A stretch of DNA of 64,000 nucleotides from Thermoanaerobaculia bacterium (GCA_038253555.1 JBBSGZ010000003.1:13-64012), one strand, 5' to 3'. Shown: positions 1 through 64,000, numbered from the stretch's first letter. Made by a program: numbers and translations. The notes: generated by a model from the letters alone, not told the origin.

Positions 1-53
1 TACCGTTCCTCCACGGTCAGCTCCAACTCCGGAATCGGTCGGCCTCGTCGCAT
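1..53 (-). CDS. 5' end (17 codons) of a gene running off the left edge; possible IS630-family-like transposase N-terminus
   Basis: ATG at 53-51 (minus strand) with AAGGGAGA about 5 nt upstream. The translation MRRGRPIPELELTVEER resembles the HTH N-terminal pattern (basic stretch, L-x-L-[ST]-x-EER) that I recall from IS630-type transposases. It is far too short to be sure. Confidence 0.2.
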   Translation of the reverse strand, partial: MRRGRPIPELELTVEER

Positions 54-473
54 CGGTATCTCCCTTCTGTATACCGAAAACCCACGAGGCCAATATTATG
101 TTCCATGACTTATGACTCGGGACACTAGCAGGCTGCTGAAAAATGGATGCGGCCATCCTGTCCGGCCTTTCGCAGATGGCGATGAAGGTGGAGCTGAGTG
201 GAAGCGAAACTTTTCATTGTGAGGATGAGGGAGCAAGAGGTCAGGCGCAAGCGGTTGCGGCGGCGCGGCACCCTCTGGGGAGTTGCCGCTCGACGGGTTC
301 TAACGCGCCGTCCCGGCGCGGGATGCCACTGCATCGCCTTCGTCGCGGCTCCCTGCAGCCGGCGGGGCGGCGCTCGCAACGCCCCTTCTCACCCTTTTTC
401 AGCAACCCGATAGGGCCTCTTCGGTTCAAGACGGCCCGCGCGCGCGGCTTCTGAGCTTTCGAGAACCACCCCG

Positions 474-2078
474 GTGAGGGCCGCGCGCGCGACGCTGCTC
501 GTCGGACTTCTGCTCGTCGCCGTCTGCACCGCGGCGCCGGAGTCGGTCTCCGGGGACGCCGGCGGGCCGCGCATCGGCGAAATCCGCATCCGAGCGCTCG
601 ACGTGTATTCGCCGGAAGAGGCCGCGCGAGGCTGGCTCTACAGGACGGCGGACGCCGTCCGCTTCTCGACCTCGGAAAACGTCATCCGCAAATTCCTTCT
701 CTTCCACGAGGGCGACGTCCTGGATCCCGCGAGACTCGCCGAGACGGAACGCAACCTGCGTGCCCTTCCGTTTTTGAAGGCCGCGTCGGTCCGCGCGCTC
801 CCTCCGCGCGATGGTGTCGCGGACGTCGAGATCGTCACTCAGGATTCCTGGACCACGCAGCCGGGTCTCTCGTTCGGCGGAAAAGGCGGCGTGACGACGT
901 ACGGGTTCGATCTGCAGGAAAAGGATTTTCTCGGGACGGGACGCCAGATCGCCCTCGGCTACGACAAGGGGCCGGAGCGTACGAATCGGGTCATCGATTA
1001 CACGGACCCGTACCTCCTCGGCGCTTACTGGAAAGGCGACTTCGCGTATTCGTCGAATTCCGACGGCACCGAGAGCCGCGTTTTCGTCGGGCGGCCGTTC
1101 GTTTCGTTCGTCGACCGTCGCGCCGCCGACCTCCTCCTGGACCGGCTGACGTTGAACGCCCGGATCTTCGCCAATGGAGAAACGCTGTCGCGATATCGCC
1201 AGCGACACCAGGAGGTCACGGCGCACTACGGCGTGGCGCTCGAGGCCACCGACGCGAGAGCGCGCCGGCTTTTTCTCGGGTTTCGCGGATTCGAGGACCG
1301 ATTCGAGCTTCTGAAAACGAGTCCCTCCGCGGTTCTTCCCGCCGACCGGCGGTTCCGATTCGTGACACTCGGATACGAGGACGTTCAAAACGCGTACCTG
1401 AAAATGAACTACATCAATCGGGACGTGCGATACGAGGACTTCAACCTCGGTCGCAGGATCACGGCCGAAATCGGCGCGTCGCCTTCAGGCTCGCGCGGCG
1501 CCAGAACCACGGGACTCGTGCGCCTCGCCCTTTCTCAGGGTTGGCGTATAGCGGACGAAAGCTTTCTGACGGCGAGGCTCGGTTATGAAACGCGCTGGGA
1601 CGGAGCGCCGGCCAACGAAATCGTCTCCGGGAGTCTTTTCTTCGCTCACAAATTCTCGGGCTCGATGCTCGAGACCTTCGTTTCGCGTCTCCTTTTTGAT
1701 CGCGGGTGGAACCTCGACCGCGACGTGCAGTTCTTCGCGGACGGGCAGAACGGTCTCCGGGGATACCGGCTGTATGCCTTCGAAGGAGACAAGCGCCTCG
1801 TCTGGAACGCGGAACAGCGTTTTTTTCTGGGTCGGGAGTTCCTGCAGCTCTTCTCCCCCGGAGCGGCGGTCTTTCTCGATACCGGGGCGGCGACGCCGGC
1901 GGGTCGGCCGCTGCGATTTCGGGACTTCAAGAGCGATGTGGGGGTCGGCCTGCGGATCGCGATCACGCGCGCGTCGACGAACAGCGTCCTGCGTTTCGAC
2001 GTCGCGTACGCGCTGAACCCGGACGCCCGCGGGCGGCGGGGGTTCCTGGTCTCTTTCTCGAGCGGACAGGTTTTCTAG
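474..2078 (+). CDS. Omp85/BamA-TamA family outer-membrane protein (POTRA plus surface-antigen beta-barrel)
   Basis: GTG start. Signal peptide MRAARATLLVGLLLVAVCTAAP. POTRA-like N-terminal segment (IGEIRIRALDVYSPEE...FLLFHEGDVLD). Long beta-rich C-terminal part ending in an aromatic residue (SSGQVF), typical of OMP barrels. Confidence 0.75.
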   Translation: MRAARATLLVGLLLVAVCTAAPESVSGDAGGPRIGEIRIRALDVYSPEEAARGWLYRTADAVRFSTSENVIRKFLLFHEGDVLDPARLAETERNLRALPFLKAASVRALPPRDGVADVEIVTQDSWTTQPGLSFGGKGGVTTYGFDLQEKDFLGTGRQIALGYDKGPERTNRVIDYTDPYLLGAYWKGDFAYSSNSDGTESRVFVGRPFVSFVDRRAADLLLDRLTLNARIFANGETLSRYRQRHQEVTAHYGVALEATDARARRLFLGFRGFEDRFELLKTSPSAVLPADRRFRFVTLGYEDVQNAYLKMNYINRDVRYEDFNLGRRITAEIGASPSGSRGARTTGLVRLALSQGWRIADESFLTARLGYETRWDGAPANEIVSGSLFFAHKFSGSMLETFVSRLLFDRGWNLDRDVQFFADGQNGLRGYRLYAFEGDKRLVWNAEQRFFLGREFLQLFSPGAAVFLDTGAATPAGRPLRFRDFKSDVGVGLRIAITRASTNSVLRFDVAYALNPDARGRRGFLVSFSSGQVF

Positions 2079-2140
2079 GTCCTCCGTCGAGCCGGCGCGC
2101 CTCACCGGCGAGGAGACGACGCCCGAGCGATGGCGGGCTC

Positions 2141-4432
2141 TCAGGTCCGAAGGCGCAGCAGCAGCCACGTCGCGGCGATCGCGGCGAGCACCGCGGGCGA
2201 CCAAGCGGCGAGGACGGCCGGGAGCGCGCCGACCTCTCCCACCTTCGTGAAAAAAGCGCCCGCGATCAGGAACACCATCCCGAGCCCCAGGCCCACGCCG
2301 ATTCCGGCGAGCGTGCCTTTTTTGCCGATCCGGAAGGCGAACGGAACGGCGAGGAGCGCCAGCAGGGGAATCAGCAGGGGAGTCGAGAGCTTGGCGTGGA
2401 GCGCGGTGTCTAAGACACTCGTCGGATAGCCGCTCGCTCTCAACCGCCGCGCGTAGCGCTGCAGCTCGCGAAACCGCATCTCGTCGGCGCCCCGGCGATC
2501 GCGCGTGAAGGTCTTCGGCGGATCTCCGCCGACGCGCTCCTCGAGATACGTGCGGTAGGAGGCCTCGGATGAGATCCCGAAGGTGCGGCTCCAGCCCTGG
2601 CGCAAGACCCACAGCCTGCCGTCCCACGCCGCTTCCCGAGCCGAGTCGCGCCGCGTGACCTCGAAGCTGTCGGAGAACTGAAACACGCTGGGCGAGAGGA
2701 GGATGCCCTTTTCCGGGTCGGTGGCGTCCTGGTGCCATATCGCGCGGCCGGGCCCGTAGTGCCATCGCCGTTCGGTCGGGGTCGACAGCCCGTAATCCAC
2801 GGGCCGGCCATAAATGATGTTCTTGTATTGGGCCTGTTTCCGCTGAGCCGCCGGGACGATGTACTCGCCCGCCGCGAACGCCAGACCCGCCGCGAGCACG
2901 GCCAGGACAACGATTGGAGCGCCGAGACGATGCAGCGACACGCCGTTTGCGCGAAAAGCCGTGTCCTCGTTGTTGCGCGACAGAATGCCGAGCGCGATCA
3001 GAGTGGAGAGGAGGATTCCGAACGGGGCGATCTGCAGCGAGATCGTCAGGAGAAAATTGCGGTAGTACCCGAGGATGACGTCCGCGCTGGGTCGGTTCTT
3101 CGCGATCTTGTCGATGTGCTCGGCGTAGTCGACGATGACCGCGAGCAGAAGCACCGATGCGGCGACTAAGAAGAACACGGAAAGAAACCGGCCCAGAACG
3201 TACCGGTCGAGAAGGGTGGGGAAGCGCAGGAGACCCGACAGGGCGGACCGGCGCGCCGGTTCCGGGCGCGCCACTTCCGGTTTCTCTCCGGCGGCTCGCG
3301 GCCGCCGCAGAAATCCCCAGCGTCCCCGTTCCCGGCCCCCGCGCACCATGGCGGCTCCGCCGAGACAGAGAAGGACGACGTTGGGAAGCCAGATCGCGAC
3401 CCCTGGAGAAAGCCGCCCTTCCTGCGCCCAGGTCTCCCCGCTCGAGAGCAGCACGTAGTAAAGCACGATCAATGCGAGCGACAGGGCGAAGCCGCTGCCC
3501 CTGCCTCCCCGCCGGGAGGTCTCCGCGAGCGGAATGCCCACGATCGCGAAGGCGAGACACGCGAACGGAATGGAGAGCTTTTTGTGGATCTCGACCCAGG
3601 CCAGGCGGTACTGCTCGGGAGGGAGCTTTGAGCCCTCCCGGACGGTTGCCAGAAGCTCCGACAGCGATTGCGAGCGGAGGGCCTTGTCAAACGAAACCTG
3701 CGTGGAGACGGGATTGCCGACGTCGCCCGCAAGCAGGATTCGCTGCGTTTCGTTGCGGTTGGTGCGGTAACGGGAAGGGTCCGCGGGGTTGAAATCGTGC
3801 AGAGTGGAAGAGACGAGGTCGAGCCAGAGATGGTCGCCTTCGAGGTTCAAGGTCCCTCTGCGGGCGACGATGATCTGCTGCGATTTCTCCTCTTCTCCGA
3901 TCTGAAGAAACACTCCCTCGAGCGAACGCCCGTCGGGAGAGGTCCGGTCGAAGAAGAGCGTCAGGCCCGGCCGGACTTCGCGGAAGGTCCGCGGCTGTAC
4001 GACGTTGACGACCGACGTGGCCGCTACGCGGGCCAGGTTCCGGGTGAGGGTGTCGTTCGCCCTGGGGAGGACCACATTGTAAAAGACGAAGACGACCCCG
4101 GCCAGGACAAACGCCGCCGTCAGGGCCGGCCGGGCGATCGCTCCGGGGCCGGCCCCGCAGGCCCGAAGCGCGACAATTTCGGAATCTCCGGAAAGCCGTC
4201 CGATGCCGATCAAGACGCCGAGGAGAAACGCCATGGGAAGCGTCAGCACGATGATCCAGGGCAGAGACAGAACCACGAGCCACAGAACCTCGGGCAAGGT
4301 GGCGCTGCGCCGGACGAAAAAGTCCGCCAGGAAATAGATCGTCCGCACCAGAAGGATGAACGTGTATGCCGAGAAACCCAGAAGAAACGGGGGCCAGATC
4401 TCGCGCAGTACCGACCGGGAGATGAGGCGCAT
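2141..4432 (-). CDS. lptFG: LPS export ABC permease, LptF-like and LptG-like halves fused in one 763-aa ORF
   Basis: ATG at 4432 (MRLISRSVLREIWPPFLLGF..., typical YjgP/YjgQ N-terminus). A second YjgP/YjgQ-type N-terminus (LLDRYVLGRFLSVFFLVAAS...) follows about 385 codons later in the same frame with no stop between. The 82 upstream codons of the track ORF are Pro/Arg-rich and were discarded. Confidence 0.8.
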   Translation of the reverse strand: MRLISRSVLREIWPPFLLGFSAYTFILLVRTIYFLADFFVRRSATLPEVLWLVVLSLPWIIVLTLPMAFLLGVLIGIGRLSGDSEIVALRACGAGPGAIARPALTAAFVLAGVVFVFYNVVLPRANDTLTRNLARVAATSVVNVVQPRTFREVRPGLTLFFDRTSPDGRSLEGVFLQIGEEEKSQQIIVARRGTLNLEGDHLWLDLVSSTLHDFNPADPSRYRTNRNETQRILLAGDVGNPVSTQVSFDKALRSQSLSELLATVREGSKLPPEQYRLAWVEIHKKLSIPFACLAFAIVGIPLAETSRRGGRGSGFALSLALIVLYYVLLSSGETWAQEGRLSPGVAIWLPNVVLLCLGGAAMVRGGRERGRWGFLRRPRAAGEKPEVARPEPARRSALSGLLRFPTLLDRYVLGRFLSVFFLVAASVLLLAVIVDYAEHIDKIAKNRPSADVILGYYRNFLLTISLQIAPFGILLSTLIALGILSRNNEDTAFRANGVSLHRLGAPIVVLAVLAAGLAFAAGEYIVPAAQRKQAQYKNIIYGRPVDYGLSTPTERRWHYGPGRAIWHQDATDPEKGILLSPSVFQFSDSFEVTRRDSAREAAWDGRLWVLRQGWSRTFGISSEASYRTYLEERVGGDPPKTFTRDRRGADEMRFRELQRYARRLRASGYPTSVLDTALHAKLSTPLLIPLLALLAVPFAFRIGKKGTLAGIGVGLGLGMVFLIAGAFFTKVGEVGALPAVLAAWSPAVLAAIAATWLLLRLRT

Positions 4433-4638
4433 TGTGGAACAAGTTATCAGGAGGTGTGGGAGGGGGCGAGCGGGGCGGGGCGGGGTCAAGGGCGAACGGC
4501 GAAGGGCGAAAGGCGGTTGCGGTTGGGAGCCGGGGCGGATGGGGTGCTGGGTATGGTCGGCGACCGCCCGAGGCCCGACATCCCGGGGTCTGCAAGATCG
4601 CCGGCAGGGTGAATTCGGCGGGTTATCGGGGGAAGGTT

Positions 4639-4739
4639 CCGGATTCTGTGAAGTCCCGCCGGGTCGGCGAGAAGCCACACCGGTGCGCGCCAGATTCGTC
4701 TCGGACCCGCCCAGCGCTGCCGGACTTCACAGAGTCCGG
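4639..4739. repeat. Intergenic inverted repeat (18-nt arms, 17/18 complementary, 65-nt spacer)
   Basis: ccggattctgtgaagtcc (4639-4656) versus ggacttcacagagtccgg (4722-4739). It is flanked by the direct repeat tgcaaGatcgccggcagggtg (4591-4611) / tgcaaAatcgccCggcagggtg (4748-4769). Confidence 0.7.
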
Positions 4740-5040
4740 GGACATTATGCAAAATCGCCCGGCAGGGTGGCTTCTTGAGGCGAACCTGGCCAGGAACCCG
4801 ATCTCGGCGCTCAAGCCTCGAACGGCTGGCGATTTTACATAATGTATCTTATCGGACTCTGGACTGGGGCGCGGGGGCCTCCCGGCGCCCGGGTCATGCC
4901 TGGCCTTGTCGCCCCGGTTGAGCCGTTCGCCGACGTCCGCTCAAGGGGTCTTTCCGCCAAATGGGTTTCGGCGTGGCGTCGAAAGGCGCGTTCCCCGTGT
5001 CCGAGCGTCTTGATGAATCCGCCGCTTCTCGACAGTCGCG

Positions 5041-5898
5041 TCAGTGCGTGGGCTTCGGATCTTCCAATTTGATCTCGCCGCTCTCGAGCTGCTCGATGAT
5101 GTCGCGCAGCGTTTCGATCAGTTCGCTCTTCTCCACTGTAGATTTCTGAAAAGAGAGATTGAGTTTGAACGGCGCTCCCTCGGGTTTGTAGACGAAGGAA
5201 AATCGCGGAGCTCTTTCCGGCAGAGGCGCCCCCTCTTTTTTCTGCGCGCGCAGATCGTCTCGCGTAGATCCCGATGCGACGGCTTCGATGGCGTCGCGCA
5301 TTTTTTCCGGATCGTCCAGTCGCGCGATCTGTAAAAGGACGGAACGCGCCGTGATGTCGGCGCGCCGACATTCATCACGGAGGTCTTCAGGGATTGAGAG
5401 GAGCGTCATCGCTTCCGTCACCGATACGCGCGACTTGCCGACCGAATCGGCGATTTGCTGCTGCGTGTAGCCGTGCTTCGCGGCGAGAGACGAGTACCCT
5501 TCCGCCTCCTCAAAAGCATGAAGATCGCGACGGTGAAGATTCTCGATCAAAGCGATTTCGACGACCTCGTTTTCCGGAACGTCGAGCTCGATGCATGGGA
5601 CTTCCGTCAGGCCCGCTTCCATCGCCGCGCGGAATCTCCTCTCCCCCGCGATGATTCGGAACCTTCCGTCCGCGATCGGCTTGACGAGGAGGGGCTCGAG
5701 GACGCCCCTCGCTTCGATCGATCGTCGCAGCTCGGTCAAATCTCCGACGTTCGTGCGCGGCTGCTCCGGATTGGTTTCGATCTCTTCCATCGAGATCCAT
5801 CGCCCGAGCGAGCCCCCGAATCGCGATGACAGCGATTCGACGAAATGAGAGTCGTGCTGCATCCGCGCCTCCACCGGGAGTCCTCTTCTCTTAGACAC
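5041..5898 (-). CDS. parB: Chromosome partitioning protein ParB
   Basis: IIAGERRFRAA ParB box, HTH region (GYTQQQIADSVGKSRVSVTEAM). GTG start overlaps the parA stop by 8 nt. An alternative ATG lies at 5862. Confidence 0.9.
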   Translation of the reverse strand: MSKRRGLPVEARMQHDSHFVESLSSRFGGSLGRWISMEEIETNPEQPRTNVGDLTELRRSIEARGVLEPLLVKPIADGRFRIIAGERRFRAAMEAGLTEVPCIELDVPENEVVEIALIENLHRRDLHAFEEAEGYSSLAAKHGYTQQQIADSVGKSRVSVTEAMTLLSIPEDLRDECRRADITARSVLLQIARLDDPEKMRDAIEAVASGSTRDDLRAQKKEGAPLPERAPRFSFVYKPEGAPFKLNLSFQKSTVEKSELIETLRDIIEQLESGEIKLEDPKPTH

Positions 5899-6646
5899 GG
5901 GACAGCACCTCCTCGGAAAGGGAGTAATACTCCGCCGCCCCGCTCGAGCGCGGCGCGAAAGTAAAGATCGATTCTCGATGCGCCGGACTCTCTTCCAAAC
6001 GCACGCTTTTTGAAATGGTGGTTTTGAAGACCTTGTCGCCGAAGACGGTCGCGATCTGCTCGTAGACGTCTTTTCCGATGACCGTGCGGCGGTCGTGCAA
6101 CGTGACCACGACGCCGAGAATTCGCAGCGTCGGGTTCGGCCGGGCTTTGATCTTCTCTATGGTTTCGAGCAGATCGTCCGTCCCTTCCAGGGCGAAGTAT
6201 GAGGACTGAATCGGGATCAGGATGTGGGAAGACGCGACCATCGCATTTACCGTGATCATCCCCAGAGTGGGAGGGGTGTCGATCAGGATCGCGTCGTAGT
6301 CGCTTCTTGCTCCGTCGATTTTGTCACGCAGGCGGAAGTGCCCGTCGATCTCTCCCAGGAGCTTCGACTCGATTTTGGCCAGCGCAATGCGCGCCGGGGC
6401 GATGTCCAGATTGGGGACCTCGGACTTGCGGACCACGTCCTGGAGCGAAACGGTGGATTCCGTGAGCACATCGAACATTGACTTGTCGACAGTCCGCCGG
6501 TCGACGTACGACATGGTGCTGTTCGCCTGAGGATCCAGGTCGATGAGCAGGGTGCGCATCCCCTTGGAGGCGAGTGCGGCGGCGAGGTTGATGGCCGTGG
6601 TTGTCTTGCCGACGCCACCCTTTTGATTCGTGACGGAGATGATCAC
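5891..6646 (-). CDS. parA: Chromosome partitioning ATPase ParA/Soj
   Basis: Deviant Walker A NQKGGVGKTTTAINLA, followed by LIDLDPQANST. Sits immediately upstream of parB. Confidence 0.95.
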   Translation of the reverse strand: MIISVTNQKGGVGKTTTAINLAAALASKGMRTLLIDLDPQANSTMSYVDRRTVDKSMFDVLTESTVSLQDVVRKSEVPNLDIAPARIALAKIESKLLGEIDGHFRLRDKIDGARSDYDAILIDTPPTLGMITVNAMVASSHILIPIQSSYFALEGTDDLLETIEKIKARPNPTLRILGVVVTLHDRRTVIGKDVYEQIATVFGDKVFKTTISKSVRLEESPAHRESIFTFAPRSSGAAEYYSLSEEVLSRV

Positions 6647-6713
6647 CGGGGAAGAAAGTATCAGTTCTCAGTTTCGAGTTCGCGATGTTTGTCCGCCGAA
6701 GCGGGGCGCCCTT

Positions 6714-6743
6714 AAAAAAAGACACGGATGCGGATCACATCCG
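6714..6743 (-). terminator. Possible intrinsic terminator overlapping the stop of the BFN gene
   Basis: On the minus strand: CGGATG-tgatccg-CATCCG stem-loop (6743-6725), then tgtc plus a T7 run (plus-strand A-run 6714-6720). The stem is only 6 bp. Confidence 0.45.
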
Positions 6744-7214
6744 GTATTTGCCGAGGTCCTCCGGATTCACTTCTTCCAGCCACTTCTTCAGCTTCTCGGG
6801 ATCCGAGGCCCCCTCGGCACGGATCGTCTTGCTGCGCTCTAAGACGTCTTCTTCCACGAAGATCTCCGCCTGCGCGCGCAGCGCCAGAGCGATCGCGTCA
6901 CTCGGGCGGCTGTCAACCGTCCACCGCTCTTCGCCTCGGGAGAGATGAAGGCGGGCAAAAAACGTGTTCTCTTTGAGCTCGTTGACCACGATCCGATCCA
7001 CGTGTACTCCGAGCGTAGCGAGGACATTGTGGAGAAGATCGTGGGTCATAGGGCGCGGCGCCTGGATCTTCTCCATCTCGATGGCGATCGCGTTGGCCTC
7101 GAAAATCCCCACCCAGATCGGCAGGAATGCCCCGTCGTTCTGGTCCCGAAGAATGACCACCGGCATGTTGCTCACCGGGTCCATCAGAAGGCCTTTGATC
7201 TCCATTTTCACCAT
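6735..7214 (-). CDS. Bifunctional nuclease domain (BFN/DUF151) protein
   Basis: The whole length resembles DUF151 proteins (PVVILRD...FLPIWVG..EA.AI......RPMTHDL......V..V.I..L...TF.A.L......VD.RPSDAIALALR). An alternative ATG lies at 7205. Confidence 0.8.
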   Translation of the reverse strand: MVKMEIKGLLMDPVSNMPVVILRDQNDGAFLPIWVGIFEANAIAIEMEKIQAPRPMTHDLLHNVLATLGVHVDRIVVNELKENTFFARLHLSRGEERWTVDSRPSDAIALALRAQAEIFVEEDVLERSKTIRAEGASDPEKLKKWLEEVNPEDLGKYRM

Positions 7215-8605
7215 GGGTGCTCCTCCGGGAGACCGACCGAGGGCGTTCGTAACGGGATCCGGGCGATCAGGGAGTTGGGCAATCCCCGGACGATCTCCAC
7301 GTCGACGTAGCTTCCGGGGGCCGCGGCTCCGTCGCCGTTTTCGATGTGGACCACGCGGTTGCAGGCGGTTCGCCCCCGCAGGAGACCTTTGCGGTCGAGG
7401 TTCTCCACAAGGACCTCGAACCGCTGGCCGACCAGGCTGCCATTGATCTCCGCCTGAATCTGCTCCTGAAGAGCGAGGAGCCGGGCCAGTCTTTCCCCCG
7501 CGACTTCCCCGGGTATTTCCTGCTCACTCCCCCACCGCGCGGACGCGGTCCCAGGACGCGGCGAGTATCGGAACGCAAACACGTGGGCAAAGCGCGCCTC
7601 GCGCATCAGGGAGAGCGTGGCGTCAAAGTCTTCTTCCGTCTCTCCCGGGAAGCCCACGATGAAGTCCGAGGAGAGAGCGATTTCCGGCACGGCCCGTCGG
7701 AAACGTTCGATCGTCGCCATGTACCCGGCCCTGTCGTACCGCCGCTTCATCCGATAGAGAATCCGGTCCGATCCGGACTGCGCGGGGAGGTGAAGGTACG
7801 GAGCGACGGGGATTCCCGCCGCCATGGCCTCTACTAAAGAGTCGTCCACGAGGCTCGGGTGCGACGTAATGAAACGCAGACGCCGCAGACCCGGCACCCG
7901 GGCGGCCCTGCGCAGAAGCTCTCCCAGGCCGAACTTCTCGTCAGGATCCAGGTACGCGTTGACGGTCTGTCCGAGGAGCATGACCTCTCCGTGGCCGCCT
8001 TCGACGAGGGAGCGCACCTCGGCTAAGATCTCCGCCCCGCGCCGACTGCGTTCCCGGCCCCGGGTAAATGGCACGATGCAGAAAGTGCAGAACTGATCGC
8101 AGCCCTCGATAACGGTCACGAACGACTGAAAGGGCGAGCCGCGCCGGATCTGATCGAACCGATAAACCGGAGAATCCGTTGGGAGGTCCGTCGCCAGGAT
8201 CCGGCGCCGCTCGCGGCGGATCTCCTCCACGATTTCTCCCGCGCGTTCGATCTGTCCGGTGCCGAGAACGAAGTCGACGAAGGGCGCGCGCTCCAAGATC
8301 TCGTCCTTTTCGACCTGGGCGACGCAGCCCGTGACGCCGATCACCATCTCGGGATGCTCGCGTTTCCGGCGGGCCAGGACACCCAGAGCGCTGTAGACCT
8401 TGGCCTCCGCCTTTTCGCGTACCGCGCAGGTGTTCAAGAGCACGATGTCGGCATCCTCGTGATCGCCGGCGGGGAGATACCCCCGCCCGTCGAGCTGTCC
8501 GGACATCCGTTCGCCGTCCAGGACATTCATCTGGCAGCCCCAGGTTTCCACCCTGTACGTGCCGTAACAAGCTGATTTTGAACCGTTTATTACCACAGAA
8601 CTCAT
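7208..8605 (-). CDS. miaB: tRNA-i6A37 methylthiotransferase MiaB
   Basis: UPF0004 N-terminal domain (YRVETWGCQMNVLDGERM), radical-SAM CDQFCTFC, C-terminal TRAM-like region. ATG at 8605 overlaps the upstream stop (ATGA). The 41 upstream codons of the track ORF were discarded. Confidence 0.9.
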   Translation of the reverse strand: MSSVVINGSKSACYGTYRVETWGCQMNVLDGERMSGQLDGRGYLPAGDHEDADIVLLNTCAVREKAEAKVYSALGVLARRKREHPEMVIGVTGCVAQVEKDEILERAPFVDFVLGTGQIERAGEIVEEIRRERRRILATDLPTDSPVYRFDQIRRGSPFQSFVTVIEGCDQFCTFCIVPFTRGRERSRRGAEILAEVRSLVEGGHGEVMLLGQTVNAYLDPDEKFGLGELLRRAARVPGLRRLRFITSHPSLVDDSLVEAMAAGIPVAPYLHLPAQSGSDRILYRMKRRYDRAGYMATIERFRRAVPEIALSSDFIVGFPGETEEDFDATLSLMREARFAHVFAFRYSPRPGTASARWGSEQEIPGEVAGERLARLLALQEQIQAEINGSLVGQRFEVLVENLDRKGLLRGRTACNRVVHIENGDGAAAPGSYVDVEIVRGLPNSLIARIPLRTPSVGLPEEHPW

Positions 8606-9276
8606 TCGCGCAGCCAGCCCGGCAGGGCGCCGGCGCGCCTGGCTTTCTCCGGCAAGTCCGCCAGCTCCGCCTCGGCCCGGCTCAGATCTCTTTTCGTCGA
8701 TTCGAGCTCCTCCCGCTTTCTGTCCCATGCGGGCTTGATCACGCCGTCACGATATTGCCCGTCGTCCCACCGGTAAAAATCGTTCGCCAGCTGTTTCGTC
8801 TCAGCTTCGAGCGCCGCGAGTTGCGCGGTCAGTTCCTCGACGCGGCGGCGAGCGGCGTGGGCCGCGTCTCTCCACTTCGCCTCCTCGCTTCCGGGCGTCG
8901 AAGGCGCGAGGACAGGGACGGCTGTTGCCGTCGGGGCGGCGGGCTCCGAGGGGGCCGAGGCGGCGGGACCGCTCACGGGCGTCGGACGCGCTTTCGCCGT
9001 AGAGAGCCGGCCCCGGGACGGATCTTTTACCAGGCTGTCGTTTGTGATCGCGACGGGTTTTTGCTCCCGGCTGTGGCGGGAGCCGCCGGCCGCGCGGACG
9101 ACGTCGGCGAGCGACTGGCCGTCCGGCGAGCCCGGAACGGGAGTCCGACCGAACCCTCCGGAGAGCCGGGGCCCGGGGGTCGGCGTTGGAGACGCGGGAA
9201 CGGCCGAAGCCGTGATTCCCTGGAGGACGAGGAAGGCGGCTCCGAGGATGATGCGTCGCAGGGTCCGGAGGGTCAT
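8602..9276 (-). CDS. Secreted hypothetical protein with Pro/Ala/Ser-rich middle and coiled-coil C-terminus
   Basis: ATG at 9276 gives the signal peptide MTLRTLRRIILGAAFLVLQGITASA. C-terminal heptad-like segment RRRVEELTAQLAALEAETKQL...ELESTKRDLSRAEAELADL. ATGA overlaps with both neighbours. Confidence 0.55.
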   Translation of the reverse strand: MTLRTLRRIILGAAFLVLQGITASAVPASPTPTPGPRLSGGFGRTPVPGSPDGQSLADVVRAAGGSRHSREQKPVAITNDSLVKDPSRGRLSTAKARPTPVSGPAASAPSEPAAPTATAVPVLAPSTPGSEEAKWRDAAHAARRRVEELTAQLAALEAETKQLANDFYRWDDGQYRDGVIKPAWDRKREELESTKRDLSRAEAELADLPEKARRAGALPGWLRE

Positions 9277-9626
9277 GGGGCAGTCGTTCCCTGCCGGCCG
9301 TACGCATCTTCGAGCCGGACGACATCGTCGAGCTCCGGCGAGGAAACCTCGACCAGATCGCAATCGGCTTCGGCACCGAGGCGGTGGCGGACTCCCGCTC
9401 GAATGCGAAACGTCTCGCCTTTTTTCAGCCGGATCTCCTGCATTTTGCCGTCGATCTCCACGGACAGCGCGACCTCGCCGTTCAACACGAAGAGGGTCTC
9501 GTCCTTGCGCTCATGGTACTGCAGCGACAGGCGGTGGCCTGCGTCGATATGGAGGATCTTGCCGGCGTACCTGTCGGTCTCCGCAAACACGAGCTCGTGC
9601 CCCCACGGTTTTGCGACTCGTCTCAT
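9273..9626 (-). CDS. Cupin-fold protein (type II mannose-6-phosphate isomerase C-terminal-like)
   Basis: MRRVAKPWGHE...GKILHI.AG..LSLQYH..K.ET..VL.G motif set typical of small cupins. Starts 8 nt after the ptsI stop. Confidence 0.7.
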   Translation of the reverse strand: MRRVAKPWGHELVFAETDRYAGKILHIDAGHRLSLQYHERKDETLFVLNGEVALSVEIDGKMQEIRLKKGETFRIRAGVRHRLGAEADCDLVEVSSPELDDVVRLEDAYGRQGTTAP

Positions 9627-9633
9627 ATTTCCC

Positions 9634-11418
9634 TCACGTTCTGATTTCTTCTGCCAGGTCCGGCCGGACGCGCGCGGCGGCCTCGCGCCGCGAGTCGCCG
9701 TCGGAAGCGCTCTTGAAGATCTTCTCGATTTCCCCGGGTTCGGAGCAGGCGAGCGCACGGGCCATCAATTCGGCGGCGCGCGCGGAATCTACGCGGGCCA
9801 GGGTCTCTTTCACTCCGGGGATCGCCACAGGGGTGACCGAAAGCTCCCGGATTCCCAGACCGACGATTGCCCGGATGCCGGAGGTCTCGGAGGCCATCTC
9901 GCCGCAGACCGCGATCGGACGGCTTCTCGCGGCGGCGGCTTCGACGACAAACTTCATCATGCGGAGAATCGCCGGGTGAAGCGGGCTGTAGAGAGACGAC
10001 ACCTCGGGATTCGCGCGGTCGACCGCGAGGCCGTACTGGGCGAGATCGTTCGTCCCGATCGAAAAAAAATCGGACTCTTCCGCCAGTCGATCGGCGAGCA
10101 GGGCGGCCGAAGGGACTTCGATCATGACGCCGAGTTGAGGGATCTTCGTGACGTGAAGCGCGGCCGCAACTTCCGCCAATCGGAGACGCGCTTTTCGGAG
10201 CTCCGAGAGAGAGGTCACCATCGGCAGCAGGATCTTCAGGTCTCCGCGGGCCGAGGCGAGGCAGAGGGCGGCCAGCTGCTCGTCGAAGAGCTTCGGATGT
10301 GCGAGGCAATAGCGAAGCCCCCGGAGGCCCAGGGCCGGGTTCTCGCCCGCCGCCGGCGCGATGCCCTTCTCGCCTCCCAGGTCGTACGTGCGGATCACGA
10401 CGGGGTGCGGAGCCGCGGCCGCGAGGAGCTCTTCGTAAGCGGCGCGCTGTTCTTCGACGCCCGGTGTTCGCGGCGCTGCCTTCAGGTAAAGAAATTCGGA
10501 CCGAAAGAGACCGACGCCCTCGGCGTGCCAGCGCTCGAGGGCAGCGACCTCCTCCGGAAGCTCGAGGTTGGCGCGCACGACGACCCGGACGCCGTCGCGC
10601 GTTGCCGCCGCGCCCGCCGTGCGATTACGCAGCCGCCGCGCGCGCTCCCGCGACTCGGCCACCTGCAGGAGCGCCTGGCGCAGCCTCCCCTTGGAAGGCG
10701 CGGGCTCGACGGTGCCTCGATCTCCGTCCACGACGATCGGCCGGTCCGGCGAAATGCCGTCGCAGATCCCGAGGAGCCCGACGACGGCGGGGAGACCGAA
10801 GGAGCGCGCGATGATGCTGGCGTGAGAAGCCTGACCGCCCCGCTCGAGTGCGAGGGCGCGGACTCGCCTCGGATCGAGCCGCGCCGCGTTGACGGGTGAA
10901 AGCTCGTCGGCCACGAGGATCGACCCGCGCGGCAAATCGGTTTCGAGGGCGCGCTTCCCGGACGTCGAGAGGTGCGCCGCGATTTCCCGCGCCACATCGG
11001 TGATGTCCGCGGCCCTCTCGCGCATCGCTGCCGAGTCGGCCTTCTCGAGCCGACCCCCGAAATCGCGCGCGACCGCCGCGAGAGCCCATTCGACATTGAC
11101 CCGTTCGCGGCTCATGTGCTCGACGATCGCGGAAAGGAAGGTCTCGTCGGCGGCGATCAGCCCATGCGCCTCGAGAATCGCCGCGAGCTCGCTCCCCATC
11201 TCTCCCACCGAATCCCGGGAGTGCTGCAGGAACTCCTCGGAAGCGGCCCGCGCGGCACGTCGCAGCCGCCGCTCTTCCGCGTCGAGCGATGACGGGTCGA
11301 TCGAGAGGCGAAACGCCGGCAATCCGGCAAAACGGAGGATGACGGCTCGGCCGACCGCGATCCCGCGGGAAACCGGAAGACCCCGGAGAACGCTGTTCAT
11401 CGGGACGGATCCGAGCAA
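9634..11418 (-). CDS. ptsI: Phosphoenolpyruvate-protein phosphotransferase (PTS Enzyme I, no GAF domain)
   Basis: Full-length EI-like sequence: GGQASHASIIARSFGLP phospho-His region, FFSIGTNDLAQY and CGEMA motifs. An alternative ATG lies at 11400. Confidence 0.9.
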   Translation of the reverse strand: MLGSVPMNSVLRGLPVSRGIAVGRAVILRFAGLPAFRLSIDPSSLDAEERRLRRAARAASEEFLQHSRDSVGEMGSELAAILEAHGLIAADETFLSAIVEHMSRERVNVEWALAAVARDFGGRLEKADSAAMRERAADITDVAREIAAHLSTSGKRALETDLPRGSILVADELSPVNAARLDPRRVRALALERGGQASHASIIARSFGLPAVVGLLGICDGISPDRPIVVDGDRGTVEPAPSKGRLRQALLQVAESRERARRLRNRTAGAAATRDGVRVVVRANLELPEEVAALERWHAEGVGLFRSEFLYLKAAPRTPGVEEQRAAYEELLAAAAPHPVVIRTYDLGGEKGIAPAAGENPALGLRGLRYCLAHPKLFDEQLAALCLASARGDLKILLPMVTSLSELRKARLRLAEVAAALHVTKIPQLGVMIEVPSAALLADRLAEESDFFSIGTNDLAQYGLAVDRANPEVSSLYSPLHPAILRMMKFVVEAAAARSRPIAVCGEMASETSGIRAIVGLGIRELSVTPVAIPGVKETLARVDSARAAELMARALACSEPGEIEKIFKSASDGDSRREAAARVRPDLAEEIRT

Positions 11419-11481
11419 GGGTCGGCCCGGGACCGGGCCTGCAAGCGCCCGTTCGACCGGCCGGCGTGGCTCAAGTCGCTC

Positions 11482-11751
11482 TCATTCTTCCTCGTCGAAG
11501 CTTCGGGCCACGAGGTCCTCGACGGCGGCAAAGGCTTCCGATTCATCCTCGCCCGCGACGTACAGAGTGATGTGGGTGCCCTGGGAGGCGGCGAGCAGGA
11601 GAATCCCCAGGATGCTCTTCCCGTCCACCTCTTCGCCGTTCTTGCGGACCTTCACGGCGGAACGAAATCGACTCGCGGTCTGCACGAACTTCGCCGCCGC
11701 CCGCGCATGAAGGCCGAGCCTGTTCCGGATTGCGAGATCTCGCTCGATCAT
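11482..11751 (-). CDS. ptsH: Phosphocarrier protein HPr/NPr
   Basis: 89 aa. GLHARAAA (His15) and DGKSILGI (Ser46) are both present. ATGA overlap with the upstream EIIA gene. Confidence 0.9.
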   Translation of the reverse strand: MIERDLAIRNRLGLHARAAAKFVQTASRFRSAVKVRKNGEEVDGKSILGILLLAASQGTHITLYVAGEDESEAFAAVEDLVARSFDEEE

Positions 11752-12191
11752 CCCTCTCCCCTCTCGAACGCGGCGGCCGAGGCCGCGTCTTCGTCCGCCA
11801 GAAGATCCGAGGCGACGCAGATGGAACGCTGCCCGCGATCCTTCGCGAAGTGGGCGATCTCGACGACGCTCCTGCCGCTGTCCTGAAGCGCGGCACATTT
11901 CAGCACCATGGGCAGGTTGACGCCCGTCACGATTTCGACGCGATTTTTCTGGAGGAACGACAGCGTCAGGTTGGTCGGTGTGCCCCCGAACATGTCGGTC
12001 AGAATCACCGCCCCGTCGCCGCCGTCCGCCTCTTTCAATCCACAGGCGATGCGTTCGCGGGCATCCTCCCCCGTTTGATTCCACTCCAGTGCGACCGCCA
12101 CGATGCGCGCGATCTCCGGCTGGATCGTCAGCGCGGCGTCCCGTAACTCCTCCGCAAGCCGTCCGTGGGTGACCAGCAGAACTCCGATCAT
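11748..12191 (-). CDS. PTS EIIA component, mannose/fructose family
   Basis: MIGVLLVTHGRLAEEL (conserved His near the N-terminus), GAVILTDMFGGTP motif. Confidence 0.85.
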   Translation of the reverse strand: MIGVLLVTHGRLAEELRDAALTIQPEIARIVAVALEWNQTGEDARERIACGLKEADGGDGAVILTDMFGGTPTNLTLSFLQKNRVEIVTGVNLPMVLKCAALQDSGRSVVEIAHFAKDRGQRSICVASDLLADEDAASAAAFERGEG

Positions 12192-12207
12192 GCGAAGACC
12201 CGAGGCG

Positions 12208-13098
12208 TCACTGGCGGGTCGCGTCCCGGTGCGAGACCCGGACCGGGAAGCCGCGCTCCTTCAGTGCCTCCGCCAACCGTTCCGCGACGTACACAGAACG
12301 GTGCTTTCCGCCCGTGCAGCCGATCGCGATCGAGAGGTAACTCTTGTGTTCGCGCTCATAGAGCGGCAGCAGGTAGTCGAAGAACCCGGTGAGTTTCTCT
12401 AGGAAGGGCGCCGTCTCCGGATCGCTTTCGATGTAAGCCGCGACGGCCGCATCCGATCCCGTTTTTCCCTTCAGCTCCGGGACGAAGTGCGGGTTGTTCA
12501 GGAAACGCACGTCGAAGACGAGATCGACGTCGTGTGGCACTCCGAACTTGAACCCGAACGAGGTCGCCGAGACGACCATCCGCGCCTCGTCCGGATTGAC
12601 GGCGAAGGTCTTCTGAATGAAGGACCTCAACTCGTGGACCGTCATCTCCGAGGTGTCGAGCACGACGTCGGCGACAGAACGGACCTCTTCGAGCATCTGG
12701 CGCTCGCTGCGCAGGGACTGGAGAAGCGAGCGGTCGCCCGAGAGAGGATGCGGCCGCCGGGTTTCGGAGAACCGCCGGATGAGCGATTCCTCGGACGCGT
12801 CGAGAAACAGGAGACGCGTCCCCGGGACCTGCTGCCGGAGGTGCCCCAGGATCTCGGGGAATCGCGAGGCGAAATCCGGGTTTCGGACGTCTAAGATCAC
12901 ACCGACCCGGGGGGCGCTCTTCTGCTGGAGGAGCGGCTCGACCAGCTCGAGGGGAAGGTTGTCGACGCAGAAGTAGCCGATGTCCTCCAGGCACTTGTTG
13001 ACGTAGCTTTTTCCGGAGCCGGAAAGGCCGGTCACGATGACGAGGCTCTCCGGCGCCCCGGCGAGGGTCGTCGTCGGAACCGGGCTCGGCGTGCTCAT
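12208..13098 (-). CDS. rapZ: RNase adapter / nucleotide-binding protein RapZ (YhbJ)
   Basis: IVTGLSGSGKSYVNKCLEDIGYFCVDNLP Walker A N-terminus, C-terminal CTGGKHRSV motif. ATG at 13098 overlaps the hprK stop (ATGA). Confidence 0.9.
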   Translation of the reverse strand: MSTPSPVPTTTLAGAPESLVIVTGLSGSGKSYVNKCLEDIGYFCVDNLPLELVEPLLQQKSAPRVGVILDVRNPDFASRFPEILGHLRQQVPGTRLLFLDASEESLIRRFSETRRPHPLSGDRSLLQSLRSERQMLEEVRSVADVVLDTSEMTVHELRSFIQKTFAVNPDEARMVVSATSFGFKFGVPHDVDLVFDVRFLNNPHFVPELKGKTGSDAAVAAYIESDPETAPFLEKLTGFFDYLLPLYEREHKSYLSIAIGCTGGKHRSVYVAERLAEALKERGFPVRVSHRDATRQ

Positions 13099-14069
13099 TC
13101 CGTCTGTTCCGAGGCGCGCATGTTCTTCGCGATCTGCTCGTCGACTTTCAAGGCGAACTCCTTGGCCGCGTCGTAACCCTGGGTCTTCAGAAGCTCGTTG
13201 CGCGCGGCGATCTCGATCAGCAGGGCAATGTTGCGCCCCGAGGCGACGGGCAGCCGGAGAAGAGGGCGCGACCTGTCCAGGATCGTGTACGTTTCCCCGT
13301 CCAGTCCGAGCCGATCGTACCGCTTTGTCGGGTCCCATCGCTGCAGTTCGATGACCAGCTCGATCGACTTGGAGGAGCGCACCGCCGACACTCCGAAGAG
13401 GTGCTTGATGTTGATGATGCCGATTCCGCGGAGCTCCATGTGGTAGCGGATCATCTCCGCGGCGCGGCCCACGATCGACCCGTTCGGATATTTTCGGATT
13501 TCCACCACGTCGTCTGCCACCAGCCGGTGACCTCGCTGGATCAGGTCGAGCGCGCATTCACTCTTGCCAATCCCGGAATCGCCGAGCAGCAGGACACCCA
13601 TGCCATATACGTCGACGAGCACGCCATGCACGGTCGTCGAGGGCGCGAGCTCGTCTTCCAGGATCCGCGTGATCGACTGGATGACCACCGACGTCGTCTG
13701 GTCCGACACCAGGAGCGGTACCTCGCGGAGGCGGCACTCCCGTATCAGGTCTTCCGGGACCACCTGCCCCTTCGTTACGACGAAGGCCGCCACGGGAAGG
13801 GCGCAGATCGCGGAGATCCGCTCGGACCGCACGCCGGGAGCCATCGTGTCGAGGTAGTTGAGCTCGCTTTCCCCGAGAATCTGGATCCGGCCGGGCTTGA
13901 TGAAGGCCTCGTATCCGGCGAGCGCCAGTCCGGGCCGCTGAATACGCCCCCAGGAGATCACACGCGAAAAACCCGCTTCTCCGGCCACGATTCTCAACCC
14001 GAGGTCGGCGAGCGCCGGGGAACGAAGGACGTCGGCGGTGAGCCCGCGGCGCGCGGCGGTGATGCTCAT
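13095..14069 (-). CDS. hprK: HPr kinase/phosphorylase, full length
   Basis: GDSGIGKSECALDLI Walker A, LVADD, MELRGIGIINI signature. ATG at 14069 overlaps the ptsN stop (ATGA). Confidence 0.9.
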   Translation of the reverse strand: MSITAARRGLTADVLRSPALADLGLRIVAGEAGFSRVISWGRIQRPGLALAGYEAFIKPGRIQILGESELNYLDTMAPGVRSERISAICALPVAAFVVTKGQVVPEDLIRECRLREVPLLVSDQTTSVVIQSITRILEDELAPSTTVHGVLVDVYGMGVLLLGDSGIGKSECALDLIQRGHRLVADDVVEIRKYPNGSIVGRAAEMIRYHMELRGIGIINIKHLFGVSAVRSSKSIELVIELQRWDPTKRYDRLGLDGETYTILDRSRPLLRLPVASGRNIALLIEIAARNELLKTQGYDAAKEFALKVDEQIAKNMRASEQTE

Positions 14070-14569
14070 GAGCGAACGGCCGGGATCGCCGACTCCGCCT
14101 CCTTCATCGTGGCGAAAAGCTCTTCCGGGGTCACGGCCCGCCGCAGAGCGTCGGCGACGCCGGGGGTTTTCAGCAGACGCGAGATGCGCGCGAGCGACTG
14201 AAGGTGGAGTGCGGGCGCCTCTGCCGGCGAGAGGACCAGGAAGATGAGCGTCACCGGGAGGGCGTCCGGCGCGCGAAAGTCGACTCCCGCCGGGCACGAA
14301 GCGACGGCGAGAACAATTTCGTCCAGCTCCTTCAGCTTGCAATGCGGAATCGCGATCCCCGCCCCGAGTCCCGTGCACCCGAGGCGCTCCCGGTCGAGGA
14401 GACGCCGGCTCAGGTCCCCGGCATCCCGGACCGAGCCCGCGCACTGGAGCCGGTTGGAGAGGTCGCTCAAAACCTCTTCTACGGAGCCGGAAGAGACCCC
14501 GGTGAAGATCAACCGGGGGTTGACCGCCCCCTGAAGAAAGCCCGCCGGCTCACCGCTCGTGGCGCTCAC
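14066..14569 (-). CDS. ptsN: PTS IIA-like nitrogen-regulatory protein PtsN (EIIA-Ntr)
   Basis: GAGIAIPHCKL phosphorylation-site motif. PTS_EIIA_2-like length. Position between hpf and hprK. Confidence 0.85.
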   Translation of the reverse strand: MSATSGEPAGFLQGAVNPRLIFTGVSSGSVEEVLSDLSNRLQCAGSVRDAGDLSRRLLDRERLGCTGLGAGIAIPHCKLKELDEIVLAVASCPAGVDFRAPDALPVTLIFLVLSPAEAPALHLQSLARISRLLKTPGVADALRRAVTPEELFATMKEAESAIPAVRS

Positions 14570-14748
14570 GGGGAAACTCTCTCACGGCCGGGCGGCGGGC
14601 GCTCGCGGCTGGAGCGCTCGCAAGGCCAGGACATCTCGCGCCCCTCGAGGGCATAAACCGCCCGCCGAATGCGGCCTTCCGGGGGCGCCGTCGATCTAGT
14701 CGGCACGAACTTTAGTTTCGACCGCAATTTTTGCGGTCCCCGGTTCCA

Positions 14749-15312
14749 TCATTCCGGCACGATCAGGCCGAAGTCGCCGTCCCGGCGGCGATAGAGCACC
14801 GAGATCTTTTCAGAGCCCGAGTCCCGGAACACCACGAATTCTTCGCGGGACCCCTCGATGCGCATCGCTGCCTCCTCGACGCTCATCGGCTTTGCGGCGG
14901 CTTTGCGGCCGGCGCGCACGATCCGGGGCTCCTTCGCGCGGGCCGTCCGCGTTCGCGTTCCCGGTTCCAAAGCCTCCTCCCCTTCCGAGATCCGGAGCGG
15001 AATCGCGACTGCCGCGCCCCTGTGGCGGCGGTCATGACGCTTTTCCGCATCCTTCATCGCCTGGGAGTCGATCTTCTGGAAGGCGAGCGTCAGGGCCGAG
15101 CGTGGTTCCCCCGTCTCCTCCTGGGCCGTCCAGCGCCGGCGACGGAAGGTGGCGATCACCTCCGCCTCGTAGCGATGCTTTTCGTGCGAAAGGACCACGC
15201 GGACCGTCACGGGCGCGCCGAGGTGTCGTTCGAGTCGGGAGGCGCGCTCTTCGGCGAGCGCCTTCAGGCGGGGCGTGATTTCGACGCCGCGGCCGGTGCA
15301 TTCGACGCCCAT
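14749..15312 (-). CDS. hpf: Ribosome hibernation promoting factor, long form
   Basis: The N-terminal S30AE-like domain starts at MGVECTGRGVEITPRLK. C-terminal dimerisation-type domain (MSVEEAAMRIEGSREEFVVFRDS...ISVLYRRRDGDFGLI). Directly downstream of rpoN. Confidence 0.85.
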   Translation of the reverse strand: MGVECTGRGVEITPRLKALAEERASRLERHLGAPVTVRVVLSHEKHRYEAEVIATFRRRRWTAQEETGEPRSALTLAFQKIDSQAMKDAEKRHDRRHRGAAVAIPLRISEGEEALEPGTRTRTARAKEPRIVRAGRKAAAKPMSVEEAAMRIEGSREEFVVFRDSGSEKISVLYRRRDGDFGLIVPE

Positions 15313-15337
15313 GGCATGGTCCCTCCGCTGCCCGAAC

Positions 15338-16798
15338 TCAGAAGGTCTGTTTTCTCTGGGAGGACGAGGGGATCCGCAGTTCCTCGCGGTACTTCGCGAC
15401 GGTCCGCCGGGCGATCTGAATGCCTTCGGCGCGGAGCCGCTGCATGATGCGGGCATCGGAGTGCGGCCGCTTCGCGTCCTCGTCCGCGATCAGGCGGGAA
15501 ATCTTGTTCTTGATGGAAACGGACGACACGTCGTTCCCGGTGGTCGAGTCGATCCCGCTGTGAAAAAAATATTTCATCGGGAAAAGACCTCGCGGCGTGT
15601 GGATGTACTTGTTGGACACAACGCGCGAAACGGTGGACTCGTGCATACCGATGTCATTGGCGACGTCCCGCAGGACGAGGGGCCGCAGATGCTCGATCCC
15701 GTGATCCAGGAAACCCCGCTGGTGCCGTACGATCGAGTCCGCGACCTTGTAGATGGTGCGCTGACGCTGGTCGAGACTCTTGATCAGCCAGACGGCCGAT
15801 CGCATCTTGTCTTTCAGATACGTGGCGGCCTCCTCGCCGATCGCGCCATTCCCGCCCCGCAGCATCTTCCGGTAGGAGGAGGAAATCCGGAGCTTCGGGA
15901 GGCCGTCCTCGTTCAGCTGGATGACGTACTCGTCGCCGATCTTCCTGACCGCGACGTCGGGCTCGACGTAGATCGTCCGCTCGTTCGAGTACTTGCGGCC
16001 GGGTTTCGGCTCGAGGTTTTTGATGACCTCGACGACCGCCTGGATCTCCGACATGCCGACGCCGAGCAAACGCGCGAGCTGCGGAAACTGGCGGTTCAAA
16101 AACTCGCCCCAGTGCTCCGTGATCACTTTATCGATCAACGGGTTCTCGATTCCGAGCGCCCGGATCTGAAGACGCAGACAGTCCGGCAGGTCAAAGGCGC
16201 AGATCCCGGGCGGATCGAAAGCGCGAACGAGCGCGAGGGACTTCTCCACGTCTTCGTCGTTTTCGTAGCCGCCGGACCGGATCTCGTCGCGCGTGACCCT
16301 CAGGTACCCGTCCTCGTCGATGTTCCCGATCAGGTACGTCGCGATCTCCCGAATCTCGGGAGAGGCGTCCGACATCGAGATCTGCCAGCTCAGGTATTCC
16401 TGGAGGCCCGGAGGGCGGGAGATGATGTTCTCGAGGGGGACCTGTTCCGTCTCTTCGTACTGGCGCGGGTTGTAGGAGCTGTCGAGGTACTCCTCGAAGT
16501 AGGAATCGAAATCGATCTCGTCGAAGGAGTCGCGCTCTTTCTCGGCCGGGGCTTCCCCGGGAGCTTCCGCGGCCGCAACCGGGCCTTCCTTGGCGGCTGC
16601 CTCGACCCGCTCCGCTTCCGCCTCGGCGGCCGCGTCTTCCTGTTCCTCCTCGAGGATCGGGTTCTCGACCATCTCCTGGTTCAAGACTTCCTCGAGCTCC
16701 AGCTTCGACATCTGAAGAAGCTTGATGGCCTGCTGCAGCGACGGCGTCATGACGAGCCGTTGCGACATGCGGAGATTTAGTTTTTGTTCAAGTCCCAT
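15338..16798 (-). CDS. rpoN: RNA polymerase sigma-54 factor
   Basis: N-terminal region I (LNLRMSQRLVMTPSLQQAIKLLQMS), acidic region II, C-terminal RpoN box ARRTVAKYRE. Confidence 0.95.
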   Translation of the reverse strand: MGLEQKLNLRMSQRLVMTPSLQQAIKLLQMSKLELEEVLNQEMVENPILEEEQEDAAAEAEAERVEAAAKEGPVAAAEAPGEAPAEKERDSFDEIDFDSYFEEYLDSSYNPRQYEETEQVPLENIISRPPGLQEYLSWQISMSDASPEIREIATYLIGNIDEDGYLRVTRDEIRSGGYENDEDVEKSLALVRAFDPPGICAFDLPDCLRLQIRALGIENPLIDKVITEHWGEFLNRQFPQLARLLGVGMSEIQAVVEVIKNLEPKPGRKYSNERTIYVEPDVAVRKIGDEYVIQLNEDGLPKLRISSSYRKMLRGGNGAIGEEAATYLKDKMRSAVWLIKSLDQRQRTIYKVADSIVRHQRGFLDHGIEHLRPLVLRDVANDIGMHESTVSRVVSNKYIHTPRGLFPMKYFFHSGIDSTTGNDVSSVSIKNKISRLIADEDAKRPHSDARIMQRLRAEGIQIARRTVAKYREELRIPSSSQRKQTF

Positions 16799-16872
16799 GC
16801 TGCTCGATGTGTTGAATGGCCCTGACGGGTCGCGCCGTGTGGGCGGAACGTCTCCTGTCGAATGGCATGCGG

Positions 16873-17628
16873 TCAGTTCAGCTGAAACGCTTCGCCAAGA
16901 TAGATCTTTTTTACGACGGCGTCGCTCGAAAGAGCAAGCGGCGTGCCCGCTCTCAGAATCTCGCCACCATGAATTATATAGGCTCGGTCGACGATCGATA
17001 AAGTCTCTCTCACGTTGTGATCGGTGATCAGGACGCCAATGCCCGCCGTCGCCATCCGGCGCGCGATTCCCTGAATCTCCAGGACCGCCAGAGGGTCGAT
17101 TCCGGCAAAGGGCTCGTCTAAGAGGACGAAATGGGGGGAGACCACCAGGCTCCGGGCGATTTCCACGCGCCGGCGCTCCCCTCCCGACAACGTGTAAGCC
17201 CGGTGGGTCCGAAGGGCCTCCAGGCCGAACTCGCTCAACAACCGATCGGCTCGCTCGCGCCGCTCGACCCGCGTCAGGTCGAGCGTTTCGAGGATGGCGA
17301 GCAGGTTTTCTTCCACCGTCATTTTGCGAAAAACCGAAGGTTCCTGAGGCAGGTAGGAGATCCCGGCGCGTGCGCGGCGGTACATCGGCAACGAGGTGAC
17401 GTCCCGGCCCGAGAGCCGGACTTCCCCGGCGTCGGGCCGGACGAGCCCGACGACGATCGAAAAGGTCGTGGTTTTGCCCGCCCCGTTGGGACCGAGCAGG
17501 CCGACGATCTCGCCCGCGCCGACCTCGAGCGAGACGCCCCGGACGACCGCGCGGCCGCCGTACGTCTTGATGAGCCCTTCGGCCGCGAGCAGCGGCCTGG
17601 GCTCCGGCGCTGTTTCCGGGGAGCTCAC
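16873..17628 (-). CDS. lptB: LPS export ABC transporter ATPase LptB
   Basis: [14 protein letters not shown] Walker [16 protein letters not shown] signature, [11 protein letters not shown] Walker B. GTGA overlap with the upstream gene. Confidence 0.9.
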
Positions 17629-19757
17629 TGGCTGCGGGTCCTGTGGATCGTCTCCGTGCGTCCTCCCTCCGGTGCGGTCACTTCGACGCTACCCCCCCGC
17701 TTGCCGATCGTCAAGGTCGCCCCCGAAACGCGGTTGCCGTCGCGATCGACGACGAAGGCGGGGGCTCCCTCGAGGACCGTTCGTCCTTCGGCCGGCCAAT
17801 CCGTGGCCTTCACCGCCTGGCCGCTCCGTCCCTCAGCCGCATCCCGGAACGAGACGTCGCCGTTCATCTCGACACGATCAATCCGGCGGTCCGCTCCGAT
17901 AAAAGCCACGGCGCGCTCGGATGCCGCGCGCCAGGGACCACTCGTCACGACGACGGCGCCCTCGAAGGTGGCGGTCGCAGGCACCGATGCCGGAGGCGGC
18001 GCCGCCGCGGGACCGGCGGGAGAAGGGGAAGTCGAGGGACGAGGCGCGGTTCCCGCCGCGGACCGCCCCGCGCCCGCAATCTCCCGGTAGATGAGTCGGC
18101 GCGCGGTCACGACGGAGGGATGCCGGTCCCTGTCCGAGGTCGAGGCGGCGGGCTTCGCGGGGGCGGGCGAAGGCGGCTTGCGGGAGGCCTCCGCGGGCGA
18201 GAACACCGTCCGGGTGTTCCCGACCGCGACGAGGCTGCGCTCGGCGTCGTTGACGGTTATGTCGTTGCCGAAAAGGGAGGACGCCTCCTGCCAGAGCGTC
18301 GCGTTCCCCGAAAGCGTCGCGACGCGGCTCGCATCGTCAAATGTCATGCGGTCGGCCTTTCCGAACGTCGGCCGCGTCGAATCTCCGACGGGCGTCGCGA
18401 GGCGCGAGCCGTTCTGACGCGGGACGAGCACGGCGCGCGCTCCCCCGTCCGCCCGAACTCCCTTGTGCTTCTGGTCGATCTCGATACGGGACGCCGAAAC
18501 CCGCGAACCCTCCCCCTCGACGGTCGCCGAGCGGCCAGGCCCGCCTGTCAGCACCCAGACGTCGTGGTCGGCGACGTGCACCGCCCGCTCGGCGCTGCCG
18601 GAGCGGCCCTCTCCGTTCATCTTGACCGAGCCCGAAAGCTCCAGTGTCTGGACCTCTCCCGTCGACAGCAGGGTCATGTTCGCCTGATCCGACTCGCCAT
18701 GGTTCCCCGCCGTTTCGATCCGGACGGCGCCTTGCGCGCGCGCGGACCGGGCCTGACCGCCCTCGAAGGACACGTCGATCGAGCTCGCGCGCAACTTCCG
18801 GCCGGCCGCGGCGCCGGGGCCGGGCTGCTCGTCTACGGACGCCGGCGATCCGCTCAGCGCGAGCGAGCGCACGGAACCGTCCGGTGAAAACAGGAGACCG
18901 CCCCGCTCCCCCGCGTACGACTGGCGGCCCCGTTTGCCCGCCCCTGAAGACGAAAGCGCGGCGGACTCGATCGTGCCCGCAACGTGCCCTTCCGCGCGCG
19001 CCCAGTCGAACCCGCGCCCCTCCTCCGAAGTCTTCAGCACGAGGCGGTCGGCGGAAATCCGATTGCCGCCGCTCGATTGACCGGAGACGTTCCCCGAAAG
19101 TTCGACGGTCGCCTGGTCGCGCTTGTAGATTGCGCGGTCCGCGGCGAGCGCGGACAGTCCGCCGGTCCCCTCGCCCGTCCCCGATCCGCGCACGGGTCCC
19201 TCCAGACGCGCTTCCCGATGAGCGACGTCGTAGACGCCGGATCGGGCATCGAGCACGAAGGTGCCGCGAGTCACTCGCAGGGCCCCGGGGGCGACGAGCT
19301 CGCGGGAGGCCGGCTTGAACTCGACGTCCGCAGTTTCTCCGAGCGCGCCGCGGCCGTCGACCCAGCGCACGTTTCCTTTCAGGCGCGCGGCGCCGGTGCG
19401 CTGATCGTAGGTGGCGGTCTCCGAATGCACGGTCACCGGGGCGCCGGTTTCCGGGTAGACGGTGAGCGCGACTTTCTCGAGGGCGTAGAGGTCAGGGAGC
19501 AGGCCGGCGGCTGCGCCAAACCCGACGGTGCGCTCCGACTGGACGTGGAAAAGAGGTTTTCCCCGGAGGGTCTCGGTGTAATCGAAGCCCTTCAGGACGG
19601 TCGTCGCCTGCCCGGCCTCCGCCGAGGGCGGCACCTCCGGACGCGCCGCCCGCCCCGCGGCTGGGCGACGGCCCGGGCGAAACGAGTAGACGAGAAATGC
19701 GACGAAGAGCGCGCCGAACGCCAGGACTCCTGCTTCGACCGCCCGCCGCGCCGTCAT
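17625..19757 (-). CDS. Membrane-anchored LptC/LptA (OstA-like) multi-module periplasmic protein, 710 aa
   Basis: Single N-terminal TM helix ([16 protein letters not shown]). Repeated OstA-like segments ([19 protein letters not shown]; [23 protein letters not shown]; [21 protein letters not shown]). Pro/Ala/Ser linker. Translationally coupled to lptB in the canonical lptC-lptA-lptB position. Confidence 0.6.
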
Positions 19758-19824
19758 GGCGAGACCGGCGTCCCTCGCACGGCGGTCCGGTGGTCGCGAC
19801 GGCGCTCGGCGGCCGATCGCCTCA

Positions 19825-21564
19825 TCAGGCTACGACCAGCGTTTCGCGGGCGGCGCCGTCGTCTGCAAGGAACAGGGAGTCCGCGGGAACGCGCGAGGCG
19901 ACAATCTCCGCCTCCGGAGCGCCGTCCCGGCTGCGGCGGAGCCGCATGTGCACGTCCAGTTCCGTGCCTTCCCGCGCCCCCGGGAGGCAACCGGCGCTCC
20001 ACGCGAGACATTCGAGGTCCGGACCTCCGTCTCCGCGCCGCAGCCTGCCGCGGACTCCCGAGGCGCCGAGCGGACGGAATGCGGAAGCGGCCCGCACGCG
20101 GGAAGCGAAGACGGGCCGCGGGTTTCCCATCCCGTGGGGCTCCAGGCGTTCGAGCCACGACAGGAGATCCCGGGTGACGTCGTCGGGTGCAATCTCCGCT
20201 TCGGCCTCTTCGACCGGAACCAGCAGCGCCGCCGGAATCCGGTGGGCGAAGAGTGCCTCCTGCAGCTCGCCGATCCGCGCGGCGGGCAGGCTCGCGCCGA
20301 TGGCTTGGTCGTGCCCGCCGAACTCGTCGAAGATTCCGTCGATTTCCTTCAACGCACCGTGCAACGAGACGCCGGGGATGCTCCTTCCCGATCCTCGCGC
20401 CCTGCCGTCCTGGACGCCGAAGAGGAGCACGGGACGATGGTATTCGCGGGCGAGGCGGGAGGCGGCGATCCCGAGAACACCGCGGTGCCAACCCTCGGAA
20501 GCGAGGACGACGACGGACTCCCGGTCGAGGTCGCATTCCCGCGCAATCCGTTCGCGCGCCTCCGCCGTCACCCGCCGCTCGATCGTCTGGCGCTCGGCGT
20601 TGCGCGTCGAGAGGTCGCGCGCGATCTGCGAAGCGCGGCGCGGGTCCCGTTCTTCGAACAGAGCGAGCGCGAGCTCCGCCGTGTCGAGCCTGCCGGCGGC
20701 GTTCAACCTCGGCGCGATGCGGAAGGCGACCTCTTCGGAGGTGGGCGCGCGTCCGACGACGCCGGCCTCCGCAAGCAGGGCGCGGAGCCCGGGCGCGCGC
20801 GCGTCCGCCAGCGCCGCGAGCCCGAGAGCCGCGATCGTCCGATTTTCCCCGCGCAGCGGCACGAGATCGGCGATCGTCCCGAGAGACGCGGCCCGGAGCA
20901 GGGCGTCCTGCGAGAGGCGGACGCCCGCGCGCCGCGCCACGGCTTGCGCGAGCTTCATCGCGATTCCGCACGCGGCCAGCTCTTTTTCCGGATAGCCGCA
21001 TCCGGGCTGGCGCGGGTTGACGACGATGGCTCCGGCCGGAAGCTCGTCCGGGACTAAATGGTGGTCCGTCACGACGACCTCCACGCCGGCCGCGCGAGCG
21101 CAGGCCACGCCCTCGATCGCGGTGATCCCGCAGTCGACCGTGACCAGCACGGACGGGCGAAGCTCGTCGAGAACGCGCCGCACCGTGTCGGGGCGGAGGC
21201 CGTATCCGTCGCGGAGGCGGTGCGGAAGAAAGGCGACAGCATCCGCGCCGGCGCGCAGCAGCGCGGCGCGGAGCTGCGCCACCGAGGTCACCCCGTCCAC
21301 GTCGTAATCGCCGAAGACCACGATCCTCCGGCCGTTACGGGCGGCAGTCACTAAGACCTCCGCGGCTTCCGCCGCTCCCTTCAGCAGAAAAGGATCGTGC
21401 AGAGCGCCGGCGTCCGGCCGGAGAAACGCGCGGACCGCGTCGGGAGTCGAGGCGCCGCGTTCGAGCAGGAGAGAGGCAACGAGCGGCGGCACGCCCGATC
21501 CGGCGGCCAGGGCGGGTGCGGCCGGGTTCGGAGACCGGAGCGTCCAGAGGGCTTGCAGGGGCAT
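19825..21564 (-). CDS. recJ: Single-stranded-DNA-specific exonuclease RecJ
   Basis: DHH-family motifs: VVFGDYDVDGVTS, VTVDCGI, VVTDHH. DHHA1-like GGHDQAIG. Confidence 0.9.
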   Translation of the reverse strand: MPLQALWTLRSPNPAAPALAAGSGVPPLVASLLLERGASTPDAVRAFLRPDAGALHDPFLLKGAAEAAEVLVTAARNGRRIVVFGDYDVDGVTSVAQLRAALLRAGADAVAFLPHRLRDGYGLRPDTVRRVLDELRPSVLVTVDCGITAIEGVACARAAGVEVVVTDHHLVPDELPAGAIVVNPRQPGCGYPEKELAACGIAMKLAQAVARRAGVRLSQDALLRAASLGTIADLVPLRGENRTIAALGLAALADARAPGLRALLAEAGVVGRAPTSEEVAFRIAPRLNAAGRLDTAELALALFEERDPRRASQIARDLSTRNAERQTIERRVTAEARERIARECDLDRESVVVLASEGWHRGVLGIAASRLAREYHRPVLLFGVQDGRARGSGRSIPGVSLHGALKEIDGIFDEFGGHDQAIGASLPAARIGELQEALFAHRIPAALLVPVEEAEAEIAPDDVTRDLLSWLERLEPHGMGNPRPVFASRVRAASAFRPLGASGVRGRLRRGDGGPDLECLAWSAGCLPGAREGTELDVHMRLRRSRDGAPEAEIVASRVPADSLFLADDGAARETLVVA

Positions 21565-21635
21565 GTCTCAGTGTCGCCGCGGGATGCGACAAACGACGTC
21601 CGGGCGAAAACCACGTCTTGCCCGGGCGCTGCCTC

Positions 21636-22646
21636 TCACGCGCCGCCGGGGATTGTCTCGAAACGCCCGAGAGCCCGGAATTTCCGGTAGCGGGCCTCTC
21701 CGCGGTCAGCCGCCGTCTGAGACAGCAGGGGTCGGAGGTGGCGCTCGATCACTTCCCCGACCGCGGCGGTGGCGCCGGAGGGATCGGAGTGGGCGCCGCC
21801 CGGCGGCTCGGGAATGATCTCGTCGACGACGTCCAAGGCTTTCAGATCGGCGGCCGTGAGCTTGAGCGCTTCCGCCGCGTCCTTCTTGCGGGCCGCGTCT
21901 TTCCAGAGGATGGCCGCGCAGCCCTCGGGAGAAATGACGGAGTAGACAGAGTGCTCGAGCATCAGGACGCGGTCGCCTATGCCGAGGGCGAGGGCGCCGC
22001 CCGAGCCCCCCTCCCCCGTGATCGTGACGATGATCGGAACCTTGAGACAGGCCATGGCGCGCAGGTTCACCGCGATGGCTTCCGCCTGGCCGCGCTCCTC
22101 CGCGTCGATCCCGGGATACGCACCGGTCGTGTCGACGAAGGACAGCACAGGCCGGTTGAATTTCTCCGCCAGCTGCATTACGCGGAGCGCCTTCCGAAAT
22201 CCCTCGGGCCGCGGCATCCCGAAATTGCGCCGGATCTTTTCCTTCGTGTCGCGTCCCTTCTGATGCCCCACGACGGCCACAGGACGGCCGCGGAACGACG
22301 CGAAACCCGCGACGATGGCGGCATCGTCCGAGAACTTGCGATCTCCATGGAGCTCCACGAAATCCGTGGTCAACGCGCCCACATAGTCGAGGGCATAGGG
22401 CCGCGCGGGATGCCTCGCCACGACCGTCTTCTGCCATGGAGATAGCCCCGCATAGATTTCCCGCGTCAATCGCTCGAGCTTCTCTTTCAGCTTCTCGATC
22501 TCCCGCCGGTGTGCCGCTTCGTCCGGCATCGCGGATAAGTCCTCGATCCGCTGGCGCAGCTTCGTCAGCGGCTCTTCGAAGCTCGATTCCTCGGAATTCA
22601 TTCGGAGAGATTGTATCGAGAAGGGGCTGACCTGCGCGCCGGACAT
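21636..22646 (-). CDS. accA: Acetyl-CoA carboxylase carboxyltransferase alpha subunit
   Basis: Full-length AccA-like sequence (RHPARPY, FVDTTGAYPG, EGGSGGALALG). A more likely ATG lies at 22601 (MNSEESSFEEPL). Confidence 0.9.
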   Translation of the reverse strand: MSGAQVSPFSIQSLRMNSEESSFEEPLTKLRQRIEDLSAMPDEAAHRREIEKLKEKLERLTREIYAGLSPWQKTVVARHPARPYALDYVGALTTDFVELHGDRKFSDDAAIVAGFASFRGRPVAVVGHQKGRDTKEKIRRNFGMPRPEGFRKALRVMQLAEKFNRPVLSFVDTTGAYPGIDAEERGQAEAIAVNLRAMACLKVPIIVTITGEGGSGGALALGIGDRVLMLEHSVYSVISPEGCAAILWKDAARKKDAAEALKLTAADLKALDVVDEIIPEPPGGAHSDPSGATAAVGEVIERHLRPLLSQTAADRGEARYRKFRALGRFETIPGGA

Positions 22647-22733
22647 CGTAGATTCGCCCTCACCCCCACGCTCTCACCGAGGTCGTGAAGAAGACGTTCG
22701 CAAGGACCCCCGGCAACGAATGCGCGACGAGTC

Positions 22734-22862
22734 CCTGCGGGCCCCCTCACGCCAGCCCTCTCCCCGAGCGCGGGGCGAGGGGCAGTGCTGCGCCACCACC
22801 ACGAGGGTGGCTAAGCTCGCCCCGAGAGGAGTCTCCCGACCAGAGGGAGGGAGGAGCCTCTC
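22734..22862. repeat. Dispersed intergenic repeat, copy 1 (REP/MITE-like, hairpin core)
   Basis: About 128 nt, alignable by eye at high identity to 63873-64000. The core ccctctccccgagcgcggggcgaggg forms an imperfect hairpin. A degenerate half copy lies at 22657-22683. Confidence 0.8.
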
Positions 22863-22993
22863 GGGGCGGGAGCGTGAGCGAACGCAGTGAGCGGAAGCGA
22901 CGTGAGCCGGGCGGTCGAGCCCTCAGGCGAGCCGCCCGGCGGTGCGTTCGCCCGCAGGCGAAGGCAGGTTCCGGAGTGAGCGGAGGCGACGGC

Positions 22994-25399
22994 TTACATG
23001 AGGTCCTGCGGGTCGACGTCCGCCGCGATCTGGACTCCCGAGGGCGGCCTCTCCGGGATGCACGACTCGAGGATCGCGAGGATCGCGCGCCGGTCGGGCG
23101 CCCGCAACAGAACCTGGAAACGCCACTTGCCCTGGAGCCTCTCGAGAGGCGCCGGGGCGGGGCCCGAGAGACGGAGACCGGGAGCTCCCTCCGCGGCCCC
23201 GGCGATCGAAGCCGCCGTCTGCTGCGCGCGCTCCCGGTCGGGCGAGGACACCAGGATGGCGGCGAGCTCGCAGAACGGCGGATAGAAAAACGACCGGCGG
23301 AAGAGGAGCTCATCGGCGCAGAAGCCGTCCACGTCGTGTTCTGCGGCGCGGCGGATCGCCGGGTGCTGCGGATGGAAAGTCTGGACGTGCACGGTCCCGG
23401 GCGAGCTCCCGCGGCCCGCCCGGCCCGCAACCTGCGCCACGAGCTGAAAGGTCTTCTCCGCGGAACGGAAGTCGGGAAAATTCAACACCGTGTCGGCCGA
23501 GAGCACTCCGACCGCGGTGACGTTCGGGAAATCGTGCCCTTTCGCCACCATCTGGGTTCCGATGAGACAGGCCACGCGGCCGGCGAGGACGTCTTCGACG
23601 ACGGCGCCGGCTCCCCTCCGGCGCGAGCTGTCCCGGTCGAGCACGGCGTACGCGACGCCGGGAAAGAGTTCCGCGAAGCGGTCGCCCACACGCTCGGTTC
23701 CGAACCCGATGGCTTCGAGCAGCGCCCCGGAACATTCGGGGCATCGGAGCGGCCGGGCGAGGCGCTCGCCGCAGTAGTGGCAGACCAGGCGCTGGCCGCG
23801 GTCATGGACCGTCCGCGCGACGCTGCAGTTCGTGCACCGGAAGTCGTGCCCGCATTCCCGGCAGAGGAGAAAGGGCGCGTAGCCGCGTCGCGGCTGCAGC
23901 AGGATGGCCTGCTCGCCCCGGCCGAACGTTTCGCGCAACCGCTCGACCAGCGGCCGGGAGAACAGGGGGATTCCCTTCTCGTCCGGGCGCGGCGATTCTC
24001 GGCGGAGGTCGACGATGGACACGCGCGGCAGGGGTTTCGCCTCGACCCGTTCCGTCAGCAGGAGCCGGGCGACGCGGCCCTGCCGGGATGCGTGGTACGC
24101 CTCGAGAGACGGGGTCGCCGTGCCGAACAGGAGCGCCGCGCGGGCGCTCCGGGCCCGCAGCGCGGCGACCTCTCTCGCGTCGTAACGGGGAGACTCGCGC
24201 TGCTTGTAGGACGAGTCATGCTCCTCGTCCACGATGATGACACCCGGGTCGGCGACCGGGGCGAAGATCGCCGACCGGGGCCCGATCACGGCGCGCGCAT
24301 CCCCTCGCCGGACCCGCTCCCAGGCGAGCCCGCGATCGCGCTCGGAGAGCGCGGAGTGCAGCAGGGCCGCGCGGTCGCCGAACTGCCGGGTGAGCTCGCG
24401 CGCGAAGACGGGCGTGAGCGCGATTTCGGGGACGAGCCAGATCGCGCCGCGCCCGGCGCCGAGCGCCTCGCCGATCGCGCGGAGGTACACCTCCGTCTTG
24501 CCGCTCCCGGTCACCCCCTGCAGCAGCGCGGGGAAGTAGCGCCTCTCCCGAATGGCTGAGGTCAACGCCGACACCGCGGTCCCCTGCTCGATCGTGAGCC
24601 GGAAGGCGGGCCGGGCGGCGAGGGCTGGCGGGGCTTCCTCGCGCACGGGCTGCTCGAAGGAACGGACGAGGCCGGAGATTGCCAGCGTACGGAGGACCGA
24701 CGGGCCGGCTCCCGTCGCCAGGCGCACCTCGACCGCGGTGGCCGGCTTTCCGAGCGCCGCGAGCCAGACGAGGACCTGTTTGCCGCGGGCGCTTCGCCGC
24801 ACGGCATCCCGAGGTCCCGCGGCGGGAAGGTAGGCGGTCTCGGTTTTTGCGCGGCGGTCGCGGAACGTGGAGATTCCTCGCACCCATCCGCGTTCCTCGA
24901 GAGACCGCAGCGCTTCCGCGCTCCCTTTCGGCAGGTCGGCCGCCCGGACGGCTTCCCCGGACGCGAGGGCCTCGAGCACGGGAGCCTCGAGGCCGGAAGC
25001 GTGGCCGAGCGCTCCTTTTTCCGTGATGCGGTATCGGAGCGCTCCCGGCGCCGGCAGCCGCGCCGGAAGGGCGCTTTTCAGCACCTCCCCCGTCGACGCG
25101 AAGAACCGCTGCGCCGTGCGGCGCGCCAGGTCCAGAAGGTCAGGAGGGCAGACCGGATCCGTGTCGAGGACCTCCAAAATCTCCCTCATTCCGGATGCGC
25201 TCTGCGCAGAGGTCGAGACGACCACCCCCGTGAGGGCCCGCTCGCCGAAGGGGACCCGCACGCGGGTGCCGGGCGACGGCGTTACCGCGCCGGCGGCGAC
25301 CAGATACGAGAATTCACGCCGCAGGGGGAGAGGGAGCGCGACCGAGACGATCGGCCGGGTATCCGGTGTGTCCGTCAACGGACGCGGCCGCGACGGCAC
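22994..25399 (-). CDS. priA: Primosomal protein N' (replication restart helicase PriA)
   Basis: GVTGSGKTEVY Walker A, VDEEHD, Cys-rich zinc insertion (CRECGHDFRCTNCS...CHYCG...CPEC). Confidence 0.9.
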   Translation of the reverse strand: MPSRPRPLTDTPDTRPIVSVALPLPLRREFSYLVAAGAVTPSPGTRVRVPFGERALTGVVVSTSAQSASGMREILEVLDTDPVCPPDLLDLARRTAQRFFASTGEVLKSALPARLPAPGALRYRITEKGALGHASGLEAPVLEALASGEAVRAADLPKGSAEALRSLEERGWVRGISTFRDRRAKTETAYLPAAGPRDAVRRSARGKQVLVWLAALGKPATAVEVRLATGAGPSVLRTLAISGLVRSFEQPVREEAPPALAARPAFRLTIEQGTAVSALTSAIRERRYFPALLQGVTGSGKTEVYLRAIGEALGAGRGAIWLVPEIALTPVFARELTRQFGDRAALLHSALSERDRGLAWERVRRGDARAVIGPRSAIFAPVADPGVIIVDEEHDSSYKQRESPRYDAREVAALRARSARAALLFGTATPSLEAYHASRQGRVARLLLTERVEAKPLPRVSIVDLRRESPRPDEKGIPLFSRPLVERLRETFGRGEQAILLQPRRGYAPFLLCRECGHDFRCTNCSVARTVHDRGQRLVCHYCGERLARPLRCPECSGALLEAIGFGTERVGDRFAELFPGVAYAVLDRDSSRRRGAGAVVEDVLAGRVACLIGTQMVAKGHDFPNVTAVGVLSADTVLNFPDFRSAEKTFQLVAQVAGRAGRGSSPGTVHVQTFHPQHPAIRRAAEHDVDGFCADELLFRRSFFYPPFCELAAILVSSPDRERAQQTAASIAGAAEGAPGLRLSGPAPAPLERLQGKWRFQVLLRAPDRRAILAILESCIPERPPSGVQIAADVDPQDLM

Positions 25400-25432
25400 G
25401 GCGGTGCGGACCTGTCGAGATGCCGCACGCTT

Positions 25433-26155
25433 CTATCCGCGCTGCGCCCACCTGCGGGCGCCGGCGGGCCCTCCGGTCTGGGAAACGGAGGGCGAGTCCG
25501 CGTCCTCGGAGGATTCAGGAACGAGCACGAAGGTGTGTGATGCGGGGTCCCAGTGATACCGCCGCACCGTGTCGCTCTCGAGATCGGGGGTGATCACGAT
25601 CGAATCTCGGTCTACGGACAGATCTCCGCGCGCGAGGCTGATGTCCCGCTCGAGAAAGATTCCGGAGGAAAACCCGGCGGCCCCCCCCGGAACGCTCCTC
25701 CCCATGAAAATCACCACGGAAAACCAGGGGGTTCCGCGCCCGAGGTCGCGCCGCACGAACGCGACCACCATGTCGAGGACTCCGTCGTCGTTGACGTCGC
25801 CGCGCACGAAGTACGGATGATAAATGCCGTAGAGGCTTTTGAGCTCCGCGTCACCGTCAGATCCGGCGCGCCGGTCTCCGTCTCGCGCCACGCGGAGATT
25901 CGAGTTTCTTCTCAGAAAATCGTCGAGCGCGCCGGTCTCCTGCGGTGTGAAGACGTAACCGTTGGACATCGCGCGCGCGGCTGACTGGGGGCGCGCGGGC
26001 GACGCCTCCGCGGACGCGCCGCCGGCTTCCGCCCCGCCCCTGCCGGCGCGCCGGCATGACGGACTCCAGAGCGCGACCAGGCACAGCGCGAGCGCTCCGC
26101 GAGCCCGCCGCCGGAGAGCGCGAGGGAGACGGATTTCGGTGAGATCGAAGGGCAT
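25433..26155 (-). CDS. Hypothetical exported protein
   Basis: ATG at 26155. Basic N-terminus plus hydrophobic segment ALALCLVALWSPSC. One FG-GAP/VCBS-like GDVNDDGVLDMVV motif. No family recognised. Confidence 0.5.
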   Translation of the reverse strand: MPFDLTEIRLPRALRRRARGALALCLVALWSPSCRRAGRGGAEAGGASAEASPARPQSAARAMSNGYVFTPQETGALDDFLRRNSNLRVARDGDRRAGSDGDAELKSLYGIYHPYFVRGDVNDDGVLDMVVAFVRRDLGRGTPWFSVVIFMGRSVPGGAAGFSSGIFLERDISLARGDLSVDRDSIVITPDLESDTVRRYHWDPASHTFVLVPESSEDADSPSVSQTGGPAGARRWAQRG

Positions 26156-26261
26156 GGGCTCGCGAGGCGGAGATTGTATGGCAACGGTCGAAGCCCGCCG
26201 CGCGGCCACTGGCGGCCTTTCGAACGGCGCGGTGAGGCTTCTTTCACCAGCCCTTCTGCTA

Positions 26262-27707
26262 ATGTTGCAGCCCTCGTGCGGAGCGGCCACGGCCGGGGCC
26301 CGGCGCGGGGCAACGGGAGGAATTCTGAGACAGGAAAAAGACAGTCTCGGGATCCGGGAGATCCCTGATGCCGCTTACTGGGGCGCACAGACCTCGCGGG
26401 CCGTCGAGAACTATCCGATCTCCGGCGAGCGCGCTCACCCCGAAATGGTGCGCGCCTATACCTTCATCAAGAAGGCGTGCGCGGAAACCAACCTGGAATT
26501 CGGAAGACTCCCGGCCGAAAAGGCGCGGGCCGTGATCGCCGCCTGCGACGAGGTGCTCGCCGGCGGGCTGTCGGACCAGTTCGTCGTCGATGTTTACCAG
26601 GCCGGCGCGGGAACGTCGTTTCACATGAACGTGAACGAGGTGCTCGCGGGCCGTGCGGCCGAGCTCCTGGGGAACTCACGCGGAGATCGCACGGCGATCA
26701 ACCCCAACGACGACGTGAATCTGGGCCAGTCCACGAACGACACCTTTCCGACGGCCCTCCACATGGCCGCCGTGGCGGTCGGCCGGCCGCTCGCCGCCGA
26801 GGTCGGTCTGGCGGCGGACTCCCTGGCGCGAAAGGGGGCCGAGTTCGCCGGGATCGTTAAGTCCGGCCGGACGCATCTCATGGACGCGGTGCCCGTCACT
26901 CTCGGCCAGGAGTTTCGCGCCTACGGCGCCGCGCTCGCTCACCGGCGACAGGCTCTCGATCGTTCCCTCGACAATCTCCTGGAGCTCGCTCTCGGCGGCT
27001 CCGCGGCCGGGACCGGGTTGAACACGCCGGCGGGCTTTCGCGAGAGGGCGATCGCGGCCCTCGCGCGGCAGACGGGCGAACGCTACGTCCCGGCAGCCGA
27101 CCCGCGAGAGGCGATGCAGAGCCGGGCCGCTGCGGGCGACTATTCCGCAGCGTTGCGGTCGCTCGCGGTCGAGCTCGGCCGCGTGGCCAACGACCTTCGT
27201 CTTCTGGCATCCGGACCGGCGACGGGCCTCGACGAGATCCGCCTCCCTCCCGTGCAGCCCGGCTCCTCGATCATGCCGGGCAAGGTGAACCCGTCGCTGC
27301 TCGAATGCCTCAATATGCTTTGTTTTCAGATCATCGGAATGGACGCCGCGAACCTGATGGCGGTCGGCGGCGGTCAGCTGGAGCTGAACGTGATGATGCC
27401 GCTCCTGGCCCACAACCTGACGCGGGGGCCGCAGCTTTTGATCAACTTCCTCCCGATTTTTCGCAAGCGGTGTCTCGACGGGATCACCGCGAACGCGGAC
27501 AAGTGCCGCCACTATCTCGAACAGTCCCCGTCGGTGATCACCGCCCTGACCCCGAAGATCGGCTACGCAAAAGCGGCCGAGATCTTCAAGGAAGCGGTCG
27601 CGCGCGGCGTCCTCGTCCGCGAGGTGCTGCTCGAGAAACGGATCGTGACGGAAAAAGAGCTCGAGGAGGCGATGGCCCCCGCGATGCTTCTCGGCCCACT
27701 CGATTGA
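26262..27707 (+). CDS. aspA: Aspartate ammonia-lyase (class II fumarase/aspartase family)
   Basis: EKDSLGIREIP..AYWGAQT, FVVDVYQAGAGTS.HMN.NEV (aspartase-like), SQSTNDTFPTA, GSSIMPGKVNP. The start is uncertain: ATG 26262 is preferred, ATG 26178 is possible. Confidence 0.8.
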   Translation: MLQPSCGAATAGARRGATGGILRQEKDSLGIREIPDAAYWGAQTSRAVENYPISGERAHPEMVRAYTFIKKACAETNLEFGRLPAEKARAVIAACDEVLAGGLSDQFVVDVYQAGAGTSFHMNVNEVLAGRAAELLGNSRGDRTAINPNDDVNLGQSTNDTFPTALHMAAVAVGRPLAAEVGLAADSLARKGAEFAGIVKSGRTHLMDAVPVTLGQEFRAYGAALAHRRQALDRSLDNLLELALGGSAAGTGLNTPAGFRERAIAALARQTGERYVPAADPREAMQSRAAAGDYSAALRSLAVELGRVANDLRLLASGPATGLDEIRLPPVQPGSSIMPGKVNPSLLECLNMLCFQIIGMDAANLMAVGGGQLELNVMMPLLAHNLTRGPQLLINFLPIFRKRCLDGITANADKCRHYLEQSPSVITALTPKIGYAKAAEIFKEAVARGVLVREVLLEKRIVTEKELEEAMAPAMLLGPLD

Positions 27708-27766
27708 TCGGATCGGATTCTTTCGGCCGCTTCCAGGCGGTCACTCGACAAAGGAGGGGAGACCCG

Positions 27767-28486
27767 ATGACCTGGCCTTCAGACTGGCAGACGAACGTCA
27801 CGTTCCTTCTTCGCTGGGGTCACTTGCTCGCGGGCATCACGTGGATCGGAATGCTCTACTTCTTCAACCTCGTCAACGTCAATTTCATGAAGGAGCTCGA
27901 CGCGGCGACGAAGGGGAAAGTAGTCCCCAACCTCATGCCGAAGGCGCTCTGGTGGTTCCGGTGGGGAGCCTTCTGGACGGTGCTGACGGGTCTCCTGTAT
28001 TACATGCTGATCCTGCACACGGAGGCGAACGTCGGCCGCACGCTCGGGGTCGTCCTGGTCGGGTGGATCGTCGCATGGGTGGTCGAGGCCGCGCTCCTGC
28101 GGATGTCCGTGGCCGGCGGCCCGCTCAAGGATGGCCGGATTCTCGGCGTGGTCATCGCGGTCCTCGTGGCCGCAACCGCATTCGGCGTCGCCTCTCTGAT
28201 CCGCGAGGGCGGGAGCAACCGGTCGATCGCGATCGGCATCGGAGGCGGCCTCGGAACCGTGATGTTCATGAATGTCTGGATGATCATCTGGCCCCTTCAG
28301 AAAAAGATCATCGCCGCCACGAAGGCCGCGGCCGAAGGGGGCGCGCCTGCGCCCGCCGAGATGCCCCTGTGGGCGCGCCGGGCTTTCCTCGCCTCCCGCA
28401 CGAACACGTGGCTGTCCGTCCCGATGCTCTTCTTCATGGGAGCGGCGAGCCACTTCCCGATTTTCGCGCGGCTGGGAGGCGGATAG
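27767..28486 (+). CDS. Integral membrane protein, family uncertain (possibly related to the PuuD N-terminal membrane domain)
   Basis: ATG at 27767 with AAGGAGGGGA 7 nt upstream. About 6 predicted hydrophobic helices. The motif WGHLLAGITWIGMLYFFNLVNV recalls urate-hydroxylase-type membrane domains, but this is from memory only. Confidence 0.55.
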   Translation: MTWPSDWQTNVTFLLRWGHLLAGITWIGMLYFFNLVNVNFMKELDAATKGKVVPNLMPKALWWFRWGAFWTVLTGLLYYMLILHTEANVGRTLGVVLVGWIVAWVVEAALLRMSVAGGPLKDGRILGVVIAVLVAATAFGVASLIREGGSNRSIAIGIGGGLGTVMFMNVWMIIWPLQKKIIAATKAAAEGGAPAPAEMPLWARRAFLASRTNTWLSVPMLFFMGAASHFPIFARLGGG

Positions 28487-28518
28487 AGGCCTGTCCCGTG
28501 ACGCGCTGAGTTCCAGCA

Positions 28519-28553
28519 TCATCGGCCGCGCGCGGGGCCCGCGCGGCCGATGA
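28519..28553. terminator. GC-rich perfect hairpin between convergent genes (possible bidirectional terminator)
   Basis: tcatcggccgcgcg (28519-28532) / cgcgcggccgatga (28540-28553), 14-bp perfect stem with a 7-nt loop. No U-tract on either side. Confidence 0.4.
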
Positions 28554-28595
28554 CGACGCCGCGCTCTATCCGCCCGGCGCGCGGGACCGGTGGAT

Positions 28596-29300
28596 CTAGG
28601 GGGTGCCGAGGTAGTCGCGCACGAGCTTCATGTCCTCCCAGACGTCCTTCTTCCGCTCGGGCGACCTCAGCAGGAACGCGGGATGAAACGTCGGCATCAC
28701 GCGGACGCCGCGGGCGGTCTGCCACTGGCCGCGGAGCCGGGAAATCGCGACATCGGTCTCCAGCATCGCCTGCGCCGCGAAAGTCCCGAGCGTGACGATC
28801 ACGCGAGGCGACACGAGGCGGATCTGCTCGTGGAGGAAGGGGCGGCAGGACTCGACTTCGTCCCTCTCGGGGTTTCGGTTGCCGGGCGGGCGGCACTTGA
28901 GCACGTTGGCAATGTAGACGTCCTCGCGCGTGCGCCCCATGGCCTCGATGATTTTCGTCAAGAGCTGGCCGGCGCGCCCGACGAAGGCGAGCCCCTGCTC
29001 GTCCTCGTCCCGGCCCGGGGCTTCTCCGACGAACATCAGCTCGGCGTGAGGGTTGCCCTGCCCGAAGACGATGTGCGTGCGCGTGTTCGCCAGCTTGCAG
29101 CGGGGGCAGCCGGCGAGAAACGCCTCGAGCGACGGGATGTCCGCCATCGAGCCGGGAAGGAGCGCCGGGACCGCGGCACCGGCCGGGCGGACAGCACCGA
29201 TGGCGGTGCCGACGGCCGGGAGCGGATCGAAATACAGCTCGCGGACCCCGAGGTCCCGGAAGTACGCGAGGTCGTCTCCGAGTGGAGGCCTGGAGCTCAC
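28596..29300 (-). CDS. Uracil-DNA glycosylase, family 4
   Basis: [23 protein letters not shown] and HPAFLLR motifs. N-terminal Cys residues of the Fe-S type family. GTGA overlap with the coaBC stop. Confidence 0.85.
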
Positions 29301-30538
29301 TTGCGGGACTCGGGCGCCGGGGACAATTCCCGGACGGCTCCCGCAGCCGCGCGCGCCTTGAGACCGGCGTCCCAGATGGCATCGGCCACGTCACGTTTCG
29401 GCCGCCGCGAAATGGTGACCGAGGGCTCCCCTTTCGCCAGGATGACGACTTCATTGTCCGGCGCCTCGAAACCGATATCGGGGCGCCCCACGTCATTGAT
29501 GACGATGAGGTCGGCTCCCTTGGCTTCCCGCTTGGAGGCGCCCCGCCTCTCGAGGTCTTCCGTCTCCGCGGCAAAGGCGATCACGACCTGCTCGCGCTTC
29601 AAGGGGCGCAGCGACGCGAGCACGTCGCGGCCCGCGGCGAGCCTGACGGTCACGTCTCCCTCCCCGCGATGCATCCGGCGGGCGCTCGGTTCCGGGATGA
29701 AATCCACGACCGCCGCTGCCATGGCGAGGGCGTCGCATTCCGGAAACTCGTGCACCAGGAGACCGTGCAGATCGGCGGCCGTCTCGAACGGCACGAACCG
29801 GACTCCGAGGGGACGGACGAGGGCAGTCGGTCCCGACAGCAGTGTCACGGCGGCGCCGCGGTCGCGAGCGGCTTCCGCCAGCGCGTACCCCATCCGGCCG
29901 CTCGACCGGTTCGAAAGGAAGCGAACGGGATCGACCGGCTCGCGGGTCGGACCGGCCGTGACCAGAATGCGGAGGCCCTCCATGTCCCGGCGGCCGTGCT
30001 GCCCGAGGAGCGCCTTCGCGGCCGCCAGGATCTCTTCGGGCTCCGCCATCCGGCCGACCCCTTCGTGCCCCGAGGCGAGAAACCCCGACGCCGGACCGAC
30101 GAACGCGGCTCCTCGCGCGGCGAGCGCGTCGCAGTTCGCACGCACGGCGGCGTTTGTCCACATGGCGGACTCCATCGCAGGAGCGAGGAGGACCGGGCCG
30201 CGATGGGAGAGGTAATACGTGGTCAGAAAATCGTCCGCCAGACCGTTCGCGAACCGGGCGAGGGCGTGCGCGGTGGCGGGTGCCACGACCAGCAGGTCCG
30301 TCCTGTCCGCGAGATCCACGTGCAGCACGGCCGGCTGGTGCCGATTTCCCCAGACCTCCGTGGGAACGTCGCGGCCCGAAAGCGCCGCGAACGTCAGCGG
30401 AGAAACGAACTCGCGGGCTCCGCGGGTCAGAACCGGCTGCACATCGAATCCTTCGCGGATGAAGGCGCGGCAGAGCTCCGCTGCCTTGTAGGCCGCGATG
30501 CCGCCGGAAACGCCGAGTACGACGCGGAACGGCTGCAT
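29297..30538 (-). CDS. coaBC: Bifunctional phosphopantothenoylcysteine decarboxylase / phosphopantothenate-cysteine ligase
   Basis: N-terminal flavoprotein domain ([14 protein letters not shown]), C-terminal DFP domain ([22 protein letters not shown]). Confidence 0.9.
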
Positions 30539-30581
30539 GGTCGCCTGACGAGCTCCTGGACGGCCGGGAGCGGCCGCCCGT

Positions 30582-30851
30582 TTAAACGGCGGCTTCTTCC
30601 TCTACCGACTCCGTCTCGGCGGAGGCGCTTTCGCTTTCGTTGTCCGCATCCTCGAGCACGCCGCCCTCGGCGCCGTAATCCCAGCGGACGCGGTTGTCTT
30701 CGAACTCCTCCGCCGCGAGCCGTGTGGGCTTGGTCGGACGGTCTGTCTCGATCTTCGGCCGGGCGCCGCGCATCAGCTGCTCCGCCCGCCGGGCGATCAA
30801 GAGAACGAGCCGGAACTTGCTGTCCACACCTTCGGGGATGTTCTGAATCAT
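30582..30851 (-). CDS. rpoZ: DNA-directed RNA polymerase subunit omega
   Basis: 89 aa. SKFRLVLLIARRAEQL motif. Sits directly downstream of gmk, as in many bacteria. Confidence 0.85.
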   Translation of the reverse strand: MIQNIPEGVDSKFRLVLLIARRAEQLMRGARPKIETDRPTKPTRLAAEEFEDNRVRWDYGAEGGVLEDADNESESASAETESVEEEAAV

Positions 30852-30875
30852 GGGGAGGTCCTCTCTCTCAAACGG

Positions 30876-31502
30876 TCAGCGGAATTCTTTCCGTATGCGT
30901 TCCAGGCGCAGCGCCTGACGGGCCGGTGTCAGCCGCTTCGCCCGAACGATGGATTGTAACTCAAGAGTCGCCCGATCCAGGTCATCGTTCACGATAACGT
31001 ACTGATAATCCATGGCTTCCTGGATCTCCTTGGACGCGTTGATCAGTCGTTTCCGGATCACTTCCTCGCCATCCAGGCCTCGCAGGCGCAGCCGCTTCTG
31101 CAGCTCCGGCTGCGAAGACGGGGCGATGAAGATCATCACCGCCTCCTTATAGACGCGGCGCACGTCCCTCGCCCCCTGGACGTCGATGTCGAGGACCACG
31201 TCCTCGCCGGCGTCCAGGCGCGGCAGGACCTCTTCCTTGGATGTCCCGTAGATGTTGTCGTGCACCTCGTTGTGCTCGAGAAAGGCGTCCCGGGCGGCCA
31301 TCTCCTGGAACTGCGCCACGGAGATGAAGTGGTACTCGCGGCCGTTGGTCTCGCCGGCGCGCATCGGGCGGGTGGTGTGTGAGACGGAGAAGTGGAGCGG
31401 TTCTCCGGGTGGATCTTCCAGGAGCCGCCGGATCAGCGTCGTCTTCCCGCCTCCCGACGGCGAGGACACGATGAAAAGGTCTCCCCGCGCCGGCGAGCTC
31501 AT
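30876..31502 (-). CDS. gmk: Guanylate kinase
   Basis: SSPSGGGKTTL P-loop, TTRPMRAGETNGREYHF motif. Confidence 0.95.
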   Translation of the reverse strand: MSSPARGDLFIVSSPSGGGKTTLIRRLLEDPPGEPLHFSVSHTTRPMRAGETNGREYHFISVAQFQEMAARDAFLEHNEVHDNIYGTSKEEVLPRLDAGEDVVLDIDVQGARDVRRVYKEAVMIFIAPSSQPELQKRLRLRGLDGEEVIRKRLINASKEIQEAMDYQYVIVNDDLDRATLELQSIVRAKRLTPARQALRLERIRKEFR

Positions 31503-32383
31503 TCGACGTTCTGAACCTGCTCTCGGATTTTTTCGGTTTCCGACTTCATCTCGACGACGTCGCGGACGAGTTGCAGGTCGCGGGCCTTGGAACCGAGCGT
31601 GTTCAGCTCCCGCAGGATTTCCTGCGAGAGAAACTCGAGCTTCTTGCCGACGGGGCCGTTCGCGTCCAGAAGCTCGCGGAACGCGGAGAGGTGCCCCTGC
31701 AGGCGGGACAACTCCTCCGCGATATCGGTTTTGTCGATCGAAAGGGCCGCCTCCTGCTCGAGGCGGGTCGAGTCGAACGGAAGGTCGGGGACGAGCGCGG
31801 CGAGCCGCTCGCGCAGGCTCTGCAGGAGCCGGGCGGAAACCTCCTGCCGCCGGGACGAGAGCTCGCCGGACTTCCCCTGGAGAGTCGCGATGCGCGCCGC
31901 GAGGTCCGCCGCCACGGTCCGGCCCTCGGCCTCGCGCATGGCGGCGAGAGCGTCCGCGGCCTCCCCCGCGACGGCCTCGACCGCCGCCATTTCCTCGGCG
32001 GAAAGCTCGCCGGCCGCATCCTCGACCGACAGGGCCCCCGGGATCGATAGCAGGTCGCGAACCTCGAGGCGACCCTCGATCGAGAGCTTTTCCGCGGCGG
32101 CCCGGATCCGGGCGACCGCCGTCCCGAGAAGCGCTTCGTCGATCGTGACCTCGCTCCGGCTCTTCGCGTCGCGGCGCACACGAAGGGTGATCTCGACCTT
32201 TCCTCGCGACAGCCGCGCGGAAAAGGCCTTCCGGAGGGCGGGCTCCAGTACCGCTTCGGACTCCCGCAGCTTCACGGTGAGATCCAGGAATCGGTGATTC
32301 ACGCTCCGCGCGGAAATCTCGGCGGAGGCCCCTTCCCCGACCGGCCCCTGCGCCCGGCCGAAACCGGTCATGCTCCGGATCAT
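31499..32383 (-). CDS. yicC: YicC family stress-induced protein
   Basis: MIRSMTGFGRA N-terminus, C-terminal DUF1732-like EEL.RL..H....R.L.......G.KLEFL.QE..RE.NT..SK. Confidence 0.85.
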   Translation of the reverse strand: MIRSMTGFGRAQGPVGEGASAEISARSVNHRFLDLTVKLRESEAVLEPALRKAFSARLSRGKVEITLRVRRDAKSRSEVTIDEALLGTAVARIRAAAEKLSIEGRLEVRDLLSIPGALSVEDAAGELSAEEMAAVEAVAGEAADALAAMREAEGRTVAADLAARIATLQGKSGELSSRRQEVSARLLQSLRERLAALVPDLPFDSTRLEQEAALSIDKTDIAEELSRLQGHLSAFRELLDANGPVGKKLEFLSQEILRELNTLGSKARDLQLVRDVVEMKSETEKIREQVQNVE

Positions 32384-34242
32384 CCGGGGCTCACGGCGGC
32401 CTCGGCCGCGTCCGTCTCCGTGAAGTACTGCATGGCGTGGAGCCGATGGTACACGCCGGGACGCGCGAGGAGCTCCTGGTGCGTGCCGGACTCGACGAGC
32501 CGCGCCCGATCGAACACCAGGATGCGATCCGCGCGGCGGACCGTCGAGAGCCGATGGGCGATGACGAGCGTCGTCCGGCCCTTCATGAGATTCATGAGGG
32601 CGCGTGCGACCAGCGCCTCCGACTCCGTGTCCAGCTGAGAGGTGGCCTCGTCGAGGATGAGTATGGGCGCGTCCTTGTAGATCGCCCGCGCGATCGCCAG
32701 GCGCTGTTTCTGGCCGCCGGAGAGACGCCCCGCGTTTTCCCCTACGAAGCTGTCGTAACCCTCGGAGAGGCGATCGATGAACTCGTCGGCGTAGGCGGCA
32801 TGCGCGGCGGCCCGGACCTTGTCTTCCGGAGGCGACGACTGGCCGTAGGCGATATTGCTCCGCACGCTCGCGTCGAACAGGATCGTGTCTTGAGTCACGA
32901 GCCCGATCTGTTCCCGGAGCGAGCGCAGCGTCCCATCGCGGATGTCTCTCCCGTCGAAGGTGATCCGCCCGTCGGTCGGGTCGTAGAGCCTGGGGAGGAG
33001 ATTCACGAGGCTCGTCTTGCCGGCGCCGGAAGGCCCGACGATTGCCACCGTCTCGCCGCGCCGGATCGTCAGGTCGACGTCGAGCAGGACGGGCTGGTCC
33101 TCGTAGCGAAAGCTCACGTTCTCGTAGCGGATTGCCTCGGAAAACGACGGCAGAGGAGGCGCGTCCGGCTTCTCCTGGATCTCACTGACGCGGTCGACGA
33201 GCTCGAAGACGCGCCGGGCCGAGGAGAGCGCCAGCTGGATGGCCATGTTGATGCGCGTGACGTCCTTCACGGGTTTGTACATCATCATCAGCGCCGCAAG
33301 GAACGAGAACAGCTCCCCCACTTCCATGCGATGGGCGTGAATCTCGGAGGCGGCGTAGACGAAGAGCGCGGAAAGACCGATCCCGGCGAGGATCTCCATG
33401 AAAGGCGCGTTGCGGGCCTGGATCCGCACCGTCCGGCGGTTCACGCGGAAGTAGTCGTTGTTCGCGTCCTCGAACCGGCGCGCTTCGAAGTCCTCCATCG
33501 CATACGTTTTGATCACGCGGTGGCCGCGGAGGGTCTCCGAAAGAATCGCGCCGAGATGCCCGATCCTCTCGCGGGCCGCGGTGGCGGCCCTGCCGAGGCG
33601 GCGGGTGTTGCTGACGATCGGGAGAAGGATGACGGGCGCCAGGACGAAGATGATCAACGCCAGCCGGCCGTTCATGGAGAACACGTAGAGGAGCAGAAGG
33701 ACGAGCGTCAGTGCGCCCTGGACGAGATCCGTGAGCTGATGTCCGAACGCGGTCTGGATCTGCTCGACGTCGGACAGCATCCGGCTCATGAGGTCTCCGG
33801 TCGAGCTCTCGGAGTAGAAGCGCGTCGACTGCCGGAGAAGCCTGTCGTACGCGTCGCGCCGGAGATCCCGGACCATCGCGACTCCGATTCCGTTCAACTC
33901 GAATTCCGAGATGTACGAGAAGACGTTCTTCGAAATCAACGCGAGAAGGAGAAGGAGGGGCACGGCGAACCGAACCGGGATCCCGTGGTCCTCGGCGGAC
34001 CGGCGCGCCGCGAGGTAGAACGCGTCCAGCCAGCGCAGCAGCGTGGCGCGCGCCGCGCCTCCCCCTCCGAAACCCGAAAGCCGCGCCGCGGCCCCGGCGC
34101 CGAGCGCGTCGTCGATCACCTTGGCCAGAAGGAACAGCATCGCGACCGTGGAGATCGAAACCACGACCATGGCGAGGAGAGCGAGAAGGGCTCTCCCGCG
34201 GTAGCGGGCGAAGGCGCGGAGCAGCCGGGGGAACGGCTTCAC
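32380..34242 (-). CDS. msbA: ABC transporter permease/ATPase, MsbA-like lipid A exporter
   Basis: Six-TM ABC exporter domain followed by GPSGAGKTSLV, LSGGQKQRLAIARA and LILDEATS. GTGA-coupled to lpxB upstream. Confidence 0.8.
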   Translation of the reverse strand: MKPFPRLLRAFARYRGRALLALLAMVVVSISTVAMLFLLAKVIDDALGAGAAARLSGFGGGGAARATLLRWLDAFYLAARRSAEDHGIPVRFAVPLLLLLALISKNVFSYISEFELNGIGVAMVRDLRRDAYDRLLRQSTRFYSESSTGDLMSRMLSDVEQIQTAFGHQLTDLVQGALTLVLLLLYVFSMNGRLALIIFVLAPVILLPIVSNTRRLGRAATAARERIGHLGAILSETLRGHRVIKTYAMEDFEARRFEDANNDYFRVNRRTVRIQARNAPFMEILAGIGLSALFVYAASEIHAHRMEVGELFSFLAALMMMYKPVKDVTRINMAIQLALSSARRVFELVDRVSEIQEKPDAPPLPSFSEAIRYENVSFRYEDQPVLLDVDLTIRRGETVAIVGPSGAGKTSLVNLLPRLYDPTDGRITFDGRDIRDGTLRSLREQIGLVTQDTILFDASVRSNIAYGQSSPPEDKVRAAAHAAYADEFIDRLSEGYDSFVGENAGRLSGGQKQRLAIARAIYKDAPILILDEATSQLDTESEALVARALMNLMKGRTTLVIAHRLSTVRRADRILVFDRARLVESGTHQELLARPGVYHRLHAMQYFTETDAAEAAVSPG

Positions 34243-35399
34243 CGGGCGCCCTCGCGGGCGAATCCGTTGGTGGCTCCGTCGGCGCCGGGCCGGCGCTCGA
34301 TGGCCTCGAGGATGGCGTCCGCGGCCCGGTCGGTGGCGCCGGGAGGGCCGAGCCGCGCCGACACCTCCGTCAGACCTTGGCGCATACGCCTCGCGCGCTC
34401 CGGCGATTCGAGGATGGCCATGCCCTCCTCCTCGAGCCGGTCGGCGGTCGCATCGCGCTGGATCAGCTCCGGGACGATGGCCTCGCCCCCGACGATGTTC
34501 ACGAGCGAGATCCAGGGCACTTTGATCAGCAGCCTTCCGATCGCGGCGCTCGCCCGCGAGGTCTGGTACAGGACGACCATCGGAGTCCCGCAGAGCGCGG
34601 CCTCGAGCGTCGCGGTTCCGGAGGCCACGAAAGCGAGGTCCGCGCCGGCTAAGTGGCGGTGCAGACTCCCTTCGACCACGCGGACCCCGCGCGAAGCTCC
34701 GGACGCGAACAGATCTGGTGGAAGTCCCGGCGCCCGGATCACGACGACATCGAGGTCGAATTTCCGGGCGAGGCGCGACGCCGCTTCGACCATTGGCCCC
34801 CAGTGCCGCTGGATCTCGCCGCGCCGGCTGCCCGGAAGGAGCACGAGCCGCCTCTTTCCGTTTGCGGGTTCCGGCGTGGCCGGCTGATTCAGGCCTTCGC
34901 GGACGTCATCCACGAGAGGATGACCGGCGCAGACGGCGTCCGCGCCGTACCGCGCGTAGATCTGCGCCTCGAACGGAAAGAGCGTGATGATCCGCCGGGC
35001 GCGCGCGGCGATCGTTTTCGCGCGGCCGGACCGCCACGCCCAGACCTGCGGGCTCACGTAATAGATCAGGGGGATATCGAGGCGGGCGAGCCGGCGGGCG
35101 AGCAGGGCATGAAAGTCCGGAAAGTCGATGAGAACTGCGGCGGCGGGTCTGCGGCGGCGCGCCGCCGCTTCGAGCGCCGAGAGGGCCCTCCGTATGGCGG
35201 GCAGCTTCTCGAACACCTCGAAGATACCGACGACGGAAAGGGCTTCGGACGGCACGATCCGTTCGAGGCCCGCATCGCCGAGCCTCGGGCCGCCCATTCC
35301 GAAGAAATCCATCGCCGGTCGCCGGCGGGAAAGGACGCGGAGGAGCCGAGACCCGTAGATGTCTCCGGAGGCTTCGCCGGACGAGATGAGCAGGTTCAA
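34239..35399 (-). CDS. lpxB: Lipid-A-disaccharide synthase
   Basis: MNLLISSGEASGDIYG N-terminus and full-length GT19-like sequence. Confidence 0.9.
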   Translation of the reverse strand: MNLLISSGEASGDIYGSRLLRVLSRRRPAMDFFGMGGPRLGDAGLERIVPSEALSVVGIFEVFEKLPAIRRALSALEAAARRRRPAAAVLIDFPDFHALLARRLARLDIPLIYYVSPQVWAWRSGRAKTIAARARRIITLFPFEAQIYARYGADAVCAGHPLVDDVREGLNQPATPEPANGKRRLVLLPGSRRGEIQRHWGPMVEAASRLARKFDLDVVVIRAPGLPPDLFASGASRGVRVVEGSLHRHLAGADLAFVASGTATLEAALCGTPMVVLYQTSRASAAIGRLLIKVPWISLVNIVGGEAIVPELIQRDATADRLEEEGMAILESPERARRMRQGLTEVSARLGPPGATDRAADAILEAIERRPGADGATNGFAREGAR

Positions 35400-35472
35400 G
35401 AGGCCAGAGTAGCAAAGCCCGGAGGCGTCCCTCGGCGTCGGAGCGTGCTGCTAATATGCCCTTCAATCCGCC

Positions 35473-36570
35473 ATGACTTCGGTTTCCACCCGTCCCTGGC
35501 GAACCGCCTTAATCGGCGCCGGCCGGATCGGCCAGCGCCATGCGGCGATTCTGGCCGGCTCGCCGCGATCCGACCTGGTCGCGACAGTGGACGTCCGGAG
35601 TGAGAAGGCGAGTGGTCTCGCGGAAAAGCATGGCGGGAGGGCTTACTCGGATCTCCGCCGGATGCTCGACGCGGAATCGCCGGACCTGATCTCGGTCTGC
35701 ACGCCCTCCGGAGACCATTGCGAGCAGGTCCTCGCCGCGTCTCGAGCCGGCGTCGCGAACGTGCTCGTCGAAAAACCGATGGCGCTGACCCTCACCGATG
35801 CCGACGCCATGATCGAGCAGTGCGACCGCGCGGGAACGCGGCTCTTCGTGGTGAAGCAGAACCGATACAACCTCCCGATCCTGAAACTCAAGTCCGCGCT
35901 GGACGGGGGACGATTTGGCAGGCTGGTGCTCGGGACCGTCCGCGTCCGCTGGTGCCGCCGGCAGGACTACTACGACCAGGCGCCCTGGCGCGGGACGTGG
36001 GCCATGGACGGCGGCGTCTTCTCGAACCAGGCCTCGCATCACGTCGACATGCTCGTCCACACCATGGGCGACGTTCTGTCCGTGAAGGCGATGAGCGCCA
36101 CCCGCCTCGTCTCGATCGAGGCCGAAGACGTCGGGATCGCGGTTCTTCGCTTCGCAAATGGCGCCCTGGGCATCGTCGAGGCGACCACCGCCGCCCGGCC
36201 CGCGGACCTCGAGGGTTCGATCTCGATCCTGGGCGAAAAAGGCACCGTCGTCGTGGGCGGCTTCGCGATGAACGAGATGTCCGTCTGGCGGTTCGAAGAT
36301 CCGACGGAAGAAGACAGCACCGTCCTCGAGACCAGCCGGACAAATCCGCCCGACGTCTACGGCTTCGGGCATCATGCGTACTATGAGGATGTTTTCGATG
36401 CGATGGACGGCGGCCGGAAGCCCACGGTGGACGGGCGCGAGGGCCGGCGGTCTCTCGAAGTGATCACAGCGCTGTACGAGTCGATCGAATCGGGGCGCGA
36501 GATTTCGCTTCCGTTCGTACCGACACGCTCGCGCCTCGGACAGGTCTCGGTTCCCACCCCTTCCGCTTGA
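35473..36570 (+). CDS. Gfo/Idh/MocA-family NAD-dependent sugar-nucleotide 3-dehydrogenase (GnnA/WbpB-like)
   Basis: Rossmann N-terminus LIGAGRIGQRH, EKP motif (LVEKPMA), FVVKQNRYN motif seen in UDP-sugar 3-oxidases. TTGA-coupled to the following aminotransferase. Confidence 0.7.
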   Translation: MTSVSTRPWRTALIGAGRIGQRHAAILAGSPRSDLVATVDVRSEKASGLAEKHGGRAYSDLRRMLDAESPDLISVCTPSGDHCEQVLAASRAGVANVLVEKPMALTLTDADAMIEQCDRAGTRLFVVKQNRYNLPILKLKSALDGGRFGRLVLGTVRVRWCRRQDYYDQAPWRGTWAMDGGVFSNQASHHVDMLVHTMGDVLSVKAMSATRLVSIEAEDVGIAVLRFANGALGIVEATTAARPADLEGSISILGEKGTVVVGGFAMNEMSVWRFEDPTEEDSTVLETSRTNPPDVYGFGHHAYYEDVFDAMDGGRKPTVDGREGRRSLEVITALYESIESGREISLPFVPTRSRLGQVSVPTPSA

Positions 36571-37670
36571 TACCCCTCTCCCGCGTCACCGTCACGCCCG
36601 AGATGACCTCGGCGATGCTCGACGTGGTCGCGTCGGGCCGTTTCATCCTAGGCCCCGAGACGAAGGCCTTCGAACACGAATTCGCCGCCTACATCGGCAC
36701 GAAACACGCGGTCGCGGTCTCGCAGGGAACGTCCGCAATCCAGCTGTCGCTGATGGCGCTCGGAGTCCGGCCGGGAGACGAAGTGCTCGTCCCCTCGATG
36801 ACGGCTTTCCCCACGATCGAAGGGATCCTCCACGCCGGCGGGAAGGCCGTCATGGCGGACGTGGACCGCTACGGCGCAATCGATCCCGTCGACGCCGCGT
36901 CGCGGATCACGGACAGGACGGTCGGCATCGTCCCGGTGCACCTCTACGGCGGGGCAGCGGATCTGGGCTCCCTGCGCTCTCTCGCAGAGCGCCACGGCCT
37001 GTGGATCGTGGAGGATTGCTGCCAGGCCCATGGCGCAAAGTTTCACGGAAAGACCGTCGGTTCGGTCGGCCGTTCCGGCTGTTTTTCGTTCTATCCCTCC
37101 AAGAACCTGACGGTGTTCGGCGACGGCGGCATGGTGACGACGGACGACGACGAAATCGCCGCGACCGTTCGGCTTCTCCGGGATCACGGACGCAGCGACA
37201 AGTACACGCACGTCGCCGTCGGGTTCAACCTCCGCTTCAACGAGATTCAGGCGGCGGTCGGTCGAAAGCAGCTCGCGCTCCTGGAGGACTTCATCGGGAA
37301 GAGACGGGGGGTCGCCCGGCGGTACGACGCGGCGTTGGCGGGGATCGAGGGACTCGAGACCCCGCTCGAGCGGCCGGAAACCCGGATGGTGTACCACCTC
37401 TACCCGATCCGGCTGAAAGATGAGGCGACGCGGGAAGCGCTGCGCGCGCATTTGATACGCGCGGGCGTCGAGACGGGTGTCCACTACCCGATCCCGAACC
37501 ATCTCCAGCCCGCGATGGCGCCTTTCGGCCCCCCGCCGTCCCTGCCCGAGTCCGAGGCGCTGGCTCGAACGAGCCTGTCGCTGCCGATCTTTCCTTCGCT
37601 CACCGACGAAGAGGTCGAGACGGTCGTCGCGGGCGTTCGGGCGTTCTTCGTGCACGCCGGGCCCTCCTGA
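36567..37670 (+). CDS. DegT/DnrJ/EryC1/StrS-family PLP aminotransferase (GnnB/WbpE-like)
   Basis: Full-length DegT-like sequence with the PLP lysine context SFYPSKNLT. Confidence 0.8.
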   Translation: MIPLSRVTVTPEMTSAMLDVVASGRFILGPETKAFEHEFAAYIGTKHAVAVSQGTSAIQLSLMALGVRPGDEVLVPSMTAFPTIEGILHAGGKAVMADVDRYGAIDPVDAASRITDRTVGIVPVHLYGGAADLGSLRSLAERHGLWIVEDCCQAHGAKFHGKTVGSVGRSGCFSFYPSKNLTVFGDGGMVTTDDDEIAATVRLLRDHGRSDKYTHVAVGFNLRFNEIQAAVGRKQLALLEDFIGKRRGVARRYDAALAGIEGLETPLERPETRMVYHLYPIRLKDEATREALRAHLIRAGVETGVHYPIPNHLQPAMAPFGPPPSLPESEALARTSLSLPIFPSLTDEEVETVVAGVRAFFVHAGPS

Positions 37671-37708
37671 CGGCGGTACCACGTCCGGTCGGTCCGCCGG
37701 CCCGGGCC

Positions 37709-38365
37709 CTGATCGGAATCATCTCGGACACCCACGGGCTCATCCGACGTGAAGCTCTCGCGTCCCTGGCCGGAAGCGCCCTGATTCTCCACGCGGGAGA
37801 CGTCGGCGGGGAGCACGTTCTCGCGGCCCTCTCGGACATCGCTCCGGTCCTGGCGGTCCGAGGCAACAACGACCGGGGAGCGTTGGGGAACGACTTGCCG
37901 GAGAACCTGCAGCTGGAAATCGGAGGCCGGCGGCTCTTCCTCGTGCACGAGCGGCTCGCCGTTCCGGTGGATCCATCGTCCTTCGGCTATTCGGTGGTTG
38001 TCACCGGCCACTCGCATCAACCGGCGATCGAGGAGCGAGGAGGCGTGATGTTCGTGAATCCCGGTGCCGCGGGGCACCGACGCTTCCGCCTGCCCGTCAC
38101 GGTCGCGCGGATGCGAATCACGCGCGACACGGTGTCGGCGGAGATCGTCGTTCTCGACTTGCACCCCGCCCCGTCCGGAACCTCGCAGGAGAGAAGAGAC
38201 AGAGGACGCTCGTCAGGTTTCTCCGGTGTCAGATTCCCGGGCGGCTGCCGGCCTCACCGTCGTCCCGGTCCCGGGTCAGCCCCCGGATCCAGCGCCGGTA
38301 CCACGCCTCCAGGTTCAGGAGGAGCCAGACCTTGTTGTTGCGGCGCTGCGTTCCGGACTCGATGA
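37709..38365 (+). CDS. MJ0936/YfcE-family metallophosphoesterase; start codon non-canonical or undetermined
   Basis: The conserved motifs GIISDTHG, HAGDVGG and VRGNND lie upstream of the first ATG/GTG/TTG of the frame (TTG 37883). The frame is open from 37424. CTG at 37709 is the nearest plausible start. The GHSH motif lies downstream. The low-complexity tail overlaps the asnB 3' end. Confidence 0.55.
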   Translation: MIGIISDTHGLIRREALASLAGSALILHAGDVGGEHVLAALSDIAPVLAVRGNNDRGALGNDLPENLQLEIGGRRLFLVHERLAVPVDPSSFGYSVVVTGHSHQPAIEERGGVMFVNPGAAGHRRFRLPVTVARMRITRDTVSAEIVVLDLHPAPSGTSQERRDRGRSSGFSGVRFPGGCRPHRRPGPGSAPGSSAGTTPPGSGGARPCCCGAAFRTR

Positions 38366-40118
38366 AGCGCCGAACTTCGCGGGGACGGATGACCCCGTCC
38401 GCCGCGAGGTCCCCCCGTTCGAGCAGTTGAAACGCGGCTTCGCGGTTTTCTCCTCCGACCCACGTCTTGAAGGGCGTCGAGAAGCCGGCCTTCGATCGCG
38501 TACGGATCTCCTCGGGCAGCCAGGGATCGATCGCCTCCCGGAAGGCGATCTTGGTGGTGCCGGGCCGGAACAGCCGGTCGGGGCGGAGAGAGAAGGCGTA
38601 CTCCACGAGCTGGCGATCGAGGAGAGGGACCCGCGCCTCGAGGCCAACCGCCATGGTCGACCGGTCGACCTGCATGAGGTTGTTGTCGGGGAGGTAGGTG
38701 TGGATGTCGAGAAAGAGCAGCCGGTGCGCCAGCGGGAGGTCGGGCCGGTCGAATTTGCGGAAGAGCCACGCCGGGTCGCGGGGCCGCGGGCCGAGAATGC
38801 GATCCTGTTCAGCCGCGCCGAAGAATCCGCGTACGGGAAAGTACCGGTCGATGAAATCGGGAGCGAGGAGCCGGGCCGATCCTGCCGCCCGCGATCCCAG
38901 CGGCAGTCGGGCGAGAGGGGCGATGGCCCCCCGGTACGCGCCGGAAAGAACGGCCTGGAAGGGGCCGAAGCCCCGGCGCATCCCCTCGTACCGCATGACC
39001 GTCTCGTCCCACCCGTACCCACCGAAGATCTCGTCTCCCCCGTCGCCGGTCAGCACGACCTTGACCTCCCGGCGCGCGAGTGCGGAGACTCCCCCTACCG
39101 CGAGCACGCTCGAGTCGTAAAGGGGTTCGTCATAAACCTCGGCGGAGTAGGCGAGCGTCGAGGACAGGTCGCCGATGTCGAGAACGTCTTCCTGATGACG
39201 CGTTTCAAACGCCTCCGCGGCGATCTTCGCGTAACGCATGTCGTCCATGTCGCCGCCTCGGAACCCCACCGTGAACGTCGGCATGCCCGGAATCTCGCGC
39301 GAGGCCCTCTGGACGACGGTGGTCGAGTCGAGCCCTCCCGAGAGGAAGGCCCCGACCGGGACGTCCGAGACCAGGTGCGAGATGACCGCCGAGTCGAGCC
39401 GGGATCTCAGCTCCTCGGGATCGTCGGACACCGCACCGCGCTCGAGACGCCAGAAGGGCTCGACGACGACCGATCCCCCGGCGCGTTCGAAAAGGAGACG
39501 GTGAGCCGGCGGAACCTTTCTTATCCCCGCGAAGATGCAGCGGTCGAATGGAACGTAGCCGTAGGAGAGAAAGTCCGAGACCGCATCCGGTTCGAGTCGC
39601 GCCGACACCCCGGGAAGCGCCAGCAGCGCCTTGGGCTCGGACGCGAACGCCAGCCCTCCGGCGAGCCGCGTGTAATAAAGGGGCTTGATCCCCAGACGGT
39701 CGCGGGCGAGGAGAAGCTGTCCCGAGCGGTCGTTCCACAACGCGAGCGCGAACATGCCCTCGAGCCGGGACAGCGCTTCGGGGCCCTCGATCCGGAGCAG
39801 CCGATGGGCGACCTCGCCATCGCTTTCGGAGACAAACCTCTCTCCCCGGTTCTCGAGGTCCCTGCGGACTTCCCGGAAGTTGTAGATCTCCCCGTTATGG
39901 ATGAACGCGGAGGTGCGGTCCGGCGCGAGGGAGGGCTCCTCGCCGCGAATGGAGGGATCGAGGATCGCGAGGCGGCGATGGCCGAGGATCGCCGTCCCGT
40001 CGCCGCTCTGCCACTGCCCGGTCCCGTCCGGACCTCGGCGGTTCAAGGTCTCGAGAGCGCGATCTATGGGGCGGGAGTCGAGGACGTCCCGACCGACCCA
40101 TCCGACGATGCCGCACAC
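38229..40118 (-). CDS. asnB: Asparagine synthase (glutamine-hydrolysing) family amidotransferase
   Basis: GTG-TGC start giving MCGIVG (Ntn Cys2). SGGLDS PP-loop. Confidence 0.9.
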   Translation of the reverse strand: MCGIVGWVGRDVLDSRPIDRALETLNRRGPDGTGQWQSGDGTAILGHRRLAILDPSIRGEEPSLAPDRTSAFIHNGEIYNFREVRRDLENRGERFVSESDGEVAHRLLRIEGPEALSRLEGMFALALWNDRSGQLLLARDRLGIKPLYYTRLAGGLAFASEPKALLALPGVSARLEPDAVSDFLSYGYVPFDRCIFAGIRKVPPAHRLLFERAGGSVVVEPFWRLERGAVSDDPEELRSRLDSAVISHLVSDVPVGAFLSGGLDSTTVVQRASREIPGMPTFTVGFRGGDMDDMRYAKIAAEAFETRHQEDVLDIGDLSSTLAYSAEVYDEPLYDSSVLAVGGVSALARREVKVVLTGDGGDEIFGGYGWDETVMRYEGMRRGFGPFQAVLSGAYRGAIAPLARLPLGSRAAGSARLLAPDFIDRYFPVRGFFGAAEQDRILGPRPRDPAWLFRKFDRPDLPLAHRLLFLDIHTYLPDNNLMQVDRSTMAVGLEARVPLLDRQLVEYAFSLRPDRLFRPGTTKIAFREAIDPWLPEEIRTRSKAGFSTPFKTWVGGENREAAFQLLERGDLAADGVIRPREVRRFIESGTQRRNNKVWLLLNLEAWYRRWIRGLTRDRDDGEAGSRPGI

Positions 40119-40126
40119 CGCCTAGC

Positions 40127-40154
40127 CGTGAGGGGTCAGGCGTGAGGGATCAGG
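40127..40154. repeat. Tandem 14-nt direct repeat upstream of asnB
   Basis: cgtgaggggtcagg / cgtgagggatcagg (13/14 match). It is mirrored by four tcacg motifs at 40204-40230, around a GATTC-N5-GAATC palindrome at 40177-40191. Confidence 0.6.
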
Positions 40155-40225
40155 CGGACGACGGCACTCGGGTGCGGATTCTTTTCGAATCTTCGGGTTG
40201 CGTCTCACGCTTCACGCCTCACGTT

Positions 40226-40423
40226 TCACGATGGGAACGGGTACATCAGCCAGGCGACCGCGAGCCCTCCCACGATCAGCGCGCTGAAAATCTTCGCGAA
40301 GAGCGCGAGCCGGTCTCGCCGTTCGTTGCGCCAGACGAGCGCGAAGAAGACCGAGACGAGAAACGCGTACAACGCCATGATCAGGAAGTGGTCCACCGGA
40401 ACGAGAACGGCGAGAGGCGTCAC
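40226..40423 (-). CDS. Small two-TM membrane protein (65 aa)
   Basis: The GTG at 40423 forms a GTGA overlap with the upstream stop. Two hydrophobic helices (LAVLVPVDHFLIMALYAFLVSVFFALV; IFSALIVGGLAVAWLMY). Confidence 0.4.
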   Translation of the reverse strand: MTPLAVLVPVDHFLIMALYAFLVSVFFALVWRNERRDRLALFAKIFSALIVGGLAVAWLMYPFPS

Positions 40424-40809
40424 GCCTTGCGACCCACGGCGATGTCGAACGCGTCCAGCACGAGGAGCAGATTCATCAGGCCGGCGGTCAGGAGGTAGGC
40501 GCACCCGTACTCGTACGTCACGGCGAGCACCGCGCCGCCGGGGTTGTCGGAAAGCAGCCGGCCGGCGATGTTCAGGACGCCGGCGCCATACACGGCAAAA
40601 GTCGCCAGGATCGAAAGCGGTTGGCCGGGCTCGATCGAGTAGAGGCGCCCCTGAAAGGACATCCCGAGAAGGAAGGTGGTGGTGACGACCGCCGCGTAGG
40701 CGAGGGCCGTGCGCGGCCGGCGGAGATACGCGTGGCCGAGACCGGGAAACACCCACGCAAGCACGACGGCGATCCAGCGGCGCGAAGCGTTCGGAGCTTC
40801 CGGCTTCAC
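40420..40809 (-). CDS. Integral membrane protein, uncharacterised
   Basis: WIAVVLAWVFPGLGHAYL N-terminal motif and 3-4 hydrophobic helices. GTGA overlap with the HIT gene stop. Confidence 0.6.
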   Translation of the reverse strand: MKPEAPNASRRWIAVVLAWVFPGLGHAYLRRPRTALAYAAVVTTTFLLGMSFQGRLYSIEPGQPLSILATFAVYGAGVLNIAGRLLSDNPGGAVLAVTYEYGCAYLLTAGLMNLLLVLDAFDIAVGRKA

Positions 40810-41300
40810 TGAGCGTCACCCGCAAAAAGCGGGCGCAGTCGCGCCAGGGTCGCCGCCGGCTCCTCGGGGACCACCCGGACGTCTCCGGTCACGGTCATGA
40901 AGTTGGTGTCGCCGCTCCAGCGCGGAACCAGATGCACGTGGTAGTGATCCGCGACGCCCGCGCCCGCAGCTGAGCCGAAGTTGATCCCGACGTTCAAGCC
41001 ATCCGTCTTGTAGGCCGATGTGAGGATCCGCTCCGCTTTCGCGACGGTGCGGATGAGCTCTGTCAGCGTCTCGTCGGACGAGCGGGACAGCCGCGCCTCG
41101 TGATCATACGGGGCGACCATCACGTGACCGTTGGTGTAGGGATAGCGGTTCAGAATCACAAACACTCTCCGGCCGCGAAAAACGACGAGGGTTTCCAGGT
41201 CGCTTTCGGAAGCGGCGGCCTCGCAGAAAAAACAGTTCGTTCCCGACTTATCGGACACGAGGTATTCGTAGCGCCAGGGGGCGAAAAGGACGTCGGGCAT
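40806..41300 (-). CDS. HIT-family nucleotide hydrolase/phosphorylase (Ap4A phosphorylase-like branch)
   Basis: Histidine triad HYHVHLVPRW followed by GDTNFM. N-terminal APWRYEY and NRYPYTNGH motifs. Confidence 0.8.
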   Translation of the reverse strand: MPDVLFAPWRYEYLVSDKSGTNCFFCEAAASESDLETLVVFRGRRVFVILNRYPYTNGHVMVAPYDHEARLSRSSDETLTELIRTVAKAERILTSAYKTDGLNVGINFGSAAGAGVADHYHVHLVPRWSGDTNFMTVTGDVRVVPEEPAATLARLRPLFAGDAQ

Positions 41301-41308
41301 CGACCGCT

Positions 41309-41584
41309 TTAACGGTTGATGAGTTCTTTCAGTTCCTTGCCGGGCTTGAAATAAGGAATCTTTTTCGCGGGCACGGAGACCTTGACGCCCGTCTTCGGGT
41401 TGCGGCCCATGCGCGCGCCGCGCTCCCGGAGGCGAAAGGAGCCGAACCCCCGGAGCTCGATCTTCTGGCCTTCCTTCAGAGAGCGGACGATGGCGTCGAA
41501 AACGGTGTCAACGATCGCTTCTGCCTGCTTCTTGGTGACGTCGGTGGCGATGGCGACCCGCTCGATCAATTCCGCTTTCGTCAT
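41309..41584 (-). CDS. HU/IHF-family DNA-binding protein (IHF beta-like position)
   Basis: 91 aa. MTKAELIE...GFGSF..R.R.AR.GRNP.TG motif. Downstream of rpsA, as for ihfB in the cmk-rpsA-ihfB arrangement. Confidence 0.9.
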   Translation of the reverse strand: MTKAELIERVAIATDVTKKQAEAIVDTVFDAIVRSLKEGQKIELRGFGSFRLRERGARMGRNPKTGVKVSVPAKKIPYFKPGKELKELINR

Positions 41585-41676
41585 TCCTGTCCCTCGACGG
41601 AATGGGCGGAGGGGCGGGCGGACCCCGTTGCCCGGAAAACGTCCCGTGTACCCGTCGACATGCTCGGCTGGCCTGG

Positions 41677-43548
41677 CTAACTCTTCGGGGCGGCGTCTTC
41701 CGCCTTCTTACGGGTGCGTCTCTTCTTGACCGCGCCCTCGCCTTCGACAGCTTCTGCCGGTACCGGCGCGGGCGCTTCCGGCGAAGTCTGCTGAGGCGAC
41801 TGAGGCGGCTGAGGCGGAGCCGCAGCGGAGGCCTCCGGAGCGGGTTGCGAGGACGACGCCTGCACCTCGGGAGCCGGAGCCGGTTCGGTTTCGACCTCCG
41901 CTGCAGGCGGAGCGGCCTCGACGCCCTGACCGGAGAGACCCACCTTCATTTCCGCGTCCTCGATCCTAAGAATGCGGGCGCGCAGGGGATCCCCCTCCTT
42001 GTAGTGCTCCTGGGGCTTCTCGCCGCGTCCGACCGGCGTCTCGGAAACGTGCATCAGGCCCTCGACCAGCCCTTCGATCTGCACGAACACCCCGAAGTCC
42101 GCGACCCGGGTCACGATGCCGTCGACGACGTCGCCGGCCTGGTACTTGTCCTTGAAGGTCTGCCAGTCGTTTGGCTGAAATTCCTTGATGGAAAGAGAAA
42201 TGCGCCGGTTTTCCTGGTCGATCGACGTGATGATCGCTTCGACGTCGTCGCCCTTTTTGAGGACCTCGGACGGGTGCTTGATCCGCTTGGTCCACGACAT
42301 GTCGGACACGTGGACGAGCCCGTCGACGCCCTCTTCGATTTCGACAAATGCGCCGAAATCGGTGAGGTTCCGGACCTTGCCGTTCACCCGGCTGCCGATT
42401 GCGTACTTCTCGACCACGCTCTCCCAGGGATCGGGGAGCGTGTCTTTGAGGGACAGGGAAATGCGCCGGGCGTCGCGGTTCACGTCCGAGACGACCGCCT
42501 CGACGGTGTCTCCGGGAGACACGACCTTCGAAGGGTTCTTGACCTTCTTGGACCACGACATCTCGGAGACGTGCACCAGTCCCTCGACCCCTTCCTCGAG
42601 CTCGACGAAGGCGCCATAGTCGGTCACGTTGGTGACGCGGCCCGTCACGCGGGAGCCGGTCGGATAGCGCTCCGGCACGTGGCTCCAGGGGTCGTCGGTG
42701 AGCTGCTTGGTTCCGAGAGAGACGCGCTCGGTTTCGCGGTCGAATTTCAGGACGACGACGTCGATCTCATCGCTCACCTTCACCAGGTCGGACGGGTGAT
42801 TGACCCGTCCCCAGGACATGTCGGTGACGTGAAGAAGGCCGTCTAAACCGCCCAGGTCGACGAATGCGCCGTAATCTGTCAGGTTCTTGACGGTGCCGCG
42901 GAGCACCCGGCCCTCTTCGAGGAGCTGGAGCGTCTCCTTCTTCTTGGCTTCCTGCTCGACCTCGACCACGGCCTTGCGCGAAAGCACGATGTTCCCGCGC
43001 TTTTTGTCGACGGAAATGACCTTGAAATCGAGGTCCTTCCCGCGCAGAGACTCGAGGTTCTTGACGGGCTTGACGTCGACCAAGGAACCCGGCAGAAAGG
43101 CCTTCACGCCGATGTCGACCGCGAGGCCGCCCTTGATCCGGTCGATGACCCGGCCCCGGACGGTGGAACCCGAGCGGTAGGACTTCTCGACCTCGTCCCA
43201 CACCTTCATCTTTTCGGCCTTGTCCTTGGAGAGGACGACGTAGCCGTTCTGGTCTTCCGTGCGTTCCAGAAGGACGTCCACGGCGTCGCCGGGCTTCACC
43301 ATGACGTTGCCGGAGAAGTCGGTGAACTCCGAAACCGGAATCATGCCTTCTGACTTGTAACCGATGTCGACGATCACTTCAGAGGGGGTTACCGTGAGAA
43401 CCCGGCCCCGGATGATCTGACCTTCCTGGAGATTTTTGAACGAGTTTTCGTACTGAGCCAGGAGGTGCTCGTATTCCTGGGGCGTCATTTCTTGATCCGT
43501 TTGCATCGACTCGGTTTCCCGTCCCCCTTTATCGTTTTCAGCCTTCAT
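41677..43548 (-). CDS. rpsA: 30S ribosomal protein S1 with Pro/Ala-rich C-terminal extension
   Basis: Six S1 OB-fold repeats (recurrent G.V...T.FGAFV...G..GL.H.S). About 70-aa PA-rich tail ending in KKRRTRKK. Confidence 0.95.
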   Translation of the reverse strand: MKAENDKGGRETESMQTDQEMTPQEYEHLLAQYENSFKNLQEGQIIRGRVLTVTPSEVIVDIGYKSEGMIPVSEFTDFSGNVMVKPGDAVDVLLERTEDQNGYVVLSKDKAEKMKVWDEVEKSYRSGSTVRGRVIDRIKGGLAVDIGVKAFLPGSLVDVKPVKNLESLRGKDLDFKVISVDKKRGNIVLSRKAVVEVEQEAKKKETLQLLEEGRVLRGTVKNLTDYGAFVDLGGLDGLLHVTDMSWGRVNHPSDLVKVSDEIDVVVLKFDRETERVSLGTKQLTDDPWSHVPERYPTGSRVTGRVTNVTDYGAFVELEEGVEGLVHVSEMSWSKKVKNPSKVVSPGDTVEAVVSDVNRDARRISLSLKDTLPDPWESVVEKYAIGSRVNGKVRNLTDFGAFVEIEEGVDGLVHVSDMSWTKRIKHPSEVLKKGDDVEAIITSIDQENRRISLSIKEFQPNDWQTFKDKYQAGDVVDGIVTRVADFGVFVQIEGLVEGLMHVSETPVGRGEKPQEHYKEGDPLRARILRIEDAEMKVGLSGQGVEAAPPAAEVETEPAPAPEVQASSSQPAPEASAAAPPQPPQSPQQTSPEAPAPVPAEAVEGEGAVKKRRTRKKAEDAAPKS

Positions 43549-43593
43549 GCGAAGGAGAGTCCCCTCTCATAAGTATTTGATTTGCAAAAATAT

Positions 43594-43623
43594 AGTCTAC
43601 GTTGGGGGCGTCGGATGAGTCAA
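43594..43623 (-). promoter_or_regulatory. Sigma-70-like promoter candidate for rpsA
   Basis: On the minus strand: TTGACT (43623-43618), 18-nt spacer, TAGACT (43599-43594), in the AT-richer cmk-rpsA gap about 45 nt upstream of the ATG. Motif match only. Confidence 0.4.
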
Positions 43624-44300
43624 CCACCCGGCCGGAGCACCCGGCGCTCCATTTCGGCCACAACGGCCTCTGGAGTGAGGCTCCCCGTATCCAGGACGAC
43701 GTACCGGCCGTCCAGAGTCAGAGGGGAATCCTCCCGGCCGCTGTCGTCGGAATCCCGCTTCTCCATGTCGCGGAAAACGGCCTCATAGGGCTGGGGCGTC
43801 CCGCGGAGGGCGAGCTCGGCCGTCCGCCGGGCGGCCCGGATCTCCGGAGGCGCCGTCAGGAAGAACTTGAACGGGGTTTCGGGAAAGACGCGGGTGCCGA
43901 TGTCCCGCCCTTCCAGCACCCCCCCCCGCTCCCGTCCCAGCCTTTGCTGCTCGGAGACGAGCCGCCGCCGGACGGCCGGGATGGCCGATACGGCGGAGGC
44001 GTAGAGCGAGATCTCGGGCTCCCGAATGAGCTCCGTCACGTCACGCCCGTCCAAGAGCACGCGATCGCCTGCGGGATTGGCCGCCAGCTCCACGCGAACG
44101 GACTCGGCGATCCGGGCGGCGGCAGCGGGCTCGGTGATCGGCACCTGGAGGCCTCCGTCGCGGGCAGCCAGGCCGACGGCGCGGTACATGGCGCCCGTGT
44201 CGATGTAAGGAACGCCGAGGCGAGTCGCGAGTGCGCGGGCCGCTGTCGATTTTCCCGCCCCGGACGGGCCGTCGATCGCGACGATCAACGGCGGCGTCAC
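43620..44300 (-). CDS. cmk: Cytidylate kinase
   Basis: IAIDGPSGAGKST P-loop, IDTGAMYR motif. GTGA overlap with the rluB stop. Confidence 0.9.
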   Translation of the reverse strand: MTPPLIVAIDGPSGAGKSTAARALATRLGVPYIDTGAMYRAVGLAARDGGLQVPITEPAAAARIAESVRVELAANPAGDRVLLDGRDVTELIREPEISLYASAVSAIPAVRRRLVSEQQRLGRERGGVLEGRDIGTRVFPETPFKFFLTAPPEIRAARRTAELALRGTPQPYEAVFRDMEKRDSDDSGREDSPLTLDGRYVVLDTGSLTPEAVVAEMERRVLRPGG

Positions 44301-45226
44301 CGGGGGCGCGCCGGGCCTCGCTGGCGCTCCGGCGGGCTGGCCGGACCGCGCCCGTCCTCCGGCGCGCCCCGCCGCTCATCCGCGCGGCGAGGCCTCTCGC
44401 GTCCCCCGGCCGGGCGCGGTCGCCTTGCCGGCGGTTCCTCGCCACCCTTGGGGCCGGCGGCGAGAGAGGCCTTGAGCGCCGCGACTTCTGCCGCGGTGAG
44501 CCGCCGGAGCCGTCCGGGCGGGAGCCCTTCATCGCGGATCGGCCCTATCGCGACCCGCTTCAGCTTGGAGACCTGATGTCCGATCACCTCGAACATGCGG
44601 CGGATCTGGCGGCTTCGCCCTTCCCGCAGCGTGACTCGAAACCAGGCGTTGCCCTCCCCGCGACCCGCCGTCGTGCGGATCGGCGCGATCTCGCAGGAGC
44701 GGGTCCGGATTCCGTCGAGCACGATCCCGCGCCGCAGCCGCTCGAGGTCCTTTTCCGAAGGCACCCCCGAAACCTTGACGCTGTATTCCTTGGCGCATCC
44801 GATCGAGGGGTGCGTCACGTCGCGGGCGAGGTCCCCGTCGTCGGTCAGGAGGAGCAGGCCCTCGGTTCCGACGTCGAGGCGTCCGACGGGACGGACTCCA
44901 GCGCGCAGAGTCCCGGGAACGAGATCCATGACGGTGTCCCGCCGCTCGGGGTCCGACATCGTGGTCACGTATCCCTTCGGCTTGTTCAAGAGCAGATATG
45001 TCCTCTCCGCAGCGGGAGGACGGATGCGCTTGCCATCGACCTTCACGGCGTCCTTCTCCGGGTCCGCGCGGTCGCCCAGGGAAGCGACCTGCCCGTTGAC
45101 GGAGACGCGCCCCTCGCGGATCCACTCCTCCGCTTCGCGGCGCGAGGCGAGCCCTGCGCGGGAGAGCACTTTCTGAAGGCGCTCGACTCCGTCGCCTCCG
45201 CTCACTGCGGGACGCTTATTCGCCAT
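44297..45226 (-). CDS. rluB: 23S rRNA pseudouridine synthase, RsuA/RluB family, with basic C-terminal tail
   Basis: S4 domain (RLQKVLSRAGLASRREAEEWI), catalytic GRLDVGTEGLLLLT, Arg/Pro/Gly-rich tail. Confidence 0.85.
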   Translation of the reverse strand: MANKRPAVSGGDGVERLQKVLSRAGLASRREAEEWIREGRVSVNGQVASLGDRADPEKDAVKVDGKRIRPPAAERTYLLLNKPKGYVTTMSDPERRDTVMDLVPGTLRAGVRPVGRLDVGTEGLLLLTDDGDLARDVTHPSIGCAKEYSVKVSGVPSEKDLERLRRGIVLDGIRTRSCEIAPIRTTAGRGEGNAWFRVTLREGRSRQIRRMFEVIGHQVSKLKRVAIGPIRDEGLPPGRLRRLTAAEVAALKASLAAGPKGGEEPPARRPRPAGGRERPRRADERRGAPEDGRGPASPPERQRGPARPR

Positions 45227-45249
45227 TGAGGTGTTCGAGCCACAAGGGG

Positions 45250-45292
45250 ACCCTCTCCCCGCGCTCGGGGAGAGGGTTCGAGTGAGGGGGCG
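45250..45292. repeat. Dispersed repeat, core-only copy in inverted orientation (perfect hairpin)
   Basis: ccctctcccc-gcgctc-ggggagaggg (45251-45276) plus ttcgagtgaggggg. The reverse complement matches the core of the repeats at 22741-22780 and 63880-63920. Confidence 0.7.
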
Positions 45293-45331
45293 GGCCCCGC
45301 TCCCGATCGATCGGCGAGCGCTCGTTCGACC

Positions 45332-46237
45332 TCAGTCGTCTTCATCGTCGTCCTCGTCCTCGTCGTCGTCGTCGTCTTCGTCGTCTGCCTCGTCGTCTGC
45401 CTCGTCGTCCACCTCATCTTCGGCGGCGGGGTGGGAGCCGACGATAGCCCTGGCGCCGGGAGATGCGTCGGCGTCGTCCTCTTCCTCGTCCCCCTCGTGG
45501 TCGTGATCCTCCGTCGAGCCGAGGCCCGAAACGAGGCCGGCCGCGCCGGCCGCGGCGATCGGGAGGGAGCCGTCTGAAACCGTGGCGGCGAGGTCCTCTT
45601 CGATCTCCTCGGGGCGAGGCAGCTCTTCGAGCTCGTTCAACCCGAATCGCACGAGGAAGTCGGGTGTCGTCTTGTAGAGGAACGGCGTCCCGACCACGGC
45701 TTTCTTTCCCGCCGTCGTGATGAGCTTCTTCTCGAACAGCGTCTTTAAGACCGACGCGGAGTTGACGCCGCGGATGTCCTGGACCTCCGGGAGGGTGATC
45801 GGCTGGCGGTACGCGATGATCGCGAGGGTCTCGAGCGCGGCGAGCGAGAGTCGGCTGCGCTCGCTGACCTCGTGGAAGCGGCGCAGGAGAGAGTCGAACT
45901 CGGGCCGCGTCACGAAACGCCACCCGCCGCCGACGTGCTCGAGGCGCACGCCGCGGTGAGGAGCGTCGGTTTCGGCCGCGAGCGAGGCGAGGGCTTCGCG
46001 GACCGCCTCGGGCGTCGCTTCCAGAACGCCGGCCAGGTCCCGCTCGGAGACCGGGCGCGGCGAGGAGAAAAGGACCGCTTCCGCGGCGTCGCGGATCTTC
46101 TCGGCCCGGGTCTCCCTCGGCTTTTCGACCGCCGGAGGTTCTCCCGGCGCCGTCCCCTGGCCGGCGGGCGCGTCGCCGGTTTCGGGGGCCGCGTCCGGCG
46201 TCTGCGCGGGCGTCTCTTCGGACGCGGTGGAGGTCAT
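45332..46237 (-). CDS. scpB: Segregation and condensation protein B with poly-acidic C-terminal tail
   Basis: ATG at 46237. AEAVLFSSPRPVS motif and two winged-helix-like halves. The last ~35 residues are almost entirely Asp/Glu. Confidence 0.85.
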   Translation of the reverse strand: MTSTASEETPAQTPDAAPETGDAPAGQGTAPGEPPAVEKPRETRAEKIRDAAEAVLFSSPRPVSERDLAGVLEATPEAVREALASLAAETDAPHRGVRLEHVGGGWRFVTRPEFDSLLRRFHEVSERSRLSLAALETLAIIAYRQPITLPEVQDIRGVNSASVLKTLFEKKLITTAGKKAVVGTPFLYKTTPDFLVRFGLNELEELPRPEEIEEDLAATVSDGSLPIAAAGAAGLVSGLGSTEDHDHEGDEEEDDADASPGARAIVGSHPAAEDEVDDEADDEADDEDDDDDEDEDDDEDD

Positions 46238-46244
46238 CGTTTTC

Positions 46245-47009
46245 TCACCGGTAAGTATCCCGCACCTGGTCGGCCACAAAAGCGACCTCCGTGCGGGACG
46301 CGTGGATCTCCGCAAACGGCGCCGCCTGAAAGACCCGCACCACCCCCAGCCGGATCAGCTCGAGACACGCCAGAAACGAGGTCACCGCTTCGGCGCGGAA
46401 ACGCATCGTTCCCAGGAACTCGAGGAGAGGCATGACGCCGAAGCTCTCGAGGCGGTCGACGAGCTCCGTCATCTTGTCGCCGACCGAGAACCGGAGATGG
46501 TGGATCTCCAGCGCCGGCGGGTGGGCGAGCCGGTAGCGGTCCGTGACCTGGCGGAACGTGTCGATCAGGTCGAAGAGGGAGACCTCCAGCGTCTCCCCGT
46601 CCGGCGATTTCGGGATCTCGGTTCGAGGCCGCGACCAGAGTCCCGCGCGGAGGGCATCGATCTCGTGAAACGACTCGGCCGCCTGTTTGTAGCGCTCGTA
46701 CTCGAGGAGCCTCCGCGCGAGATCCTGCCTCGGATCTTCCTCGGGCTCGCCGGGGGCGCGCGGCAGGAGCATGCGCGACTTGACGTAGATGAGCTCCGCG
46801 GCGAGCGCGATGTAGTCGGAGGCGATGTCGAGGTCGAGCTCGCGCATCGCGTCCAAGTACGCCGTGTACTGCTCGGTGATCTGCGCGATCGGTATGTCCG
46901 TGATGGAGACTTCGTTGACGCGGATCAGGTGGAGAAGGAGATCGAGGGGGCCGGAAAACGCGGGGATGGCGACGGGCGGCAGCGCCTCGCGGGAGGTCTC
47001 TTCGTTCAC
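46245..47009 (-). CDS. scpA: Segregation and condensation protein A
   Basis: The GTG at 47009 forms a GTGA overlap with the M50 protease stop. FSGPLDLLLHLI motif about 15 residues from that start. The 135 upstream codons of the track ORF were discarded. Confidence 0.85.
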   Translation of the reverse strand: MNEETSREALPPVAIPAFSGPLDLLLHLIRVNEVSITDIPIAQITEQYTAYLDAMRELDLDIASDYIALAAELIYVKSRMLLPRAPGEPEEDPRQDLARRLLEYERYKQAAESFHEIDALRAGLWSRPRTEIPKSPDGETLEVSLFDLIDTFRQVTDRYRLAHPPALEIHHLRFSVGDKMTELVDRLESFGVMPLLEFLGTMRFRAEAVTSFLACLELIRLGVVRVFQAAPFAEIHASRTEVAFVADQVRDTYR

Positions 47010-47728
47010 TGGAGGGCCTGGCCGATGACGCGGAAAAACACCCGGAGGACCGGGCTCATGATCCGCCCGAGAATTCCGGACGAAGAGAGAAGGATCAAAA
47101 TGAGAAACCCGAACCGGCCGAGCGCCTCGAAGAAGCGGCGCGTCGAAGGTCCCAGGATCGCCGCCAGCACCCAGCTCCCGTCGAGGGGCGGAATGGGGAT
47201 CAGGTTGAACACGCCGAGGCTGATGTTCACGATCACGAACTGGAAGAGAAGGTAGGTCAGGGGGGCCACAGCGCCCGCCGCGAACCGATGGCCGCGGAGC
47301 GCGTCGAAGAGGTCCGGCAGCGACTGGGGAAACATGGACTTGAACCCGACGAGGGCGGCGAGCCCGACGCAGGCCAGGAGCAGATTGGACAGCGGTCCGG
47401 CCGCCGAGACGCACAGGTCAGCGAGCCTCGGATTCTTCGTGCGGTCGAGACGGACCGGAGTCGGCTTCGCGTACCCGAAGATCAGGCCGGACGTGAAATA
47501 CAGAAGGATGGGAAGAACGATGCTTCCGATCGGGTCGATGTGGCGAATGGGATTCAGACTGATACGGCCGAGGTCCTTCGCCGTCGTGTCCCCGAACCGC
47601 AGTGCCGACCAGGCGTGCGCGGACTCGTGGAAGGAGATGGCGAAGAGAATGACGGCGAGCTGGATCGCGAAGTCGACGACCTTGAACGAAATGGAATCCA
47701 AGCGGAAGACTATAAGCCGGGAGCGCAA
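47006..47728 (-). CDS. Site-2 protease family (peptidase M50) membrane metalloprotease
   Basis: HESAHAW zinc motif in the first TM region. NPIRHIDPIGS and GPLSNLLLA motifs. Multiple TM helices. Confidence 0.8.
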   Translation of the reverse strand: MRSRLIVFRLDSISFKVVDFAIQLAVILFAISFHESAHAWSALRFGDTTAKDLGRISLNPIRHIDPIGSIVLPILLYFTSGLIFGYAKPTPVRLDRTKNPRLADLCVSAAGPLSNLLLACVGLAALVGFKSMFPQSLPDLFDALRGHRFAAGAVAPLTYLLFQFVIVNISLGVFNLIPIPPLDGSWVLAAILGPSTRRFFEALGRFGFLILILLSSSGILGRIMSPVLRVFFRVIGQALQ

Positions 47729-47824
47729 GAAACGGTCGTTCGACCGCCTGCGGGCCGTGACGTCGCAGACCGGGGGGTCGGTGCCCCCCCGGTCCCCCTT
47801 CCGGCCGCTGCGCGGGACCCCGGA

Positions 47825-50278
47825 TCAGAACGCCGCCGTGTCCGCCACGCTCGCGAGCTGTCCCGAAGGGTTCGAATACGTCTTCACCTGCCCGGTCTGA
47901 GTGTCCGTCACGGTGATCGTGTACTGGACGTCGGAAAGGGCGCCGTAGAAGACCCAGAACTTGTTGTTAAACGCCCGCCCGTCGACGACCTTGATGACGA
48001 GCTCCACGTTGTTCGAGGAGAAAAACCAGAAGTAGCCGGTGTCGCCGGTGAGCGCGACCGCCGTCCCCTGCCCGCTCGTCCCCTGCGAAGGCACCTGCCA
48101 GCGGACCTGGACGGTGAAGCGGCTCGCGTTGAGACACAGAGTCTGGGCATTCCCGGCGCAGGCCGCAAGGGCTTCCGCCGACTCGGCGCGCCGCGACGTC
48201 GAAGACTCCTTTTCCCCGGAAGGATCGGTCGCGGAAAGGCTGTCCTCCGCCGGCTGGTCCGGCGCCGCGACGAAAGCTGCCGTGGCTGGAGTCGCGGTGG
48301 CGCCCGCGAACGCGGCGGTGTCGGCGACGCTCGCCAGGTTGCCGCTCGGATTGACGTAGGACTTGATCGTTCCCGTCTGGGTGTCCGTCACCGTGATCGT
48401 GTACTGGACGTCCGAGAGAGCGCCGTAAAAGACCCAGAACTTGTTGTTGAAGGCGCGGCCGTCCACGACCTTGATGACGAGCTCGATGTTATTGCTCGAG
48501 AAGAACCAGAAGTAACCGGTGTCACCGGTCACCGGCACGGCGGTCGCGGCGCCGCTCGTTCCCTGCGACGGAACACTCCAGGAGGCCTGCACCCGGAACC
48601 GGCCCCCGGTCAGACAGAGGGCGGTCGCGCTCGCCGTGCACGGCAGCGTCGCCGCGCGAGAGACTGCGCCGAGAGCGTCGACCTTTCCGTACCCCCACGT
48701 TGTGTTCGGGACGGTTCCCGTGAACGCATCCGACTTCGCCGTCTGCTGCAGAATCTGCTTGACCTGCGCCGCATCGAGCGAGGGGTTCGCCTGGAGCATC
48801 AGGGCGATGATCCCGGTCACCGTGGGGGCCGCCGAGCTGACGGCGTTGGCGATGCCGTAGAGACCGTTCCCATCGCGAATCAGGTTGCCCCGGAAGGTTG
48901 CGTAGTACGATTTGGGGTTATAGGTCGTGACGAGGTTGGAACCGGGCGCGCTCACGTCGACCCCGAGCCGCCCATCGAACGTCGGCCCGATGCTGCTCCC
49001 CTTCCAGATCTCGCCCGGATTTCCTTCTCCGACCAGGCTTCTGGCAACTCCGTCGATGTCCGTCCACGTCGTCTTGTTGATGTAGGCGTTGGGAGAGATG
49101 TTGTTCCGCGCGGCGGCGACATCCCAGACGCTTCCCGCCTCCACGTTGGTGAGGAATCGGTTCGCGTTGAAAGGCGCGCGGATCATCGCCGGATTCAGGA
49201 TGGCGTGAAACCGCCCGGACGTGACGGTCGAGCCCGTGAGCGTCACCGTATAGGTCGCGGCGGGACCGGTCAGCCGGATGAAGATCTGGCGTTTTCCGGT
49301 CTGCGCGCCCCAGGAAGTCACCCCGGACCCCCGGTGGTCGTAGAAAAAGTCCGAGGTCTGCTGGGTGTTCAGGTCCAGGTTGGCGGCGGGCGACGTGTAG
49401 GGTCCAAACGTCCCCGACGGACCCTGAATCGTCACGTTCAAACGGTCGGTGTCGGGATACCACGCCTCGAAGGCGAGGGGGTTCGTGCCGTCGCCCTTCT
49501 GGATCTGAATTGCGACCGAGCCGGATTGCGGCACCGTCCCGCCTGCGCGATTGTCGACCCCTCCGTCGTCTCCCGGTCCGTTGACGAAGACCAGTCCCGG
49601 GATCCCCGGTCCGACCGTCGCGTCGACCTTCCGGGCCAGGTCGCTCGTCCCATCCGTCGGACCGCCCTGCGATCCCAGATTCAGAAGCATCACGGCGGGC
49701 TGGCCGAGCTCACGCGCCTTGTCTCGAACGAAATTGATGGCGAGTGGAATGCGCGCGGGCTGATAAAAGGCGGTCTCCGCGGCCTCGCCGTCGTGGGCGG
49801 GCACTCCGTCGGAGGTGACTTTGACGGCAATGATCGTGGCTTCGGGGGCGATCCCTCTGTACTTGCCGCCGGCGATGTTTCGCCCGTTCCCCGCCGCGAT
49901 TCCGGAGGTCGTCGTGCCGTGTCCGACCGCGTCACGGGTGGCGAGGGTCGTCCCGCTGGCGAGCGCCTGGTTGATCTGCGCCCGCGTGTAGATGGTTCCG
50001 AGAGCATACGTATTGCCGGGGGCGGTGGCTCCGCTGTCGTCGGTGAGGTCGAAAATGTAGGCGATGCGCGTCGTTCCGTCCTCGTTTCGGAAATCCGCGT
50101 TTTTCCAGTCGATTCCCCGATCGAGGAGAGCCACGATGACCCCGCGGCCCGTCACGCCGAACTGAGCGACGGCCGCGTCCACGCCCGTCTTCTGCCGCAC
50201 CTGGTCCATCGAAAAAGCCGGAGAGACCAGGAGGCACGAGGACAGCGCGAGAAAGAGGATCCGGCGGAGGTTTTTCAC
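47825..50278 (-). CDS. Secreted subtilisin-like serine protease (peptidase S8) with duplicated C-terminal module
   Basis: GTG at 50278 with AAGGA about 8 nt upstream, giving the signal peptide VKNLRRILFLALSSCLLVSPAFS. Catalytic contexts ALLDRGID, HGTTTSGIAAG, VSSAAPTVTG. Two 104-aa C-terminal repeats. Confidence 0.85.
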   Translation of the reverse strand: MKNLRRILFLALSSCLLVSPAFSMDQVRQKTGVDAAVAQFGVTGRGVIVALLDRGIDWKNADFRNEDGTTRIAYIFDLTDDSGATAPGNTYALGTIYTRAQINQALASGTTLATRDAVGHGTTTSGIAAGNGRNIAGGKYRGIAPEATIIAVKVTSDGVPAHDGEAAETAFYQPARIPLAINFVRDKARELGQPAVMLLNLGSQGGPTDGTSDLARKVDATVGPGIPGLVFVNGPGDDGGVDNRAGGTVPQSGSVAIQIQKGDGTNPLAFEAWYPDTDRLNVTIQGPSGTFGPYTSPAANLDLNTQQTSDFFYDHRGSGVTSWGAQTGKRQIFIRLTGPAATYTVTLTGSTVTSGRFHAILNPAMIRAPFNANRFLTNVEAGSVWDVAAARNNISPNAYINKTTWTDIDGVARSLVGEGNPGEIWKGSSIGPTFDGRLGVDVSAPGSNLVTTYNPKSYYATFRGNLIRDGNGLYGIANAVSSAAPTVTGIIALMLQANPSLDAAQVKQILQQTAKSDAFTGTVPNTTWGYGKVDALGAVSRAATLPCTASATALCLTGGRFRVQASWSVPSQGTSGAATAVPVTGDTGYFWFFSSNNIELVIKVVDGRAFNNKFWVFYGALSDVQYTITVTDTQTGTIKSYVNPSGNLASVADTAAFAGATATPATAAFVAAPDQPAEDSLSATDPSGEKESSTSRRAESAEALAACAGNAQTLCLNASRFTVQVRWQVPSQGTSGQGTAVALTGDTGYFWFFSSNNVELVIKVVDGRAFNNKFWVFYGALSDVQYTITVTDTQTGQVKTYSNPSGQLASVADTAAF
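47828..48139 (-). repeat. C-terminal module of the S8 protease, copy 2 (coding repeat)
   Basis: 87 of 104 residues are identical to the copy at 48308-48619 (my count). Long identical DNA runs, e.g. gacccagaacttgttgtt and ccttgatgacgagctc. Confidence 0.9.
48308..48619 (-). repeat. C-terminal module of the S8 protease, copy 1 (coding repeat)
   Basis: See 47828-48139. The 480-nt period includes a 56-aa Ala/Ser/Glu-rich linker. Confidence 0.9.
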
Positions 50279-50438
50279 GAAAAATTCCTTTTTACCGCGT
50301 GGCGCGGAACGTCTGATGGGAACGAGCAGCGATGGCTGAGGTGCGGTGACGGGAGTCGTCTCAGGATGGATCGAATGTCGGGAAACTATCATGTCGGACC
50401 GTCGGAAACCGGGCGATGGACGCGCCGCGATCGGCGAT

Positions 50439-51089
50439 TCAGGACTTTTTCCCGGCCCTGCTTTCGTCTTTCGGAAGGTCGGCAAGGCCGAGCGTTCTCC
50501 GCACTGCGCGGAAGTACTGCACCGGTTCCTCCCGCCAGGCTTTCTCCTGCGCCCAGGCCGGAAACTTTCCTCCGAGATCTCCCAGATAGGTGTACGTCAG
50601 CCGGCAGGAGTCGGCGCCGGCGGGTTCGACGCGCGTTTCCCCGGAGACGCGCTCGATCGGCGTGCCTTCGCGTTTGTCCCCGGGCCGCGCGTCCGATTTC
50701 CAGGACAGCAGGTACGCGCCGCCTCCGAACTCCTCGATCCGATACCGTACGACGGCGTCCCGGTTCGTGTAGGGAAACGGGTAAGGCCACACGAAATGAA
50801 TCCGCGCCGAGGCACGGTCTGCCTCGAGGATGTCGGCTTTTTTCACCGCGGGAGAGAAGAGCTCCCGATAGTGCGGGAAGTCAGACAGGGCGGCGGCGAC
50901 CCTGGACGCGGGGGCCGGAATCTCCCCGCTGCTTCGGAGCCAGGGCGGGCCGGCCGGCGAACGGGCGATCCGGACCTCGACGCCTCGGGATGTGAACCAG
51001 GGGACGAACTCGACGTCCGCTGGAGCGGCTCCCCCAAGGGCGAGGACGACGGCCGCGAGAGCGAAGTCGGACAGGACGCGGCTCTTCAT
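50439..51089 (-). CDS. Secreted START/SRPBCC-like (helix-grip, lipid-binding type) protein
   Basis: ATG at 51089 (ATGA overlap). Signal peptide MKSRVLSDFALAAVVLALGGAAPA. START-like landmarks PYPFPYTNRDAVV, ERVSGETRVEP, LGDLGGKFPAWAQEK. Confidence 0.6.
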   Translation of the reverse strand: MKSRVLSDFALAAVVLALGGAAPADVEFVPWFTSRGVEVRIARSPAGPPWLRSSGEIPAPASRVAAALSDFPHYRELFSPAVKKADILEADRASARIHFVWPYPFPYTNRDAVVRYRIEEFGGGAYLLSWKSDARPGDKREGTPIERVSGETRVEPAGADSCRLTYTYLGDLGGKFPAWAQEKAWREEPVQYFRAVRRTLGLADLPKDESRAGKKS

Positions 51090-51556
51090 GCCGGCCTCGA
51101 GGCGGGAGACCTCGGCGTCACGAGCACGAGGGCGCCGCACAGGGCGGAAAGGATCAGGTCTTCGATCACGGTCGACCAGCCGAGGGGCCTCGGGAGGAAA
51201 ACGCCGAAGCAGCCGCAGTTGGCGAGCCGAAGGCCCCGGAGGATCGCCGAAGCCGACCAGGCGGCGTACCCGAGATGCATCCCGAGCGCCGCGACGGCCG
51301 CCGCAAACGGACGCCGCCCGACCACCAGCCAGATGGCCAGCGCGAGCTCCGCGGCGGGGACGAGGACCGCCAGAGGAAGGAGCAGCCCGTCGGGAAAGGC
51401 GTGGTAGGTGGCGAGGACCCGGGCGAAGCCCGGAACATCCAGGAACTTACCGACCGCCGTGACGAAGAGGATGAATGCGATGAGCGCGCGAAGAATGTTT
51501 CCAGTCCTTCGTTTCCCCGGGCCCGACTCCCGATTCCCGCCCGCGCGTCCCGTCAC
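51086..51556 (-). CDS. MauE/DoxX-like membrane protein
   Basis: Four hydrophobic helices and the NCGCFG motif characteristic of MauE-type proteins. GTGA overlap with the upstream stop. Confidence 0.65.
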   Translation of the reverse strand: MTGRAGGNRESGPGKRRTGNILRALIAFILFVTAVGKFLDVPGFARVLATYHAFPDGLLLPLAVLVPAAELALAIWLVVGRRPFAAAVAALGMHLGYAAWSASAILRGLRLANCGCFGVFLPRPLGWSTVIEDLILSALCGALVLVTPRSPASRPA

Positions 51557-52335
51557 CTCTGGTTCAGGGTCCAGTCGTAGGGAATGAACTCGACCTTCGC
51601 GCCCTCCGGGATCTTCGCTTCGCGGTACCTGTTCGCGTAGGCGACGAGCGACGGCGATTTCTTCAGAAAGTCCTCCGTGTAGAACTGGAGGATCTGCGAG
51701 AAACGAACGTTCCGCGTGTCCGCCGCCACCTGCACGTTGCGGTCCTCATTCAAAAAGTACTGCGCCGTCGCCTCGAGCTCCATTTCGAGCTGGTCGGCCC
51801 GGAACGGCTCCCGCGGAAGGCGAGGACAGCCCCGCACCATGCAGTTCAACGCGAAGTGCACCCGCGGGTCTCCCATCGGACGAACGACCTTGTTCTCGAG
51901 GTCGTACAGCGACATCTTCTCGCCGCCGACAGCCAGCTTGTTTCGGTAGAAGAACCGGACCTTGACGGCGTTCAAGTCCTTCGGCTGCCCGGACTCGATC
52001 ACGTTGTACATCGCGAGCGCGTTATAGGCGTTCAGGTAATACGCCAGCTTCGATTCCTTCGTCGGGAAGGACGCGGGCGTAGTCGCGGGGCTCACCCGCC
52101 CGATCCAGGCCACGTACGCGTCCAGATCCGCGCGGTCTTTCGCGATACCCGCGAAGTCGATCCGTCCCGTCTCGTCGACGTACTTCGAAAGGACTCGCGC
52201 CCACGTCCGATCCGCTTCGGCAGGCGTCGCTGCCGCCGCGGGCCCGGTGGAAGCGCCCCGCGGCGCCGCGACGTTGACCGCGCAGGATGCGGCGAAAACG
52301 AGAATGAGCGGGAAAAGGGGCGCGATTTTTCTCAT
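51553..52335 (-). CDS. DUF547-family protein, probable lipoprotein
   Basis: ATG at 52335 (ATGA overlap). Signal MRKIAPLFPLILVFAASC. DUF547-like core (AYYLNAYNALAMYNV..., DPRVHFALNCMVRGCPRL). Confidence 0.7.
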   Translation of the reverse strand: MRKIAPLFPLILVFAASCAVNVAAPRGASTGPAAAATPAEADRTWARVLSKYVDETGRIDFAGIAKDRADLDAYVAWIGRVSPATTPASFPTKESKLAYYLNAYNALAMYNVIESGQPKDLNAVKVRFFYRNKLAVGGEKMSLYDLENKVVRPMGDPRVHFALNCMVRGCPRLPREPFRADQLEMELEATAQYFLNEDRNVQVAADTRNVRFSQILQFYTEDFLKKSPSLVAYANRYREAKIPEGAKVEFIPYDWTLNQR

Positions 52336-53627
52336 GCGAGCTGTTTTCCTCCGAGCGGACGCCCCGGAAGAACCGGCAGGGTCGCTCCCGACAGGGGATT
52401 CCAGAGGCCCTCCCCCGCTTCGGTCGAGACAGAGAGAGGCTTCAGGATGAACTCGTCCCGCTTCGCGTTGTGAGCGCACATCGAGACGGGGCCGTTCGCG
52501 GTCATCACCATGAAGGAGCAGGCGTGGATTCGGTCGGCCTCGAGGGCCGTCGCGTCCATGAAGTTCTGGACGAAAAAGGAGAGCTTGTGCACCCGGCCGC
52601 TCGAGGCGAGGAGATCCCGCCGCATGTTCCACAGCTTGCGTCCGGCAAACCGCAGCGCCTGCCAGGCAAAGCCCGGCTGGCGGCGGACCTCGGAGAGGAG
52701 AGCGGAGACGGCGCGGCGAGGTTCCCGGCGGTCGAGCATCACGTGCTGGAAATCAGCCAGGAACCGGTTGAAGAACTCGGGATCGTCGTTCAAGTCATAC
52801 AGGTTGCCGTTGGCTTCGAGCGTGATTCCGATGCGGTGACAGCCCGGATGCCCGATTAAGATCGTGTCCCAGGAGATCGGGATCTCCGCTCCGCTCACGA
52901 TCTGTTCCCGCACCGTCTGAAGCGAGATCACGCGATCTCGTTCCCGCAGGACGCCGCGGCCGGTGTCCGCCTGCAGCTGGAAGGAGGCCATGCCGACGAC
53001 GTCGGCGTGCCGGCGGAAGAACCGGACCATGTCGGGGATCTCGTCGAAGTTCTCGCGGCACACGGTCGTATTGAAGATCACCGCGATCGGGATCCCCCGG
53101 GCGCGTTCGATGTACTCCTCGCGGATAGGGTTCAAGTCCGCTTCGGTCCGGTAGCCCTTGCGCTCCTGGGTGACGTCCACGTGGAAGGCGACGTCGTTCA
53201 AACCGGCCGCCGCGAGCTCTTCGAGCATGTCCCGCGTCGCCTTGATCCCGTTGGTCATCAGCGTCGGCAGGAGCCCCTTTTCGCTTGTATAGCGCACGAT
53301 TTCGACGAGCTCTTCGCGCTTGCGCAGGGTCGGATCGCCTCCGGTGATCTGCACGGCGGTGGGGGCCCCGTACTGCTCGGAGATCCGGTCGATCCGCCGG
53401 AGGACCTCCTGGAGGGGGATGTCTTTGACCCGCTCGGAGTTTTCGGACAGGTAGCAGAGAGTGCAATCCAGATTGCACCGCTGCGTGATCTCGAGGGCCA
53501 CGCATCCGATGGAGTTCCTGCGGCCCAGCACCTGATTCGCCTGGAACAGCGGCCCCATTCTTTTGCGGGCCCTGTCCAGGGCGGCCGAACGGGTTTCTCT
53601 CGGAGAAGGAAGAGGAAGGGCGCTCAT
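52332..53627 (-). CDS. Radical SAM enzyme with an atypical C-terminal domain
   Basis: AGGAGG 5 nt upstream of the ATG. CNLDCTLC cluster motif, ITGGDPTL. About 200-aa C-terminal extension ending in FMDATALEADRIHACSFMVMTANGPVSMCAHN. Confidence 0.85.
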   Translation of the reverse strand: MSALPLPSPRETRSAALDRARKRMGPLFQANQVLGRRNSIGCVALEITQRCNLDCTLCYLSENSERVKDIPLQEVLRRIDRISEQYGAPTAVQITGGDPTLRKREELVEIVRYTSEKGLLPTLMTNGIKATRDMLEELAAAGLNDVAFHVDVTQERKGYRTEADLNPIREEYIERARGIPIAVIFNTTVCRENFDEIPDMVRFFRRHADVVGMASFQLQADTGRGVLRERDRVISLQTVREQIVSGAEIPISWDTILIGHPGCHRIGITLEANGNLYDLNDDPEFFNRFLADFQHVMLDRREPRRAVSALLSEVRRQPGFAWQALRFAGRKLWNMRRDLLASSGRVHKLSFFVQNFMDATALEADRIHACSFMVMTANGPVSMCAHNAKRDEFILKPLSVSTEAGEGLWNPLSGATLPVLPGRPLGGKQLA

Positions 53628-53918
53628 CAGGCCTCCTGAACAGGTCCGCCGGCCGTCGATTGACCGGGACCGAAAACTTTTCGTACATCATACGGTGGAA
53701 CATTCCGATACGGATGTCTTCCGTCGCTTCCTCGACTGCCCGCCCCGCCGTGGCCGTCCCGTGAAAGCCGGGCGCCATTTCGCCGGCTATCCTCGCCCCA
53801 AAAGCGCCTCGGGGAAGGGCGATCCGGAGAGGATGGAGAGGCCGGCAAGAGCGCCGGATCTCTCACCCTGCCCGTCCCCCGGCGGGGCGAAACCTTTTCT
53901 CCCTCCCGCCGTCTCCCC

Positions 53919-54518
53919 TTGTGCCGTGCCGGACCGGGCTTGATCGAAAAAACCGCGGGAACGGACGATCGCCACCTGATCGAACGTATCCGGCTGGGCG
54001 ATCCAGACGGCGCCGGCGAGCTCTTCGAGAAGTATTCCGGCGCACTGCTGCGCTTTGCGGACCGGCTTCTGTCCGATCGGGCCATGGCGGAGGAAGTCAC
54101 TCAGGAGGTTTTCGTCAAAGTGATCACGCGGGCGCACCAATACGACGGCCGGGCGGAGGTCTCCTCCTGGCTCTTCGCGATCGCGGCGAACGCGTGCAGA
54201 GACCGCCGTCGACGGGACCGCCGGGCGAACGTGGTGCCCCTCGAGGCGGTGCCCGAACCGACGTCGAAGGGCGAGGGCATCGAAGCCCGCCTGCTGAGCC
54301 GCGAGCGCCGCGCCGCCGTGCGCGAAGCGTTGAGCGCTCTTTCGGCCGAACAGCGGGAAGCGCTCGTTCTCGCCCGCTACCACGGGCTCCCCTATTCCGA
54401 GATTGCGGGCGTGCTCGGCATCTCGGTCGGAGCCGTCAAAACCCGCATCTTCCGGGCCGTCGAAACCCTGAAGGCCCGTTTCCACGAAGGAGAAGCCGCA
54501 TGGAATGCCGCGAACTGA
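53919..54518 (+). CDS. ECF-type RNA polymerase sigma factor
   Basis: Sigma-70 region 2 (AEEVTQEVFVKV, SSWLFAIAANACRD) and region 4 HTH (LPYSEIAGVLGISVGAVKTRIFRA). TTG start at 53919 or 53940. Confidence 0.85.
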   Translation: MCRAGPGLIEKTAGTDDRHLIERIRLGDPDGAGELFEKYSGALLRFADRLLSDRAMAEEVTQEVFVKVITRAHQYDGRAEVSSWLFAIAANACRDRRRRDRRANVVPLEAVPEPTSKGEGIEARLLSRERRAAVREALSALSAEQREALVLARYHGLPYSEIAGVLGISVGAVKTRIFRAVETLKARFHEGEAAWNAAN

Positions 54519-55447
54519 CCGCGCTGGCCCTGGATGGCAAGCTTTCCGACGCTCCCGGTCCGATCCGCGAGGAGGTGGCCGCCCACTGCGAAGGGTGTGC
54601 CGCGTGCCGGGCGGAACTGGAAACTCTCGAGAATGCGTGGGCCCGCCTCGGCGAGGACGCCGACCTGCCCGTGACGCCCGAGTTCGGCCGCCGGACGCTG
54701 GCCCTTCTGGAGGACGAGATGCTCCGATCGCGCATCCGCGCGTTCTCTCCGGGGCGGACCCGCCACTGGACGCGTCCGGCGCTTCAGGCTGCCGCCCTTC
54801 TCGTCGCCGCGGTCGCCGGATTTGCGGCGGCGCGGCAGCTGCCGTCCCCGTCGGCGGGCCGCCCGTCCGAGAAAACGGCCTCGACCGGCGTGCCGCAGAG
54901 TCTCGGAAAAGCGTCCGGGCTCGCGAACGTGGCGTACCGGCCGGCCGACGCGCAGGGCCGCATCGGAGTCAGCTTCGACGTGACTTCGCGCGAAACGGTC
55001 GTTGGCCGCCCGGATGACCCGCAGATGGCGCGACTGATCGCGTTTTTAGTCTCCCGCGGCGCCCAGACCGCCGGCGAGAGGTCTCGCGCCATCGACCTCG
55101 TGTCCGCCAACTACGGCGTCAGGGAGTCTCCCGCCTCGCCGGACATCGTGCTCGCGCTCACGAACACGCTGAAGAAAGATCAGAACCCGGGCGTGCGAAA
55201 AAAGGCGGCCGACGCGCTCGCTGGCTTTCGGATGACTCCCGAGATCCGCGCCGCTTTTCTAGACGCGCTGCGCACCGACCGTCATCCGGGAGTGCGGCTG
55301 GTCGCGGTCGAGGCCCTGGCGGCCGCGGCGAAAGATTCGCCGGACCGCAAGACCATCGAATCGCTTCGCGAGAAGGCCTTTGATCCTGCGGAAAACGGGT
55401 TCGTCCGGGCCCGGGCGGCGTCGGCTCTGAAAGGCATTGAATTCTGA
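54500..55447 (+). CDS. Anti-sigma factor (zf-HC2) with TM helix and periplasmic HEAT-like repeats
   Basis: The ATG at 54500 overlaps the sigma gene by 19 nt. H-x3-C-x2-C (AAHCEGCAAC). TM segment LQAAALLVAAVAGFAAA. C-terminal NPGVRKKAADALAG / HPGVRLVAVEALAA / NGFVRARAASALKG repeats. Confidence 0.75.
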   Translation: MECRELTALALDGKLSDAPGPIREEVAAHCEGCAACRAELETLENAWARLGEDADLPVTPEFGRRTLALLEDEMLRSRIRAFSPGRTRHWTRPALQAAALLVAAVAGFAAARQLPSPSAGRPSEKTASTGVPQSLGKASGLANVAYRPADAQGRIGVSFDVTSRETVVGRPDDPQMARLIAFLVSRGAQTAGERSRAIDLVSANYGVRESPASPDIVLALTNTLKKDQNPGVRKKAADALAGFRMTPEIRAAFLDALRTDRHPGVRLVAVEALAAAAKDSPDRKTIESLREKAFDPAENGFVRARAASALKGIEF

Positions 55448-55488
55448 AGATGCGTAACTCCCGCGTCGTTCCGGCGTCCTGGTAAGCG

Positions 55489-57465
55489 ATGAACGACAAT
55501 TCCCGGCGCGCCTTCTCCGCCCGGCGGACTTCCGAGTCCGACGGTCCTGGTCTCTGGATCGTTTTCGCGATCGGACTTCTGCTGATGCTTGCGGCGTCCC
55601 TCCTCCGCGCGGACGACGCCGGAAACGTGGCGCGCAGGACCGAACGATTCAGCGCCACGCTCCCGGCCAGATCGACGCTGCGCGTGTTGAACGTCTCCGG
55701 CGACGTCATCGCCACTCCCGGCCGGGAGTTCTCGGCCGTCTGCCAGACGAGCGTCACGGCTTCCTCGAAGGCGCGCGCCGAAGAATTCCTGGCGCGCACG
55801 CGTACGGTCGAGGTCCGCGACGGAGACGATCTGCGGCTGGAATCCCGGTGGCCCGACATGGGCGAGGAGAGCTCGTGGCCGTCCCGCTCGTCGCGCCCCG
55901 GCGCCTGGCGCACTTCGTCCCGCTGCCGCGACTGCCGCATCACGATGCAGTACGAGGTCGTTTTGCCGCCCGGAGTCATGGCCGTGCTCCATACCGTCAA
56001 TGGCGAGGTGCGGATTCAGGACATCGACGGCGAGCTCGACGCGCAAACGGTGAACGGCAACGTGACGGTCCGGGGCTCGCGGCGCGGAGTGCGCGCGCAG
56101 ACGGTCAATGGAAGAATCGAGGTCGTGGCGGCGAGCGCCCCGCAGGGCGCGGTGCTCGACTTGAGGACCGTTTCGGGGGGGATTCTGCTGACCCTCCCGA
56201 AGGAGACGCGGTTTGATCTTGCGGCCTCCTCGATGAACGGATCGATCGTCTCGACGTTTCCGTTCACTCCGGCAAAGCTCGGTGGAGCGGTTCCCGAACC
56301 GCCGGTCGTCGCCGACACCGACCGCGCGGAACGTCGGGCGCGCGCCGAACGCGCGCGGCCTCATCACCACGTGGTCGTCGAACGAAAGGGCGATGACACC
56401 GTCGTCGACGTGCCGGAGCTCGAACGGGAGCTCGAGGAATCGATGAAGGACATCGACGTGCAGGTGCGTGAGTCCCTTCGCGACGCCGACCGGCAGATCG
56501 GACGCATGAAGTTTCTGATGCCGGGGGGCGAGTACAAGGGATCGACCGGGCAGGGCGGCGCGCGTGTGCGCGTATCGACTCTGACCGGCAGGATCGCGAT
56601 TCTCGCGGCGAACACGCGGGAATCGGAGGCGAAACCGCTCGTCGAGCGGCGCTCGTTCGTCGTGACGATCCCGCGCGTCGAGGTCCGGGGAGGCGACATC
56701 CAGGTCCGGGTTCCCCGCGCTCCCCGCCCGCCGCGCCCCCCGCGCGCGATGGGCCACGATCCCATGCGCGACGCCGACCACCCGGAAGACGAGGCCGTCG
56801 TCCGCGGAGACGTCGCCGGAGACTTTCTCGCGACCGCGGGCGCGGGGACATATCGCGTCGGAAGGGTGTCGGGGAAGGTCAACATCCTCACGCACTCCGG
56901 CGAAATCCACGTCGGTGCTGCGGGTTCGTCGGCGGACCTCAAGACCTACGGAGGAGACATCCAGATCGGTCCTGTTTCGGGGGACTTGAAGGCGCAGACT
57001 CTGGCCGGGGACATCCGAGCGGGCGCCGTCAACGGAGCCGTCTCGGCGGACACGTCGGGCGGGAATGTCCGCATCGATCGGATCGGGGGATCGGCGGTCG
57101 TCAAGACGGGCGGCGGAGACGTCGTCCTCCCGGCCGTGGGCGGCGGTGTGCACATCGAGACGGGTGGCGGAGAAGTCCGTGTGGGCCTCACCGGTCGGGA
57201 GGCGAAGGGCGGCGTCACCATCCGGAATGCGGGCGGAGACGTCACGCTGACTCTTCCCGCCAACTTCCGCGGGGAAATCGAGCTGACGGCCTCGGACGCC
57301 GATCTCGACGAGACGGCGATCCGCTCGGACTTTCCTGAGGTCACTGTGACCCGCCGCTCCGGATCGCAGCAGGCGACGGCCACCTTGAACGGCGGCGGTC
57401 CGCGGGTCACCGTGAGGACCTCGTCGGGATCGATCCGGATTCGCCGCGGGTCAAACGCCCGGTAA
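55489..57465 (+). CDS. Membrane-anchored protein with two DUF4097-like (putative adhesin beta-helix) regions
   Basis: N-terminal TM helix (LWIVFAIGLLLMLAASLL). Recurrent TVNG.V.., T.SG.I.. and GGDV.L strand motifs in both halves. Confidence 0.65.
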   Translation: MNDNSRRAFSARRTSESDGPGLWIVFAIGLLLMLAASLLRADDAGNVARRTERFSATLPARSTLRVLNVSGDVIATPGREFSAVCQTSVTASSKARAEEFLARTRTVEVRDGDDLRLESRWPDMGEESSWPSRSSRPGAWRTSSRCRDCRITMQYEVVLPPGVMAVLHTVNGEVRIQDIDGELDAQTVNGNVTVRGSRRGVRAQTVNGRIEVVAASAPQGAVLDLRTVSGGILLTLPKETRFDLAASSMNGSIVSTFPFTPAKLGGAVPEPPVVADTDRAERRARAERARPHHHVVVERKGDDTVVDVPELERELEESMKDIDVQVRESLRDADRQIGRMKFLMPGGEYKGSTGQGGARVRVSTLTGRIAILAANTRESEAKPLVERRSFVVTIPRVEVRGGDIQVRVPRAPRPPRPPRAMGHDPMRDADHPEDEAVVRGDVAGDFLATAGAGTYRVGRVSGKVNILTHSGEIHVGAAGSSADLKTYGGDIQIGPVSGDLKAQTLAGDIRAGAVNGAVSADTSGGNVRIDRIGGSAVVKTGGGDVVLPAVGGGVHIETGGGEVRVGLTGREAKGGVTIRNAGGDVTLTLPANFRGEIELTASDADLDETAIRSDFPEVTVTRRSGSQQATATLNGGGPRVTVRTSSGSIRIRRGSNAR

Positions 57466-57600
57466 GGCGCACTCCGCCCGTTCCCGGCCAGACGCTCCCC
57501 GGGAGGCTGCGCCGATGCGTTTTCCGCTTCGGGGCGGACCGGGGTAGAGTTCTCGGATTGCGTCCCTGGAGACGTACCTGAACAGAAAGAGGAGCCTGTA

Positions 57601-58716
57601 ATGAACCGTTTCAGACGAATTGCCACTGCATTCCTGGCCGTCGCCTGGCTGGCCGCCGGAGCGGTGTCCGCTCAGAACCGCGGCGCGGCCAAAGTGGACC
57701 TGAATTCCGCGTCCTCCCAGGAACTCGAAGCGCTCCCGGGCGTGGGCGCCGCGACCGCGAAGAAGATCATCGCCGGACGGCCGTACTCGAGCGCCGCGGA
57801 CCTTTCAAAAGCGGGTGTCTCCGCCGCCACCATCAGGAAGATCTCGGGAATGGTCACCGTGAGCGGCGCCGCGTCGACGTCGGCGGCGTCCGCTCCCGCC
57901 CCGGTTCGCGAAAGCCGCACGCGTCCCGAATCGGCAAGGGCCGGGGCCAGCGGCGCCCCCTCGTCCGGCGGATCCGTCGACCTGAACAGCGCTTCGCAGA
58001 AGGAACTCGAAGCGCTGCCCGAGGTCGGGGCTGCCACGGCGAGGAAGATCATCGCGGGCAGGCCGTACACCTCCGTGGCGGACCTGTCGAAGGCCGGAGT
58101 CTCCGAGAGCACGATTCGGAAGATCTCCCCGCTCGTGACTGTTTCCGGCTCGCGGCCCGCGGCTTCCACCGCGGCTCCGGCAGCACCGTCGTCCGCGGCA
58201 AAGGGCACGGGCCCGGCCCCGGTGGCTGAAGGAGGCGGCGCGGTCGATCTGAACGGCGCCAGTCAGAAGGACCTCGAGGCGCTCCCGGGAGTCGGCCCCG
58301 CGACGGCGAAAAAGATCATCGCCGGACGGCCGTATTCCTCGGTCGCCGATCTCTCTCGCGCCGGCGTGTCCGCGGCGACGATCTCGAAGATCTCCCCGCT
58401 AGTCACGGCGCGGGGAAGCTCCCCGGCTTCGGCTCCGGCCTCCGCCGGGACCGGTCCGGCGTCTGCCCCCCGTCCGGCCGCCGGAGCCGCGAGCGCTCCC
58501 GCGGCGTCCGGAAGCCGGACGGCGTCCACTGCGCCGGCGGCTTCCTACCAGGCGCCTCCCTCTCCCGGAATGGTCTGGGTAAATCTCGAGACGAAGATAT
58601 TTCATCGCGAAGGCGACAAATGGTACGGGCGCACCAAGCGCGGAAAGTACATGACAGAGGGCGACGCGACGAGGGCGGGTTACCGCCTCTCGAAGGAAAA
58701 GGACGAGCCGAAGTAG
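57601..58716 (+). CDS. Secreted protein with three tandem ComEA-type helix-hairpin-helix modules and a conserved C-terminal domain
   Basis: Signal peptide MNRFRRIATAFLAVAWLAAGAVSA. Three copies of VDLN.AS..(E/D)LEALP.VG.ATA.KIIAGRPY.S.ADLS.AGVS..TI.KIS. C-terminus VWVNLETKIFHREGDKWYGRTKRGKYMTEGDATRAGYR. Confidence 0.8.
   Translation: MNRFRRIATAFLAVAWLAAGAVSAQNRGAAKVDLNSASSQELEALPGVGAATAKKIIAGRPYSSAADLSKAGVSAATIRKISGMVTVSGAASTSAASAPAPVRESRTRPESARAGASGAPSSGGSVDLNSASQKELEALPEVGAATARKIIAGRPYTSVADLSKAGVSESTIRKISPLVTVSGSRPAASTAAPAAPSSAAKGTGPAPVAEGGGAVDLNGASQKDLEALPGVGPATAKKIIAGRPYSSVADLSRAGVSAATISKISPLVTARGSSPASAPASAGTGPASAPRPAAGAASAPAASGSRTASTAPAASYQAPPSPGMVWVNLETKIFHREGDKWYGRTKRGKYMTEGDATRAGYRLSKEKDEPK
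57694..58410 (+). repeat. Three-fold tandem coding repeat (ComEA-like modules; periods 282 and 267 nt)
   Basis: Units begin at 57694, 57976 and 58243, separated by Ala/Ser/Pro-rich linkers. Confidence 0.85.
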
Positions 58717-58740
58717 TCCAGATTCTGACCAGGCGATTTT

Positions 58741-58770
58741 CGGGCGGGGTCTTCCCCGCCCGTTTTCTTT
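58741..58770 (+). terminator. Rho-independent terminator of the ComEA-like gene
   Basis: cgggcgggg-tctt-ccccgcccg (9-bp perfect stem) followed by ttttctttcg, 25 nt after the stop codon. Confidence 0.7.
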
Positions 58771-58890
58771 CGTTCCGGCGGCGGCCGGCTACGCGCGCGG
58801 CCGTTCGGCAGGGGCGCTTCTTTTTTGCAGATCCGGCCGCGCGTGGGGCGCACTCGGCCGGATCTGGATCGCGCGGGCCGACGCGCTCCG

Positions 58891-59877
58891 TTATCGGATG
58901 CGGATGACCTTGACGGGCTCGAGCGCGACTTCTTCCCCGAAGCCGGAGCGCGGGTCGTGCTTCATCGATCCGTATACGTACTCGCGCAATCCGGGCTTCA
59001 ATTCCCGCCACGGCCCACTGAAAGTGGCGACTGTTTCAGAAATGTCCGCCGCGTTGTCGCGAGTCAGGCTGAGAAGCTGGTCGCGCGTCAGGGGCGGAGC
59101 ATCGAGCCATCCGCGGCGCGCCGCGGCCTCGAATCGGGCCGCGAGAAACCTCCCCCACCACACCGGAAGATGAACGATTCGCTTGCGGCGTTTTCCCACG
59201 GCGGTCGCGATTTCCCGATAAACCTCGTCGAGCGTGAGCGTCTGAGGACCGCCGACCTCGAACGTGCGCCCGATGGTCTCGGGTTTCTCAAGGGCCTCGC
59301 TGAAAACGCGCGCGACGTCGTACACCGACACCGGCATGAAGCGGGTCTGCCCGTCTCCGATGACGGGGATGAACAGCGGATTCCACCGCACGATCGGCGC
59401 GAGGAGCGACACAAACCCGTCCCCGGGGCCGAACACGATCGAGGGCCGGAAGATCGTCGCATCGAGTTGGGACGCGCGCACCGCGCGCTCGCCTGCGGCC
59501 TTCGAGCGGCTGTACTCGGAGGGCGCGTCGTCGTCGGCGCCCATCGCACTCATGTGCAGGAGCCTTCGCACCCCCGCGCCGCGCATCGCGGCCGTAACGT
59601 TCTCGACCGCCTCCCGGTGCATGCGGTCGAACGTCTGTTGTCCCGATTCGTGGATGATGCCGACCAGGTGTATGACGGCGTCCCGGCCTGAGAGCGCCGG
59701 CGACAGGGACGCCGGGTCCAGCACGTTTCCCCGGACCGTCTCGACCGGCCGGTTGTAACGGTTCCGCGTCGCTCCCGCGTCACGCGCGAGGACCGCGACG
59801 GAGTGACCGCGGCGGGCGAGGGCGTTGACGAGGTGCGTTCCCACGAATCCCGTCCCGCCGGTGACGAGAACTTTCAA
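58891..59877 (-). CDS. NAD(P)-binding epimerase/dehydratase-family protein (NDUFA9/NmrA-like)
   Basis: TTG at 59877 with AAGGAGGAG upstream, forming a TTGA overlap with the recG stop. VLVTGGTGFVG Rossmann motif, YSRSK catalytic context. The 381 upstream codons of the track ORF were discarded as the shadow of recG. Confidence 0.8.
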   Translation of the reverse strand: MKVLVTGGTGFVGTHLVNALARRGHSVAVLARDAGATRNRYNRPVETVRGNVLDPASLSPALSGRDAVIHLVGIIHESGQQTFDRMHREAVENVTAAMRGAGVRRLLHMSAMGADDDAPSEYSRSKAAGERAVRASQLDATIFRPSIVFGPGDGFVSLLAPIVRWNPLFIPVIGDGQTRFMPVSVYDVARVFSEALEKPETIGRTFEVGGPQTLTLDEVYREIATAVGKRRKRIVHLPVWWGRFLAARFEAAARRGWLDAPPLTRDQLLSLTRDNAADISETVATFSGPWRELKPGLREYVYGSMKHDPRSGFGEEVALEPVKVIRIR

Positions 59878-62048
59878 GAGCTCCTCCTTGCAGGCGTTCG
59901 GGTGCGCCGCGGTTGTACCACGCGCCGTGATGCCGCAGACTGAGTCCCGGCGGCCGGCGGCTTCTCCGCGGGGTCCGGTCGCGAGGCGGGTTCGCCGCGA
60001 CGCGGGCCGGCGGGGAAAAGGGCGCTGACGATGCTCTCGCCGGCTTCGAACCGCCGCCGTGCCTCCTGACGCGCGCGGCCCAGCCGCGGCAGGTCCGTGA
60101 GCGGGTCGGCCACCCTGAGCTCCGGAAGGCCCGATTGCCGGACGCCGAGGAGGTCTCCCGGCCCGCGCGCGAGGAGGTCCCGTTCGGCGATCTCGAACCC
60201 GTCGGCTGTTTTTTCCAGAATCGTGAGCCGTGCGCGCGCTTCCTCGGAGGCGCGCTCGCCCACGACGAGGGCGCACCACGACGGGCGGGTGCTGCGGCCG
60301 ACACGTCCGCGGAGCTGGTGCAGTTGCGCGAGACCGAAGGCCTCCGCATTCTCGATGACCATGAACGTCGCTTCGGGAACGTCGACGCCGACCTCGACCA
60401 CGGTCGTGGCCACGAGGATCCCGATCACGCCGCTCGAAAAATCCGCCAGGACCCGGGAGCGTTCCTCGGGGGGGAGCCGGCCGTGGAGGATCCCGATCGC
60501 CGTACTGGGAGCGGCGCGCGCGATCCTCTCCGCCGTCTGTTCCGTGGCCGCGATCTCGCGCTCCCCCTCTTCGATCGCCGGAACCACGACGTACACGCGT
60601 TCGCCCGCTCGGACCCGCTCCGCCGCGAACTGGTAGATCCGGTCGCGCGCCGAAGCTTCGCGCACCCGCGTCGCGACCGGGGTTCGGCCGGGCGGCTTCT
60701 CGTCGAGGACCGACAGGTCGAGCTCTCCGTAGATCGCCCAAGCCAGGGATCGGGGGATCGGGGTCGCGGTCATCACCAGGACGTGGGGACTGTCTCCCTT
60801 GCGGAAGAGCCTCGCCCGATGCGCGACGCCGAACCGGTGCTGCTCGTCCACGATCACGAGCCCGAGCCGCCGGAACCGCACCGGGGCCTCGACCAGCGCG
60901 TGTGTGCCGATCAAGACGTCCACGTCGCCTCGCTCGAGCGCGGCGAGCAGCTCCCGCCGTTCGCGGCCTCGCACCCGTCCCGTGAGGAGCCCGAGACGGG
61001 CGCCTGCCCTCTCCATCCACCGCACCAGGCTGTCGGCGTGCTGCTCGGCCAGGATCTCCGTGGGCGCCATCAACGCGCCCTGGACGCCGCTCCCGGCCGC
61101 GAGCAGGAAGGCGAGCCCCGCCACGACGGTCTTTCCGCTTCCGACGTCACCCTGGAGGAGCCGCGCCATTGCTCGTCCCGACCCGAGGTCGGCGGCGATT
61201 TCGCGGACCGCCCGTTTCTGGGCCCCGGTCAGTTTGAAGGGAAGTGAGGAACGCGCGCTTGCGCGCAGCGCATCGTCCGCCTTGAGGACGAGGCCGGCGC
61301 GCTCGCGGAGCCGCGCGCGCTTCTGCTCGATTCCGGCGGCGAGCGCGAGCAGCTCTTCCCCCGCGAGCAGGCTCCGCCCGGCCGCGGCGTCTTCGGCGGA
61401 GCACGGGAAGTGCACCGCCTCGAGAGCGCGGACGAGATCTTCCGCGGAAGCGCTCGCCGCCGGCCACGCGGTCCCGAGCCGGTCCAGGGCCGCGCGCGCG
61501 AAACTTCGCCAGACGCGGGGTGAGAGACCCCCGGTGCGGGAGTAAACACCGACGATCCTCCCGGAGTGCAGCGGGTCGTTCTCCTCTCCGGCGAAGAACT
61601 CCGTCTCGGGATTTTCGATCCGCAACTCGCCGGCGGCTGACATGGCCGGAGTGCCGTAGAGAACGGCGTGGGCGCCCTCCGCCCCCCGAGCGAAGGAGGG
61701 ATACCGGTTGTGCCACACCGTCCGGACGGCGCCCGTGCCGTCATCGGCAACGGCCTCGATCCGGAGGGTACCCCGCCGCATTCGCACGGACTTCACGCTC
61801 GAGAGCCGCACCCGCACGGTCGCCGCGCGCCCCGGCATCAGGCCGGCGACGGTCTCGAAACTCGCGCGGTCCTCATAGCGGAACGGAAGGGACAGCAGGA
61901 AATCGCCGATCGTCACGACGCCCGCGAGCGAGAGCTTCGCGGCGCGGGAGGTGCCGAGGCCGGGAAGCGCCGCGACGGGATCCGACGGCGTGAGAGTTCT
62001 CGAAGGCGTCCCCGGGTCAGAGACTCCGGGAGGCGGGCCGCCCGTCAG
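59874..62048 (-). CDS. recG: ATP-dependent DNA helicase RecG; probable CTG start
   Basis: GDVGSGKT, DEQHRFG and helicase C motifs. The first canonical start (GTG 61916) would remove the conserved N-terminal LPGLGTSRAAKLSLAGV helix-hairpin segment. An in-frame CTG at 62048 lies 6 nt after GAGGAG. Confidence 0.8.
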   Translation of the reverse strand: MTGGPPPGVSDPGTPSRTLTPSDPVAALPGLGTSRAAKLSLAGVVTIGDFLLSLPFRYEDRASFETVAGLMPGRAATVRVRLSSVKSVRMRRGTLRIEAVADDGTGAVRTVWHNRYPSFARGAEGAHAVLYGTPAMSAAGELRIENPETEFFAGEENDPLHSGRIVGVYSRTGGLSPRVWRSFARAALDRLGTAWPAASASAEDLVRALEAVHFPCSAEDAAAGRSLLAGEELLALAAGIEQKRARLRERAGLVLKADDALRASARSSLPFKLTGAQKRAVREIAADLGSGRAMARLLQGDVGSGKTVVAGLAFLLAAGSGVQGALMAPTEILAEQHADSLVRWMERAGARLGLLTGRVRGRERRELLAALERGDVDVLIGTHALVEAPVRFRRLGLVIVDEQHRFGVAHRARLFRKGDSPHVLVMTATPIPRSLAWAIYGELDLSVLDEKPPGRTPVATRVREASARDRIYQFAAERVRAGERVYVVVPAIEEGEREIAATEQTAERIARAAPSTAIGILHGRLPPEERSRVLADFSSGVIGILVATTVVEVGVDVPEATFMVIENAEAFGLAQLHQLRGRVGRSTRPSWCALVVGERASEEARARLTILEKTADGFEIAERDLLARGPGDLLGVRQSGLPELRVADPLTDLPRLGRARQEARRRFEAGESIVSALFPAGPRRGEPASRPDPAEKPPAAGTQSAASRRVVQPRRTRTPARRSS

Positions 62049-62058
62049 CGGGCTCTCC

Positions 62059-62853
62059 TCAGGATTCCGCGCTGTAGAACGTGAGAGGGACGAGGCCGAA
62101 CTTCAGGATGTCCCCGTGCGTCACGGGGGCGGGAGCTCCCGTGGCGAGCCGCTTGTCGTTGACGAACGTGCCGTTCATCACGCCGATCTCTTCCATGATG
62201 TAGAAGACCCCGCCCATCTGGTAGATCTTCGCATGGCGTCGGGAGGTGGATCGCTGCGTGTCGAGCGGTGTCAGGTCGACATCCGGAGTCATCCCCGTCA
62301 CGGGATCTGCCCGTCCGACGAGAGTGTCCCCTTCGCGGTTCAGGAAGTACTCGGCACCGTCTTCCGCCGAGACGAGCCGGTAGAGGTCGCGCCGAGGCGC
62401 AACCTTTCGCGGCTCGGGCGGGGCCTCCGACGGGGTCGGCGCCTTCTCCCCGCGCGCCTCTTCGAGCTTCTGGGAAACCTCGCGCAGCCGGCCCGAGAGC
62501 TTGCGCATCATGCGGATCGCGATTTCCGTATTGCTCTTCAACATCGTGTCGAACATGGCGCCGTTGATCCGGACGACCTCGACGTCGGTCTTCGCGCGGG
62601 CGGACGCGGTCCGGGGAAGATCCTCGAGCACGCTCATCTCGCCGAAGAAGTCCCCCTTCTCGAGAGTCCCGAGGACCCGCACATCGCCCGCGCTCGCCTT
62701 GAAGAGCTCCACCACTCCGGACTGAATGATGTACATCTCCGTCCCGATCTCGCCCTCCGAGAAGATGATGTCCCCCATCGGGTGCGCCGCGACGTAGCGT
62801 TCGAACGGGTTACGGCCGCCCCCAGCGCCCGACGACTTGAAGACGGCTTTCAC
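62059..62853 (-). CDS. Cyclic-nucleotide-binding domain plus FHA domain protein
   Basis: GTGA overlap with the upstream stop. cNMP landmarks GDFFGEMSVL...RTASARA. FHA landmarks VGR...DVDL....STSRRHAKI.......Y....S.NGTFVND. Confidence 0.8.
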   Translation of the reverse strand: MKAVFKSSGAGGGRNPFERYVAAHPMGDIIFSEGEIGTEMYIIQSGVVELFKASAGDVRVLGTLEKGDFFGEMSVLEDLPRTASARAKTDVEVVRINGAMFDTMLKSNTEIAIRMMRKLSGRLREVSQKLEEARGEKAPTPSEAPPEPRKVAPRRDLYRLVSAEDGAEYFLNREGDTLVGRADPVTGMTPDVDLTPLDTQRSTSRRHAKIYQMGGVFYIMEEIGVMNGTFVNDKRLATGAPAPVTHGDILKFGLVPLTFYSAES

Positions 62854-63758
62854 GCGAGCCCCGTGCCGGAAAATCGGAGGGTGCCGCCCGCACTGTCTGC
62901 CGCAAGACGCACGCTCACTCCAAAAGGGAGCGTCCGGGGAGCTCCCAGGTGCCCCGCGGGCAGGCCCGCAACGACCGGAAATGGCGAGGCGTGGAATCGG
63001 TCCCGGAGGTAATCCCGGACCGCCTCCGATGACTCCTCGCGTCCCGGCAACACGGATCCGATCACCATTCCTCGCAGGTCTTCCAGCGTACCCGAGCGCT
63101 CCAGCTGGGTCAACAGACGGTCGAGGCGGTAGACCGGTTCCGCGACGTCCTCCCAGAAAAGAATCCGATTGCTGCCCGAAATCGCTTCGGGCGTTCCCGC
63201 CAGAGAGGCGACAAGAGACAGGCATCCGCCGACCAGTACGCCCTCGGCGACGCCGCCGGCGATCACGTCTTCGGGCGGCATGCGGTGATCGGCCGGTGTC
63301 GCGCCCGTCAGGATCTCCTCCCAGTCGAGCGCGGCGGCTCGCCCCATCTCGACGGCGACCATGGGTCCGTAGAAGGTCACGAGAGACGCGTGTTTCGCGA
63401 CGAAGGCGAGGAGAGCCGTCACGTCGGAGCCGCCCAGGTGGATCTTCGGGTGCGCCCGGACCTCCGCGGGATCGAGCATGCCGAGAATGCGCGAGGCGCC
63501 GTACCCCCCGCGCGCGAAAAAGATCGCGTCGATCGAGCCGTCGGTCAGAAGACCGCGGTACCCTTCCGCCCGCTCGGCGTCCGTGCCCGCCAGAAAGCCG
63601 TCCCTCCGGGTCACGTTGGCCGCCAGAACCGTCCGGTAGCCGAGCCCCTCGATCTCCCGGACGCCGGCCCCGAGCCGCTCGGGATCGACCGGACCCGACA
63701 CGGCCGCAATCCCGATGCGGGCCCCGGGCCGAAGTCGTCGAGGCCGCGCAAGCTCCAT
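62850..63758 (-). CDS. LD-carboxypeptidase (peptidase S66)
   Basis: ATG at 63758. GARIGIAAVSGP start of the domain. GGSDVTALL nucleophile context. C-terminal GH motif region. Confidence 0.85.
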   Translation of the reverse strand: MELARPRRLRPGARIGIAAVSGPVDPERLGAGVREIEGLGYRTVLAANVTRRDGFLAGTDAERAEGYRGLLTDGSIDAIFFARGGYGASRILGMLDPAEVRAHPKIHLGGSDVTALLAFVAKHASLVTFYGPMVAVEMGRAAALDWEEILTGATPADHRMPPEDVIAGGVAEGVLVGGCLSLVASLAGTPEAISGSNRILFWEDVAEPVYRLDRLLTQLERSGTLEDLRGMVIGSVLPGREESSEAVRDYLRDRFHASPFPVVAGLPAGHLGAPRTLPFGVSVRLAADSAGGTLRFSGTGLA

Positions 63759-63872
63759 GGAGTCACCGATGTTAAGCGAGCCGCACCCCCGTCGGCAAAA
63801 ACCCAGCACTGGACCTCCCCCCGCCCCGGACCGCGAGACGGTCTGTTCCTCGTGGCGAGTCGACAGCGCCTG

Positions 63873-64000
63873 CCTGCGGGCCCCTCACCCCAACCCTCTC
63901 CCCGAGCGCGGGGCGAGGGGGCAGAGCTGCGCTCCAGCCTTGAAGGTGGCCAAGCTCGCAGCGGGAGGAGTCTCCTGACCGAAGGGAAGGAGGAGCCTCC
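63873..64000. repeat. Dispersed intergenic repeat, copy 2 (truncated by the window end)
   Basis: Aligns by eye to 22734-22860 with a few substitutions and two 1-nt indels. Same hairpin core ccctctccccgagcgcggggcgagggg. Confidence 0.8.

Follow-up and report, generated by a model that had tools for sequence, protein, structure and literature searches.

A four-gene bacterial operon with a tetraether-synthase-like radical-SAM enzyme and a DUF547 lipoprotein: a candidate envelope lipid-modification module possibly tied to organoarsenical metabolism

What might a cytoplasmic radical-SAM enzyme have in common with the three envelope proteins encoded directly behind it? The question is raised by four minus-strand open reading frames at positions 50439-53627 of the window, that is, the whole 64,000-nucleotide stretch of Thermoanaerobaculia DNA analysed here, which are chained by three 4-nt start/stop overlaps: ATGA at 52332-52335 (radical-SAM/DUF547), GTGA at 51553-51556 (DUF547/MauE) and ATGA at 51086-51089 (MauE/START). 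An earlier note on this DNA had described these overlaps correctly, and its domain calls are likewise confirmed by Pfam (Radical_SAM 69, DUF547 80, MauE 78 and Polyketide_cyc2/SRPBCC 38 bits), while two of its distances need a small adjustment: the AGGAGG Shine-Dalgarno sequence is indeed present before the radical-SAM ATG, at a spacing of 4 nt rather than 5 (AGGAGGcctgATG), and 291 rather than 290 bp separate the operon from the divergent ECF sigma reading frame. The arrangement is not due to chance, since its synteny recurs across dozens of genomes, and, in keeping with the note, we found no description of a system of this composition in the searchable literature. The reading we prefer, at a probability of roughly 40%, is that the operon unites a radical enzyme acting on lipids with a thiol-redox pair in the periplasm and a carrier for lipids, and that it is linked with organoarsenical lipid metabolism; since arsenosugar-biosynthesis genes lie next to it in related genomes, we regard it as a candidate for a bacterial arsenic-lipid route.

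Table 1. Features of the operon and of its upstream region, in window coordinates.
Feature	Position	Strand	Remarks
Secreted SRPBCC/START-type lipid-binding protein, 216 aa	50439..51089	-	Profile and sequence match; signal segment
MauE/DoxX-type polytopic membrane protein, 156 aa	51086..51556	-	Invariant NCGCFG, predicted periplasm-facing
DUF547 lipoprotein, 260 aa	51553..52335	-	Lipobox Cys18; near-invariant H-x-A-L-N-C-x4-C-P motif
Radical-SAM enzyme, 431 aa, cytoplasmic	52332..53627	-	A subfamily of its own, akin to GDGT-MAS/Tes and TrsS
Conserved block CCGTATGATGTACGAA	53680..53695	-	About 50 nt before the radical-SAM start; common to Thermoanaerobaculia loci
ECF-type promoter-like motif GAAACCTT-N13-CGTCTC	53889..53915	+	Points at the sigma gene, not at the operon
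Divergent ECF sigma factor	53919..54518	+	Neighbour kept in roughly 20 Thermoanaerobaculia loci
Putative anti-sigma protein, C-terminal HEAT repeats	54515..55447	+	Start overlaps the sigma stop codon
DUF4097 'toastrack' protein	55489..57465	+	Conserved with the divergent sigma unit, as its third gene

The radical-SAM product carries the motifs previously read from its sequence, namely CNLDCTLC (residues 51-58, comprising the CX3CX2C cluster motif), GGDPTL and the C-terminal FVQNFMDATALEADRIHACSFMVMTANGPVSMCAHN. It has no transmembrane segment by hydropathy, and the absence of a SPASM domain holds as well, since Pfam gives Radical_SAM and Fer4_12 only, matches to SPASM-family NCBIfam profiles being confined to the N-terminal core. 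It fits none of the curated NCBIfam profiles, and the two best are far under cutoff, TrsS (NF045646) with 103.9 bits against 490 (query 41-388 on profile 86-431 of 441) and Tes (NF045702) with 94.9 bits against an equivalog cutoff of 450 (residues 43-232 on profile 88-281 of 486). Judged by its sequence it is not a Tes member, since the score is under the cutoff and the N-terminal extension is absent, only 50 residues preceding the cluster motif and Tes profile positions 1-87 being unmatched. The resemblance to MJ0619/Tes that the note had proposed is real all the same: 7TOL is the best PDB sequence match (1.5e-23) with the C-terminal motif aligned, a second HMMER domain placing query 364-404 on 7TOL 453-494 with C370 and C384 on cysteines, and the AlphaFold model (pLDDT 87) likewise has 7TOL as its best Foldseek match (E 8.6e-14, TMq 0.61, 411 columns), the runner-up being viperin (5e-6) over the core only. 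The family furthermore keeps the C-terminal FMDA…R…C…C-x-(Y/H)-N motif invariant and, beyond CX3CX2C, four more cysteines (C42, C263, C370 and C384).

GDGT-MAS/Tes (MJ0619; 7TOL/7TOM; NF045702) and the window enzyme thus have in common the CX3CX2C radical-SAM core, a predicted fold that is alike over the whole length and a C-terminal FMDA…C…C-x-(H/Y)-N with two aligning cysteines, and both are soluble while being expected to act on membrane-embedded substrates. Identity is however only about 20%, the window enzyme is some 60-100 residues shorter, and its only four extra conserved cysteines are enough for one auxiliary cluster, whereas GDGT-MAS holds a rubredoxin-like site besides its two auxiliary clusters; the window enzyme is furthermore bacterial and accompanied by exported DUF547 and MauE partners, which Tes lacks. 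TrsS, a radical-SAM (seleno)protein family reportedly described by Haft and Tolstoy in 2025, is the best-scoring curated profile and is matched nearly over its full length, but the window enzyme lacks the first 85 profile positions and has no in-frame TGA and so no selenocysteine, and the 150 best representatives include no true TrsS member. That the enzyme lies nearest to GDGT-MAS over the full length, in sequence and in predicted fold, speaks for our preferred reading; it counts against that reading that a lipid substrate is suggested by analogy to this 20%-identical structure and by the carrier proteins encoded nearby.

The DUF547 product (PF04784, 80.3 bits, cutoff 27) has the lipoprotein signal ascribed to it, with an invariant Cys18 in the lipobox and one N-terminal hydrophobic segment, and its C-x4-C-P motif is represented by HFALNCMVRGCPRL. 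Although its predicted model is confident, it finds no meaningful match in the PDB by profile or by fold, and to our knowledge DUF547 is a family without known function, conserved up to plants. A thiol-redox role for it is supported by the conserved CX4C, by the class IV glutaredoxins of plants, which are GRX-DEP-DUF547 fusions (PMC13621322), and by the invariant CGC of MauE, predicted to face the periplasm. The MauE product (PF07291, 77.7 bits against 27) with its previously noted NCGCFG is polytopic by hydropathy and has the CGC at residue 114, the motif being kept in 34 of 34 members. The MauE/MauD, DoxX and DsbB/VKOR relays likewise pair a small polytopic cysteine membrane protein with an exported Cys-pair protein, but here the partner is DUF547 instead of a thioredoxin-fold protein, amine dehydrogenase genes are absent, and the redox role is a putative one. 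The last product is, as had been proposed, a secreted START homologue, matching the STAR-related lipid transfer protein 3QSZ (1.9e-9, full-length, residues 35-205) and Polyketide_cyc2 (38.3 bits against a cutoff of 27.4), with START PF01852 slightly under its cutoff (20.3 against 22 bits) and one N-terminal hydrophobic segment by hydropathy.

In an unbiased census of 79 species-level genomes or loci, with flanks of about 6-8 kb each, the radical-SAM and DUF547 genes are adjacent in 70, across at least five phyla or classes, carriers of the pair being found in Acidobacteriota, Bdellovibrionota, Nitrospinota and Alpha-, Beta- and Gammaproteobacteria; MauE comes next after the pair in 34. The conserved unit is radical-SAM plus DUF547, with MauE optional, and the expectation of a syntenic four-gene set thus stands as regards synteny, while the full composition does not extend outside Thermoanaerobaculia. 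START is found only in the Thermoanaerobaculia loci (about 20), and its slot is taken elsewhere by a secreted chalcone-isomerase-like protein (Chalcone_3; 11 loci, all with signal peptides) or, in L064, by cytochrome b561-YceI, such that three unrelated families of exported hydrophobic-ligand binders fill the same position. About ten loci have the radical-SAM gene without DUF547, P0091-type relatives being such orphans, and some loci carry two DUF547 copies. An apparent radical-SAM-DUF547 fusion, P0092, was rejected as a frameshift artefact with the radical-SAM C-terminus in the wrong frame, and a second, P0245, is likewise doubtful.

The most telling hint at function, out of reach of the earlier note, comes from the gene neighbourhoods and points to arsenic: arsenosugar-pathway genes (ArsS, an ArsM-like gene, a TIGR04283 glycosyltransferase, a nucleosidase and ArsC) lie beside the pair in 16 of the 79 loci, the TIGR04283, TIGR04169, ArsM-like and ArsC-like neighbours being named by association or under cutoff. 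The arsenic-linked loci include the window's sister clade, and such neighbours are spread over at least six clades of the radical-SAM tree. ArsS is found beside or inside the module in eight loci, with TIGR04167 scores of 420-455 bits, the cutoff being 300, in six (L030, L031, L042, L044, L091 and L093) and by tblastn assignment in L036 and L056. The TIGR04283 glycosyltransferase is directly upstream of the radical-SAM gene and over cutoff in L014, L016, L087, L091 and L093; scores in the sister clade are 186.9 (L014), 189.6 (L016) and 179.3 (L019) against a cutoff of 182; in L085-L094 they are 224-238 bits. The order in L016, whose radical-SAM enzyme is 77% identical to the window's, is glycosyltransferase-radical-SAM-DUF547-MauE-START, and in a second lineage DUF547-glycosyltransferase-radical-SAM(-ArsS). 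One predicted glycosyltransferase-radical-SAM fusion (P0241) is seen at the protein level, related metagenome loci having separate adjacent reading frames. Further pathway neighbours are an ArsM-like methyltransferase, an IU-nucleoside hydrolase, ArsC, a TIGR04169 peroxidase-like protein and a rhodanese, and among these arsenic-pathway neighbours only ArsS is biochemically characterised. It converts DMAs(III) to 5'-deoxy-5'-dimethylarsinoyladenosine (PMC13598754). ArsS belongs to another radical-SAM family, with a DUF3641 C-terminal domain, and adenosylates arsenic without acting on lipid. Radical-SAM and DUF547 orthologues are thus embedded in or adjacent to the arsenosugar neighbourhood (TIGR04167 ArsS, TIGR04283, TIGR04169, ArsM) in many lineages, whereas none of its genes occurs in the window, where tblastn found no ArsS, ArsM, TIGR04283 glycosyltransferase, ArsC or MerA-like gene, and Tes-like radical-SAM enzymes, DUF547, MauE and START have not been described as members of that pathway. 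Furthermore, in 63 of the 79 loci arsenic genes are missing from the surrounding 6 kb or so, and the module may therefore serve a broader role.

Homology, fold, topology signals and the conservation of gene order and neighbours are what the analysis shows; the substrate, the chemical steps and the way the electrons run are proposed as follows. The envelope lipid-modification module would be, in function, a part of the organoarsenical ('arsenosugar') pathway of ArsS and TIGR04283. Its radical-SAM enzyme, with a single radical-SAM cluster and probably a single auxiliary Fe-S cluster bound via C42, C263, C370 and C384, would generate a 5'-deoxyadenosyl radical that activates a hitherto unactivated C-H, either in a membrane lipid or in an intermediate linked to lipid, where a new bond would be formed. 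In the arsenic-linked genomes the bond partner would be an organoarsenical provided by ArsM, ArsS, the nucleosidase and the TIGR04283 glycosyltransferase. Once the product has arrived at the outer face of the inner membrane, the DUF547 lipoprotein may bind it or act on it via the CX4C thiol pair, MauE may recycle this pair against the membrane redox pool by way of NCGCFG, and the START protein, or the chalcone-isomerase-like or YceI protein in other phyla, would ferry the hydrophobic product over the periplasm. In its most specific form, which we regard as rather unlikely, the Tes-like enzyme would be the missing arsenolipid synthase, applying GDGT-MAS-type chemistry to an unactivated lipid carbon and joining an ArsM/ArsS-derived organoarsenical to a lipid chain by a C-As or C-C bond, with DUF547 as the thiol-dependent partner processing the product outside the cytoplasm.

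The alternative that survives best, although we find it doubtful, stays close to what the earlier note had inferred and sees an arsenic-independent system for lipid-tail coupling or modification, yielding an envelope lipid that spans the membrane, is branched or of the ether type, or is modified in some other way; in Thermoanaerobaculia the system might be under ECF-sigma envelope-stress control. The GDGT-MAS-like fold and common C-terminal motif fit it, as do the START, CHI-like and YceI carriers within the operon, the absence of ars genes from most loci, VTT/DedA-reductase fusions among the neighbours, an FA_hydroxylase in L037 and, in L028 and L086-L090, two unrelated kinds of lycopene cyclase; a further link by way of the secreted proteins preceding the lycopene cyclases in L090 and L028 was discarded, those proteins not being homologous. 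It is weakened by the Tes score of 95 bits against 450, which covers the N-terminal half only and with the extension absent, and it leaves the multi-clade adjacency to ArsS and TIGR04283 unexplained. Moreover, the family is found in aerobic Acetobacteraceae, Alteromonas and Burkholderiales, for which we know of no report of membrane-spanning lipids, and this spread into aerobic Proteobacteria argues against the tetraether or membrane-spanning lipids that the note had in mind. The conserved divergent ECF sigma unit would agree with envelope-stress control, but the ECF-type motif faces the sigma gene alone, for which reason control of the operon by that sigma is unproven. The block CCGTATGATGTACGAA, which is followed by a conserved GGAGG ribosome-binding site, is probably a promoter -10 region or an operator; a sigma-70 promoter scan gave none, Rfam had no match over the operon and its leader, and terminator matches were no commoner than in shuffled sequences.

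Less probable still is that DUF547 and MauE form the centre of a periplasmic thiol-redox or metalloid-handling system, for instance reducing, oxidising or sequestering As, Se or S species, while the radical-SAM enzyme produces or alters a cofactor or a small molecule other than a lipid. The conserved cysteine motifs of both proteins, the plant GRX-DUF547 fusions and the selenoprotein TrsS as nearest NCBIfam profile are in agreement with this notion, and so are neighbouring rhodanese, ArsC, MerA-like disulfide reductases, GSH peroxidase and AhpD-like proteins, and other transmembrane electron carriers in loci without MauE, namely cytochrome b561 (L064) and PepSY_TM (L074), each however seen in one locus; against it, the full-length structural match of the radical-SAM enzyme is a lipid enzyme and the operon recruits three different lipid-binding carrier families. 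That the radical-SAM enzyme is a maturase acting before export on the co-translated DUF547 or another exported protein, in analogy to anaerobic sulfatase maturases or to the Mau/Qhp systems, where MauE-type proteins help in maturation, is very unlikely, since, despite the translational coupling and almost universal pairing of the two genes, the invariant Cys pair of DUF547 and the naming of MauE after methylamine-dehydrogenase maturation, the enzyme lacks the SPASM/twitch domain present in many peptide- or protein-modifying radical-SAM enzymes, its fold is GDGT-MAS-like and unlike that of anSME or QhpD, DUF547 with its Cys motif occurs widely, also in eukaryotes that do not have this enzyme, loci with two DUF547 copies or none exist, and the arsenosugar and lipid-carrier neighbours are left unexplained.

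Arsenic-containing lipids are widespread in marine food webs and matter for food safety, and we know of no described route to arsenosugar lipids, arsenic fatty acids or arsenic hydrocarbons past the ArsM and ArsS steps. The ocean is suspected to contain arsenolipids of bacterial origin (bioRxiv 10.1101/2021.03.22.436501). With its Tes-like lipid enzyme set among arsenosugar genes, the conserved module offers a concrete, genetically testable candidate, and cultured carriers exist in Roseomonas (sp. CCTCC AB2023176), Plastoroseomonas (P. arctica LMG 28251) and Alteromonas (sp. S167). Should the preferred reading be true, GDGT-MAS-type radical chemistry would extend to ordinary bacteria, DUF547 would gain a first functional foothold, also in plant class IV glutaredoxins, and MauE/DoxX-type membrane proteins would gain a defined partner. 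Automated annotation gives relatives of the radical-SAM family names like 'tetraether lipid synthase' or 'dihydro-6-hydroxymethylpterin dimethyltransferase', and such labels are an unsafe basis for inferring brGDGT producers in environmental surveys.

The four minus-strand open reading frames of the operon were found exactly as the earlier note had described them, being joined by ATGA, GTGA and ATGA start-stop overlaps; AGGAGG, however, lies 4 nt and not 5 nt 5' of the first ATG, that of the radical-SAM enzyme (rSAM), and the gap that sets the operon off from a divergent ECF sigma gene is 291 bp and not 290 bp. The domain calls of the note are likewise in agreement with Pfam, since Radical_SAM, DUF547, MauE and Polyketide_cyc2/SRPBCC score above cutoff in the operon products, though the START model itself falls just under its cutoff in the START-like protein. 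Hydropathy gives no transmembrane segment in rSAM, one N-terminal hydrophobic segment in each of the DUF547 and START-like proteins and a polytopic MauE, and Cys18 of the DUF547 lipobox is invariant in the family alignment. Furthermore, the four-gene boundary is confirmed by an S8 protease gene that, in the window, is inserted 3' of the operon ahead of the M50, ScpA and ScpB genes which follow the operon in relatives; in related loci M50, TrpRS and ScpA/B come directly after it.

Coordinates of the operon genes, the intergenic motifs and the inserted protease in the window
Feature	Position	Strand	Remark
rSAM	52332-53627	minus	431 aa
DUF547 protein	51553-52335	minus	260 aa
MauE-like protein	51086-51556	minus	156 aa
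START-like protein	50439-51089	minus	216 aa
ECF-type motif GAAACCTT-N13-CGTCTC	53889-53915	plus	faces the sigma gene
Conserved block CCGTATGATGTACGAA (CCGTATGAT block)	53680-53695	minus	upstream of rSAM
S8 subtilase	47825-50485	minus	3' of the operon; insertion relative to related loci
S8 subtilase C-terminus	about 47828-48640		two near-identical copies of a roughly 105-aa domain, …GDTGYFWFFSSNNxELVIKVVDGRAFNNKFWVFYGALSDVQYTITVTDTQTG…

The best NCBIfam matches of rSAM are TrsS, at 104 bits (cutoff 490) in a near full-length match, and Tes, at 95 bits (cutoff 450) with only the N-terminal half matching, and MoaA, AhbD, NirJ, PqqE, viperin and other characterised non-lipid families score lower and match the core only. 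Membership of TrsS and of Tes was therefore rejected, and rSAM belongs to neither of them nor to any characterised non-lipid family; a best score to one of the latter, which the earlier note had named as contrary to a lipid reading, is not what was found, since both TrsS and Tes rank above all such families. The C-terminal resemblance to MJ0619/Tes which the earlier note had put forward is verified, since the tetraether synthase GDGT-MAS (7TOL) is the sole strong match of rSAM among PDB sequences (1.5e-23), since in a second HMMER domain the FMDA…C…C.HN motif of the C-terminus falls on MJ0619 residues 453-494, and since an AlphaFold model using 51 homologues (pLDDT 87, pTM 0.88) finds 7TOL/7TOM as its top structural match (E 8.6e-14, TMq 0.61, 411 columns), the next ones, viperin, SkfB and HydE, being eight orders of magnitude weaker and restricted to the TIM-barrel core. 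However, rSAM differs from GDGT-MAS in missing the N-terminal extension, in being without a SPASM domain and in having only four conserved cysteines (C42, C263, C370 and C384) outside its SAM-cluster motif, a number that would be enough for one auxiliary cluster. It should also be mentioned that public annotations of rSAM homologues are inconsistent ('pyruvate-formate lyase-activating enzyme', 'MoaA', '7,8-dihydro-6-hydroxymethylpterin dimethyltransferase', 'tetraether lipid synthase'), and that surveys of brGDGT or GDGT producers could be led astray by the last of these labels.

A scan for rSAM in one genome per species gave 355 relatives, the best 79 loci of which were retained and their neighbours mapped by tblastn and ORF clustering. 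The hosts are Thermoanaerobaculia/Acidobacteriota, the window's own group, which includes a locus (L001) at 99% identity, as well as Bdellovibrionota, Nitrospinota and Alpha-, Beta- and Gammaproteobacteria, with Roseomonas sp. CCTCC AB2023176 (L046), Plastoroseomonas arctica LMG 28251 (L065) and Alteromonas sp. S167 (L074) among the cultured carriers. Within these best 79 of 355, DUF547 adjoins rSAM in 70 loci and MauE is adjacent in 34, the START protein being restricted to about 20 Thermoanaerobaculia loci. Outside this class its slot is occupied in 11 loci by a secreted Chalcone_3 (chalcone-isomerase-like) protein, and in one gammaproteobacterium (L064) a cytochrome b561-YceI fusion adjoins the pair. 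From these counts and swaps it follows that the real unit is rSAM+DUF547, with a membrane cysteine protein and an exported hydrophobic-ligand binder of interchangeable family as frequent accessories, and this pattern of interchange supports a hydrophobic product that is handled outside the cytoplasm. Some genomes hold two paralogous rSAM copies, as in the single MAG SMAG_U4688 (L021 and L054), one an orphan in sigma context and the other near a reversed DUF547-MauE-START set, and in several Gammaproteobacteria (L044, L056, L057, L059) two DUF547 genes flank rSAM.

The H-x-A-L-N-C-x4-C-P motif of DUF547 and the NCGCFG motif of MauE are conserved throughout the family loci. The high-confidence DUF547 model (pLDDT 91.5) gave no fold match in the PDB, and neither did the sequence; a literature search likewise found no account of DUF547 function. 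GRX-DEP-DUF547 fusions do however constitute plant class IV glutaredoxins (PMC13621322), which together with the invariant cysteine pair suggests that DUF547 is thiol-dependent and has a redox partner that services it. MauE, whose CGC follows TM3 on the predicted periplasmic side by hydropathy and positive-inside inference, would be that putative partner in bacteria. Loci devoid of MauE have other transmembrane electron carriers nearby in one gammaproteobacterial locus each, namely the b561-YceI fusion directly 5' of rSAM (L064:4585-5805) and, one gene further off, a PepSY_TM protein (L074:4116-4658), and these may take over the roles of membrane redox and lipid binding without being homologous to the usual proteins. 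MerA-like pyridine-nucleotide disulfide oxidoreductases adjoin the module in six loci (L032, L052, L059, L016, L054, L055), at least two of them as fusions to an N-terminal VTT/DedA membrane domain (L059, 6216-8432; L032; probably L052).

In Bdellovibrionota and Gammaproteobacteria several arsenosugar-pathway genes are interleaved with the rSAM+DUF547 pair, comprising ArsS (TIGR04167; 420-455 bits, cutoff 300), an ArsM-like methyltransferase, an inosine-uridine nucleoside hydrolase, ArsC, a TIGR04169 peroxidase-like protein and a TIGR04283 'arsenosugar biosynthesis' glycosyltransferase (GT), and betaproteobacterial loci have a rhodanese directly 5' of rSAM. ArsS adenosylates dimethylarsenite (PMC13598754). 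The names of the other arsenosugar-pathway genes are association-based. At least one arsenosugar-type gene lies within about 6 kb in 16 of the 79 unbiased loci (best 79 of 355 relatives), and these 16 are scattered across at least six clades of the rSAM tree. The window's own class is among them in that L014, L016 and L019, with rSAMs 76-77% identical to that of the window, have a TIGR04283 GT directly upstream of rSAM (186.9, 189.6 and 179.3 bits, respectively; cutoff 182), the order in L016 being GT-rSAM-DUF547-MauE-START. Furthermore, an exhaustive search of protein-cluster representatives yielded a predicted GT-rSAM fusion (P0241), and a metagenome scan with it gave another lineage with adjacent genes in the order DUF547-GT-rSAM and with ArsS in two loci. 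The fullest arsenosugar-type cluster seen among the loci (L093:2902-9590) reads GSH peroxidase, TIGR04169 peroxidase-like protein, ArsS, DUF547, TIGR04283 GT, Omp85-like outer-membrane protein and Tes-like rSAM. By tblastn no arsenosugar-type gene occurs across the 64 kb of the window, and the arsenic link in this genome is therefore by orthology only.

The model we favor, with a probability of about 0.4 and with all of its chemistry inferred, is that a cytoplasmic GDGT-MAS-like enzyme would act by radical chemistry on a lipid, or on an intermediate linked to one, and that the exported thiol pair DUF547/MauE together with a periplasmic carrier would handle the product. The module would be functionally tied to ArsS/TIGR04283 organoarsenical metabolism, and this tie makes it a candidate arsenolipid branch. 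A generic lipid or membrane-spanning-lipid synthase is an unlikely alternative, in poor agreement with the failed Tes membership, the occurrence of the rSAM family in aerobic proteobacteria and the arsenic-gene neighbours, and a redox system for thiols or metalloids, in which rSAM would make a product other than a lipid, seems somewhat less likely still. That rSAM is a maturase with DUF547 as its substrate is quite improbable, since rSAM has no SPASM domain and the DUF547 family is broad. Lipid-type radical-SAM systems are known as a kind, and what is new here is the partnership and context; no NCBIfam model covers rSAM or its DUF547 partner, and the literature search found DUF547 combined with neither radical SAM nor arsenosugar, in agreement with the earlier note, to which no described system of such composition was known.

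The divergent unit of ECF sigma, anti-sigma-like and DUF4097 genes is conserved in Thermoanaerobaculia, and alignment of the region between operon and sigma gene gives two conserved blocks. The ECF-type motif is directed toward the sigma gene, and the block at rSAM is unlike this autoregulatory motif, so the alignment gives no sign of control of the operon by the ECF sigma factor. Two unrelated lineages have a lycopene cyclase encoded on the strand of rSAM and no more than about 2 kb downstream of it, of the PF18916 domain type in L086-L090 (e.g. L090:10468-11741) and of the non-homologous FAD-type PF05834 in L028 (4274-5985), which hints at an isoprenoid-type substrate. Ahead of each cyclase lies a small secreted protein, those of L086-L090 and of L028 being mutually non-homologous.
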